46,857 nt of DNA from an uncultured Nitrososphaerales archaeon (GCA_964342655.1 CAYFFZ010000002.1:1-46857); one strand, 5' to 3'; shown: positions 1 to 46,857, counted from the first letter of the stretch. The notes: a model not told the origin generated them from the sequence alone. Translations and numbers: made by a program.

Positions 1-134
1 AAATTGTAAAAATAGCCGATCATAAGAAATTTAAGCACAATATCAAAGTTCTTAAAAATGATATATAAGACATAAATAAGAAATTTTGGCGAAAAAGTTA
101 TAGGAAAGTTATTATAATCTATTTTTAGACCTCA

Positions 135-1511
135 ATGCAAAAAAATGATAAAAAAGGAAAAGAAATATTCTGGATTTCTAGTTCTTTACTGTTTGCTGTA
201 AGCATAATCATGATGTTCTACGGCATATATCAGCAAGTCGTTTTACATGTATACAAGGCTCCGCTTCTATTAGGCATCGTTGCGGGCATGCTTCTTGCCA
301 TACCGTTAGAGCTATGGAACTTTTCTGATCCTGATACGCTTTTCAGGGTAATGGCTTTTCAGGACAGGTTTCTAATGGTCTGCTTTGGCTTTGCAATAGG
401 GCTTGGAGCAATACTCCTTTATGGGCTTAATCTCTTTGTTCCACATCCAAACTTCGGCATAAAGAGCCTGTTCGTATTTGGCATAGTTCTAGGAGGGCTA
501 ATATTTGGGCTCGGTGTCGGGATTGCAGGTTACTTTCCAGGTACTGTCTGGATAGCGCTTGGACAAGGTAGAAGGGACGCAATATATGCAGTAGCTGGCG
601 GTCTTCTTGGCGCTTTTACATGGTCGGTAATTTTCGGAAATGTAAGGGGAATTCTATGGAACACGCTAAACTTCGGTCCTGTGACATGGGCTTCTTTATT
701 TGGATTGACTACAAGACCAGAGCTTTTCGCTGTAAGCGTAGTGTTTGGAATAATACTACTGATGATTTTCTTCTTCCTTCCAAGATTTCCAAAACAGCCA
801 ACAAGGCAATCCTGTGCTTACCACTTGGCGGGGGCAAACAAAGAAACAGTAAGATTTGATCAAGTCATTGACGAAGAAAAAACAAAGTATCCCAACGCAA
901 GGCCCTACATAACAAAGCTCATAAACGAAAGCAGCGTAGAAAACGCTAGATCAATAATACTCCTCGGTATAGAATTTACAATAACAGCTGTAGCTGTTAT
1001 AATACTAAGGCAGATATTCGGTGAATCGACCACGTATTCCTGGATTGGAGCACAAATATCATATTTAATTAATGCAAGGTGGGCAGCTTCAAACCCATAC
1101 TTCCAGCTCTTCGGTGGCATGCACATAGTCAACGGGGTTCCAGTAAACAACCCGTTTAGCGAAATAGGGTGGGAGCCATTTTCAGATCTTGGAACTTTCT
1201 TGGGAGGGTTGGTATCTTCCCTTTTTATCAGTAAGAGGTTTATGGGGTACAGAAAACAGGTACCATTTGTCTGGCAGCACAACTTTGGATCTTCAGAAGC
1301 AAAAAGAGCAATCGGCTCTTTTATAGGCACTTTTATGGTACTTTTTGGGGCGAGGATGGCTAACGGCTGCGCATCAGGGCATATTCTTAGCGGAAACATA
1401 CAGATGGCCGTGTCAAGCTTCCTGTTCATGATAATGGTACTGATTGGGGCATGGATAGCACTCAGGTACATAATGCACCTCAAAATAAACGCACAAGGAT
1501 ACGTAGATTAA
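135..1511 (+). CDS. YeeE/YedE-family (sulfur-compound transport-like) polytopic membrane protein with two halves joined by a hydrophilic insert
   Basis: 458-aa ORF that is hydrophobic throughout. GCASGHILSG motif in the C-terminal half and a CFGFAIG-type motif in the N-terminal half, typical of YeeE/YedE. ATG start with an AT-rich TATA-like tract about 20-27 nt upstream. Confidence 0.8.
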   Translation: MQKNDKKGKEIFWISSSLLFAVSIIMMFYGIYQQVVLHVYKAPLLLGIVAGMLLAIPLELWNFSDPDTLFRVMAFQDRFLMVCFGFAIGLGAILLYGLNLFVPHPNFGIKSLFVFGIVLGGLIFGLGVGIAGYFPGTVWIALGQGRRDAIYAVAGGLLGAFTWSVIFGNVRGILWNTLNFGPVTWASLFGLTTRPELFAVSVVFGIILLMIFFFLPRFPKQPTRQSCAYHLAGANKETVRFDQVIDEEKTKYPNARPYITKLINESSVENARSIILLGIEFTITAVAVIILRQIFGESTTYSWIGAQISYLINARWAASNPYFQLFGGMHIVNGVPVNNPFSEIGWEPFSDLGTFLGGLVSSLFISKRFMGYRKQVPFVWQHNFGSSEAKRAIGSFIGTFMVLFGARMANGCASGHILSGNIQMAVSSFLFMIMVLIGAWIALRYIMHLKINAQGYVD

Positions 1512-1516
1512 AATAA

Positions 1517-1523
1517 TTTTTTT
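1517..1523 (+). terminator. Oligo-T tract (T7) 6 nt after the YeeE-like stop codon
   Basis: TTTTTTT immediately downstream of TAA at 1509-1511. Archaeal RNA polymerase terminates at oligo-T. Confidence 0.4.
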
Positions 1524-1575
1524 GTTTATCGCATTAAGTTTATAAGCTCAGTTTATAGTTTTATTTTGAACGGGA

Positions 1576-1857
1576 TTGGAGATATCAGTAGTATCTAGAA
1601 CAGATAATTCATTAGAATTATTGCTTAAAAACGTAGATTTTTCTTTATTAAAAATAATTCAGACAAATCTTATTGATGATAAAAGGGTCAAAAACATATC
1701 TGTTAAAAGGGGCCATACTCTGACCAAAGAGGTTTACCTTTTCATATTAACAGACGGATCAGATCCAAAGCAAGTACTTAAGGACGGTATAGAAAGAGCT
1801 AAGGATATGACAAAAAGTTTAAAAGAAGAGCTAGAAAACGCTTTATCTAGACCGTAA
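1576..1857 (+). CDS. rpoL: DNA-directed RNA polymerase subunit L (Rpo11)
   Basis: 93 aa. MEISVV..NSLELLLKNVDFSLL...FILTDGSDPKQVL is collinear with archaeal RpoL. TTG start with a TATA-like AAGTTTATAAG about 30-40 nt upstream. The stop overlaps the tfs ATG (TAATG). Confidence 0.75.
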   Translation: MEISVVSRTDNSLELLLKNVDFSLLKIIQTNLIDDKRVKNISVKRGHTLTKEVYLFILTDGSDPKQVLKDGIERAKDMTKSLKEELENALSRP

Positions 1858-2198
1858 TGCCAAAATTTTGTCCTAAAGATGGAACTTTGATGAAACTAAA
1901 GAGCGAGAAGAAAGGGCAGCGCGTAGAGCTTGTTTATGTATGTCCAACATGTGGCTATACTGAAAGGTACAAAAAAGAAAAGGTTCTTGAGGAAAGAGTT
2001 TCAGCAGAAGAAGAATCGCTCAAAATAATAGATGAAAATACCGACCTTTCTGCTTTGCCAACTGTAAACGTTACATGTCCTAAATGTGGTAACAATAAAG
2101 CTTATTGGTGGATGGTACAGACTAGGTCAGCAGATGAACCTCCGACACAATTTTACAGGTGCACAAAATGCGGGTACACTTGGAGAGTTTATTCATAA
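1857..2198 (+). CDS. tfs: Transcription factor S (TFS; TFIIS/RpoM-like cleavage factor)
   Basis: 113 aa with two CxxC...CxxC zinc ribbons and the C-terminal QTRSADEP acidic loop motif of TFIIS/TFS. Confidence 0.9.
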   Translation: MPKFCPKDGTLMKLKSEKKGQRVELVYVCPTCGYTERYKKEKVLEERVSAEEESLKIIDENTDLSALPTVNVTCPKCGNNKAYWWMVQTRSADEPPTQFYRCTKCGYTWRVYS

Positions 2199-2207
2199 AT
2201 TAAATAA

Positions 2208-2213
2208 TTTTTT
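2208..2213 (+). terminator. Oligo-T tract (T6) after tfs
   Basis: TTTTTT 10 nt after the stop codon at 2196-2198. Confidence 0.35.
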
Positions 2214-2257
2214 GTAACTCTTTACTAATTTCGAATTTAGAAATTTTACCTGTTTTT

Positions 2258-2323
2258 AGGTGTAAAAAATTCACTTTGATAAAAAACTTTTTTGCAAAAA
2301 CCGGCAAAAATTTTTATACACCT
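2258..2323. repeat. Nested inverted repeat in the convergent intergenic region between tfs and the MFS gene
   Basis: AGGTGTAAAAAATT (2258-2271) pairs with AATTTTTATACACCT (2309-2323) as 7+7 bp with a 1-nt bulge. The loop contains the perfect palindrome TTTTTGCAAAAA (2289-2300). Confidence 0.5.
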
Positions 2324-2419
2324 TTGAAAATTATATTTTATGCCTTGCAAGAAAACCAAGAGTAAAAAAGAGGGTAAAGAAGAGAAAACTCAGTGAAGTT
2401 AATGAGATAAAAACAATAT

Positions 2420-3607
2420 TTATTTAGTTTTAATGTTTTCTTTTGCCCTTTTAAAAAGAAGATAGAATCCGGCAACAGAAAAACTGTACAGCGCTGCAGT
2501 AAAAAAGAAAGGCAAGTTAAGGTAACCCAACTGTATAAAGAGCCCACTTATAAAAGGCCCAAAAGACCTAGGCAGAGAATCAAAAAAGTTTATTATAGAG
2601 GAAGCAAGAGCCCTTTCGTTTTCCGGTATAAGTCCCATTATGAAGCTATTTTGTATGGGTGCAGACATATTCATCAAAAGGCTTCTTAGAACATAAAAAA
2701 CCCCAGCAAGATAGTAAAAAGGCATAAAGGGCATTGCTATTAGTATAGCTACAGAAGCGGCTTCAGTGTACACTATTGTCTTGATTTCACCCATTGCGTT
2801 TGCCATGGAAGGCGTTACAAGGCTTGCAATTGCTGTTAAAAACTGAGTCATTGAAAAAAGAGGTCCTAGAACGTTAACATTTGTATTATATCTAAGATAA
2901 AACCACAAAGGAAAAATTCGCACAAGAACCCCAGCACCGAGTCCTATCATTCCGAGTACTGATAGTCTTATAACAATCTTTCGCGAGGTCTTAGGGAATA
3001 GCACAATATTCCCCGTGTGGCCACGGTAACGCTCTTGTATTTTTAAAATTGGCAATAAAGAAACAAGAGAACCTACAAAGGCTATTATATAAAGAACTCT
3101 ATACGAATTAACTAAAGAAAGCTGAAGAAATTTTGATAGATAAGGCGGTAACGCTCCCACCAACATTCCCGCTGAGGAAGCGATTCCACTTATAAAGCTT
3201 GAAAACGCAAAAACGGAATTTCTTGTTGCTTCTTCGCTCTTTTCAGTCAAAAGGGCCATATAGCTTGATCCCGAATTAGCAAAAGCAATACCCATTAAAG
3301 ATACAGCAAGAAGAATTTCAAAAAAGCCTGTAAAGATCGTCAACAAAACAAATGCAACAGAAGAAATAACTCTAGCAAGGACTATAAAATTTTTTCTCCC
3401 GTACTTATCAGAAAGCGACCCTATAGGTAGCATAAGCAACGCACCTATGAACGTATTAAAAGTTAGTATTACCCCTATTTGAAAAGGGTTGTAACCTATC
3501 TGATCCAGATAAACAGGGAAGTCAACCCACATAAAACCTTGGGTTAAACCAATTATAAAAGAAGAATAGATGAGAAGCCTGGCATCGCCGCTTATCTTCC
3601 AGTTCAC
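2420..3607 (-). CDS. MFS-family transporter
   Basis: 395 aa with about 12 predicted TM segments and an LSDKYGRK motif in the TM2-3 loop (MFS signature). GTG start. Confidence 0.8.
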   Translation of the reverse strand: MNWKISGDARLLIYSSFIIGLTQGFMWVDFPVYLDQIGYNPFQIGVILTFNTFIGALLMLPIGSLSDKYGRKNFIVLARVISSVAFVLLTIFTGFFEILLAVSLMGIAFANSGSSYMALLTEKSEEATRNSVFAFSSFISGIASSAGMLVGALPPYLSKFLQLSLVNSYRVLYIIAFVGSLVSLLPILKIQERYRGHTGNIVLFPKTSRKIVIRLSVLGMIGLGAGVLVRIFPLWFYLRYNTNVNVLGPLFSMTQFLTAIASLVTPSMANAMGEIKTIVYTEAASVAILIAMPFMPFYYLAGVFYVLRSLLMNMSAPIQNSFIMGLIPENERALASSIINFFDSLPRSFGPFISGLFIQLGYLNLPFFFTAALYSFSVAGFYLLFKRAKENIKTK

Positions 3608-3694
3608 ATATATCGATCCATTTTTGATAATATAAACAATGATGCAAAACTTGCATTAAAAAGATAAATAATATTGATCGATAAAAATCTTAAA

Positions 3695-4234
3695 ATGAGC
3701 GTCCTAACTCATGACATAATTTTAGATAGCATTAGAAAAAAAGAGCTCTTAATAGAACCATTTGATGAAAGCATAGTAAGAGAAAATGGAATAGATCTAA
3801 GAGTTGGATACGAATATGCGCAATACGCTTTTTCAAACCAAATAGTAGATCCTTGTGAAATTGAGAATTCTTCAGGCCTTTTTAAGATAGTAGAGGCAAA
3901 GGACTCTAGAATTCCGGTTCCGCCTAACAGCTTTGTCCTGCTAACAACTCTTGAACGGGTAAAGCTGTCAGACAGCTTAGTAGGTTTTTGTAACTTAAGG
4001 TCAACTCTTGCAAGGTATGGTTTATCGATGAGTCCCACCATCATAGACGTTGGTTTTGAAGGTAATATAACTATAGAAATCATAAACACGAGCGGGAATT
4101 ATATAGTTTTGAGGCCTGGAATGAGGTTCCTTCATGTAATACTCGTCAGGGCAGAAGGAAAATACAGCTATAAAGGGAGTTATCTTAAGCAAAAAGGCGT
4201 TACAATACCAAAGGGCATGAAGGGGGAATGTTAA
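3695..4234 (+). CDS. dcd: dCTP deaminase family enzyme (possibly bifunctional dCTP deaminase/dUTPase)
   Basis: MSVLTHDIILDSI...NGIDLRVG...GFEGNITIEIIN is typical of Dcd. The ORF track begins at TTG 3674, but the ATG at 3695 sits 25-33 nt after a GATAAATAA TATA-like box. Confidence 0.85.
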   Translation: MSVLTHDIILDSIRKKELLIEPFDESIVRENGIDLRVGYEYAQYAFSNQIVDPCEIENSSGLFKIVEAKDSRIPVPPNSFVLLTTLERVKLSDSLVGFCNLRSTLARYGLSMSPTIIDVGFEGNITIEIINTSGNYIVLRPGMRFLHVILVRAEGKYSYKGSYLKQKGVTIPKGMKGEC

Positions 4235-4256
4235 ATTCCTTCTAATCTTGTATAAC

Positions 4257-5540
4257 TTACAAATGCTTCGGTTTATCCAAGAGATCTTTTTCTTCTTTTT
4301 CTAATACATATAAGAACATTCCCGCAATTATTGTAATAGAACCGATGTATAGAGCTTGTGTACCTAACGCCAGCATAACAAGTATAGAAAGCAGTATTGA
4401 AATTATCTGCACATAAGGATAAAGTGGGGAATTGAAAGGACCTTCGATCTTCCTTTTTCTTACAATATAAACGGCAAGCCCGGTAATTGCATATGAGAAT
4501 ATAACGCCAAAATTTGAAGCAAGTGCTATGTATTGTATATTTCCTAGAAATACAGAAATTATCGCAATGGTTCCAATAAGCAAAACAGCCCGCCTAGGAG
4601 AATCTTCTTTGCCAAGTGTTTTTGGAAGTAGCCCATCGTCGCTCATCTGTAAAAGAGTTCTTGAACCTGCAACTATAAGTGAAAGCGTCACGGTAACTGT
4701 TGCCACAATAGCGATTATGCCGATTATTTGATCTGTAAATAATGGAGCTTTAGAAAAGTTAAGCGCTTCTAAAAGAGGATCCGCGGTTACAGAGTATAAC
4801 TTCCATGGCATTAACGCTAGCATCCCTGCAACAACTAGAAGGTAAAGGAACGTGCTTATCCCAAGTGAAAAGATTATAGCTTTCGGAGCGTTTTTTCTGC
4901 CATTAACTATTTCAGGAGTAAGCGTAGCTACAGTGTTAAAACCTGAATAGGCAAAAAATGCCAATGAAGCGGACTGTATTATGCTAAAATATCCTTTGGG
5001 AATTAACGGAGTGAACCTTGTTGGAACCCACTTCCCATAAATTAATGAAAGAATAATAAACATGACAAGCCCGCCAGCTGTTATAACGACTAAAACTTCT
5101 TCTATCTCTGCAACAACTCTTATTCCAACATAGTTAAGGAAAACGGCAAAGGTCATGAGTATTATGGCGAGTAATGTTTCATAGCTTATAGATGAAATAC
5201 CAAGCATAGTTAAAAGGTAAGATGAAAATCCGAGCGCTACAGCGGAAGTTGCGATCGCGTAAGAGATCGCTCTAAGCCACCCGACGATGAATCCCATTGC
5301 CTCACCCATAGTCTCTTTTGCGAAAGAGTAAAGCCCACCGTGGGAAACTATCTTCGATGAAAGCTCAGCGCTATTTAACGCAACTGTTACCGCAAGAACA
5401 GCCGTGAGCAAAAAAGATATGATAGCGCCAGGTCCTGCTTGATATATTACAGAACCCGCTAACACAAATATCCCAGCCCCTATTATGTTTCCAAGCCCTA
5501 TCGCTGTTGCTTGCCAAAGGCTTATTGACCTTTTGCTCAA
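4257..5540 (-). CDS. APC-superfamily amino acid/polyamine permease
   Basis: 427 aa with 12 TM segments. N-terminal GLGNIIGAGIFVLAG motif characteristic of amino acid permeases. TTG start. Confidence 0.85.
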   Translation of the reverse strand: MSKRSISLWQATAIGLGNIIGAGIFVLAGSVIYQAGPGAIISFLLTAVLAVTVALNSAELSSKIVSHGGLYSFAKETMGEAMGFIVGWLRAISYAIATSAVALGFSSYLLTMLGISSISYETLLAIILMTFAVFLNYVGIRVVAEIEEVLVVITAGGLVMFIILSLIYGKWVPTRFTPLIPKGYFSIIQSASLAFFAYSGFNTVATLTPEIVNGRKNAPKAIIFSLGISTFLYLLVVAGMLALMPWKLYSVTADPLLEALNFSKAPLFTDQIIGIIAIVATVTVTLSLIVAGSRTLLQMSDDGLLPKTLGKEDSPRRAVLLIGTIAIISVFLGNIQYIALASNFGVIFSYAITGLAVYIVRKRKIEGPFNSPLYPYVQIISILLSILVMLALGTQALYIGSITIIAGMFLYVLEKEEKDLLDKPKHL

Positions 5541-5587
5541 TATATTATCTTATTAGCATAAAGATAAAAATTTAACATTTTAAAAAC

Positions 5588-5663
5588 TGGGGCCGGTGGG
5601 ATTTGAACCCACGACCGCCAGCGCCCCAGGCTGGCATCCTAGACCAGGCTAGACGACGGCCCC
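5588..5663 (-). tRNA. tRNA-Pro (anticodon GGG)
   Basis: The reverse complement folds as a cloverleaf: GGGGCCG TC GTCT AGCCTGGTCTA GGAT G CCAGC CTGGGGC GCTGG CGGTC GTGGG TTCAAAT CCCAC CGGCCCC A. The 7-bp acceptor stem is perfect, a TTCAAAT T-loop is present, and no CCA is encoded. A TTTAAA box lies about 30 nt upstream. Confidence 0.9.
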
Positions 5664-5890
5664 CTAACGCTTAATTGTTTAATTTAGGTTTAAATCCTTA
5701 ACTAATTTAACAAGCGGAGTTTTAGCATATAGTGTTTTATGATTTTAAAAAATAAAAGCCCGTATGTTATAGTAAACTTGAAACACAACTTCGAATAAAT
5801 GCACAATTACTTAACTTAAAGAAAAACATATGACAATAAATTATATTTTGGAAACAAAAAACTTATAAATTATTATTATAAAATACACTA

Positions 5891-6115
5891 ATGCAAGAAA
5901 ACGCTAAAAATAACGGCGTTTTCTACAAAATAATTGCCATAATTCTGATGATAATTCCCTGGATAGCCTACCTCTGGATTAGTTCTTATAACAAAGTTCA
6001 GCCAACACTGTTCGGTATAACCTTCTTTTACTGGTACCAGACGTTATGGCTTCTAATTTCGTCAATTTTCTATGCAGTTGCAGCATACCTAATTTATAGA
6101 GGTGAAAAAGAATGA
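5891..6115 (+). CDS. Small 2-TM membrane protein (DUF3311-like partner of a solute:sodium symporter)
   Basis: 74 aa with two TM helices. It overlaps the downstream SSS gene by 4 nt (ATGA), the usual pairing for DUF3311 plus SSS. A CTTATAAAT TATA box lies 21-30 nt upstream. Confidence 0.6.
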   Translation: MQENAKNNGVFYKIIAIILMIIPWIAYLWISSYNKVQPTLFGITFFYWYQTLWLLISSIFYAVAAYLIYRGEKE

Positions 6116-7644
6116 TAGGCATTTTCGGATGGATAACTTTCATAATTCTCTTTTTATTCTTCACCTTTCTAGGTTTTTACGGTGCAAGATGGAGAAGGGG
6201 GGACCTTAGCAAGCTCCACGAATGGGCACTTGCAGGAAGAAGACTTGGGGCCTTTCTTGCTTGGTTCCTAATAGGGGCTGACGTCTACACAGCGTATACT
6301 TTTGTAGCTGTACCTTCAGGTATGTTTGCCTCTGGAGCTCTTTACTTTTATGCAGTTCCTTATGTAGCAACAACTTTTATGGTAGCAATGGTCACGATGC
6401 CTAGGCTCTGGCAGTGGTCTAGGGAAAAAGGTTACGTTACAGCAGCCGACATGGTAGAGGATCGGTTTAACAGTAAAGTGTTAGCTGGACTCGTTGCAAT
6501 TACAGGAATAGTAGCAGAACTGCCTTACATAGCTTTGCAAATAGTGGGGATGCAGGCGGTTCTTGGAGTAATGCTTCTCGGGATTACAAGCAACGTAAAG
6601 CTAGTAAGCGATGTTGCCCTTACAGTCTCATTCGTTATACTGGCAGCTTTTACTTTTACTAGCGGACTAAGAGGGGCAACTCTTGGAGCTGTTCTCAAGG
6701 ATATCCTTATTTTCATTTCTGTGATCTCTCTTATAATTATTATACCTTTAAAGTTCGGAGGCTTTTCATCGGCTTTTTCTGATGCCCAGAGCTTTGCCTC
6801 TGCATTAGCAGCTAAACACATTGCATGGCTTTCAACGGGAATAACTTATCTGAAGCCTTTGCCAGCGCTTGAAGCTGGATACACTACTTTATGGGTAGGA
6901 AGCACCTTTGCGCTTTTCCTCTATCCGCATTCAATAAACGGCTCTCTCAGCGCTTCTGGTAAGAAACAACTCGCAATAAGCGACGCTTTCCTTCCTATTT
7001 ATGGAATAGGACTAGCTCTCTTAGCCCTTCTAGGGCTTCTAGCATATTCTGATAAAGCGGCTATGAGTTTATTAAGCAAGTTTCCACTATCTTCTATGGG
7101 TATATATTCAATACCAGCCCTTGCAGTGTCAACGCTTCCAGATTGGTTTGCTGGCATAGTGTTGCTGGGAATATTCATTGGAGGCCTTGTTCCTGCAGCT
7201 ATAATGGCCATAGCTCAGGCAAACCTGCTTACAAGAAACATAATAAAACCGATTAAGCCTCAGATAAAGCCAGAAACTGAGACGAGAATATCAAAATGGG
7301 CCTCTGTGATTTTCAAGTTCACTGCATTAGGTTTTGTTTTTGTTGTGCCTGCAACATATGCAATACAGCTACAGCTTTTAGGCGGCATAATAATACTCCA
7401 AACTTTGCCTCCAGTATTTTTGGGCCTTGTCACAAGAAAGCTTAACAAATACGCCCTTATGGCAGGGCTCATAGCTGGAATGGCTTCTGGAATCTACCTT
7501 GTAGAGGTGGCAAACAAATTTGGGCCACTTACGACCAGCCTTTATCACATGGGAGGATATATGATATGGATAGGAATAATCGCGTTAGCCATAAATCTTA
7601 CAGTTACAGTAATATTCAGTTTGCCAACGCTGATCAAAAAGTAA
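6112..7644 (+). CDS. Sodium:solute symporter (SSS) family transporter
   Basis: 510 aa with about 13 TM segments. The N-terminal region GRRLGAFLAWFLIGADVYTAYTF is typical of the SSS family. Confidence 0.85.
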   Translation: MIGIFGWITFIILFLFFTFLGFYGARWRRGDLSKLHEWALAGRRLGAFLAWFLIGADVYTAYTFVAVPSGMFASGALYFYAVPYVATTFMVAMVTMPRLWQWSREKGYVTAADMVEDRFNSKVLAGLVAITGIVAELPYIALQIVGMQAVLGVMLLGITSNVKLVSDVALTVSFVILAAFTFTSGLRGATLGAVLKDILIFISVISLIIIIPLKFGGFSSAFSDAQSFASALAAKHIAWLSTGITYLKPLPALEAGYTTLWVGSTFALFLYPHSINGSLSASGKKQLAISDAFLPIYGIGLALLALLGLLAYSDKAAMSLLSKFPLSSMGIYSIPALAVSTLPDWFAGIVLLGIFIGGLVPAAIMAIAQANLLTRNIIKPIKPQIKPETETRISKWASVIFKFTALGFVFVVPATYAIQLQLLGGIIILQTLPPVFLGLVTRKLNKYALMAGLIAGMASGIYLVEVANKFGPLTTSLYHMGGYMIWIGIIALAINLTVTVIFSLPTLIKK

Positions 7645-7830
7645 TTTATATCCTATTTTTATAAACCGAAAATATTTTTTTAAAATATTTTTACATTGTT
7701 TTTTATTAATAAAAAATATTGTATAACGCGTGCTTTATCAAGATATATAGCAAATCTTAAACCGCTAAAATCGATTTATCAAGCCGATTTAAGAAAGAAA
7801 AACTTTTAACCGCAAGCGCTAAAAAGATTT

Positions 7831-9276
7831 ATGTTAAAGCCAGTTTTTGTAAGCGAAAAAGGTTTAGCCACTAGCGAGCATGCTTTATCAACTATAACGG
7901 CCATTGAGGTTTTAAAGAAAGGGGGTAACGCTATAGATGCTTCAGTAGCCATGTCGTTTGCCTTAGCTGTAGTTCAACCCGCTCTGAACGGTCTTGGTGG
8001 GGATTTTATGGCAATGATATACAAAGAAGGCGAAATAAGTTTCATAAACGGATCTGGTTGGGCCCCAGAAGATCTAAGCAAAACTATAAAAGAACGGGGA
8101 TTCTCTGAAATACCGAGATACGGTCCATTATCTCCAGTAGTTCCTGGAATGGTTTATGGGGTTTATGAAATGTGGAAAAAGTACGGAAGCCTTGAGTGGG
8201 GAGAGCTTTTAAAAACACCAGCCGAGATTGCAGAAAAAGGTGTTCCCGTCACAAGTAAAATGTTGGCTACAATAAAAGAAATGCTTTCTGGCTATCACGA
8301 CAGTGTTACAGGAAAAATTTACAACAAAAACCTCTGGGAAAGGATCAGGCTAACAGGTTTGGCGAAATCGATAAAAGGGATAGCTGAGAACGGGCCCGAG
8401 TTTTTTTATAACGAAATAGCAAGTGGTTTATCTGAATACGTTCAGGAAATGGGCGGCGTTCTGAAAGAACATGATTTTAAAAACTATAGGCCAGAGTTTT
8501 CTGAACCTTTGAAGCTAGATTATAAAGGATACACAATATATGAGTCACCTCCAAACAGTCAAGGCATAACAACGCTCTTAATACTTAACGCATTTAAGGA
8601 AAAGAAAGTAAATTTTGACAAAAAAGGGTTAGAAGAAATATTAAATGTATACAAAAGGGCTTATGGTTTAAGAGACAAATACGTTGGGGACCCAAGATTT
8701 GTAAGTGTTCCAGTAGAAAAGATTATGAAAGAATCCGTTTCCCTTTCAGAAACAGAGCTGAAAGACGGCGATACAACGAATTTTGTAATTTCGGACAAAC
8801 AAGGCAATGTAGTTTCTGGCATACAAAGCTTGTATCACTTATATGGTTCAAGAATAACTCACCCTGATTACATGATAACGCTAAACAATCGAGCGAGCGA
8901 CTTTAAGCTCAGTGGACCCAATTCTTTGCTGCCTCATAAAAGACCGCTTCACACCCTTTCATCTGTAATTGCTACCAAAGACGGAGAGATATCTTTTGCT
9001 TTTGGAATAAGCGGAGCCCATTACAGACCTCAACAGCATTTTCTTATCATAACTAATATTGTCGAAAGAGGCATGAACATAGGCGATGCGATAGAATCTC
9101 CTCGGTTTCTATGGGATGGGCATGAAGTATTCGCAGAAGAAGGTGTTGAATTTGTTGAAAAGAAGGTAAAATATCCAGGCCCTACAGGTGTAGGGCATGG
9201 AATACAGTTTATAAACGAAGAAAAAATAGCGTATGCAGATATAAGAGGAGAAGGGATAGCTTTAGGAGAATACTAA
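7831..9276 (+). CDS. ggt: Gamma-glutamyltransferase family protein with no signal peptide
   Basis: 481 aa. NAIDA..VA....AVVQP and GLGGD motifs are present, and the autoprocessing Thr lies in DGDTTNFVISDKQGN. Confidence 0.85.
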   Translation: MLKPVFVSEKGLATSEHALSTITAIEVLKKGGNAIDASVAMSFALAVVQPALNGLGGDFMAMIYKEGEISFINGSGWAPEDLSKTIKERGFSEIPRYGPLSPVVPGMVYGVYEMWKKYGSLEWGELLKTPAEIAEKGVPVTSKMLATIKEMLSGYHDSVTGKIYNKNLWERIRLTGLAKSIKGIAENGPEFFYNEIASGLSEYVQEMGGVLKEHDFKNYRPEFSEPLKLDYKGYTIYESPPNSQGITTLLILNAFKEKKVNFDKKGLEEILNVYKRAYGLRDKYVGDPRFVSVPVEKIMKESVSLSETELKDGDTTNFVISDKQGNVVSGIQSLYHLYGSRITHPDYMITLNNRASDFKLSGPNSLLPHKRPLHTLSSVIATKDGEISFAFGISGAHYRPQQHFLIITNIVERGMNIGDAIESPRFLWDGHEVFAEEGVEFVEKKVKYPGPTGVGHGIQFINEEKIAYADIRGEGIALGEY

Positions 9277-9394
9277 AGCGAAAATAGTTCCAAAGTAATA
9301 TAATTAACTTTAAAAAAGAGTTTTCAAAAACCTTCAGCTTTAGATTAAAGATAAAAATTAAATTAAAATCTAAGCATAAAAATCTATAAACAAA

Positions 9395-10147
9395 ATGTTA
9401 ACTAAGAATATTTTTAGAATACCAAGAGAAAAGAGTTCTGCGGGTATTCTAACTTTTTCTTTTTTGCTAGCAGTCTTTTCCAGTTTACATTTTAAATGGC
9501 CTAATTTGTTAATAGCTTTAATTTCATACCTGCTATTCTTGTTAACTTTCGACTTTTTGTTTGAAAATTCAGCTAAGCCTTTCAATATAAATTATATAAT
9601 GATTGTTTTGCTGGATGCGGTTCCGATTTTTATAGCGATTGCATTAAATGGAATGATCGTTCTTTTGGGAATTTTGCCTTCCTTGATCTGCGCATCTATA
9701 TATCTTCTTTATGCGATAAGAAGAAAAGGCAGATCGGTACAAGCATTGGTTTTAGGTTCTTCTATACTTGCTGGTTTTTATTATTATTTTGCTTCAATTT
9801 TAAGCTGGCTAGGTTTTGCAAAATCGCTTATTGGGTTCTTGTTATTTTCTTATAATGCGGCCGAAGTGCTTTATGTAGAAAGCAAGTTAAAGTTCAGGAA
9901 TATAGACCCAAAATATTCATTTGCGATTTTTCTAACGAGTTTTCTAGCTTTTATCTATCTTCCATTATATTTCGTTTTACCATTAGTCGAACCCTCAGTA
10001 AGGTTTTTTGTGAATGTTTTTAAAAACAGAAAATTTAGCAATTATGAAGAGATAAACATGTTTGGCATTAAAGAATTCGCTAGGTATTCTTTATTTTTTA
10101 TCTTTCTATGCATAATTACTGTAATTTATGAAGTAAAAATTATATAA
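9395..10147 (+). CDS. Polytopic membrane protein of unknown function
   Basis: 250 aa with about 7-8 hydrophobic segments and no recognisable motif. Its 3' end overlaps the convergent trpC by 8 nt. Confidence 0.55.
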   Translation: MLTKNIFRIPREKSSAGILTFSFLLAVFSSLHFKWPNLLIALISYLLFLLTFDFLFENSAKPFNINYIMIVLLDAVPIFIAIALNGMIVLLGILPSLICASIYLLYAIRRKGRSVQALVLGSSILAGFYYYFASILSWLGFAKSLIGFLLFSYNAAEVLYVESKLKFRNIDPKYSFAIFLTSFLAFIYLPLYFVLPLVEPSVRFFVNVFKNRKFSNYEEINMFGIKEFARYSLFFIFLCIITVIYEVKII

Positions 10148-10886
10148 AAAATTGTATTTTGCACGGGTCCTTCATTAAAGCTGTACCTATTAGAAACGCA
10201 TCGGCTCCATTTTCCTTAAGCTTTATTATTTGATGTCTTTCGTTTATACCGCTTTCAGCTATTTTTAAAGATTTTTTAGGCGTAATTTTAATAAGTTGAA
10301 TAATCTTCTCAACGCTTACTGTCAAAGAGCTCAGATCCCGAGCGTTTATCCCTATTGTATCAGCTCCGCAACTATTTGCAGTTTTTAAATCGTTTTCGTC
10401 CTCTACTTCTACGAGCGGTGTCATGCCGTAACTTTTTATAGTTTCAAAAAGGTTGCAGAACTCTTTTTCTTTGAGTATGCGTACGATCAATAATACCGCA
10501 TCTGCGCCTATGCTGTAAGCAGTGTGTACTTGGTCCTCAGTAACTACAAAGTCTTTAAAAAGCAAAGGTAGCTTTACAGTCTTGGCAATGGCTTCAAAAA
10601 TCTCATAACTACCTGAAAAGTAAACAGGCTCAGTTAAAATGCTCATTCCTGCAACCCCCGCACTTTCCATAAACTTAGCGTAATTTACAGGGTCTCTATC
10701 CTGCATAAATCCAGAGGGGGATCTTTTTTTGAATTCTGCAATTATCGGATTTAAGCCATCTTTCTTCTTTTTAAGTATGCTTTCTTTTAGATCATAAAAA
10801 GCCCTTTCTCTTTGTTTTATTATGGGTTTTCTTTTTTGCGCGGCCCTTACCACTTCATTAAGCCAGCCAGTTAATTCTCGGGGCAA
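10140..10886 (-). CDS. trpC: Indole-3-glycerol-phosphate synthase
   Basis: The N-terminus MPRELTGWLNEVV...IIAEFKKRSPSG resembles Sulfolobus IGPS. TIM-barrel motifs are present. TTG start. Confidence 0.9.
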   Translation of the reverse strand: MPRELTGWLNEVVRAAQKRKPIIKQRERAFYDLKESILKKKKDGLNPIIAEFKKRSPSGFMQDRDPVNYAKFMESAGVAGMSILTEPVYFSGSYEIFEAIAKTVKLPLLFKDFVVTEDQVHTAYSIGADAVLLIVRILKEKEFCNLFETIKSYGMTPLVEVEDENDLKTANSCGADTIGINARDLSSLTVSVEKIIQLIKITPKKSLKIAESGINERHQIIKLKENGADAFLIGTALMKDPCKIQFFI

Positions 10887-10889
10887 TCT

Positions 10890-11474
10890 CTACACCTTGT
10901 TTAAAAAGTTATAAAGTATCTTTTTTCCTACAGAAGTTCCTATGCTCTCAGGGTGGAACTGAGTTCCATATATTCTGTATTCTTTATGATGTAAACCCAT
11001 TATTTCATTATCATCTAAACTAATGGCATCAACTTCAAGGGGATCTATAACATCATAAAGAACTAGGCTGTGGTACCTAGTGGCAGTAAATTCAGAATTA
11101 ATACCCTGATAAATGGGTGAATTAGATAAATGCCTTATTTTGCCGATCTTTCCATGCATAATTTTTTTTGCGTTCCTCATCTTAGCACCGTAAGCCACTC
11201 CTATGGCCTGATGTCCAAAACAAATGCCCAGCAGCGGAATCCTTCTGCCAATAACCCTTATAAGTTCTATAACAATTCCTGAATCCTCTTTCCTTTCAGG
11301 TGAACCGGGTCCAGGAGAAATTATTATCCTGTCAGGGTTTATTCTTTCGACAGCTTTAACAGATATCTCGTCATTTCTCACTACGATGGCTGTGCTTCCA
11401 AGCTCTCCAACATACTGGGCTATATTATAAACGAAGCTGTCATAATTGTCAATTATGAGAGTTAAATCGCTCAT
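10890..11474 (-). CDS. trpG: Anthranilate synthase component II (glutamine amidotransferase)
   Basis: LLGICFGHQ catalytic Cys motif and HPES near the C-terminus (class I GATase). Confidence 0.9.
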
Positions 11475-12787
11475 TCTGTATCACCAGCAGCTATCCTAAG
11501 TGCTTTCATCTTAAACTCAGTTTCCCAGTATTCGTTTTCAGGAACAGAATCATAAACTATGCCCGCGCCGGCCTGAATCCTCATAATTTCTTTGTTAAAA
11601 AATGCACTTCTTATTGCGATAGCGAATTCAGAATCACCATTTGAAGAAAAAAATCCCACCGCGCCTGCATATGGTCCACGTTTGTATGGTTCAATCTCCT
11701 CTATAATGTTCATGGCATAGGGTTTTGGTGCACCGCTGACGGTTCCAGCTGGAAAAGTTGCCTTCAGAACATCTGGCGCAAAAACATTTTTTCTTAGAGT
11801 GCCGATGACCCTGCTTACAATGTGCTGCACGTGGCTGTATTTTTCAACGTACATAAGGTCAGGAACCTTTACAGATCCGTAATAAGACACTTTGCCAGCA
11901 TCGTTTCTTGCGAGATCCACAAGCATTAGATGTTCAGCCCTTTCTTTTTCTGATCGTATTAAATCCCTTTCAAGTTTAAAGTCGTCTTCAGCGTTTTTCC
12001 CACGAGGTCTTGACCCCGCTATAGGATAGATCTCGACGACCCCATCCTGTAGACTGAAAAGTGTTTCGGGACTGGCCCCGATAAGTTTCTTCTCTCCAAA
12101 CTTAAGGTAATACATATAAGGTGAAGGGTTTATATTCCGTAATCTTTTATAGAAAGTCAATGGATCACCATTGAACGCGTATGAATAAAATCTGGAAATT
12201 ACAACCTGAAACGCATAACCCGAAAATATTTTTTCCTTAACTTTCCTGACAGAATCTTCAAAATCGTATTTTTTAATAGATTCCCCTTCTAACTTGACTC
12301 TAAATTCATCATGATCCACGCAGGTGGCTTTTGGCTCTTCTCCAAAGATGTAAACGTTCTCCTGATAGTTATCATAAACTATAATGTTTTTTGGAACAAA
12401 GAACTCAAATTCGGGCCACGGTTCAGCTTCAGGCTTTTCATCTTTTACGTTCTCCCAGTATCTTACCGCATCGTAACTGAGGTAACCCACTGGTCCACCT
12501 TTATACCTTCCCGGGAATGGGATTTCCTGAGACCTTGCTATAACTTCGCTGAAAACTTCAATTGGGTCATAGAAGTCTCTGGAAAATGTTCCGTAAACCT
12601 TTCCTTTTTTACCGCTTATTCTTTCCTTTGTACCCCAAGCTATTATAGAATATCTAGTAAGATGTTCAGGCCCCCGTACGCTTTCGAGAAGTGCAGCCGT
12701 CTCGTTTTCTTTTTCTATGCACGAAAAAAGCTTATAAGGCTCAGGCATTTGAGAGATCTTTTTTTCAGTTACGCTCATTTTTAACAA
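11471..12787 (-). CDS. trpE: Anthranilate synthase component I
   Basis: Chorismate-binding family motifs ([26 protein letters not shown]). The TTG at 12787 and the ATG at 12778 are both possible starts. Confidence 0.9.
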
Positions 12788-13355
12788 CCTCTATAATCTT
12801 TTTCATCTTCGCTTCATCCTTTTTTCCGATATAAGATTCTATACCGCTTGAAACGTCTATCCATGCAGGATTAAGCTTAGCGTACAGATTGACGTTATCA
12901 GGCGTTATACCACCGCCAAGCCCAGAATCAGGTCTCATTTTAAGCAGTTCCTTTGCATAAACCAGATCAGAAGGAATGCCTTTCTTAGATGAATCTATAA
13001 GCGGTACTGCATTTGGTACGCTGTCTAAAAGCTTTATGTAATTTAACCCTTCTTTTGATGATGGTACATAAAGTATGAATCGTGATGAGTAAGAACGCAA
13101 CATCTCTAGCTCTGTAATTTCTAAAACTTTATGAATCTGTATAAAGTCAGCTAGCTCCAAAAGTTCGTCAAATTTTGGTTGTAGCTTTACAGCAACTACA
13201 GGAACTTTTAAAACTCTTCTGGCATTATTCAAAAGTTCAGGTGTAACATATCTTGCTTGTGCAGGTTCCAATATAAAACCTAGCATATCAGCTCCGAGTC
13301 TTTCGGCTTTAATCGCATCTTCTAGGTTTGTAATTCCGCAGAACTTGACTTTCAA
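12765..13355 (-). CDS. trpF: Phosphoribosylanthranilate isomerase
   Basis: The MKVKFCGIT N-terminus is canonical for PRAI. Supported by its position in the trp operon. TTG start. Confidence 0.85.
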   Translation of the reverse strand: MKVKFCGITNLEDAIKAERLGADMLGFILEPAQARYVTPELLNNARRVLKVPVVAVKLQPKFDELLELADFIQIHKVLEITELEMLRSYSSRFILYVPSSKEGLNYIKLLDSVPNAVPLIDSSKKGIPSDLVYAKELLKMRPDSGLGGGITPDNVNLYAKLNPAWIDVSSGIESYIGKKDEAKMKKIIEVVKNERN

Positions 13356-14404
13356 GTAGCCGTCATCTCCTCGAGTTTTTCAATTTTGCGAATATCACCG
13401 TGAGAGGATACAACTTTTCTCAACGTCTCATGACCTTGTGCAATTAACTGTTCTGCATAATCTAGCCCATCTGAAACGCTCGAGACGCTTTCTGAAGCTA
13501 AAAGCGCTAGTGCAGAATTTGCAACTATGAACTTCTTAATATCATCATCCTTCCCATTTAAGGCCCTTATGAACCTTGAAGCTGATTCTTCGGGTTCTTG
13601 GACTTTTAACTTATCAATGTTTACGGGCTCCTTAAGTTTTAAATCTTCTAGAGTTATTCTGAATTTTTCATAACTTTTCCTTTTAATTCTGACAACTTCT
13701 GTAACACCTGATACTGAAACTTCATCAATTCCGGGATAACCATGCGCAAGATAAACGTTTTCTGCACCTAAAGTAAAAAGCGTCTCCGAAATTGGCTGTA
13801 GAAGGTCGCGCGAATAGACACCTATGACCTGTTTTCTAACTCCTGCTGGGTTTGTCAAAGGCCCTAATATATTAAAAATAGTTCTTATTCCCAAAGCCTT
13901 TCTTATAGGAGCGACGTTCTTCATAGAAGGGTGATAAAACTGAGCAAAAAGGAACACAAATCCAGAATTCTGAATAAGGGTTTCAGCTTCTTCTGGTCTT
14001 ACCAGCACGTTATAGCCAAGCGCTTCAAGGAATTCTGCAGAACCGCTCCTGCTACTTACACCTCTGTTACCGTGTTTGGCGACCTTTACAGATCTGCTTA
14101 TTATTATTGCGGAAGCCGTGCTGGCGTTAAATGTGCCGAAGCCATCCCCTCCTGTTCCAGCTGTATCAACAGCATCATACCATGGCCCTATCCTGATTGC
14201 GGAATTCCTCATAGAAAGCGCAAATCCTGCTATTTCTTGTGAAGTTTCCCCTTTTGCCCTAAGTGCTACTAGTATCGCAGAGGTCTGTGCTTCAGAAAGT
14301 TCTCCCCTTATTATCGCCGAGGCTATTTCAAAAGATTCTTCTATGCTTAAGTTTTTTCTTTCAAGTAGCTTTTCTAAAGTTTTATTAAAATTCATCAAGG
14401 ACAT
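13352..14404 (-). CDS. trpD: Anthranilate phosphoribosyltransferase
   Basis: DTAGTGGDG and KHGNRGVSS motifs of TrpD. Confidence 0.9.
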   Translation of the reverse strand: MSLMNFNKTLEKLLERKNLSIEESFEIASAIIRGELSEAQTSAILVALRAKGETSQEIAGFALSMRNSAIRIGPWYDAVDTAGTGGDGFGTFNASTASAIIISRSVKVAKHGNRGVSSRSGSAEFLEALGYNVLVRPEEAETLIQNSGFVFLFAQFYHPSMKNVAPIRKALGIRTIFNILGPLTNPAGVRKQVIGVYSRDLLQPISETLFTLGAENVYLAHGYPGIDEVSVSGVTEVVRIKRKSYEKFRITLEDLKLKEPVNIDKLKVQEPEESASRFIRALNGKDDDIKKFIVANSALALLASESVSSVSDGLDYAEQLIAQGHETLRKVVSSHGDIRKIEKLEEMTAT

Positions 14405-15125
14405 CTCTCACCATTTTTACAACGTCAAGAGCACCACTAAGCCCGTTGTTCTCAAAAGCTTCAACATAAGCTGAGCCAATAGCAACACCATCAGCGCCTG
14501 CGCTAAGCGCCTCCTTTATTTCTTCTAAGCCTTTTAAGCCAAAGCCCACAACAACCCTGCTATTTGTGAGGTTCTTTAACCGCTTTAAAAGCGAGCTTAC
14601 GTTAACCGGGGTATTTACGCCCGTTGTTGGCCTTACCCCATAATACAGAAAAGGTGAAGAAAACTTGTAAACATCTGATATTATCTTGTCAGGTACAAAA
14701 GGAGAAACAAAAACGACAGAATCAAGACCCTTTTCTAAAATCTTGTTTAAATATTTGGAGTAATTTTCAGAAAAATCGATTAATAGGTCTGGAAATAGAA
14801 CTCCATCCGCTCCTGAAGCTTTGGTCATATCAAGAAACTCATCAAGATTGTTCTGGACCCCTTCTAGGTATGTTAATATTATTATTTTTTTCTTCGTGAT
14901 GTTTCTTGTATATGAAATGAGGTCTGAAAAATTGTTGTACATTGACTTTACTTTTAAATAAGAGCTTCTTATGAGAGGTCCATCGTACTTAGCAAACTTG
15001 GGTGGGTAGCCAAGCTCAAAAATATCTGTGCCTAAAGCGTCGGCCTCTTTTACAAATTTTAAGTAGTCATCTTCATTAGGATACCCGAGAGTTATATAGC
15101 TGACCAAGAGTTTTTTAATTGTCAT
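14385..15125 (-). CDS. trpA: Tryptophan synthase alpha chain
   Basis: 246-aa TIM-barrel protein (ELGYPP...VGFG) that overlaps trpB by 4 nt. Confidence 0.85.
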
Positions 15126-16375
15126 TTGGCCTCCATCTTTTGATAATATGAAAGGTCAAGCAGGCCGTGCCCGCTAAGATTGAATGCTATAACTTCCTTT
15201 TCGTTTTTCTCTTTTGCTTCTTTCGCTATTTTAATAGCAGCGCTTATTGCATGAGCGCTTTCAGGCGCAGGAATAATACCCTGAGCGCTGGCAAAAAGCT
15301 TTGCAGCATCATAGATTTCTTTTTCACTGAACTCCATCCATTCGATAATTTTATCTTTAATCATAAGGCTTAGAGTTGGAGCTAAACCGTGATATCTTAA
15401 GCCCCCAGAATATATTGGCGGAGGAACGTAATCCTTCCCAAGCGTTATCATCTTAAGCATAGGCAAAAGGCCTGCTGAATCAGGGAAGTCATACTCATAC
15501 ACTCCTTTGCTGAACTTTTTTATTTCAGAAGAGCTAACGGCTAAATAGCGAGAACCAATTTTAGAACCTATAAACGGATAAGTAAATCCCGCAAAGTTGC
15601 TACCACCTCCGACACACCCTATAAGGACCTCAGGCTCTTCGCCAATAAGCTCAAACTGTTTTATTGCTTCAAGGCCTATTATAGATTGATGTAGGAGAAC
15701 AACTTCAAGAACGCTTCCAATAAGATATTTATAACCGTTTTTAATGACGTATTCGATAGCTTCGCTCATTGCTATGCCCAGAGATCCTGGATTAGCTGAG
15801 TTCTTCTTCAGCTCATTTTTACCATATTCAGTAAACTCTGAAGGGCTTGGGTATACTTCAGCGCCGTAAAGTTTCATAACGGTCTTCCTTCCAGGTTTCT
15901 GTTCGTAACTAACTCTTACCATAAAAATGGTGGATTTTATTTTCATTAATGCAGCCGAAAGCGCCACGGCTGTTCCCCACTGCCCAGCCCCAGTTTCAGT
16001 TACAACCCTCTCTACACCTTCTTCTCTGGCAAAGTAAGCCTGAGGTATAGCTGTGTTTATTTTATGAGATCCAGAATGAGTCGCACCTTCGTACTTAAAG
16101 TAAATCTTTGCTGGCGTATCAAGAAGTTCTTCGAGCCTTTTTGCTCTCATAAGAGGGGTCGGCCGTCCAGCAAGTGAATAAAGCTCCATAACTTCATCAG
16201 GTATCTTAACATATCTTTCAGCTGTAAATTGCTGCCTGAGAACCTCCTTAGGGATTATTCTGTTTAGAAGCTCAATCCTCGAAAAGTCAGAATCTTCAGG
16301 ATCTCGAGGTGGAGGCAAAGGTCTAGTAAGGTCAGGTACTATATTATACCAGTAACGTGGAATAAGGTCTATCAT
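15122..16375 (-). CDS. trpB: Tryptophan synthase beta chain, TrpB2 type
   Basis: [12 protein letters not shown]-terminus and the long form (417 aa) are typical of the TrpB2 subfamily. PLP lysine context [15 protein letters not shown] motif. Confidence 0.9.
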
Positions 16376-16475
16376 TGCACAATAATTGACAATAGAGTAT
16401 AAAAGTATTTCTTAATGTTATATTTAATACATATACGTTGTTATTTTTTCTAGAGTAAATATATAATGAGATATA

Positions 16476-16491
16476 AAAAGCGCTCCAGCGC
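16476..16491 (-). terminator. Small GC hairpin followed by a T-run downstream of the MFS gene (minus-strand reading GCGCTGGAGCGCTTTTT)
   Basis: GCGC-TGGA-GCGC stem-loop plus T5, 41 nt after the stop at 16532. It separates the MFS gene from the trp promoter. Confidence 0.4.
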
Positions 16492-16531
16492 ATTTAAAAT
16501 ATACTTGAACAAAGAGTTATAACATATTACT

Positions 16532-17851
16532 TTAGGTGACTATTTTTCGCCCAGCTAGTTCTTCCTCTATTCGTTCAAGCGATTTGTTCTTTGTTTCTAT
16601 GCCTAAAACAGCAAGAACAAAGGCCAGTAGCATTAAAAGCAAACCTGAAAACCACAGAAAATGTGTTAATACGCCTAAAGCTAGAAGAACGGGCACTGAC
16701 GAGCCAAAGGCGAAGTTAGCAACCCGGTTTATTGAAAATGCTAGACCATCAGAGAAGCTCTTTAAATCTGTTGGAAAAACTTCTGTCTGTACAGCATAAG
16801 CAACGCCTACGTTCATAAAAGAGAAAAACATTGCCAACGAAAGAATAAGCTCTATCACATAAGCGCTTAAAAACAAAGAAAAACCAAGAAGCATATAAGA
16901 AACCCCCAAAAGCATTATAGAGGCGACAGCAAGCTTCTTTCTCCCTGCATAGTCCTGTAGAAGCGCTGAAGCCAAAGCGCCTAGAAGCGCAAAAATCCAG
17001 ACTACAAGCGTTAATGATATCAACTGTAAATAGCCCTTGGTAACAAACCTTTGTAGTATAAGTGGAGTAAAGATTGTGAGCATAGAAGTCGTTCCAGCTG
17101 TAAACCAAGCTATAGACGAGTACGCAAATCCTCTTTTGTATTTCCTAAAGATTTCCAAGTAACTTTTTCTCTCGTTTTTTTGAATATTTATCCCAAACGT
17201 TTTGAATTCTCGAGCATGCTTTTTAGGATCACCAAACTTTACAAGCCATCTGGGAGACTCAGCTAGATAGTTCCTAAGCAGTATAACAATAAGAGCAGGA
17301 ATGGCACCTAATGCAAATATTATCCTCCATATGATGTTGGGAGAAATCCCTAAAGAGTACAACATATAAGCTACAAGCACGCTTACAAGGCCACCTAACG
17401 GCATCATAAGGAGAGATATGCCTAGCATTGTCCCCCTTTTGTTTTTTGGAAGCATTTCAGATAAAAGAGCAGGTCCAGAAACTATGTCGGCACCTATACC
17501 AAACCCTATAACTAACCTAATTGCTATAAGCTGCATAACATTTGAAACAAACGCAGAAACAAAGGATGCTATAAAAAAGAAAAATAAATCCAATATAAGG
17601 GCAGGCTTTCTTCCCCTGAGGTCGCTGAAAACGCCAAAAATAATTGCTCCAAAAATTCCTCCAAGATATGTTGCTGTACCCAGTAGCCCTTGAACGGCAG
17701 TTGTAATTTTCATAACTTTGATCAAAAAAGGCAATGCTATGCTTACGTTCAAAAGGTCATAACCATCTAAAAAAGTTCCCAACCCCACTAATATTGTCAT
17801 GTATACGATGAATCTGTTTAATGGTTTTTCATCAAGCTCGTTAAATATCAT
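16532..17851 (-). CDS. MFS transporter, sugar-porter-like subfamily
   Basis: 439 aa with 12 TM segments. SDLRGRKP and AESPRWL motifs. Confidence 0.85.
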   Translation of the reverse strand: MIFNELDEKPLNRFIVYMTILVGLGTFLDGYDLLNVSIALPFLIKVMKITTAVQGLLGTATYLGGIFGAIIFGVFSDLRGRKPALILDLFFFFIASFVSAFVSNVMQLIAIRLVIGFGIGADIVSGPALLSEMLPKNKRGTMLGISLLMMPLGGLVSVLVAYMLYSLGISPNIIWRIIFALGAIPALIVILLRNYLAESPRWLVKFGDPKKHAREFKTFGINIQKNERKSYLEIFRKYKRGFAYSSIAWFTAGTTSMLTIFTPLILQRFVTKGYLQLISLTLVVWIFALLGALASALLQDYAGRKKLAVASIMLLGVSYMLLGFSLFLSAYVIELILSLAMFFSFMNVGVAYAVQTEVFPTDLKSFSDGLAFSINRVANFAFGSSVPVLLALGVLTHFLWFSGLLLMLLAFVLAVLGIETKNKSLERIEEELAGRKIVT

Positions 17852-18105
17852 GCATAATTTTAATTATCGATTATATTTATTTTTTGCGTTAAATAAACAC
17901 TTTTGTTTATTACTACAAAAATATTTCCATATATACTTATAATAATTTATAGAGCTAAATACAATTAATTTCAATTTTAAGATTATTTATAAAATTAGAA
18001 AGATTATGTAAAACGCGTTATTTAAAAGCAATTCCAGACGATTTAAAAATACCGATGTCGAGATTTCTAAATTTAAACTTTATGTCATATATAATTTATA
18101 AATGC

Positions 18106-18123
18106 GGACAGAAATGTTTATTA
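18106..18123 (+). promoter_or_regulatory. BRE/TATA-type promoter GGACAGAAATGTTTATTA for the ECF S-component/ATPase unit
   Basis: A purine-rich BRE-like AGAAA is followed by TTTATTA 26-33 nt before ATG 18149, consistent with a leaderless or short-leader mRNA. It is nearly identical to the element at 21217. Confidence 0.6.
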
Positions 18124-18148
18124 AGCCGCGGATTAATATTTAATTATT

Positions 18149-18937
18149 ATGACATGGAACGGCGTTCACTTTAACATGCATACAGTAATACCATGGTGGG
18201 GAATGGCAATATACTTCGTTATTATAGCCGCCTTGTTTGTATACGGATGGAAAAAACACTTGCTGGCCAGCTTTAGGACAGTAGATTACGTGTACATGGG
18301 TCTTTTAGCAGCTATTCTAGTAATATGGAACTTCTTTATATCGCCACTGATCCCGAGGTTCTCAGCAATAACTACAATATTTTACTATCCAACGATAGGA
18401 GAGCTTTTCATACTTTTCCTTGTAGCAGCACTCATAGGAAAACCGGGAAGTGTCTCAATAATGATGTTGATATACACTTTACTATCGGATATATTCCACT
18501 ACGGTTTTGGAGGAGAGCCTTTCTGGTTTATCTACGAGGTAACAGCTTACGCTATACTGATAGACCTTTACCTTCTAGTACGTGGGAAATACATGGGCAC
18601 TCCATATCAGAAAGTTCTATCTTTTAAGGCTCAGGCAGCCGTTGAGCAGACGGCCCAAGCACAGGCTCAAGCCGGCAAAACTTCAAAACCAAAGGAAAAC
18701 GTACGCAAAATACCAGGACTTTACTTCCTTGATGGAGCAGTAGTAGGTTTTATAGTGATGATCGCGTATAACTTTTGGTATCAAGGGTTCTGGGCAACTT
18801 TTGTTGAAGGATATCTGTACACATGGCACTATGTTTTGTTTGAAACTCTGACAAACGGAATAGGCGGCATAATAGTAGGAATAATACTTGCGCCCTTAGT
18901 ATATTACATAAAGAAAGTCATAGTCGGCGGATTCTAA
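18149..18937 (+). CDS. Putative ECF-transporter substrate-specific (S) component with an Ala/Gln-rich loop insertion
   Basis: 262 aa with 6-7 TM segments. It lies directly upstream of a fused ECF ATPase. No family-specific motif was recognised, so the assignment rests on context. Confidence 0.55.
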   Translation: MTWNGVHFNMHTVIPWWGMAIYFVIIAALFVYGWKKHLLASFRTVDYVYMGLLAAILVIWNFFISPLIPRFSAITTIFYYPTIGELFILFLVAALIGKPGSVSIMMLIYTLLSDIFHYGFGGEPFWFIYEVTAYAILIDLYLLVRGKYMGTPYQKVLSFKAQAAVEQTAQAQAQAGKTSKPKENVRKIPGLYFLDGAVVGFIVMIAYNFWYQGFWATFVEGYLYTWHYVLFETLTNGIGGIIVGIILAPLVYYIKKVIVGGF

Positions 18938-18988
18938 AAAAAATATTTATTAATAACTATAAACTATTTTTTAGGTGCTGAGTTAGTA

Positions 18989-20728
18989 ATGAAGGCAGTT
19001 GAAATTAGCAACTTGCGCGTTTCGTACGGTTTAGAATCAGAGCCCGCGCTTGACGGCATAAACCTTGAAATAGAAGAGGGGGAGTTTGTGCTTCTTGTTG
19101 GAAGGACAGGCTCAGGAAAGTCAACATTGCTTAATGCGATAAATGGTGTTATACCCCACGTAATTCAGGCAAGCATCGAGGGCTCTGTTAAGGTGTTTGG
19201 TGTAGAGACACAGGAAGCCGAGTTAAAGGAAATAACAAAATATGTTGGCACCGTGTATCAGGTTCCTGAAGATCAGATTTTTGCTCTTATAGTTGAAGAC
19301 GATGTAGCTTTTGGCCCTGAAAACATGGCGGTCCCTCCTGAAGAAATAGCCCGCAGGGTAGAATGGGCGCTTAAAGAAGTTAATCTTTGGGAACAAAGGA
19401 AAGCGCCAACTTTTCTGCTTTCAGGAGGGCAAAAACAAAGGCTCGTTATAGCTGGCGCGCTTGCAATGAGACCGAAACTTCTTATTTTGGATGAACCCAC
19501 TAGCATGCTCGATTCGCTTGGCACAGAAGAAGTTTTCAACACTCTAAGAAGACTGAGAGACGAATACGGGATAACGATAATAATGGCAGAGCACAAAGTA
19601 GAAAGGGTCTTGGGTTTAGTTGACAGGCTTGTCCTCATTCACAATAAGAAAATAGCAATAGATGCTCCAATAAGGGAGGCGCTTATGCGTAACATCGAAT
19701 CGTACGGCATTGAAGAACCTCAGATAGCGGCTATACATAAGATGGTGAACCCTACAGCTAAGATTGCGCCTTTAAACGTCGATGAATTTATAGATATGAA
19801 TAAGCCAGTTGTTGAAGGGCTTTGGGACAAAAAACTTCCGTTTATCGACCCCGATACGTTACTTTCAAACGAAACAGAAAACGTAATAGAATTTAACGAT
19901 GTATGGTTTAAGTATGAAAGAAGCAAAGAGTTCACATTAAAGGGTATAAACTTTACCGTCAAAAAAGGAGAAATCGCATCTATAATGGGACCTAACGGTT
20001 CTGGTAAAACTACAGCATTAAGAATTATAGCCGGGTTACAGAAACCTACACGAGGCAAAGTAGTGCTCAATGGGGCTGATATAGCAAAGCTTAACATGGC
20101 AAAAATAGCAAAGATTGTTGGATATGTCTTCCAGGATCCAGATCAGATGATCCTTAACACGACCGTTATGAGCGAAGTAACGTTTTCCCCTAGGTTAAGG
20201 GGGGAAAGCAAAGAAGAAGCCGAGAAAAAAGCGGAAGAGTTGCTCAGGATGTTTGGACTTTATTCTTATAAAGACACAAGCCCGCACATGCTAAGCGTTG
20301 GACAGAGAAGGCTTCTTACTCTTTGTAGCGTACTGATCAATAATCCAGCGATACTTTTGCTTGATGAGCCTACAAGAGGTTTGGACAAGCAAACCGGAGA
20401 AGAAATTTTATCGTATATAAAAGACCTCAATAAGAATTATAAAATAACGGTAATTATGGTTTCACACAACGTAAAGCAGGCGGCTGATTACAGTAATAAA
20501 GCAATAGTTTTCTATGATGGAAAAGTTGCTTACGAAGGAACACCTCGTGAAGCTTTTATTAGGGCTTCAGAGCACAAAGAATGGTCAGTTGTTCCACCCC
20601 AAGTGTTTCAACTGACTCATAAGTTAAGGATAAAGCCTCCAGCAGTAAAACTTAACGAAGTTTCTGCTCTCTTTGAAAGTATAGGAATAATAAAAAAGGA
20701 GAGTAGAAAAAGCGCGGTAGGTGAATAA
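18989..20728 (+). CDS. ECF/CbiO-type ABC ATPase, duplicated (fused A-A')
   Basis: Two complete ABC cassettes. Walker A GRTGSGKST and GPNGSGKTT, signatures LSGGQKQR and LSVGQRRL, Walker B LILDEPT and LLLDEPT. Confidence 0.92.
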   Translation: MKAVEISNLRVSYGLESEPALDGINLEIEEGEFVLLVGRTGSGKSTLLNAINGVIPHVIQASIEGSVKVFGVETQEAELKEITKYVGTVYQVPEDQIFALIVEDDVAFGPENMAVPPEEIARRVEWALKEVNLWEQRKAPTFLLSGGQKQRLVIAGALAMRPKLLILDEPTSMLDSLGTEEVFNTLRRLRDEYGITIIMAEHKVERVLGLVDRLVLIHNKKIAIDAPIREALMRNIESYGIEEPQIAAIHKMVNPTAKIAPLNVDEFIDMNKPVVEGLWDKKLPFIDPDTLLSNETENVIEFNDVWFKYERSKEFTLKGINFTVKKGEIASIMGPNGSGKTTALRIIAGLQKPTRGKVVLNGADIAKLNMAKIAKIVGYVFQDPDQMILNTTVMSEVTFSPRLRGESKEEAEKKAEELLRMFGLYSYKDTSPHMLSVGQRRLLTLCSVLINNPAILLLDEPTRGLDKQTGEEILSYIKDLNKNYKITVIMVSHNVKQAADYSNKAIVFYDGKVAYEGTPREAFIRASEHKEWSVVPPQVFQLTHKLRIKPPAVKLNEVSALFESIGIIKKESRKSAVGE

Positions 20729-20729
20729 G

Positions 20730-21164
20730 ATGAACAAGGACATTTTTACCTTAGCTGCCGTGGTAGCTATATTGCTCATAATTAGCGGCATTATATACCA
20801 GAACTATGTCACAACGCCTGAAGTATATGTTAAAGGCGTAAACCTGATAGTATATCAGCCACCAGGCGCAGGAGCAGTTATTGTGGGTCGCGTTTTGCAA
20901 CCGAGCTCAACATTTACTATAAAGGCGGATAGCTTTTTTGATTATGAACTAAACATAACCAATGATGGTAAGGTTCCAATCTATGTACAATCTGTTACAA
21001 CCAATACAACAGGTTTTGCTATACCTACAACATACCTTTCGGAATCTTTGCCTTTAGAAGTAACTCCTGGACAATCAAAAACTCTATACGTAACGGTAGC
21101 GACCCCTGCAGTTTCTTATTCAGGCCCTGTTAATATAATAGTTAAGGTAACTACTTCAAGCTAA
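20730..21164 (+). CDS. Membrane-anchored protein with an extracytoplasmic beta-sandwich (CARDB-like) domain
   Basis: N-terminal TM helix followed by a Thr/Val-rich beta pattern (NITNDGKVPIYVQSV...VTPGQSKTLYVTV). ATG 20730 lies 2 nt after the ATPase stop. The ORF track starts at GTG 20721. Confidence 0.6.
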   Translation: MNKDIFTLAAVVAILLIISGIIYQNYVTTPEVYVKGVNLIVYQPPGAGAVIVGRVLQPSSTFTIKADSFFDYELNITNDGKVPIYVQSVTTNTTGFAIPTTYLSESLPLEVTPGQSKTLYVTVATPAVSYSGPVNIIVKVTTSS

Positions 21165-21216
21165 TATTATTTATAAAAAATTTTATGTAAAAACGGCCAA
21201 AGCCAACAAAAGATCT

Positions 21217-21235
21217 GGACAGAAATATTTAAATA
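21217..21235 (+). promoter_or_regulatory. BRE/TATA-type promoter GGACAGAAATATTTAAATA
   Basis: TTTAAATA TATA box 32-39 nt before ATG 21267. 14 of the first 15 nt match the element at 18106. Confidence 0.6.
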
Positions 21236-21266
21236 CAATAAAATCTAATTAATTAAACGAAGCGAA

Positions 21267-21746
21267 ATGTCTGAAGAAGGACCTAAAGAACTTGAACTTC
21301 CGACAGGTTCACCTACAACATGGGCACTTTTTGCTCTAATAGTAGGGATACTGGACCTTATTACAATACCTTATGTAATGACGTTGAGTTATCACTACAA
21401 CTACTTAGTGGTCGAAGTAAACAGCGTTCTTGCACTGATAGTAATAATACTTGCCGCTGTAGACTATATGCAGAAAAAGAAAGGAAACAAAAGCATAGCG
21501 ATTCCAGTAATTCTGCTGATAATGGGGTTTATATTGTTCTTCCTTTATCCCCAAGCTTATTCAACACCATATATAATGCAATACCATCTCTATATTATAA
21601 ACACGGAAACATACCATCAACCATTTTATGTCTCAAATTATCATGCGAGAGACGCTCTCTGGGGCCTTAGCTTTGCATGGGGTTTGATGCTCTGGCTTTC
21701 AATGGCACTCGACATATATGTAATAAAGAAAGGACAGAATAAATAA
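21267..21746 (+). CDS. Four-TM membrane protein of unknown function inside the ECF cluster
   Basis: 159 aa with four hydrophobic segments, its own promoter and no recognisable motif. Confidence 0.55.
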   Translation: MSEEGPKELELPTGSPTTWALFALIVGILDLITIPYVMTLSYHYNYLVVEVNSVLALIVIILAAVDYMQKKKGNKSIAIPVILLIMGFILFFLYPQAYSTPYIMQYHLYIINTETYHQPFYVSNYHARDALWGLSFAWGLMLWLSMALDIYVIKKGQNK

Positions 21747-21840
21747 AACAACAAACTAAGATTCATTAATCTATTATTTTTTATAATGCTATAGAATTAT
21801 TCAGTCAATTTAAGGATGGTTCTAGCTTGCTCTAGTTGCC

Positions 21841-21859
21841 GAGAAAAATTTATATATAA
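21841..21859 (+). promoter_or_regulatory. BRE/TATA-type promoter GAGAAAAATTTATATATAA for the EcfT gene
   Basis: TTTATATATA box 25-34 nt before ATG 21883. Confidence 0.55.
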
Positions 21860-21882
21860 TTTTCCTTTAATTTCCATCGTAT

Positions 21883-22851
21883 ATGGAAGTAATAGAAGCA
21901 TGGGTATTGGCTATAGTTCTTATCACCATGGGTCCAGCTTTAACGATATACCTCATTTGGAAAATAATAGGTTTCAGGGGTTATATATCATTATTTCAGT
22001 TTGTTTCAGGCAAATCATTCCTATATAAGCTGGATCCAAGAACCAAAATTCTATTAGCTATAATACTGACAACCATAGGAGCCATGACTATATGGTGGAT
22101 CTCTGCAATATTTTTGATAGCCCTACTCCTTTTATATTTATGGACTACAGATCCTATAGCAAAATACAGGATAGTGATACCTCTTACTTTAGCTACTTTT
22201 ATAGGCACAGCATGGACAGAAGGAATGTTCACACCACCAGAAACACTGGCTGAACTTTTTGGAAGAGATACGTTCTTAATATTATTTCCAACAGCGTTTC
22301 AGGCTATAGGGGCTTATGGTTTTTCTATACAGGGTATATTCTACGGTTTGCAGATAGCGTTCAGGGCCTCAACAGGTATAGCGTCAGGTTTTCTTTTGGT
22401 TTTCACAAGCTCTCCCTCTGACATACTAATTTCTCTTGAAAAATCAAAGATACCTGTTGAGATAGGGTTTGGCCTAATTGTTGGTATAACTTCCATACCT
22501 AAAATACTAGAATCTACAATAACGATAACTGATGCCGCAAGATCTAGAGGCTTTGAATTTACCGGTGGTTTCGAAGGCAATATTACAAAATACCTGAAAA
22601 GGGCATGGGAGCAGACAAAACTGGTCATACTTATAGTAGCTTCGGTAGTTATCTGGACTCTGAGGTCTGCTGAAAATATTGCTATATCAGCAGACATAAG
22701 GGGGTTCAGGGCAATGCCAAAGAGGACCTATTATAATGAACCCAAGATAAGGAGGATAGACATAATTGCTATAATAATACTGCTGGCAATATTTGCTATT
22801 GGAATATACCTTTCAGGTGCAGGTTTTGGTCCATTGGCTTACAATCCTTAA
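21883..22851 (+). CDS. ECF transporter transmembrane (T) component, EcfT/CbiQ family
   Basis: 322 aa. SFLYKLDPRTKILL N-terminal motif and the AARSRGF coupling-helix motif of EcfT/CbiQ. Confidence 0.8.
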   Translation: MEVIEAWVLAIVLITMGPALTIYLIWKIIGFRGYISLFQFVSGKSFLYKLDPRTKILLAIILTTIGAMTIWWISAIFLIALLLLYLWTTDPIAKYRIVIPLTLATFIGTAWTEGMFTPPETLAELFGRDTFLILFPTAFQAIGAYGFSIQGIFYGLQIAFRASTGIASGFLLVFTSSPSDILISLEKSKIPVEIGFGLIVGITSIPKILESTITITDAARSRGFEFTGGFEGNITKYLKRAWEQTKLVILIVASVVIWTLRSAENIAISADIRGFRAMPKRTYYNEPKIRRIDIIAIIILLAIFAIGIYLSGAGFGPLAYNP

Positions 22852-22942
22852 AAGAATTTTAGAAACCGATGCTTTTACACAAATATAACCGATAAGTGTT
22901 TAGTAAAAGCTTTATATAAAGTGAAGATCATAATAAGTTAGA

Positions 22943-23359
22943 TTGTCGTCTATAGTTGAAAAAAAGTATATTGAAGAACTTGCGTCGATAGTTGGAAAAA
23001 AGGTAAGGGTCTATACCGATGAAGGAGAAGTGGAGGGAACTCTTGTGGCAGTCGATCCCTCTCTAAATTTGATACTTGAAATGAAAGCTGAAACAACTAT
23101 AAGAATCGTTTACTCTTCAAAGTCAGTTAAAAAGATAACGCTGCTCGAGGAACTTTTTGACCTTAAAGGACTAGCTGATAGGCTCAACAGGGTCTTCCCG
23201 AACATGGTTAAGTTACGTGAAGATATAGGGGCAATAATAGTAATGGACAAGATAAAGGTTACAAAAAGCGGTGTTGTGGAAGGCACTGGGCCTTCAGCTG
23301 AAAAGGCAAAACAGGTTTATGAAGCTTACCTTCAGGAACTGAGGGCTAAAAAAGAATAG
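22943..23359 (+). CDS. Sm-like (LSm) domain protein with a C-terminal extension
   Basis: GKKVRVYTDEGEVEGTLVAVDPSLNLILE fits the Sm1 motif, and SVKKITLL is Sm2-like. About 70 further residues follow. TTG start 23-32 nt after a TTTATATAAA box. Confidence 0.6.
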   Translation: MSSIVEKKYIEELASIVGKKVRVYTDEGEVEGTLVAVDPSLNLILEMKAETTIRIVYSSKSVKKITLLEELFDLKGLADRLNRVFPNMVKLREDIGAIIVMDKIKVTKSGVVEGTGPSAEKAKQVYEAYLQELRAKKE

Positions 23360-23366
23360 AACAGGC

Positions 23367-24557
23367 TCAGAAAAGTATATCCTCTATTTCCCACGGTACT
23401 TTAAACTGTAAAATCTTTTTCTTTTCTCCGTTTATATTAGCCACTTTTTCTAGGTCTTTGCCCTGAGCATTAAGATACGCCTTCATCATGAAGAACCAAG
23501 GAGAAGGGGGCAGCTCAGAACCTTCTTCAAGCTCAACCGTTATCATTCTTGTAGTCTCATCATATTTGATCTCCCCGTTATTTATGTCGGTCTTTATGAG
23601 CTCTACAAAAGCGGGCAGTGCTGATCTGGCTTCAGCTTCAAAAATGCTTGTTTTGGTTTTATAGCTTTCAAGCATTTTATAAGAAATCTTTTTTAGCTCT
23701 TCTTCATCTAGTGTTTTGAGCGCGTTGTAGAAAAATATTCTGTAAGCATCGCTTTCGACCTTTAAGTTTATTAGATCTTCTGAAAACCCGGAGTGTAAGA
23801 ACTTTATGTATTCTTTGAGTTCAAGCGAGCCTTTAAAGCTTTCAATCAGCGCGTTGTTTATTATTAGCTTTACTATGTACGGCTGAATTATAACAGTAGA
23901 GGCCCCAGTTTCTGGATTATGAATCAAGAAAATTTCTTCATCAACAGCAACCATGCCCTTCTGATCCGGAATTTTACCAACTTTAATTGGAAGGTCAAGC
24001 GAGACAGCTTCATTGATCATGTCTTCATCGTTGTAAGGTATCATCACATTCAGGTTAACCTCTGCGAGCATCAACGACATCAACTGTTTCTCGTGCTTTT
24101 TTAACAACTGAAATATCTGCTGGTCTGCTATTACGTAAAGGCTGTACCTAGCCCTTTTAAGAAAATCGTTAAAAACGTTGTCCAGGGCATCTTCACCCAA
24201 TATCTGAAGGTTCCCTTTTAGTTGCGTAATCCCGTTTTTCTGGCTTAGTTCCTTTACTTCGTTTATCAAGCTTTTTACCTCTTTGTACTTCCTTTCTTCT
24301 TCAGCCAATATAGTTTCAAAAGGTTCAGGATTAGCTGTAACGGAAAACTTTTTTGGGCTTCCGTAAGCTTCTACAAGCTGCTTTTTAATAAGCCCCTTAA
24401 TCGCTTCGTATATCTTTGTCCTTGGAACCCCCGAGTGAAGCGCAAGCTCACTGGCATAGAGAGGTCCCTTTGTCAGAAGCGTCAAGTAAACCTTTGATTC
24501 GTATTCAGTAAACCCTAGCTCCATTAGCTTAAGAATCAGCTTAGAGTATTCAGACAT
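23367..24557 (-). CDS. TrmB-family winged-helix transcription regulator with a large C-terminal domain
   Basis: The N-terminus LGFTEYESKVYLTLLTKGPLYASELALHSGVPRTKIYEAIKGLIKKQLV is a canonical TrmB wHTH. A coiled-coil segment and about 280 further residues follow. Confidence 0.8.
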   Translation of the reverse strand: MSEYSKLILKLMELGFTEYESKVYLTLLTKGPLYASELALHSGVPRTKIYEAIKGLIKKQLVEAYGSPKKFSVTANPEPFETILAEEERKYKEVKSLINEVKELSQKNGITQLKGNLQILGEDALDNVFNDFLKRARYSLYVIADQQIFQLLKKHEKQLMSLMLAEVNLNVMIPYNDEDMINEAVSLDLPIKVGKIPDQKGMVAVDEEIFLIHNPETGASTVIIQPYIVKLIINNALIESFKGSLELKEYIKFLHSGFSEDLINLKVESDAYRIFFYNALKTLDEEELKKISYKMLESYKTKTSIFEAEARSALPAFVELIKTDINNGEIKYDETTRMITVELEEGSELPPSPWFFMMKAYLNAQGKDLEKVANINGEKKKILQFKVPWEIEDILF

Positions 24558-24622
24558 GAAAGAGAATTATAAGAATAAAGTTTTATCATAAAAAGATGAA
24601 ACCTTTTGACAAAATCCTCAAA

Positions 24623-24662
24623 TTTTTGTCACTAGCAGAAGGTGTACCTTAAGTGACAAAAA
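24623..24662. promoter_or_regulatory. Candidate operator: perfect 11-nt inverted repeat TTTTTGTCACT-N18-AGTGACAAAAA
   Basis: It lies between the divergent TrmB-family and ESCRT-III genes, just upstream of the cdvB-like TATA tract. A third TGACAAAA copy sits at 24607-24614. Confidence 0.5.
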
Positions 24663-24682
24663 GGTACGGTTACAGCAACATC

Positions 24683-24694
24683 ATATTTTATTTT
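24683..24694 (+). promoter_or_regulatory. TATA-like tract ATATTTTATTTT for the ESCRT-III gene
   Basis: It is centred about 26 nt before ATG 24713, the spacing expected for a leaderless transcript. Confidence 0.4.
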
Positions 24695-24712
24695 TTCTTA
24701 CTAAAGGGTACA

Positions 24713-25354
24713 ATGAGCGACTTTGCTAAAAGATGGGATCAACCTGAAGGAGAAAGTTTAGGAAACAGGATAAAAGGAGCTGTTAGGCCCGAGGGGCCGC
24801 TAAAGCCAAGAATAGAACAGGCTGTGAGGCAGCTTCAGATACAGATAACAAAGCTCGACAACGCTTCAAACAGGCTTAAGGAAAAGGACACTCAGCTATT
24901 CCAGAAGATAGTAAACTATCTCCAGAAGCACGACTCAGACCACGCTACAGTATACGCTAACGAACTGGCGGAAATCAGAAAGATGTACAAGATGATAAAC
25001 CAGGCTAAGCTAGCCCTAGAGCAGATAGTTACAAGGCTTACCACTGTAACAGACCTAGGAGACGTAGTTGTTACTCTAGCCCCAGCAATGGCTGTAATAA
25101 AGAGCGTAAGGTCAGGACTGATGCAGGTAATGCCGTCAGCAGAACAGGAAATATCAGAAATATCTTCGTTGCTAAGCAGCATATTGGTAGATGCTGGACA
25201 GCTTACTGGATCTACGCTGAACTTCGAAGCTGCGAACGAAGACGCAGAGAAGATACTGGCGGAAGCCAGTGCCTTAGCCGAAGCAAAGATGAAAGAGAAG
25301 CTGCCTGACCTCGGGTCTATCGGCCTTCCAGAAGGAGAAAAGCACCAGATTTAA
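24713..25354 (+). CDS. cdvB: ESCRT-III (CdvB/Snf7-family) protein lacking a C-terminal winged helix, with a MIM2-like tail
   Basis: Collinear with crenarchaeal CdvB (PLKPRIEQAVRQLQ..., ATVYANELAEIRKM, LAPAMAVIKSV...). The C-terminal KLPDLGSIGLPE resembles the CHMP6/CdvB MIM2 motif. The GTG 24653 extension in the ORF track overlaps the inverted repeat and is unlikely to be translated. Confidence 0.85.
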   Translation: MSDFAKRWDQPEGESLGNRIKGAVRPEGPLKPRIEQAVRQLQIQITKLDNASNRLKEKDTQLFQKIVNYLQKHDSDHATVYANELAEIRKMYKMINQAKLALEQIVTRLTTVTDLGDVVVTLAPAMAVIKSVRSGLMQVMPSAEQEISEISSLLSSILVDAGQLTGSTLNFEAANEDAEKILAEASALAEAKMKEKLPDLGSIGLPEGEKHQI

Positions 25355-25370
25355 GCATAACCTGAATAAT

Positions 25371-25398
25371 TCTATTTTTTCTTTTTGTTAATTTTTTA
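25371..25398 (+). terminator. Cluster of three oligo-T tracts after the cdvB-like gene
   Basis: TCTATTTTTTCTTTTTGTTAATTTTTTA begins 17 nt after the stop codon. Confidence 0.5.
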
Positions 25399-25447
25399 TG
25401 ACCTTTTCTGATAAATTGATCTCCGATCTAAAAACTGGTGTATTATT

Positions 25448-26023
25448 ATGAAGTTTAATATAAACCCCTTCAAGAAAAAGGAACCCGCTTTTAAAGACGC
25501 TTATCTTGAACTATCAAAATACAGAAACAATCTTCTAACTGTTATGTGGAGGATTAAAGTTAAAATAGACACGTTCAGCATAAGGGCTGAGAAAAGCAGA
25601 AGCCAAGAAGAGAGGGCCATATACGCTAAGGAAACAACGATACTTAAGCAGGTTTATGATGTGGTAGATAAGCTTGATGCGTTGCTCCTGAAAGTTATGC
25701 TCAGGCTTGACAGCTATAATGATTTAAGTTCAGTAATAGAATCTTTTAAGGAGACTAACAAAGCCATAGCTAAGTTAAAACCAGACCTTGACGCTCTATC
25801 AGAGGCTTATTCGACCCTCTTCGAGCAGCTCAGCGAAGCTAGCCAGTACTTTGGTACCATAACGGTTCAAGGTCAGCCGATACAGCTTTTCTCTGGAATG
25901 GACGCAGATAACATTCTTGAAGAAGCGGTAGAAAGGTCTTTGGAAATGGACAACGCAGAAGAAGAGCTCAAGAGCTTTCTTCTTAAGGCAGCAAGAGAAG
26001 GAGAATACGCAGAGATGATATAA
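25448..26023 (+). CDS. Divergent ESCRT-III/Snf7-like coiled-coil protein
   Basis: 191 aa. Basic N-terminus (NPFKKKEP), long helical heptad-like core and an acidic C-terminus ending in an amphipathic helix (EEELKSFLLKAAR). The stop lies 1 nt before the vps4 ATG. Confidence 0.55.
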   Translation: MKFNINPFKKKEPAFKDAYLELSKYRNNLLTVMWRIKVKIDTFSIRAEKSRSQEERAIYAKETTILKQVYDVVDKLDALLLKVMLRLDSYNDLSSVIESFKETNKAIAKLKPDLDALSEAYSTLFEQLSEASQYFGTITVQGQPIQLFSGMDADNILEEAVERSLEMDNAEEELKSFLLKAAREGEYAEMI

Positions 26024-26024
26024 A

Positions 26025-27197
26025 ATGAGTTATCAGGCAGCCCAAGAATTAGAAAGCCTTGCTGCGAAGTATGCAAGCGAAGCTATAAAATTAGACTCTC
26101 AGGGGAGCTATCCACAGGCAATACTGATGTATCAGAAAGCAATAGAAATGTTGATGAAGCTCATAAACCTGTACCCTAACTATCAGCTGAACCAGATATA
26201 CATGGAAAGGGCTCAAGCTTACAAACGCAGGATAGCTGAAATTCAGAGGATAAGGGGTTTGAACGATGGTGAAGCTGAAGAAGCGCCGACAACAAGCGGA
26301 GGCCGGGTAGAAACGCTCAGGGCCAATTTTGACGATCTGGTAATGAAAGAAAAGCCCGATGTAAAGTTCGATCAGGTTATAGGGTTAGATGAAGCTAAGA
26401 GGGCTCTTCAGGATGCTATCATATATCCTAACAAGAGACCAGACCTCTTTCCTTTAGGCTGGCCAAGAGGCATACTTCTTTACGGTCCTCCAGGATGTGG
26501 TAAAACGATGTTGGCTGCTGCTACCGCTGCAGAAATAGATGCTGTTTTTCTTTCTGTCGATGCAGCAAGCATAATGAGCAAGTGGCTCGGTGAAGCAGAA
26601 AAGAACGTTGCAAGGTTATTCCAGCAGGCAAGAGACATATCACAGCAAGAAGGGAAACCGGTAATTATATTTATAGATGAAGTAGATTCGCTCTTTGGCA
26701 CAAGGTCACAAGAAGTTGGAGGAGAAATAAGGGTCAGAAATCAGTTCCTAAAAGAAACGGATGGCATAAGCGAAAAAGGAAAGAAAACGCCCGTTTACAT
26801 TCTGGCAGCGACAAACAAGCCTTGGTCATTAGACCCGCCATTTTTGAGAAGGTTTGAAAAGAGAATATACGTGGGATTGCCTGTAATGGCGGCGCGTAAG
26901 AAAATGTTTGAGCTTTACACTGAACCATTATCTCTAGCTCCTGATGTTAAACTTGAAGAACTTGCAAAGCTTACTGAAGGTTATACCGGAAGCGATATAA
27001 AGGATATCGTACAGGCTGTTCAGCTTAACGTTGTAAGGGAGCTTTTTGAATCAGGAGAAGCATTAAAGCCCAACAGCAAACCAAGGCCCATTAACATGAA
27101 CGACTTCAAGACAGTGATAAAGCAGAGAAAACCAAGTGTAAGTCCAGAGATGGTCATGGCTTACCTGAAGTGGAGCGAAAGCTTTAAGGCTTTATAG
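26025..27197 (+). CDS. cdvC: Vps4/CdvC AAA+ ATPase with an N-terminal MIT domain
   Basis: MIT-like three-helix N-terminus (AAKYASEAIKLDSQGSYPQAILMYQKAIEML...). Walker A GPPGCGKT, Walker B IIFIDEVD, and SRH region ATNKPWSLDPPFLRRF. Confidence 0.92.
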   Translation: MSYQAAQELESLAAKYASEAIKLDSQGSYPQAILMYQKAIEMLMKLINLYPNYQLNQIYMERAQAYKRRIAEIQRIRGLNDGEAEEAPTTSGGRVETLRANFDDLVMKEKPDVKFDQVIGLDEAKRALQDAIIYPNKRPDLFPLGWPRGILLYGPPGCGKTMLAAATAAEIDAVFLSVDAASIMSKWLGEAEKNVARLFQQARDISQQEGKPVIIFIDEVDSLFGTRSQEVGGEIRVRNQFLKETDGISEKGKKTPVYILAATNKPWSLDPPFLRRFEKRIYVGLPVMAARKKMFELYTEPLSLAPDVKLEELAKLTEGYTGSDIKDIVQAVQLNVVRELFESGEALKPNSKPRPINMNDFKTVIKQRKPSVSPEMVMAYLKWSESFKAL

Positions 27198-27212
27198 TTT
27201 TCAAATAAAAGC

Positions 27213-27452
27213 ATGGAAAAGGTATTACAGGTAGAGGTCAAAAAGTCTCAAAAGTCCCTTAAAGTTCCAGAAGAAAAGCTCGGCGAGCTGAGGGGTATAG
27301 GAAACAGGCTTATTTCATCGATGAAAAAGGAGTATGTTGATTGTCCGGTAATAAAGCAACAGGTACCGTTTATAGCATGCTATCTATGTCCTTCGTTTAT
27401 AAGAAGATACAAAGGAGTTGTGTATTGCAAAGGAGAAAAAGGACCGTACTAA
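27213..27452 (+). CDS. Small basic protein with an HhH-like GIG hairpin and four Cys residues
   Basis: 79 aa. LGELRGIGNRLISSM fits the helix-hairpin-helix consensus. Cys spacing is C-x11-C-x2-C-x12-C. It starts 15 nt after vps4. Confidence 0.5.
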   Translation: MEKVLQVEVKKSQKSLKVPEEKLGELRGIGNRLISSMKKEYVDCPVIKQQVPFIACYLCPSFIRRYKGVVYCKGEKGPY

Positions 27453-27456
27453 AAAT

Positions 27457-28395
27457 TTAAACCTTGCAGTATAAATAAGCGTTTTCGATTAAAAAAGCTT
27501 TCGAGTTTTCTTTTCTTATCTTTTCATAAGCTTCTGTAAGGCTGCTGTAACCATCTATTCCAAGCTTTTTCAGATAAGTTAAAGGGAGCGATGTTACCAT
27601 GCTTAGTTTAGCCCTCTTTTGCAGATCATTCAAAACTTTTATAGTATAACTTTTTTCGCTTATACCAAGTATTGATAACCTGAGTCCTTCATCCCCGAGG
27701 CCTCTGCTGCATTTAGCCACAAGCAAAGCTTCTGCGCCATCTTCGATAATACCAGAGATTCCATAAAATGAAAGAAGCGCTTCTTTAAACGTAAGATCGT
27801 ACGGCAAACCGCCTGCAGATGCTATAACAAATTTCTTCCGTTTATGCTTCTGTGAGTTGTTTAAAAAGAATTCTTTTAACTTTTCATAAACGCTTAAACC
27901 CTCTCCCGCTATTGAAGGTCCATTCATTCCGAAATAACAAAAAGCTTTTGCACCACTGGTCTCTAGGAGCCTTTTAGAAAACCACACGCCGCCATCTTCT
28001 TCGCACGAATTAGGTTTGTCTTTTCTTTTTAAAACTTCGTCATCAGCTCCAAAAGTTTGAGCAATAACACTTTGTGGACCCTTAAACCAGTAAACCGGAT
28101 CTACTCTTACAGAACATACTAAAACGGTTTCTTTGAGAGCCTCAGGATAGGTAAAAAGGTAGCCGTCAACAACTTCTTCTTTCTTAGGACCTGTCATGTC
28201 CAAGGGCTTTAGTTCAGGCATTTTCACGTGCACAATTTTTTCAGAAAATTCAGAACCGTCTGTAAGGTAATACTTTGCTTCAACATTTTCTGAAAAGCTC
28301 TCTGGGGGTTTTATTGAAAATAATTCATCAATCTCTTCCCTTTTTAGCTTCAGGGATACTTCTTGCTCTCCATATGGCAACCAGATTTCAGGCAT
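27457..28395 (-). CDS. Hypothetical protein, LarA/DUF2088-like but apparently degenerate
   Basis: 312 aa. The N-terminal WLPYGEQEVSLKL resembles the LarA N-terminus, and AGGLPYDLTFKEAL...LVAKCSRGLGDEGL resembles the LarA C-terminal GGYPLDQN...DGHGGEGF region. It is shorter than LarA, and I did not see the catalytic motifs. Confidence 0.4.
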   Translation of the reverse strand: MPEIWLPYGEQEVSLKLKREEIDELFSIKPPESFSENVEAKYYLTDGSEFSEKIVHVKMPELKPLDMTGPKKEEVVDGYLFTYPEALKETVLVCSVRVDPVYWFKGPQSVIAQTFGADDEVLKRKDKPNSCEEDGGVWFSKRLLETSGAKAFCYFGMNGPSIAGEGLSVYEKLKEFFLNNSQKHKRKKFVIASAGGLPYDLTFKEALLSFYGISGIIEDGAEALLVAKCSRGLGDEGLRLSILGISEKSYTIKVLNDLQKRAKLSMVTSLPLTYLKKLGIDGYSSLTEAYEKIRKENSKAFLIENAYLYCKV

Positions 28396-28441
28396 CTCAT
28401 GTATATTTACACGCGCTGTTTATAGGTTATTCTGGAGTTTG

Positions 28442-28456
28442 CAGAAATGTTTAAAT
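28442..28456 (+). promoter_or_regulatory. BRE/TATA-type promoter CAGAAATGTTTAAAT
   Basis: TTTAAAT box 30-36 nt before ATG 28486. It has the same CAGAAAT-N-TTTA core as the elements at 18106 and 21217. Confidence 0.5.
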
Positions 28457-28485
28457 GCTAATCAGTCTTTATATAATTTTCTAAA

Positions 28486-29646
28486 ATGAATTTTATAAAA
28501 CCTGATTATAACGGGGGAAGCATTGCCAACATATATGGGAGCATACTGAAAAATTTTGGACTGGAGAGCAAAAGAAAGCCATTAAAAAGAAGTTTTGACG
28601 AAAGCGGGAAATTCGTGTTGGTCATATATGATGCTTTTGGTGAGAAAACGCTTGAAAAAGGATTAGAAAAAGGCTTCATAGACAAAGAAGTTCTTAAAAA
28701 ATTTGAGCACGAAACAATTACCAGCATATTTCCATCTACTACGGCATGCGCCATGCTTAGCTTTTATACGGGGTTAACTCCAGGCGAACATGGCGTTATG
28801 GGATTTACAACCTACATAAAAGAACTCGGAACAATAGTCAATATGTTAAACCTTTCGCATCCTTCACAAGAAACTCCGCTGCCTCTTATTTATCAGAACT
28901 TTACAAAGTACATTTCAGAAAAAGCGGTGCCCATAGGAGATAGGCTTGCAGAGAAAGGCATACGTGGGTATTCAATCATTCCAGCAAGCATCTACGATAC
29001 GCCAACAACGCAGTTTCACCATAGGGGTTTAGAAAGAGTTAAGTACTATTATCCTTGGGATGCTTTTCAGGCTGCAAGAAAGATACTTACAGAAAACGAG
29101 AGAGTTTTTCTTAACATCTATATACCCACTGTTGATACGCTCTCCCATCATTATGGACCATTTTCAGCCGAGACGTTATCTTCAGCTTCAGATCTATTGA
29201 AGATGCTTTTGAATTCGTTAGAAGGAATAAAAAATTTAACACTGCTGCTTACTGCAGACCACGGTCAAACAGACAATACAGTAAGCCATGTAGCTGACGA
29301 CTCTCTAATGGATATCCTTGAAATGCCTCCGTGGGGAGATTCAAGGGCTGCTTTTATGAAAGTTAAAGACGAAACAAAACTAAGACGGTACTTTGAAGAT
29401 AACCTAAAGGGTTTTGAATTGTTTACGCGCGAAGAATACATAAAAGAAGGCTTCCTTGGAGAAACGGTTGAACCAAGGTTTTACGATAGGCTGGGAGATA
29501 TGCTGGCTGTACCAAATGTCACGGAATCACTTATTTACTCCTACAGAGGTCCTGAAGGGGATAAAGATTATATAGCTTTTAAAGGACATCACGGGGGTCT
29601 AACAGAGGAAGAGCAGCTCGTACCCCTTCTTATTTATAGAAGCTAA
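28486..29646 (+). CDS. Alkaline-phosphatase-superfamily enzyme (type I phosphodiesterase/nucleotide pyrophosphatase family)
   Basis: FPSTTACAMLSFYTGLTPGEHGV nucleophile motif, TADHGQ metal-ligand motif and a C-terminal GHHGG. Confidence 0.8.
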   Translation: MNFIKPDYNGGSIANIYGSILKNFGLESKRKPLKRSFDESGKFVLVIYDAFGEKTLEKGLEKGFIDKEVLKKFEHETITSIFPSTTACAMLSFYTGLTPGEHGVMGFTTYIKELGTIVNMLNLSHPSQETPLPLIYQNFTKYISEKAVPIGDRLAEKGIRGYSIIPASIYDTPTTQFHHRGLERVKYYYPWDAFQAARKILTENERVFLNIYIPTVDTLSHHYGPFSAETLSSASDLLKMLLNSLEGIKNLTLLLTADHGQTDNTVSHVADDSLMDILEMPPWGDSRAAFMKVKDETKLRRYFEDNLKGFELFTREEYIKEGFLGETVEPRFYDRLGDMLAVPNVTESLIYSYRGPEGDKDYIAFKGHHGGLTEEEQLVPLLIYRS

Positions 29647-30275
29647 AATTCGAATTTTCTTTTTCTTGCATACCTTCCCCTTCTTTCTATTTCTTCTACT
29701 TTATTCATCAACCTATCTTTTGCTATATTGCTTATTGAAAAATACCCGTCAGAGAAAGATTCGAGAGCCCGCTCATAAACATCTGAATGCTGGACATTAA
29801 GTATTTCTTTAAAGAGATGAAAATCAACAGCATAATCTTCTAGCCTTTCAGTATAGTAAGAAAGGCCAAAATCTATCATGAACCATCTATCGTTTTTTAA
29901 TTCGAGCAAAAGGTTTGAGGTGTTTGGATCGCCGTGAGCTATTCTGTTATTGTGAAGTTTTGCAAGATATTCTCCCGCAACGTACGAAAGCTCAGGCTTA
30001 CTGTTAATCAGATCTTTCATAGTCTTTCCTTCAATATACTGCATTACTATTGTATATGATTTGAGCCCCACATAAAGGACATATGGGGTTAAGATATAAC
30101 TTCTTGCGGCCCGCAGCATTTTTGCCTCCCTGATTGTCCTGCTTTTTCTGAGATAGTTGTCCAGATCTTTAACCATATAAGGCTTTTTAACTCTTATCTT
30201 GTAAATCGCGTTGAGAGGACCCCATTTACCTAAGTATATATCAGCTTCAGCCCCCCTGCTTATCAGCCTCTCCAT
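29643..30275 (-). CDS. bud32: Bud32/PRPK-type Kae1-associated kinase
   Basis: ISRGAEADIY glycine-loop equivalent and HGDPNTSNLL catalytic loop. The ATG at 30275 is preferred over the TTG at 30302. Confidence 0.85.
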   Translation of the reverse strand: MERLISRGAEADIYLGKWGPLNAIYKIRVKKPYMVKDLDNYLRKSRTIREAKMLRAARSYILTPYVLYVGLKSYTIVMQYIEGKTMKDLINSKPELSYVAGEYLAKLHNNRIAHGDPNTSNLLLELKNDRWFMIDFGLSYYTERLEDYAVDFHLFKEILNVQHSDVYERALESFSDGYFSISNIAKDRLMNKVEEIERRGRYARKRKFEF

Positions 30276-31246
30276 GGCACTTCCACCTCGTCGATTCTCC
30301 AAGATTGATCTATAAATCCGTTTTCAGGTTGAACGCTATAGCCATGTTTATGGTAAAGCGCGCCGGGCCAAGCTATCTGCGCTCCATTATCACCTGCGTA
30401 TTCAGCAGGAACTATAAGCAGCTCGCTTCCATGTCTTTCTGCAACAGAATTGAGTATTTCCTTTAATCTTTTGTTAGCTGCAACGCCACCAACCACCATT
30501 ATCTCAGGCTTTTTTGTAAGCGCTAAAGCTCTTTCCGCGGTTTCTGCAAGCATAGAAAAAGCCACCTCTTGCAATGAATAAGCCAAATCCTCAACGCTAA
30601 CGCTTCTTAACGACTTCTTTGCAGCACTAAGTATTCCAGAAAAAGAAAGGTCATTACCTTTAACCACATAAGGTAGCTGAACGAAATTTCTACCTTTTAA
30701 AGCAAGCGTCTCTACTTGGGGACCTGACGGAGAAGATAGTCCCACGCTCCTCCCGAACTGGTCTATAAGCTGACCGAGCGTTATATCTAACGTTTCCCCA
30801 AAAACCCTCCATCTTTTATCATGAGCTGAAAGTATCATCGTGTGACCGCCAGAAAGTAAAAGCACAAGCGGATCTTTAGCGCCTGTAAGAAGTGCTCCTA
30901 GCTCTATATGCCCTACTCCATGATGAACCGGAATAAGCGGTTTATCATAATAAGCAGAGATAAACCTTGCAAGTGTAGCACCAACCCTTAAACATGGACC
31001 TAGCCCTGGGCCTGCTGAATACGCTATGAATTCAAGATCGCGGTACGTAATAGAAGCTTTTTCAAGTGACTCTTTTAGAATCTTTGGTGCTACATCTGAA
31101 TGATGTCTAGAAGCTTCTCGTGGATGTATGCCTGCCCCTTCAGGTGGCCTGTAGACATCCTTAACGTTTGATATGATTCTTCCGTCTTCGCTAACTACAG
31201 AAGCTCCAAAAGTATGAGCCGTGCTTTCTATTCCAAGCCCTATCAT
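30263..31246 (-). CDS. kae1: tRNA N6-adenosine threonylcarbamoyltransferase Kae1
   Basis: MIGLGIESTAHTFG, VHHGVGH metal site, GGVAAN motif and C-terminal RIDEVEVPW. The ATG at 31246 is preferred over the GTG at 31258. Confidence 0.92.
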   Translation of the reverse strand: MIGLGIESTAHTFGASVVSEDGRIISNVKDVYRPPEGAGIHPREASRHHSDVAPKILKESLEKASITYRDLEFIAYSAGPGLGPCLRVGATLARFISAYYDKPLIPVHHGVGHIELGALLTGAKDPLVLLLSGGHTMILSAHDKRWRVFGETLDITLGQLIDQFGRSVGLSSPSGPQVETLALKGRNFVQLPYVVKGNDLSFSGILSAAKKSLRSVSVEDLAYSLQEVAFSMLAETAERALALTKKPEIMVVGGVAANKRLKEILNSVAERHGSELLIVPAEYAGDNGAQIAWPGALYHKHGYSVQPENGFIDQSWRIDEVEVPWRG

Positions 31247-31680
31247 TCTTCCAACCACTTTGAAGTTCCATCTTCATAAATTTCTTTTTTCCATATGGTA
31301 GGTTCTTTTTTATATCGTTCGATTACATATGGAAGTGCAGAAAGCCCTTGGCTTCTATCTCTGCTCCATATTATCGCAACTATAAGCGGTTCGCCGGGGG
31401 AAAAATAGCCATAAAAATGGTATATTCTGCAATCGTTTGTTGAAAACCTGTTTATCGTATCATAACAAATCTCCTTCAATTTTTTATCGGCTAATTCTTT
31501 ATAGGCTTCTATGTAAAGTTGCTTTACTTTTTTACCATCTTTGCTGAGTTCTTTTACTGTTCCTATATAATAAAGGATTATACCATCTTTCCCCGGATCT
31601 CTGTTTAAAGCTTCAGAAATAACCTTTACGAAGTCAAGCTTGCCTTTTTCATACATCCCGCTTTCAGGGATTTCATTCAT
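31243..31680 (-). CDS. moaE: MoaE-like molybdopterin synthase catalytic subunit family protein
   Basis: Collinear with MoaE (GTVK..., IYHFYGYFSPGEPLIVAIIWS.DR, PTIWKKE...G..W). Start at ATG 31680 or TTG 31686. Confidence 0.7.
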   Translation of the reverse strand: MNEIPESGMYEKGKLDFVKVISEALNRDPGKDGIILYYIGTVKELSKDGKKVKQLYIEAYKELADKKLKEICYDTINRFSTNDCRIYHFYGYFSPGEPLIVAIIWSRDRSQGLSALPYVIERYKKEPTIWKKEIYEDGTSKWLEE

Positions 31681-32800
31681 GTACAAGGTCCTCCAATATG
31701 ATTTTTACCTTTTGCTGTGTATTTATAGATCTGGCTATTTTTGAAGGTATCTCAATGTTTTTCCTGAACCTATCGTCTTCCAGCAAAAGCTGCAAACCTT
31801 CCAAAAGCTCTTTTGGCTTTGTTTTATATTGATCCATGTAAAGTCCCAGCCCAAGCTCCTGAACCCTGAGCGCGTTCTGTTCCTGTTCTCCATGAAGCGC
31901 TATTGGAAAAACTATCATCGGCTTTCCGTAAATAATACCTTCTCCTATGGTGGTAAGTCCGCCTCTAACTATCAGGGCATCAGAACATGCCATGTTTTCT
32001 TCGCGATTTTCATCCCAGCCAATTATCCTCAACTTCCCGTCGTCAAGCATATAATCCTTTTTGCTATAATCGCCCAAGCTTACAGTAACCTTATAGTTAT
32101 CCGGGAGCATCTTTGAAGTCTTTATCAGAAGATCAAACACAAGTTTCTTTGTAGGTGCAGGTCCGCTTATCGGGGCATATATTCTATAAATTCCACTGTT
32201 TTGGCATTCAAGCTTTTTATAAGGCAAGTCTGCAAAAAAACCCGCATAAATAACCTTTTTTTCTATTGTCTTTAATTCCATGCTGAACTTTGATATGCTG
32301 TAAGGGGGAGGTAGATCAGGGGAAATTATTACATCAGCTAGATTCCAAATCACCCCAAGCATCTCTCCGAAGAACCTTTCCAAAAAAAGGTAAACGTTGT
32401 TTCTTAAAGGAAAAAGTATCTTTGCCTGATTTATTATGAGTGCGCTCCTTTTACCAGTAAGCCTTGAAGCTATCAGCGGCGAAATTCTTGAGTCTGAGAT
32501 TACTGCAGAAGGGTTAAGTTCTTTTATTCTTTTTCTTTCTTCCCTTATCTGAAGAGCCAGCGTGCTAAAGGGCCTGTAGAAACCCTTAAGCGTTTTCTTA
32601 AAAGACATTCTTCCTTCTTCTGTCCACACAACGTCTAGAGGTCTAGCGTAAAAAGTTCTATAATATAAGGAAGAGATCTTAAGCGCTTCCCCCCAGCTTG
32701 CAAAATACTTTTCGCCTTCAAGATGTTTTGCAAGCCAAAGGCTTCTGGCTATGTGTCCTAGCCCTGTTCCGTATACTGAAAAGTACCATTTATACTTCAA
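31673..32800 (-). CDS. Glycosyltransferase, GT-B fold (MurG/MJ1255-like)
   Basis: The N-terminus SVYGTGLGHIARS and C-terminus RGGLTTIGE...P.....EQ..NA are typical of GT28/GT1-like enzymes. TTG start. Confidence 0.7.
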   Translation of the reverse strand: MKYKWYFSVYGTGLGHIARSLWLAKHLEGEKYFASWGEALKISSLYYRTFYARPLDVVWTEEGRMSFKKTLKGFYRPFSTLALQIREERKRIKELNPSAVISDSRISPLIASRLTGKRSALIINQAKILFPLRNNVYLFLERFFGEMLGVIWNLADVIISPDLPPPYSISKFSMELKTIEKKVIYAGFFADLPYKKLECQNSGIYRIYAPISGPAPTKKLVFDLLIKTSKMLPDNYKVTVSLGDYSKKDYMLDDGKLRIIGWDENREENMACSDALIVRGGLTTIGEGIIYGKPMIVFPIALHGEQEQNALRVQELGLGLYMDQYKTKPKELLEGLQLLLEDDRFRKNIEIPSKIARSINTQQKVKIILEDLVHE

Positions 32801-33398
32801 GGTTAACTTGTTCTACTTCTCCATTTGGTTCTTTTTCTCCAAAAACGTACGCTCTGAATCTGTAAAGTCTTATTCCTCCTCTTCTCCATAGGTTTCTGTC
32901 AGCGCCGGCTTTAAGACAACCATATGATATAAACTCTTCTACATCCCAGCCTTCTTCTACAGGGACCTGAGGAAGCAGAAGCCCGCTGCCGAGAGCCCAC
33001 TCAACTATTATACCATCTCTCCCAACCTTTATCTCTTTTAGGTAATCTTCAGGCCTTTTGACAAATACCTCCTCTGGAGGCGTAAGGATGCTTATTTCTA
33101 TCAACACGTTGTCCGCTTCTTTTGGGTCTAACGGGGGGAACCTCGGATCAAAATAAGCTGCATCTACTGCCGATTCTATTACGTTATTTATCAGTGTCCC
33201 TGAAGGATAAGGTCTGCCAATGCAGCCCAAGAGCTCTTTCTGTCTGTTCTTTATTGTTACGAAAGCTCCAGCCTGTACTTTGTACTTTTCGGGGGGATTT
33301 GGTATCTGAAGGTATTTTCTCGTTTTACCATAGTGTTTTATCGCTTCTCTGGCAACATCTATAAGGTATTTGCCATCTTCAACTGTCCACTCAGGCAT
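32790..33398 (-). CDS. AMMECR1-domain protein
   Basis: GAFVTIKN....LLGCIG signature. The ATG at 33398 (MPEWTVEDGKYLIDVAREAI) matches family N-termini better than the TTG at 33455. Confidence 0.85.
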   Translation of the reverse strand: MPEWTVEDGKYLIDVAREAIKHYGKTRKYLQIPNPPEKYKVQAGAFVTIKNRQKELLGCIGRPYPSGTLINNVIESAVDAAYFDPRFPPLDPKEADNVLIEISILTPPEEVFVKRPEDYLKEIKVGRDGIIVEWALGSGLLLPQVPVEEGWDVEEFISYGCLKAGADRNLWRRGGIRLYRFRAYVFGEKEPNGEVEQVNLEV

Positions 33399-33515
33399 AT
33401 GCCTTATTTTACGGCTCCAGATAATAACTTTTACCGGGAAACAATTCTTAAGCAAAAATATAACTAAGAAAAATAATGATCATATACAACAAAGTACATT
33501 AGTGTTGATAGGAAG

Positions 33516-34658
33516 ATGCTTACATTTGTTGAAGCGATAAAAGAAATAGAATCGCAATTCAGAGGTGAGGCAAAAACAAAAAAAGTAGCGCTTGTTAAAG
33601 GCGTTAATCACATAATTGCTGAAGAAGTTTATTGTACAGAAGATTTGCCACCGCTTCCGAAAAGCACCGTGGATGGTTTTGTAGTTTCTTCAAGAAGAGA
33701 AAATTATGAAATAAAGGGCGAGATATCGTTACTTTCCAAACCTCCAACTTATATAAAAGATAATGAAGCTTATCGAGTTTATACCGGATCCCTTTTGCCT
33801 TTTAATTCTCTTTATGTAATTAAAAAAGAGCTAGCATCGGTCAACGGAAGGGCTCTTTTTATCAAAAGCGAATCAGCTTTTGAAAAGAATTTTCTAAATA
33901 CAGGTGAGGATTGTAAAAGAGGAGAGTTGATCTTAACGAAAGGAGGCATTTTAAGCTCTAGGGTTGTTTCTTTTCTCGGTGCTGCCGGCATAAAAAATGT
34001 AAAAGTATATAAAAAACCAAAAGTCGCTATCCTTCCCATAGGAACAGAATTAGTTGGTAGATCTGGTCCCGATTTGACTGGATTTGCTATAAAGGGTTTT
34101 GCCAGATCTATGATGACAAACGCTAAGTTAATGGACCCTGTACCTGATTCTATAAATGATATAGCAAAAGCTGTTAAGACGCTCTCAAAAAATTACGATG
34201 TTCTCTTAACAGTAGGAGGCACCGGTGTGAGCAGCAGAGATCTTACAGAAAATGCGATTTTGTTTTCTGGAGGCAACGCTGTCTTTAAAGGAGTAAAGCT
34301 TCAGCCTGGAAGGACTTCAGGGTTTTTTATCTTGGACAAAAAACCGATAATAACTCTCCCAGGTAACGCTCAGGCTGCAGTAGCGGCATTTTTCGCTTTT
34401 TTCCCAACAGCTCTTCAGGCTATGGGATTTAAGGCCTACCTCAAGAAGATAAGGGTCATTCTTAAGCAAAAATTAAATGTTGAAGAAGGCTGGGCGAAAG
34501 TTTTCTTTATAAGGTTAGTGAATTCTAATGGAAGTATAATGGCCGAGCCAATAAACATAAAACCTCATACGCTAAAATTTCTTTTAGAAGCTAATGCTCT
34601 GTTTATAACAAATAAACCAATGTCTGAAGGTTCTATGGCTGATATAATGCTGATTTGA
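33516..34658 (+). CDS. moeA: Molybdopterin molybdenumtransferase MoeA family
   Basis: PKSTVDGFVV and TVGGTGVSSRDLT motifs. 380 aa. Confidence 0.85.
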   Translation: MLTFVEAIKEIESQFRGEAKTKKVALVKGVNHIIAEEVYCTEDLPPLPKSTVDGFVVSSRRENYEIKGEISLLSKPPTYIKDNEAYRVYTGSLLPFNSLYVIKKELASVNGRALFIKSESAFEKNFLNTGEDCKRGELILTKGGILSSRVVSFLGAAGIKNVKVYKKPKVAILPIGTELVGRSGPDLTGFAIKGFARSMMTNAKLMDPVPDSINDIAKAVKTLSKNYDVLLTVGGTGVSSRDLTENAILFSGGNAVFKGVKLQPGRTSGFFILDKKPIITLPGNAQAAVAAFFAFFPTALQAMGFKAYLKKIRVILKQKLNVEEGWAKVFFIRLVNSNGSIMAEPINIKPHTLKFLLEANALFITNKPMSEGSMADIMLI

Positions 34659-34704
34659 GCAAAAGTGTTATAATATGTAAATTTAATTTAATTTGGGGAA
34701 GAAA

Positions 34705-35016
34705 ATGGGAAAACGAAAGGTGCTCAGTGAGGCTGAGCTTAAGGATCTTGTTCTCCCAGAACAGGGAGAACTGCTTGGAGTTGTAGAGAAACTGTTAGGT
34801 AGTGATCATGCTATGATAAGGTGCACAGATGAAAAGGTTAGGCTTGGCAGGATAAGAGGAAAGTTAAAGAGAAAAATATGGATAAGAGAAGGAGATGTTG
34901 TGCTTGTAGCGCCTTGGCCTTTTGACGATACAAAATGCGACATATTGTGGAGGTACACCGTAGCCCACGTAGACTGGTTAAAACAAAACAATTATCTGCC
35001 CCAGGGATTTATCTGA
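34705..35016 (+). CDS. eif1a: Translation initiation factor aIF1A
   Basis: The S1-like OB pattern GELLGVVEKLLGSDHAMIRCTDEKVRLGRIRGKLKRKIWIREGDVVLV is canonical for a/eIF1A. An upstream TTG at 34693 is also possible. Confidence 0.9.
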   Translation: MGKRKVLSEAELKDLVLPEQGELLGVVEKLLGSDHAMIRCTDEKVRLGRIRGKLKRKIWIREGDVVLVAPWPFDDTKCDILWRYTVAHVDWLKQNNYLPQGFI

Positions 35017-35054
35017 GGATTTATATTGAAATAATTCTATTATAGTGGTTTAAT

Positions 35055-35897
35055 CTATCTGAAAAAGAAACTCGCACCCAAAAATACCAGCGCAAGGCCT
35101 ACCAGGCTAAAACTAGTAAAGCTCCCGAGCAAAACCGAAGCTATTGCGATGAAAACTGAATCCAAGTTAGTTAATACGTTAATTAAGTTCATTAATCTGA
35201 ACCTATCTCCCATTAAAATGCTAATGTTGTATGAAGCAAGCTCTAGGTACAACCCAAAACTCACGCATAAGGCTGCTAGAACATCAACGGCAAAGCTACC
35301 TAAAGTAAATTTTAAACCTGTTAAAATTGCTAAGGGTAAAAATATAACATTTTCAAACAAAACTATCCAGAAAGTTTCCAATGTTTCTAACCCATTTGAT
35401 GAAGAATAGGCCGTAAGGTATGATGAAATTCCATAAAACGAAGCTATGAGCAGACCAAGCCCGAGATCAAAAAAATTGATTTTAGAATAACCGTTAAACT
35501 GAGAAATCGCCATTCCAACAACTATCATAAAAATAGCTACGGAAAGCCTTACTGCCTCTTTTCCTTTGGGTTTGTTTCTTTTTATTGAGATTATAAAGAA
35601 GATTAATATTGAAGAAGGGACAAACACGTAGGCCGATGAAAGATAACTAAACTTTATGATATTAAAGAGAAGATAGTTAGCTGAAGCGAAAAGCAATCCA
35701 GATATTACCCATTCTTTTTTGGGTAAAACAAACTTTTTAATTAAAAAAGGAAAACTTATCACGGAAGAAATAAAATAAATAAAAAGGCCTATTGTGGCGG
35801 GGTTTGCCCCTAGTCTAAGAGATATTGTAACTAAAGTACCCCAGAAACCATAAAGTAGAGCGCTAAAAAATGAAAATACGATTACCTTTGTATTCAT
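35055..35897 (-). CDS. DMT-superfamily (EamA-like) permease
   Basis: 280 aa with about 10 TM segments in two similar halves. It overlaps the upstream gene by 4 nt. Confidence 0.6.
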   Translation of the reverse strand: MNTKVIVFSFFSALLYGFWGTLVTISLRLGANPATIGLFIYFISSVISFPFLIKKFVLPKKEWVISGLLFASANYLLFNIIKFSYLSSAYVFVPSSILIFFIISIKRNKPKGKEAVRLSVAIFMIVVGMAISQFNGYSKINFFDLGLGLLIASFYGISSYLTAYSSSNGLETLETFWIVLFENVIFLPLAILTGLKFTLGSFAVDVLAALCVSFGLYLELASYNISILMGDRFRLMNLINVLTNLDSVFIAIASVLLGSFTSFSLVGLALVFLGASFFFR

Positions 35898-37159
35898 TTC
35901 CTTTTCAGGACTTTTGGAAATAATAACAAAGTTAAAAAGATAAAGACAACAGTGCTAAATACAAGCAATAAAGCTATAAAAAACGGGCCTTCGCTTGCAT
36001 AGAAAGTAATAAGATATATTAGAGCTAAAGACGCAAATCCCATTGCAGCAAGGATGTACGTAAAAAGCACATTCCATCTTTCTATTTCAAGTTCATGGCT
36101 CATTTCTATAGACGCCGCCATGAGATCCATTTTTTCATCAAAAATTCGTTTTAAATCGATTATTCCCATCTCCTTTTCACCTATAAGCAGAGCTCTTTTG
36201 ACCCCTTTATAAATAACGGACGATATAACATAATAGAAGTCTAACATATCAGTAATATCTGCCTTTAACTTAGCCATTTCATGTTTGCTCTTGTCTCCCA
36301 GCTTGATTTTCATTTCATAAACCGATAATAGAAGATGCTGAAGCCGGAGCGGTTCTATTTCGGCTAGGTAATCTATAAAAATAGCCAGATACGGAGTTAC
36401 ATCCTTTACGCTTAGTTTGCACTGCTCAAACTCAGAACTTATCTTATCGAAAAATTCGGATAAGTTTAGGTTAGTTATGGCAAGAAACTTTTCCAACGGA
36501 TCTTTATGAAATATAACTACCATGTTCTCAACGGAGTAATAAAGAGAAACGCCATCAACCATCGAAGCATTTTTAGTTATAACTTCTTTTACAATTTCTG
36601 GACTTGCATCAGAATATCCAGGATCCAGTTCCACTAATCCATATATTTCATTTTCATTTAAATTTTCTTTTTCAGATAAAAAGATAGCCGTATAGTGCTC
36701 AGAATAGATCGTTTTTAGTTTTAAGTTTTTTATAAATGAACTTATAAAACTTTCAATATTAATCCCTTCTATTTCCCATAGATTTTTGATCTGGATTTCA
36801 ATCAGGTTATTTATTGTTAGAGCTTTGGGGTTTAACTTAATAATCACTATAATCGAATATGCATTTTCTGGAAAACCTGTGAAGAAAACATAAGCATCTC
36901 CATAAAGACCGTTAGATCTGTCCTCGGCTTTTAGCTTACCTATAAACCCTATAAGATCAGGCATTTCTACATAAGGCTTTCCAAAATTTATGTTAAGAGA
37001 GTGGAGAAACGCAAGTAACTCTGGAGTTGCTAAACATTCTTTTTTAGTCTTATAAGCTTCAAAGAATTTTAAATAATCTTGAGAAGGTTTGTTCACGGCT
37101 TCAAAAGTGTAGAAATAACCTACTGCTAAAAGCTCATGGTAAGCCATTAATCCTGTCAC
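35894..37159 (-). CDS. Unknown protein with CorA-like topology (large soluble N-domain, long helices and two C-terminal TM helices)
   Basis: 417-421 aa. No GMN motif is present (the loop is ASEGP). Start at GTG 37159 or ATG 37147, and both overlap the GNAT gene end. Confidence 0.55.
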   Translation of the reverse strand: MTGLMAYHELLAVGYFYTFEAVNKPSQDYLKFFEAYKTKKECLATPELLAFLHSLNINFGKPYVEMPDLIGFIGKLKAEDRSNGLYGDAYVFFTGFPENAYSIIVIIKLNPKALTINNLIEIQIKNLWEIEGINIESFISSFIKNLKLKTIYSEHYTAIFLSEKENLNENEIYGLVELDPGYSDASPEIVKEVITKNASMVDGVSLYYSVENMVVIFHKDPLEKFLAITNLNLSEFFDKISSEFEQCKLSVKDVTPYLAIFIDYLAEIEPLRLQHLLLSVYEMKIKLGDKSKHEMAKLKADITDMLDFYYVISSVIYKGVKRALLIGEKEMGIIDLKRIFDEKMDLMAASIEMSHELEIERWNVLFTYILAAMGFASLALIYLITFYASEGPFFIALLLVFSTVVFIFLTLLLFPKVLKRK

Positions 37160-37625
37160 CCTTCATCATAATATAAGAAATCTTCCTATATCCAAGCTTT
37201 TCATAAAGCCTTATAGCGTTTTGATTTTCTATATTTACGTCCAGCTTTATAGCTACGCATCCCTTTTGTTTTGCAAAATTTTCCACCGCTTTTATGAGTG
37301 TCGTTCCGATTCCTAAGTTTCTATACTCTTTCTTAACAACCAGATCCCAGAAATCAGCAACATCGCCTTCTGTTACCGCTATAGCATAACCAGCAAGCGT
37401 TCCATCAATCCTTGCGGCAAATACTGCTGCATTTTCTGAATTTATAAGCTCTTTTAACTGTCGCTCCAAAATATCGCCCGCTTTTTCACTGACATTTTTG
37501 ATATCAAGGGCTATGTTCATTTCTATTTCTATATCTGTTATATAATTTTCAAGAAGGGCTTCAAGCATCATGAGCTTGGCTTCCTCTATCTCTTCAGGCT
37601 TTAGTCTGGATATTTCAAGCTTCAC
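37134..37625 (-). CDS. GNAT-family N-acetyltransferase
   Basis: VKKEYRNLGIGTTLI (motif A, R/Q-x-x-G-x-G/A) and YEKLGY motif B. GTG start. Confidence 0.85.
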   Translation of the reverse strand: MKLEISRLKPEEIEEAKLMMLEALLENYITDIEIEMNIALDIKNVSEKAGDILERQLKELINSENAAVFAARIDGTLAGYAIAVTEGDVADFWDLVVKKEYRNLGIGTTLIKAVENFAKQKGCVAIKLDVNIENQNAIRLYEKLGYRKISYIMMKGDRINGLP

Positions 37626-37726
37626 AGATAAAACAATCGTTTGTTAAAAATATAAAGCTATTTGTGCAAAAACAAAAGATCAAACACAGTTAACAACAGA
37701 TTTAGCGAGTAATTTTTCAAGTATTT

Positions 37727-38383
37727 TTATTTGGTTTTTTCTTTTTTAAGCATTGCATCCAAAAAAGAAAGAAGCTCTGTTCTTTTTTCCAAATCAAGTA
37801 TACGCCTGAACCGTTCAAGTTCATCGGGTAGCACGTTCGCTTTAGAAGTGAGCTCCCAGTAAACCTTTTCTGGATCTTTGTCCAAATTTGCTTCAATTAT
37901 CTGTCTTATCGTCTCGTAAAGTTCCCACGGGTAAATTATCCAAGCATCAGTTACCATAGCGTAAAAATCAGGAATGAACTGCGAAGACGGCTTTAAATGA
38001 AGAGTTGCCGTCTTGACATCTATCGCTCCTTTTTTAAAACATTCTTCCTTGGAAACCTTAAGGCTTATACCTTGATCTGCAACGTCATCTATGAGCAGAA
38101 CCTTTTTTCCTTTTATAACTCTGCTGTTTAGGTACTTTACCTTTATTGAAGCTGTTCTGTTAACTCCTATATAACGCTCAACGGCTATAACTAAGTAAGG
38201 GATCTTGACGTCTCCAGCAATAAAAAAGTCTTGCAGAGATCTAAGTACAAATAATCCTCCTCTGCCGATGCCAACGTTAACATCAGGCAGATATCCAGAA
38301 CTTCTTATTTTTAAGTAAAGTGAGAAAGCGAGATTTCTTAGCTCTTCATAACTTGGCTTTACATAATGCAAATCAATCACCAC
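37727..38383 (-). CDS. Type I purine phosphoribosyltransferase with a C-terminal helical extension
   Basis: PRPP-binding motif VLLIDDVADQGISL. It overlaps the purB end by 11 nt. Confidence 0.8.
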   Translation of the reverse strand: MVIDLHYVKPSYEELRNLAFSLYLKIRSSGYLPDVNVGIGRGGLFVLRSLQDFFIAGDVKIPYLVIAVERYIGVNRTASIKVKYLNSRVIKGKKVLLIDDVADQGISLKVSKEECFKKGAIDVKTATLHLKPSSQFIPDFYAMVTDAWIIYPWELYETIRQIIEANLDKDPEKVYWELTSKANVLPDELERFRRILDLEKRTELLSFLDAMLKKEKTK

Positions 38384-39716
38384 CCAGCTCTTTTAGCATC
38401 TTTCCAGCGCTTTCTTTGATCTCTTTTGAAATTTCCAGCGCTAACCTTTCCGAAAGCCCTTTATAAGAAGATGGTTTGAGTGAGCTGAACTTTTCTCTTA
38501 TACCGGAAGGCAATCCTAAAGCGAGCTCATTTATGTTTTCTAGGTTTTCAAATACCCTTTCATACGCTTTAAGGTCTCCAGCCATTTTGAACGCTATCTG
38601 AAGCGGTTCTGAAAGAGTTTCATAGTGTGCATCTACATCTTCTCCTACAAATTCAAAAGAATCAAGGGCTCTTAAAATTCTCCTGCACGCTAGATAAGAA
38701 TGCGCCATGGCAACTCCAAGATTTCTCCTGACGGTGCTATCAGAAAGGTCTCTCTGAAGCCTTGAAGATAAGGGCTCGTATATGAGAGCATTCAGTAAAG
38801 AGTTAGATATTTCGCATTGCCCTTCAGCGTCTTCAAGGTCAACTGGGTTTACCTTATGAGGCATCGTAGAGCTTCCTACGCCTTTTCTCTTAAAACGGAT
38901 TATTCCGAGAGAGTTGTAAAGCCATAGGTCCTGTGCCATTTCTTTCATTATTGAATTGACTATGGCTATTTCCTGTAAAATTCTGGCAGCATTATCCCAC
39001 AATGGGTTCTGTTTTGTAATTTTAGGAGGTTCAAGTCCGATCATTTTTATAAACTCCTGCGAAAATTTTATCCAGTCAACGCTATCATTTAAAAAATAAA
39101 ACGAATTGAAAGAACCCACGGCTCCGCTTAGTTTTCCGTAAGGTTTTATCGACGAGATTCTTTCGGAAACTTCTAGAACCCTCTGCCCAAAATAAGAAAG
39201 CTCCTTTCCAAACGTAGTAGGAACAGCGGGTACACCATGGGTTCTACCGACAATAACTTTGTTGGCTGTAGATTCTGAAACGTCTGATATCTTTAATGCA
39301 AGCATTAGGTAACACTTTAGAAGTTTTATTTTGCCTTTCTCGAGCATCAATCCATAGGCATTCGCATTAACGTCTTCGCTTGTAAGCGCCAAATGCACGA
39401 TGGGCGCTAGTTTTTCAAAACCGAGCGATAAAAGGTGTTTTCTAAGAAAAAGCTCGGTTGCCTTTACATCGTGTCCAGTTTGTTTTTCCGTGATCTTTAT
39501 TTCTTCATACCAACCATCTTTAAGGCTTTTTAATACGATTTCAGGGTTATAATCATGACACCCCTCATTTATTATGCCTTTTTCGCAAAGCGTTTTTAAG
39601 TAATAGGCTTCTACATAAAGCCTATAATAGAAAAGTGATCTTTCAGAAAAGATCTGACCGAGATCTTTTGCTTCATCATAATAACGGTCATCCAGAGGAG
39701 AAACGGCATCAATCAA
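38373..39716 (-). CDS. purB: Adenylosuccinate lyase
   Basis: SPLDDRY N-terminus, and GSSTMPHKVNP signature of the fumarase/ASL family. Confidence 0.92.
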   Translation of the reverse strand: MIDAVSPLDDRYYDEAKDLGQIFSERSLFYYRLYVEAYYLKTLCEKGIINEGCHDYNPEIVLKSLKDGWYEEIKITEKQTGHDVKATELFLRKHLLSLGFEKLAPIVHLALTSEDVNANAYGLMLEKGKIKLLKCYLMLALKISDVSESTANKVIVGRTHGVPAVPTTFGKELSYFGQRVLEVSERISSIKPYGKLSGAVGSFNSFYFLNDSVDWIKFSQEFIKMIGLEPPKITKQNPLWDNAARILQEIAIVNSIMKEMAQDLWLYNSLGIIRFKRKGVGSSTMPHKVNPVDLEDAEGQCEISNSLLNALIYEPLSSRLQRDLSDSTVRRNLGVAMAHSYLACRRILRALDSFEFVGEDVDAHYETLSEPLQIAFKMAGDLKAYERVFENLENINELALGLPSGIREKFSSLKPSSYKGLSERLALEISKEIKESAGKMLKELGGD

Positions 39717-40947
39717 CTTTAACAGTCATCCCCCTTTCTGCGCCAAGTGACACATAAGAAACTTTGATTCTAAGATTTTTCTCTATAAAATCTACATAGC
39801 TTTTCATCTGAGCAGGAGCTGAAATCCAGCCATTCTTTGTTATATAAGATATATCATCGGTTCCAAGCTTCGGTATGGGTTCTAGAGATTGATAAACAGG
39901 CTGTGCCCTTTCGAGGACTTCAGGGGATGGAAATCTCTCTGTTTCTTTGCCATCTATTGCATACGATACAGCGACCTTAAGCTCGTTCAGACCTGAAAGC
40001 ACATCGAGCTTAGTTATAAAGGCTTCGTCCACGCCATTTATTTCTTTAGCATATTTTAATGCAGGCAGGTCTAACCAGCCTATCCTCCTAGGTCTTCCAG
40101 TGGTAGCGCCATATTCTTTCCCGTTTTCTCTGACAGTTTTAGCCAAGCTCTCGGGCATTTCGCTAGGCATCGGGCCTTTGCCGACTCTTGTAGTGTAAGC
40201 TTTTAGTACGCCGATAACCTTTCCGGCATACTTAAACGGGATTCCAGATGACACGAACGCATAAGCCGACGTAGTGTTTGAGGAAGTAACATAGGGATAA
40301 GTCCCGTATATAGGGTCAAGTAAAGTCCCCTGTGCTGATTCAAAAAGAATTTGTTCTCCGTTTTCAAGAGATCTTAGAAGTTCTTCTCTAACGTCAAAAG
40401 CATAGCCGCTCAATGTTTTCTTAGCTTTTTTAACCCAAGTGTTAAAGTCAAAATCTATGTTATAGAGCTTTTTGTAAATCGAGGCATCAAAGTTGCCTAA
40501 AAGCACGTCAGAAACTCTCGGTGAAATCCTTAACGCTTTTGAAGAATATGCTGGTCCTATACCTCGCAAAGTCGTTCCTATTGATAAAGCGCCCTTTAGA
40601 TCTTCAATCTTTTTATCAAGCTCTACTTCTGCAGGGGTTATAAGTGAAGTCCTGAGGTCTATCTTTAAATCAAATTCTGATACAACTTTTTTAAGAGATT
40701 CTATCTCTTCGTTTAAAATCTCAGGATTGATCAGCATACCCGGCGCTATTAAAAGCTTTTTTCTCATGAACGCCCCTGATGGAATATGATGAAATGTAAA
40801 AGACCGTCCATCTGCTATAACTGTATGCCCCGCATTTGGTCCTCCATTAAACCTAACTATAGCCGTGTAAAGGGGTGCGATATAATCCACAGCTTTACCT
40901 TTTCCTTCGTCTCCCCATTGCATACCTACAATTATATCTGCTCTCAC
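39709..40947 (-). CDS. purA: Adenylosuccinate synthetase
   Basis: GMQWGDEGKGK P-loop, GPNAGH, and GTTLRGIGPAY motifs. Confidence 0.95.
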   Translation of the reverse strand: MRADIIVGMQWGDEGKGKAVDYIAPLYTAIVRFNGGPNAGHTVIADGRSFTFHHIPSGAFMRKKLLIAPGMLINPEILNEEIESLKKVVSEFDLKIDLRTSLITPAEVELDKKIEDLKGALSIGTTLRGIGPAYSSKALRISPRVSDVLLGNFDASIYKKLYNIDFDFNTWVKKAKKTLSGYAFDVREELLRSLENGEQILFESAQGTLLDPIYGTYPYVTSSNTTSAYAFVSSGIPFKYAGKVIGVLKAYTTRVGKGPMPSEMPESLAKTVRENGKEYGATTGRPRRIGWLDLPALKYAKEINGVDEAFITKLDVLSGLNELKVAVSYAIDGKETERFPSPEVLERAQPVYQSLEPIPKLGTDDISYITKNGWISAPAQMKSYVDFIEKNLRIKVSYVSLGAERGMTVKVD

Positions 40948-41016
40948 AAATAAGAAAGAAAGTTTTTACTATTAAACTTTTCTAGTCAAAGCCTTGAAAA
41001 GATTTTATGGTAAAGA

Positions 41017-41036
41017 GGTTCTATCAGAATAGAACC
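41017..41036. promoter_or_regulatory. 20-nt palindrome GGTTCTAT-CAGA-ATAGAACC in the divergent purA / HExxH-gene promoter region
   Basis: Perfect 8-nt arms with a 4-nt spacer. It lies 70-89 nt upstream of the purA start and 90-109 nt upstream of ATG 41126. Confidence 0.4.
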
Positions 41037-41125
41037 CTTATATTTGAGTACTATTAAAACTCTATCTATTTTATTTATAAAAAATTTAGGGAAACTTAAA
41101 TTAGATAAGGTTTTGTAAGCGTTTT

Positions 41126-41605
41126 ATGCAACAGGAAGAAAAATTAAAAAATAATTTGAGTTTTGGCGATGTTTTTGAATTAGTAAAAAGGGTTGTTGAA
41201 AAACACTTAGGACTTCACAGGGCTGGTTTAACGCTGCTTCTAGAAAACATGCCGACATATATAGGAGCATACTATCCAGAAGGGTCTAACTACATTGTGC
41301 TCAACAAAGCTTTAGTCACGAAACTCAGAGAGCTTAAGATAAGCGATCTCGAGTACAACTCCTTTATTTTTACAATATTGATGCATGAATACCTGCATTC
41401 TCTAGGTTTTTATGATGAGAAAAAAGTAAGAATCTTGGTTGTTGAAATATCAAAGAAAGAATTTGGCGAAAATAGCATGCCATATAATCACGCCATTTCA
41501 AACTGGTTAGAAAAGTACCCAGAGCTTAACTTTCCAGTAGTTACAGAAAAATCTTTCGAAGTTGTGAAAGATTTTGATTTTGAAAGTCACCCATATCTAA
41601 GGTAA
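41126..41605 (+). CDS. Small putative zinc metallopeptidase (HExxHxxGxxD motif)
   Basis: 159 aa with ILMHEYLHSLGFYDE. No TM segment or signal peptide. Confidence 0.5.
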   Translation: MQQEEKLKNNLSFGDVFELVKRVVEKHLGLHRAGLTLLLENMPTYIGAYYPEGSNYIVLNKALVTKLRELKISDLEYNSFIFTILMHEYLHSLGFYDEKKVRILVVEISKKEFGENSMPYNHAISNWLEKYPELNFPVVTEKSFEVVKDFDFESHPYLR

Positions 41606-41713
41606 AGTCCTTTAATGATTTAGCTCTAACATTACATCTGTTTTAAAGCCGTTTCTAACATTTTGTTATATCTCGGATAAAAAAGTTTTTTAATCGTCTA
41701 GAGAATTTTTTAT

Positions 41714-42493
41714 GTGCCTATAGTAATAAAACCAAGGGTTATATTGTTACAAAGCTGGGGGAGCGAGAAGTTTATAGCGTCTATGAGCGACGTAATATAC
41801 AGAGCTTATAATGTTGAAGAGGCTTTAAAAAGAACCGATTTAAATCCAGGGCTTGTTTCTAAAAGGATAAACGGTTTCTTAAAAGATGGGCACTATAGCG
41901 TGCTTGAATTTATGGGGGCAAACTGGCTTATAGAGGGCAGCAGAGCATTGACGCATGAGCTTATAAGACATAGAATAGCGAGTTACTGGCAGGAAAGTCA
42001 AAGATACGTAGATTATATAAAGGGACAGCTCAGGTACGTTTTGCCGTTAGAAAGTTATTCTTTTAGCGAATATCTTGATCAAGCGTCAAAGGTTTATTCT
42101 GAATCACGAAAAATCATGAGCCCTGAAGATTCACGATACTTTTTACCAAACGCCATGGCAAGCCGTATATGGATCCAGATGAACGCTAGGGAGTTTTACA
42201 CAAATTTTCTTCCACTTAGAACAGGTCTTGGCGCATTTCACGAAATAAGGTTGATAGCATGGCTAATGTATGATTCTCTCATAAACACGTTTCCTTTAAC
42301 CTCAGAATGGGTCTGGGAAAACCTTGTAAAGCTTCATCCGGATTACTGCAGGGATGCTGAAAAATTTAAGCAAATTTACGGTTCAGAGGATTGCAGGTTT
42401 CTAAGCATATCAGACGCTTTTAAAAAATGGGGCATTGAAATTCCTGAAAAACTTAAAACCTTTGTTGAAAGACTAAAAATGCTTAAAAGCTAA
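41714..42493 (+). CDS. thyX: Flavin-dependent thymidylate synthase ThyX
   Basis: ThyX signature RHRIASYWQESQRY (RHRxxSxxxxSxR). GTG start, because the nearby out-of-frame ATG stops after 3 codons. Confidence 0.9.
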   Translation: MPIVIKPRVILLQSWGSEKFIASMSDVIYRAYNVEEALKRTDLNPGLVSKRINGFLKDGHYSVLEFMGANWLIEGSRALTHELIRHRIASYWQESQRYVDYIKGQLRYVLPLESYSFSEYLDQASKVYSESRKIMSPEDSRYFLPNAMASRIWIQMNAREFYTNFLPLRTGLGAFHEIRLIAWLMYDSLINTFPLTSEWVWENLVKLHPDYCRDAEKFKQIYGSEDCRFLSISDAFKKWGIEIPEKLKTFVERLKMLKS

Positions 42494-42545
42494 AGCTTAA
42501 ACGTTTCACGTAAATAGTATTTATAACGGCTTTAACCAATATGCT

Positions 42546-42983
42546 TTGTTGAGGCTATGGAGTCTACACCCATCATTTCTTGATAGAAAAGGAATTTTAG
42601 GTGTCTGGAGGGAGGGGCTTCTAGCGCAGAAAGTTTTGCTTGGAAGGACAAAAGGATACATTAACCACCCGCAGCTGACGAGGTTCAGAAACACGGAAGA
42701 TCCAGTACTTTATATTGGCACTTACCTTTATTTCATTTATATAGAAGGTACAAGTAGAGGGTACAGCTTTGATATTAAAAAGATTATAAAATATGATACA
42801 AATTTAAAGGGGATCAAACTAACTACAGGGCAACTTTATTTTGAGTATCAGCACTTACTTAAAAAACTGGAAAAGAGGGATCCTCAAAAATTTAATGAAG
42901 ACATCAAAAGAAAACCAGAACCCCATCCTATTTTTAAGCTCGTAGAAGGAGGTATAGAACCTTGGGAAAAAAGCGCCGATTAG
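42546..42983 (+). CDS. Pyrimidine-dimer DNA glycosylase family protein (DenV/Pyr_excise-like)
   Basis: (M)LRLWSLHPSFLDRKGILGVWREGLLAQKVLLGRTKGYINHPQLTRF matches the conserved N-terminus of this family. TTG start. Confidence 0.75.
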   Translation: MLRLWSLHPSFLDRKGILGVWREGLLAQKVLLGRTKGYINHPQLTRFRNTEDPVLYIGTYLYFIYIEGTSRGYSFDIKKIIKYDTNLKGIKLTTGQLYFEYQHLLKKLEKRDPQKFNEDIKRKPEPHPIFKLVEGGIEPWEKSAD

Positions 42984-43031
42984 TTCAGAAATCCCTATAA
43001 GCTGGGTTTTTCATAATTTCTGTGGGTTTAA

Positions 43032-43691
43032 TTGGGAAAGGTTAACATAATAGATCATCCTCTTGCTCAAGCCTTGTTAACTAAACTGAGAGATAAAAGC
43101 ACAGACCAGATAGAGTTCAGAAAAGGACTAGTTGAACTGGGTAGAATTATAGGTTACGAAATAGTTAGATCAATGGACGTTCAGAAAAAAGAAGTAGAAA
43201 CACCTTTAGGGGTCAAAGCAAGAGGTGTGACAATTCCTGATCTAGAGCACGTAGTTATAGTTCAGATTTTGAGAGCCGCAATGCCGATGGCGGAAGGTTT
43301 AGTCAAGATATTCGAGAGAGCTAGAATGGGAGTTATAAGCGCTCGAAGGTTGGAAAACACTCATAAAAAGGGGTCACTGAGTTTTGACATTGAAAGCACA
43401 TACGTTAGGGTTCCCAAAATATTTTCAGACGACGTGCTAATAATAGCTGACCCTATGCTGGCAACAGGTTCTACAATTGTTACTGTTTTAAGGAGCATAT
43501 CATCCAAAGGAAAACCTAAAAGAAAGATAGTTGCTTCTATAATTGCAACTGAATTCGGTATAAAACGAGTATTAAAAGAAGATGATAACTCAGAAGTATA
43601 TACTGTAGCTATAGATCCAGAGGTAAACGAAGATGGTTATATAGTCCCTGGGCTAGGAGACGCAGGAGATAGAGCGTTTGGAGGTCCATGA
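43032..43691 (+). CDS. upp: Uracil phosphoribosyltransferase
   Basis: HPLAQALLTKLRD, IIADPMLATGST PRPP motif, and YIVPGLGDAGDRAFG C-terminus. Confidence 0.9.
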   Translation: MGKVNIIDHPLAQALLTKLRDKSTDQIEFRKGLVELGRIIGYEIVRSMDVQKKEVETPLGVKARGVTIPDLEHVVIVQILRAAMPMAEGLVKIFERARMGVISARRLENTHKKGSLSFDIESTYVRVPKIFSDDVLIIADPMLATGSTIVTVLRSISSKGKPKRKIVASIIATEFGIKRVLKEDDNSEVYTVAIDPEVNEDGYIVPGLGDAGDRAFGGP

Positions 43692-43781
43692 GAACCTATT
43701 TTGGAAAACTGAACTGTTAGGCATCAAACTGCTAGTTTTAAAGCTTTAAAGTTTATATCGATTAAGGCTTTAAAATATGTC

Positions 43782-44642
43782 ATGATAGGGGGAGCTATAT
43801 CTGAGCCTTATGTCCCTTTTGACGAAAAGGGTCATGTTGATTATGAAAAATTGAAGGACGCCATTTCGATACTGCAAGAAAAAGGTGTAGAGGGTTTTAT
43901 GGTAAATGGCATAGGAGCAGAAGCTCTTGTACTTTCGACGGATGAAAGAAAAAAAGTGCTCGAAAGCGTTCTGGAAGTAAGCAAAAAGGAAATTTCTGTT
44001 CTGGTAACTTCCTATTCTTTGGATACAACGTTTGAGCTCATAAAGCACGCTAAAGATACCGGTGCAGGTTATGCTGTGATAACCCAGCCTTTGATATACC
44101 CGTTAAAAAATCCGGTGGAATATTTTAAGAAAATAGCGTCAAAATCTCAACTACCGCTCATACTTTATAACGAAAAGCAACTCGGTAACCTGTTAACTCC
44201 GACTCAGGTTGTGTCAATACTGAATATAGACGGCTTTATAGGCTATAAAGACAGCACCAAAGATATAGGGCATCTTCAGGAGGTTGCAGACGAGATGCCT
44301 GAAAAATCTCTGCTTTTAGCAGGAAGCGACTCTCTTATATACACAACATACACGCTTGGAGGTGTTGGAATCGTTTCGCTGATCATCAACGTTTTTCCAA
44401 GTTTAATAATAGAGCTTACAAAGAGCATGAAAAGAGGAGATTATAGGAAAGGTCTAGATCTTCAGAAAAAAGTGAACAGGATAAGGGCGATACTAAAATC
44501 TTACGGATTCAGCGCTGGATACAGGTATGCTGCTAAGCTTGCGGGAATAGATTTTGGATACACGTATGAAAGGTCAGAAGACCTCAGTGAGCAGGAAGCA
44601 AAGGATCTTAAACAGAAAATTCAAAAAGAAGCATTGATTTAA
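43782..44642 (+). CDS. DapA/NAL-family class I aldolase (DHDPS or KD(P)G-aldolase-like)
   Basis: 286 aa. GFMVNGIGAE, YN and GYKDSTKD (Schiff-base Lys context) motifs. Confidence 0.8.
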   Translation: MIGGAISEPYVPFDEKGHVDYEKLKDAISILQEKGVEGFMVNGIGAEALVLSTDERKKVLESVLEVSKKEISVLVTSYSLDTTFELIKHAKDTGAGYAVITQPLIYPLKNPVEYFKKIASKSQLPLILYNEKQLGNLLTPTQVVSILNIDGFIGYKDSTKDIGHLQEVADEMPEKSLLLAGSDSLIYTTYTLGGVGIVSLIINVFPSLIIELTKSMKRGDYRKGLDLQKKVNRIRAILKSYGFSAGYRYAAKLAGIDFGYTYERSEDLSEQEAKDLKQKIQKEALI

Positions 44643-44775
44643 ATAAATAAAAATCATTATTTATTTTCTGATTTTAATCTTTTGCTTATATGCATTTGAA
44701 CTTATTGTTAATCATGCTTTTTAAAGTCTGGGTGGACGGCACTTATATATTAGATGTTTATTAATCTGAAATATC

Positions 44776-46188
44776 GTGCCAGAAAACAACGCTGAAAAAG
44801 CCGAAGATAAATCGATAATAACAGATATACTTGCTAGACTTGACCGTATTCCTTGGTTTTCATGGCATCTGGGTATTTTTTTAATAATTTTCTTTGGGGG
44901 GATTCTTGAGGGGTATACAATTTCATTAGGAGGAGTAATACTGGGTGCTTTGATAAAACAATTCAAACTAGGTACATTCTACGCATCTTTGTTGACGCCT
45001 TTATTCCTGACTGGAGCTTTAATAGGTTCATTTTATTTCGGTTCTTTATCAGATAAAATTGGAAGGAAGAAAACGTTTGTAATAACGCTAACGATGATAA
45101 CCGCAGGTAGCCTAATTGCAGCTTTTTCATTTAACTACTATTTGCTTGCGCTAGGAGGAGTAACTGCAGCTACTGGAGCAGAAGGGGAGGTCGTGGTTTC
45201 TAACACGATTCTGACCGAATTTGCAAACCCTAAAAACAGGGGGTTGACGGTCACTTCTGGTAATACGCTTGCATTTGATATAGGTACAGTAATAGCATCG
45301 GTAGTAGCTTATATAAGTATAATGACGCTGCCATCCAACTTGGGTTGGAGAACTGTTTTCTTTTTTGTTCTTTTATTATCTATCTTTGTTTTTTTAGCCA
45401 GGCTTAAACTTCCAGAATCAGTCAGATTTCTAATAAAAAATAACAAACTTGAAGAAGCTGAAAAAACGGTATCGATTATAGAAAAAAGGTATGAAGAAAA
45501 AACAGGTAAAAAACTTTCTCCAGTAACCCCTGAAAAGGTCATTTTATCTACCAAAAAAGGTTCAAAAAATTATATGCTTTTGTTTAAAAAATATCCTAAA
45601 AGAGCAGTTCTTGCGTCGATACTTAATTTTACTGAAGTTTGGCCTTACTATGCAGCGTTCTCCATAATTCCAGTTATTTTGACTAAGTTTTTTGGTGTGA
45701 GCGCCTCCAACGTTAGTTTAGCCTTGATCTACATTACTGTAGCAGGTGTTTTGGGATTATTCTTAATGTCTTTTATGCTAGATCTTATTGGCCGCAGAAA
45801 GACAATAATCATTTCATATAGTATAGCTGCAATTTTGTTATTTACTACGGGTTTTATTACACCTTTCCTCAATCTATTTTCTTTCTTAGCGCTGTTAACT
45901 ATCCTTTATTTTTGGGTCTATACAGCCGCCGGCGTGCTATATCCTCAAGTAGCTGAAATGTTTCCCACAGAAATTAGAAGTACTGCAATAGGAACTGCAA
46001 CGGGGATAGGTAGGCTTGGAGGCATAATAGGTCCTATAATCCTCGCTATAATACTTATGTCGTACAGCTATTTAGAATCTGTAGAACTTATTTTTATTAT
46101 ATCTGCATTGGTTGTAGCTTTAGGAGCGATATCAGAGGGTTTATTAGGTCCGGAGCTTCGAGGGAAACGTCTTGAATCTATTTTATAA
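44776..46188 (+). CDS. MFS transporter, sugar-porter-like subfamily
   Basis: 470 aa. SDKIGRKK, PESVRFL and EMFPTEIRSTAIG motifs. GTG start. Confidence 0.85.
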   Translation: MPENNAEKAEDKSIITDILARLDRIPWFSWHLGIFLIIFFGGILEGYTISLGGVILGALIKQFKLGTFYASLLTPLFLTGALIGSFYFGSLSDKIGRKKTFVITLTMITAGSLIAAFSFNYYLLALGGVTAATGAEGEVVVSNTILTEFANPKNRGLTVTSGNTLAFDIGTVIASVVAYISIMTLPSNLGWRTVFFFVLLLSIFVFLARLKLPESVRFLIKNNKLEEAEKTVSIIEKRYEEKTGKKLSPVTPEKVILSTKKGSKNYMLLFKKYPKRAVLASILNFTEVWPYYAAFSIIPVILTKFFGVSASNVSLALIYITVAGVLGLFLMSFMLDLIGRRKTIIISYSIAAILLFTTGFITPFLNLFSFLALLTILYFWVYTAAGVLYPQVAEMFPTEIRSTAIGTATGIGRLGGIIGPIILAIILMSYSYLESVELIFIISALVVALGAISEGLLGPELRGKRLESIL

Positions 46189-46269
46189 AAAAAGCTAACA
46201 ATAATGTAACTTTGCTATAACAAATCAATTGCAGAAAGAATAAATAAACTTAAATCAGATAGCTACTTC

Positions 46270-46857
46270 CTATTCTTTTTTACATTCATTTGATAATCTA
46301 TCTGGATAATCTCCTGTAAGATCGTCCACTCCCATTTCGCAGAACTTTCTTATGTCCTTTATTTCATTTACTGTCCACAAACCTAAATTAATGCCATTTT
46401 TATGTAACTCTATAATATCATCCTTACTGTAAACCAAACCTTGAAAAGCCTGAATCCAAGTAGCCTCAAGTTTTTTTGCTATGTCTATAAACCACCTAGG
46501 CCTACCTTCTATTATCAGCCCGACCTCGATTTCTCTGTCGAGTTCTCTCACTTTTTTTAAAGAATCAAAATCGAACGAAATTATTTGTACGTTTTTCTTT
46601 AAACGAAAATTTTCAACGGTTTCAAGTACTTTTTCCTCGATATTCGGATAATATTCATGGCTGTGTTTTATCTCGACCTTATAAAGAAGCTTATCTCGAT
46701 ACCTGTCAAAAACTTCTGAAAGCGTTGGGACTTTTGTACCTGCATATTTTGGAGAAAACTTGATTCCAGCATCAAGAGTTGTTATTTGATTTAGGCTCAT
46801 TTCTTGTATGTAGCCTTTTCCATTTCTAGTTCGGGCAACAGATTCGTAATGCATTAC
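46270..46857 (-). CDS. Glycerophosphodiester phosphodiesterase (GDPD) family, 5' end outside the window
   Basis: The reading frame stays open to the window edge. The visible part corresponds to the central and C-terminal GDPD barrel (...RTRNGKGYIQEMSLNQITTLDAG...GLWTVN...GVDDLTGDYPD). Confidence 0.8.
   Translation of the reverse strand, partial: VMHYESVARTRNGKGYIQEMSLNQITTLDAGIKFSPKYAGTKVPTLSEVFDRYRDKLLYKVEIKHSHEYYPNIEEKVLETVENFRLKKNVQIISFDFDSLKKVRELDREIEVGLIIEGRPRWFIDIAKKLEATWIQAFQGLVYSKDDIIELHKNGINLGLWTVNEIKDIRKFCEMGVDDLTGDYPDRLSNECKKE

Follow-up and report, generated by a model that had tools for sequence, protein, structure and literature searches.

Organization of the locus

The genes described here lie within a 46,857-nt stretch of DNA that was analyzed as a whole and is referred to as the window. 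Judged from its sequence, the contig belongs to a hot-spring archaeon of the Conexivisphaerales (Nitrososphaerota). The closest genomes are Nitrososphaeria MAGs, including UBA164, a family within the Conexivisphaerales, and one of the sequences that cluster with the TrmB-like protein at 90% is named Conexivisphaerales. The locus comprises the following features.

23367–24557, minus strand: TrmB-family transcription factor, 396 aa (Pfam, AF2, Foldseek)
24607–24673, no strand assigned: candidate operator, a palindrome and a four-site GTNAC array of conserved layout
24682–24696, plus strand: A/T-rich TATA-like box read from the sequence, approximately 17–31 nt upstream of the ATG at 24713
24713–25354, plus strand: E3a, CdvB1/B2-type ESCRT-III protein, 213 aa, with amphipathic N-terminus MSDFAKRW and MIM2-like tail LPDLGSIGLPE (Pfam, NCBIfam, PDB)
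25448–26023, plus strand: E3b, degenerate CdvB-type ESCRT-III protein, 191 aa, without linker and winged helix (hhalign, PDB profile match)
26025–27197, plus strand: CdvC/Vps4 AAA+ ATPase, 390 aa, with MIT, AAA, lid and Vps4_C elements (Pfam, NCBIfam)
27213–27452, plus strand: lineage-specific protein of 79 aa that carries four invariant Cys and a GIG (HhH-like) motif, conserved in loci L005–L008

The coordinates of all ORFs were borne out by translation of the window. The last three genes are tightly packed; 1 nt separates the second ESCRT-III gene from vps4, and 15 nt separate vps4 from the gene for the 79-aa protein. Rfam and tRNA scans of the region gave no matches. Across the class, the cdv locus is single-copy and near-universal (58 species-level loci), with an ESCRT-III gene upstream of vps4 in 57 of the 58 loci and two such genes in 49.

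Vps4 and the two ESCRT-III proteins

The product of 26025–27197 had been described from the sequence as an MIT-domain AAA+ ATPase of the Vps4/CdvC type, and profile searches agree. Pfam identifies an MIT domain at residues 13–74 (E 9.2e-9; 35.7 bits, cut-off 30), a single AAA+ cassette (AAA, E 8.7e-37, with AAA_lid_3 also matched) and a Vps4_C element (E 4e-6; 27.3 bits, cut-off 21.3). The Walker motifs GPPGCGKT and IIFIDEVD are both present in the translation. The NCBIfam CdvC model matches the full length of the protein (E 7e-161) with a score of 535 bits, below the equivalog cut-off of 650. This model was presumably trained mainly on crenarchaeal CdvC, and the score is therefore taken as a sign of divergence and not of another family. 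The protein shares 55–90% identity with the Vps4 proteins from 80 genomes of Nitrososphaeria and their relatives.

E3a contains a Snf7 core that scores just above the Pfam gathering cut-off (27.6 against 27.3 bits) and matches both NCBIfam CdvB1/B2 (E 8e-55) and the solved CdvB2 structure 9s97 (E 5e-42). The C-terminal tail KLPDLGSIGLPE is present, and no winged helix follows it. Within the tail, the predicted MIM, LPDLGSIGLPE, lies at approximately residues 197–207, which matches the position listed for the MIM2 core of thaumarchaeal CdvB (~196–200; PMC8970359). At 0.59, the hydrophobic moment of the N-terminus exceeds the 90th percentile for the protein. Public gene calls start E3a at a GTG at 24653 (233 aa), but the N-termini of homologues favor the ATG at 24713. 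The preliminary description of this ORF as an ESCRT-III protein with a MIM2-like tail and without a winged helix holds, whereas its assignment to the CdvB type does not, the protein being of the CdvB1/B2 type.

E3b is far more divergent. Alone, it falls below the Pfam Snf7 gathering score (14.8 against 27.3 bits, E 0.023) and matches NCBIfam CdvB3 weakly (E 2.6e-4); a phmmer search matched the neighboring E3a at 2e-4. Hhalign against winged-helix CdvB orthologues gave 98.7% probability (E 2e-16, 165 columns), compared with 91.6% against a CdvB1/2-like set, and the alignment to the long CdvB orthologues is collinear. The top PDB match of a profile built from the E3b clade only is S. islandicus CdvB, 9s9j (E 4.4e-6, residues 3–163 against 7–176). 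A single-sequence AF2 model of low confidence (pLDDT 64) has helices at 13–49, 53–89, 93–132 and 152–190; the best natural Foldseek matches of this model, CdvB2 and CdvB, are not significant (E 0.02–0.03). The C-terminus is a conserved amphipathic helix, EEELKSFLLKAAREGE, whereas the hydrophobic moment of the N-terminus, 0.31, does not mark it clearly as amphipathic. The vps4 gene begins with its ATG at 26025, just after the E3b stop codon, which ends at 26023. Both ESCRT-III proteins thus belong to the Snf7 superfamily, E3a by a Pfam match above the cut-off and E3b by profile–profile comparison, and the earlier picture of two ESCRT-III genes with vps4, neither encoding a winged helix, is upheld by Pfam, NCBIfam, hhalign and PDB profile matches.

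In position, E3b is the orthologue of winged-helix CdvB, but it has neither the linker nor the winged helix. The CdvB-type protein lacks the winged helix in the window and in L005, L006, L007 and L008. The positional orthologues in the next relatives (L009–L012), in L044 and in others retain it, with the NCBIfam CdvB profile covered to position 257–258 of 260. Makarova 2024 (PMC11188069) noted, for thaumarchaea, both an extra helical protein upstream of cdvC and the lack of a winged helix. The extra protein appears to be a decayed CdvB, which gives a simpler picture of the evolution of the thaumarchaeal machinery. It is the gene at 25448, rather than that at 24713, that is of the CdvB type.

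Genes flanking the module

The 79-aa gene directly follows vps4 in all close relatives (L005–L008), with 63–91% identity. Among the 84 window-related and vps4 loci examined, it was not found outside L005–L008, and the protein has no Pfam, NCBIfam or PDB match. Its suggested linkage to vps4 is supported within the lineage and does not extend beyond it. The Sm-like gene at 22943 had also been put forward as a possible partner, but was rejected because it is syntenic in the nearest relative, L005, only.

The absence of cdvA from the window

The window contains no CdvA or PRC-barrel ORF, as first described. None was found by a Pfam scan of the window ORFs of at least 90 aa (46270–46854 left out), and three CdvA HMMs run against a six-frame translation with filters off gave best E values of 0.34 to 1.8. 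This absence is uninformative and expected, because none of the Nitrososphaeria vps4 loci examined has cdvA within 6 kb, including those of AOA known to own CdvA. A nearby cdvA is found only in two Bathyarchaeota-labelled loci, L044 and L075. It has been reported that cdvA is unlinked to cdvB and cdvC in thaumarchaea (Frohn 2022, PMC8970359). The label "CdvA-less" given to the module is therefore not supported. The corollary that membrane targeting must work differently here is also weakened, since published evidence shows that each of the CdvB paralogues of Sulfolobus attaches to membrane by an amphipathic helix at its own N-terminus (PMC12818579).

Searches for cdvA of the organism itself were seeded with the protein from the Bathyarchaeota locus L044 and, among the matches listed, returned Bathyarchaeia only. 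A search of CdvA representatives yielded 394 sequences without taxonomy. Four of these were placed by context, all in other lineages (P0143 and P0274, operon-type; P0205 and P0257, stand-alone); the GC content of the two stand-alone loci is 43% and 33%, respectively, compared with 38% in the window. A profile of the stand-alone types had 25 matches, with no Conexivisphaerales among the matches listed, and a JGI CdvA scan had none from sample 3300019780 among the 80 loci listed. The presence of cdvA in the organism is assumed from its relatives, as these searches found none.

Alternatively, the lineage may truly be without CdvA, in which case ESCRT-III and Vps4 would be recruited and positioned by something else, for instance the 79-aa protein, or the TrmB-like protein in the role of a winged-helix adaptor. 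The loss of the CdvA-binding winged helix in the window and L005–L008 but not in L009–L012, the well-conserved lineage-specific small protein after vps4, and the lack of a Conexivisphaerales CdvA among the matches listed would all fit such a loss. Yet AOA also have no winged-helix CdvB and nonetheless keep CdvA, encoded far from cdvC (PMC8970359, PMC11188069), and the vps4 loci of Nitrososphaeria lead one to expect no cdvA in the window. True loss of CdvA is thus considered improbable. The reading preferred here is that cdvA, if kept, would occupy another part of the genome, as it does in other thaumarchaea, and that the winged-helix tether would not be used.

A linked TrmB-like gene and its candidate operator

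The TrmB-like gene is adjacent and divergent to the cdv genes in 46 of the 58 species-level loci, and this linkage persists across orders while other flanking genes change. Of the flanking genes put forward as candidates, the TrmB-like gene therefore shows conserved linkage, and the 79-aa gene is restricted to the close relatives. The protein matches Pfam TrmB (E 1.6e-18; 66.7 bits, cut-off 25.6), and NCBIfam TrmB aligns to residues 5–157. It consists of a wHTH (1–75), a long helix (78–106), a PLD-like alpha/beta domain (117–245) and an extra C-terminal domain (247–390). Foldseek of the AF2 model (pLDDT 75) matched TrmBL2 (5bpd, E 1e-12) and TrmB (3qph, E 1e-8), which share the wHTH, the dimerization helix and the PLD-like domain in the same order. 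The middle domain matches the PLD-like subdomain only (2f5t, E 2.6e-5). Pfam and NCBIfam have no match beyond approximately residue 160, and residues 247–390 (~145 aa) have neither a family nor a Foldseek match. Because Pfam matches the N-terminal HTH only, no sugar-binding domain is detected, unlike in TrmB proper. The unmatched C-terminal domain and the conserved linkage to division genes further distinguish the protein from TrmB and TrmBL2.

The candidate operator lies between the two divergent promoters. A palindrome, TGACAAAA (24607–14) N9 TTTTGTCA (24624–31), overlaps a four-site array composed of GTCAC (24628–32), N11, GTACC (24644–48), N4, GTGAC (24653–57), N11 and GTTAC (24669–73). 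The layout site1-N10/11-site2-N4-site3-N10/11-site4 aligns across Nitrososphaeria. The strict core GTNAC-N4-GTNAC is present in 33 of 52 TrmB–cdvB intergenic regions, where 0.18 regions would be expected from its frequency elsewhere of ~0.02 per kb (Poisson P ~2e-62), and in 0 of 11 loci without the TrmB-like gene (Fisher P 9e-5), although phylogenetic relatedness among the loci means that both P values overstate independence. One mismatch (GTACC) occurs in the central N4 pair of the window, where GTNAC-N11-GTNAC is found a single time (0.16 expected). The half-sites resemble TCAC/GTGA, the arms of the TrmB site in Thermococcales. In the alignment of loci, the array lies directly beside the cdv TATA box with constant spacing, and a GTATTAT box is conserved at the equivalent place in AOA loci. 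From the TATA-like box of the window, a cdvB1/B2 transcript with a short leader or none would be expected.

It is rather unlikely that the TrmB-like protein simply regulates sugar use or other metabolism and that its gene lies beside the cdv genes by chance, with the array serving autoregulation only or belonging to another factor. Relatives of TrmB act as sugar regulators or as chromatin proteins, the motif was not found upstream of cdvA, and an array between both promoters could serve the regulator's own gene alone. However, the linkage across orders, the fixed distance of the array from the cdv TATA box, and the different C-terminal domain in place of a detectable sugar-binding domain all argue against this explanation. 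In the model favored here, the GTNAC array next to the TATA box, on its upstream side, is where the TrmB-like protein binds, and from there the protein may control the cdv genes and its own gene. A shared division regulon through this motif was rejected; the motif does not define a wider regulon because it is absent upstream of all 65 thaumarchaeal cdvA genes (0/65 regions).

No regulator of thaumarchaeal division gene transcription was found in the literature searched, and the main text of PMC11188069 does not mention a TrmB-like neighbor or operator. The conserved regulator gene and its DNA site appear to be undescribed, and are the first concrete candidate found for transcriptional control of thaumarchaeal division genes.

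Proposed function and comparison with known systems

Taken as a whole, the locus is probably the cdv (ESCRT-III/Vps4) division locus of Conexivisphaerales, built as in other thaumarchaea. In the described thaumarchaeal locus (cdvB, the arCOG08707 coiled-coil protein and cdvC; PMC11188069), an ESCRT-III gene likewise comes first, a divergent helical protein is encoded next, and cdvC/vps4 follows immediately; no CdvB has a winged helix, and cdvA lies outside the locus. The window lineage differs in adding the 79-aa Cys protein after vps4. The layout, including the absent winged helix, is already known for thaumarchaea (Makarova 2024; Frohn 2022), and the locus itself adds one Conexivisphaerales example to a described system. 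The TrmB-like linkage, the GTNAC array and the lineage-only 79-aa Cys protein go beyond prior descriptions.

By analogy with Sulfolobus CdvB paralogues, the ESCRT-III proteins would use their own N-terminal segments to polymerize on the membrane. Vps4 would engage the MIM2-like tail of E3a, and possibly the C-terminal amphipathic helix of E3b, and so reshape the polymer and take it apart during division. We infer from other thaumarchaea that the module acts in division and not in vesicle budding. The sequence specifies no particular process, Sulfolobales use the same proteins for extracellular vesicles (as cited in PMC11188069), and thaumarchaea also encode an FtsZ homologue (PMC11188069), so that the module could instead serve vesicle budding, membrane repair or virus release. 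Such a role seems quite unlikely, as reviews hold that thaumarchaea divide by ESCRT and that CdvA and CdvC of N. maritimus localize to the division site (PMC8970359, PMC11188069), and as the class carries the locus almost universally, in a single copy. A bolder combination is very doubtful, namely that UBA164-type Conexivisphaerales have lost the CdvA–CdvB tether, and perhaps CdvA, and divide by two self-anchoring ESCRT-III proteins and Vps4, with the 79-aa Cys/HhH-like protein as a new adaptor and the TrmB-like protein with its four-site GTNAC operator as a cell-cycle switch for cdv across thaumarchaea.

The Bathyarchaeia-type operon cdvB1/2-cdvA-cdvB(wH)-cdvC (L044, L075, L085 and L086) has the same order of CdvB1/B2-like, CdvB-type and vps4 genes, but with cdvA inserted (Pfam PF18822) and the winged helix kept; the upstream DNA of L044 and L075 was searched and is without a divergent TrmB-like gene. 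The cdvA-cdvB-cdvC operon of Sulfolobales shares homologous ESCRT-III and Vps4, a MIM2-type tail for MIT binding (predicted in the window) and, presumably, N-terminal membrane-binding segments on the ESCRT-III paralogues. Unlike that operon, the window locus lacks cdvA and begins with a CdvB1/B2-type gene, and it has a TrmB-like candidate regulator where Sulfolobales have the RHH factor aCcr1. In Sulfolobales, the winged helix of CdvB binds the E3B peptide of CdvA, whereas the CdvB-type protein of the window has no winged helix. Several thaumarchaeal lineages other than AOA still have winged-helix CdvB, and the lineages with and without the winged helix form a natural comparison set for loss of the CdvA link.

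Results and Discussion

The locus in the window belongs to the thaumarchaeal Cdv system as already known. Unlike the Sulfolobales-type CdvABC operon, it has neither cdvA in the locus nor a winged helix; this state is familiar from thaumarchaea and does not set the locus apart as a new kind of system. Thaumarchaeal CdvB proteins that lack a winged helix, and an additional helical protein encoded ahead of cdvC, have already been described (Makarova 2024, PMC11188069). The gene coordinates in the preliminary description were borne out by the ORF listing of the window.

Genes of the cdv locus
23367-24557 (-), TrmB-like protein
24713-25354 (+), first ESCRT-III protein (E3a)
25448-26023 (+), second, divergent ESCRT-III protein (E3b)
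26025-27197 (+), Vps4/CdvC, 390 aa, with MIT, AAA, AAA-lid and Vps4_C domains
27213-27452 (+), 79-aa protein

The MIT-domain ATPase at 26025-27197 was correctly recognized as Vps4/CdvC-type, with a full-length match to the NCBIfam CdvC model (E 7e-161). E3a had been described as collinear with CdvB. It is an ESCRT-III protein, although barely over the gathering score of Pfam Snf7 (27.6 bits versus 27.3), but its matches to NCBIfam CdvB1/B2 (E 8e-55) and to the solved CdvB2 (9s97, E 5e-42) indicate a CdvB1/B2-type protein rather than CdvB proper. Its C-terminus, KLPDLGSIGLPEGEKHQI, occupies the same position as the MIM2 core of thaumarchaeal CdvB proteins, and its N-terminus is amphipathic (hydrophobic moment 0.59). 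Public gene calls start E3a at GTG 24653 (233 aa). The 60-nt extension (24653-24712) is unsupported by homologue N-termini and overlaps conserved non-coding GTNAC sites, and MSDFAKRW, encoded from ATG 24713, lines up with homologues starting at ATG; judged from these alignments, ATG 24713 is likely the true start.

The placement of E3b among Snf7-like proteins holds. Alone, the sequence matches weakly (Snf7, E 0.023; CdvB3, E 2.6e-4), but further results support the assignment. Single-sequence phmmer recovered the neighboring ESCRT-III protein at 2e-4. A clade profile of E3b and its four orthologues from the closest relatives (L005-L008) matched the profile of same-position proteins from other lineages with 98.7% probability (E 2e-16, 165 columns), the alignment being collinear, and its top match among all PDB sequences was Sulfolobus islandicus CdvB (9s9j, E 4.4e-6), followed by CdvB2. 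A single-sequence AF2 model has four long helices (pLDDT 64); Foldseek with this low-confidence model returned nothing significant, with CdvB2 and CdvB at E 0.02-0.03. The same-position proteins elsewhere are 260-311 aa long, carry a C-terminal winged helix and span the NCBIfam CdvB model up to position 257-258 of 260. They are thus winged-helix CdvB, and E3b is their positional orthologue minus the linker and winged helix, a CdvB ancestry that seems to be new. At its C-terminus E3b retains an amphipathic helix that is conserved, EEELKSFLLKAAREGE (hydrophobic moment 0.58), and it is only a guess that this forms a MIM1-like contact with Vps4. The N-terminus of E3b is hydrophobic and basic, not clearly amphipathic.

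Winged-helix CdvB lies directly upstream of vps4 in many Nitrososphaeria outside AOA, a thaumarchaeal group known to own CdvA. Examples are L009:3911-4726, L010:2249-3097, L029:5144-6004, L050:5063-5995, L055:5063-5998 (Gagatemarchaeum), L080, L083 and ~14 more, with 260-311 aa and coverage of NCBIfam CdvB to 257-258 of 260. The published absence of winged-helix CdvB from thaumarchaea therefore seems limited to AOA and the UBA164-type lineage. At 29 AOA loci (L013, L015, L017, L018, L020, L024-L027, L030 and others; e.g., L025:5285-5902), the short helical proteins encoded immediately ahead of cdvC probably represent arCOG08707, a family described as resembling no known protein. Their profile matched the winged-helix CdvB profile (97.7%, E 1e-12), and the top PDB match was the solved CdvB 9s9j (E 2e-5); by these profile comparisons, they look like decayed CdvB. 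Nitrosopumilus-type loci (L081:4917-5986, L084 and L078) have another order, in which a very divergent ESCRT-III-like protein of 187-192 aa (NCBIfam CdvB1/B2, E 2e-6) adjoins the TrmB-like gene and is followed by a 164-aa protein without detectable family and then cdvC. The canonical CdvB of these genomes is encoded away from the cdvC locus.

The window does lack a CdvA-like ORF, as first noted. Pfam scans of all ORFs of at least 90 aa except 46270-46854 found none, nor did three CdvA HMMs (built from 120 Bathyarchaeia, 115 diverse representatives and 80 Nitrososphaerales-type sequences) run with filters off on a six-frame translation including 46270-46854 (best E 0.34 to 1.8). This absence is uninformative, since none of the Nitrososphaeria vps4 loci compared carries cdvA within 6 kb and the AOA genera among them keep it far away; in N. 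gargensis, the genome coordinates are 1.785 Mb for cdvA and 0.42 Mb for cdvC (Frohn 2022, PMC8970359). The label "CdvA-less" is thus unsupported rather than disproved. Several routes of searching, by CdvA homologues and profiles, did not recover a cdvA gene from this organism. Just two of 80 related vps4 loci, the Bathyarchaeota-labelled L044 and L075, contain cdvA, located between both ESCRT-III genes, and two more operon-type loci in other lineages (L085 and L086-L089) were reached via CdvA representatives. In Bathyarchaeia and certain other lineages, cdvB1/2-like, cdvA, winged-helix cdvB and cdvC form an operon of four genes (L044:3613-7170, L075:3506-7182, L085:5342-8715 and L086:4318-7729). 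Operon-type CdvA proteins terminate in a PEPPVVVYVKE-type beta-strand; instead of this motif, some stand-alone Nitrososphaerales-type CdvA proteins (such as P0257 and P0226) have a terminal WL(T/S)R(I/F)LK amphipathic tail. Stand-alone cdvA genes of such lineages were found at L093:4001-4690 (JAWBXJ01), L095 (JARVKA01), L091:1927-2598 and L100-L179.

The TrmB-like gene was among the neighbors proposed as partners, and its linkage to vps4 is conserved. Of the 58 species-level loci whose sequence reaches 3.3 kb or more ahead of vps4, an ESCRT-III gene lies directly upstream in 57, two ESCRT-III genes are present in 49, and a divergent TrmB-like gene occurs in 46; both AOA (Nitrososphaera, Nitrosopumilus and Nitrosomirales) and lineages outside AOA are represented. 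Across the wHTH, arm and PLD-like domain, an AF2 model of the protein (pLDDT 75) resembles TrmBL2 (E 1e-12) and TrmB (E 1e-8), and ~145 C-terminal residues match nothing. The intergenic region contains a conserved array of GTNAC half-sites (site-N10/11-site-N4-site-N10/11-site) immediately upstream of the cdv TATA-like box. In the window, the half-sites are:

24628-24632, GTCAC
24644-24648, GTACC (one mismatch)
24653-24657, GTGAC
24669-24673, GTTAC

This array overlaps the palindrome TGACAAAA-N9-TTTTGTCA. The strict core GTNAC-N4-GTNAC occurs in 33 of 52 TrmB-cdv intergenic regions (9.2 kb), compared with 16 copies in all other sequence of the loci, which total 827 kb, and upstream of the ESCRT-III gene in none of 11 loci without a divergent TrmB-like gene (Fisher P 9e-5). 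Because the loci are mutually related, both comparisons overstate independence. It is likewise absent upstream of 65 stand-alone cdvA genes of Nitrososphaerales-type lineages. The element is retained from Nitrosopumilus to Conexivisphaerales; the flanking sequence is not. The locus of the UBA164 representative (L008, DAJU01000010.1) retains vps4, the two ESCRT-III genes and the gene for the 79-aa protein; no TrmB-like gene is detectable upstream of 4480, and a GTAAC-N10-GTCAC pair stands alone, 86 nt ahead of the first gene. The literature searched made no mention of a TrmB neighbor of cdv genes, and this candidate regulator and its candidate operator seem to be new.

The families to which the three core proteins belong, the tight spacing of their genes, a gene order kept across loci and the conserved DNA element are direct observations. 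By extension from published work on Sulfolobus and N. maritimus, membrane binding would be mediated by the N-terminal segments of the ESCRT-III proteins (PMC12818579), which would polymerize at the division site, where Vps4 would remodel the polymer via MIT-tail contacts. We infer that the TrmB-like protein may bind the GTNAC array and control the cdv genes. The candidate site lies upstream of the cdv TATA box, a position associated with activation in TrmB relatives. The 93-nt gap between the ESCRT-III genes (25355-25447) is rich in T (runs of T6, T5 and T6) and may contain an oligo-T terminator of the archaeal type together with a second, internal promoter. If so, it would separate E3a from a unit of E3b, vps4 and the 79-aa gene.

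Linkage of the 79-aa gene to vps4 held only among close relatives: it directly follows vps4 in L005-L008 (63-91% identity; four Cys are invariant and a GIG motif is present) and is found in no other of the 84 loci compared. The protein matches no family or PDB entry, and this lineage-specific gene seems to be new. The Sm-like gene, also suggested as a partner, was dismissed, being syntenic in L005 only. Convergent with the 79-aa gene is a 312-aa ORF (27457-28395, -), syntenic in L005, of which only ~60 residues match, weakly, the C-terminal portion of nickel racemases of the LarA type (NCBIfam, E 7e-7). The flanks contain ordinary chromosomal genes (RNA polymerase subunit, TFS, trp operon, Kae1/Bud32, eIF-1A and purine genes); the Bud32-like kinase and Kae1/TsaD (29643-31258, -) are separate, overlapping adjacent genes. 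The closest genomes are Nitrososphaeria MAGs, with Vps4 identities of 90% (CAYFJA01) and 78-81% (three others, including UBA164, a family of Conexivisphaerales by taxonomy). Within the 90% cluster that contains the TrmB-like protein, one sequence bears the label Conexivisphaerales, and the Vps4 sequence occurs on contigs of ENA samples ERZ1669250, ERZ1669415 and ERZ1669247 and JGI sample 3300019780.
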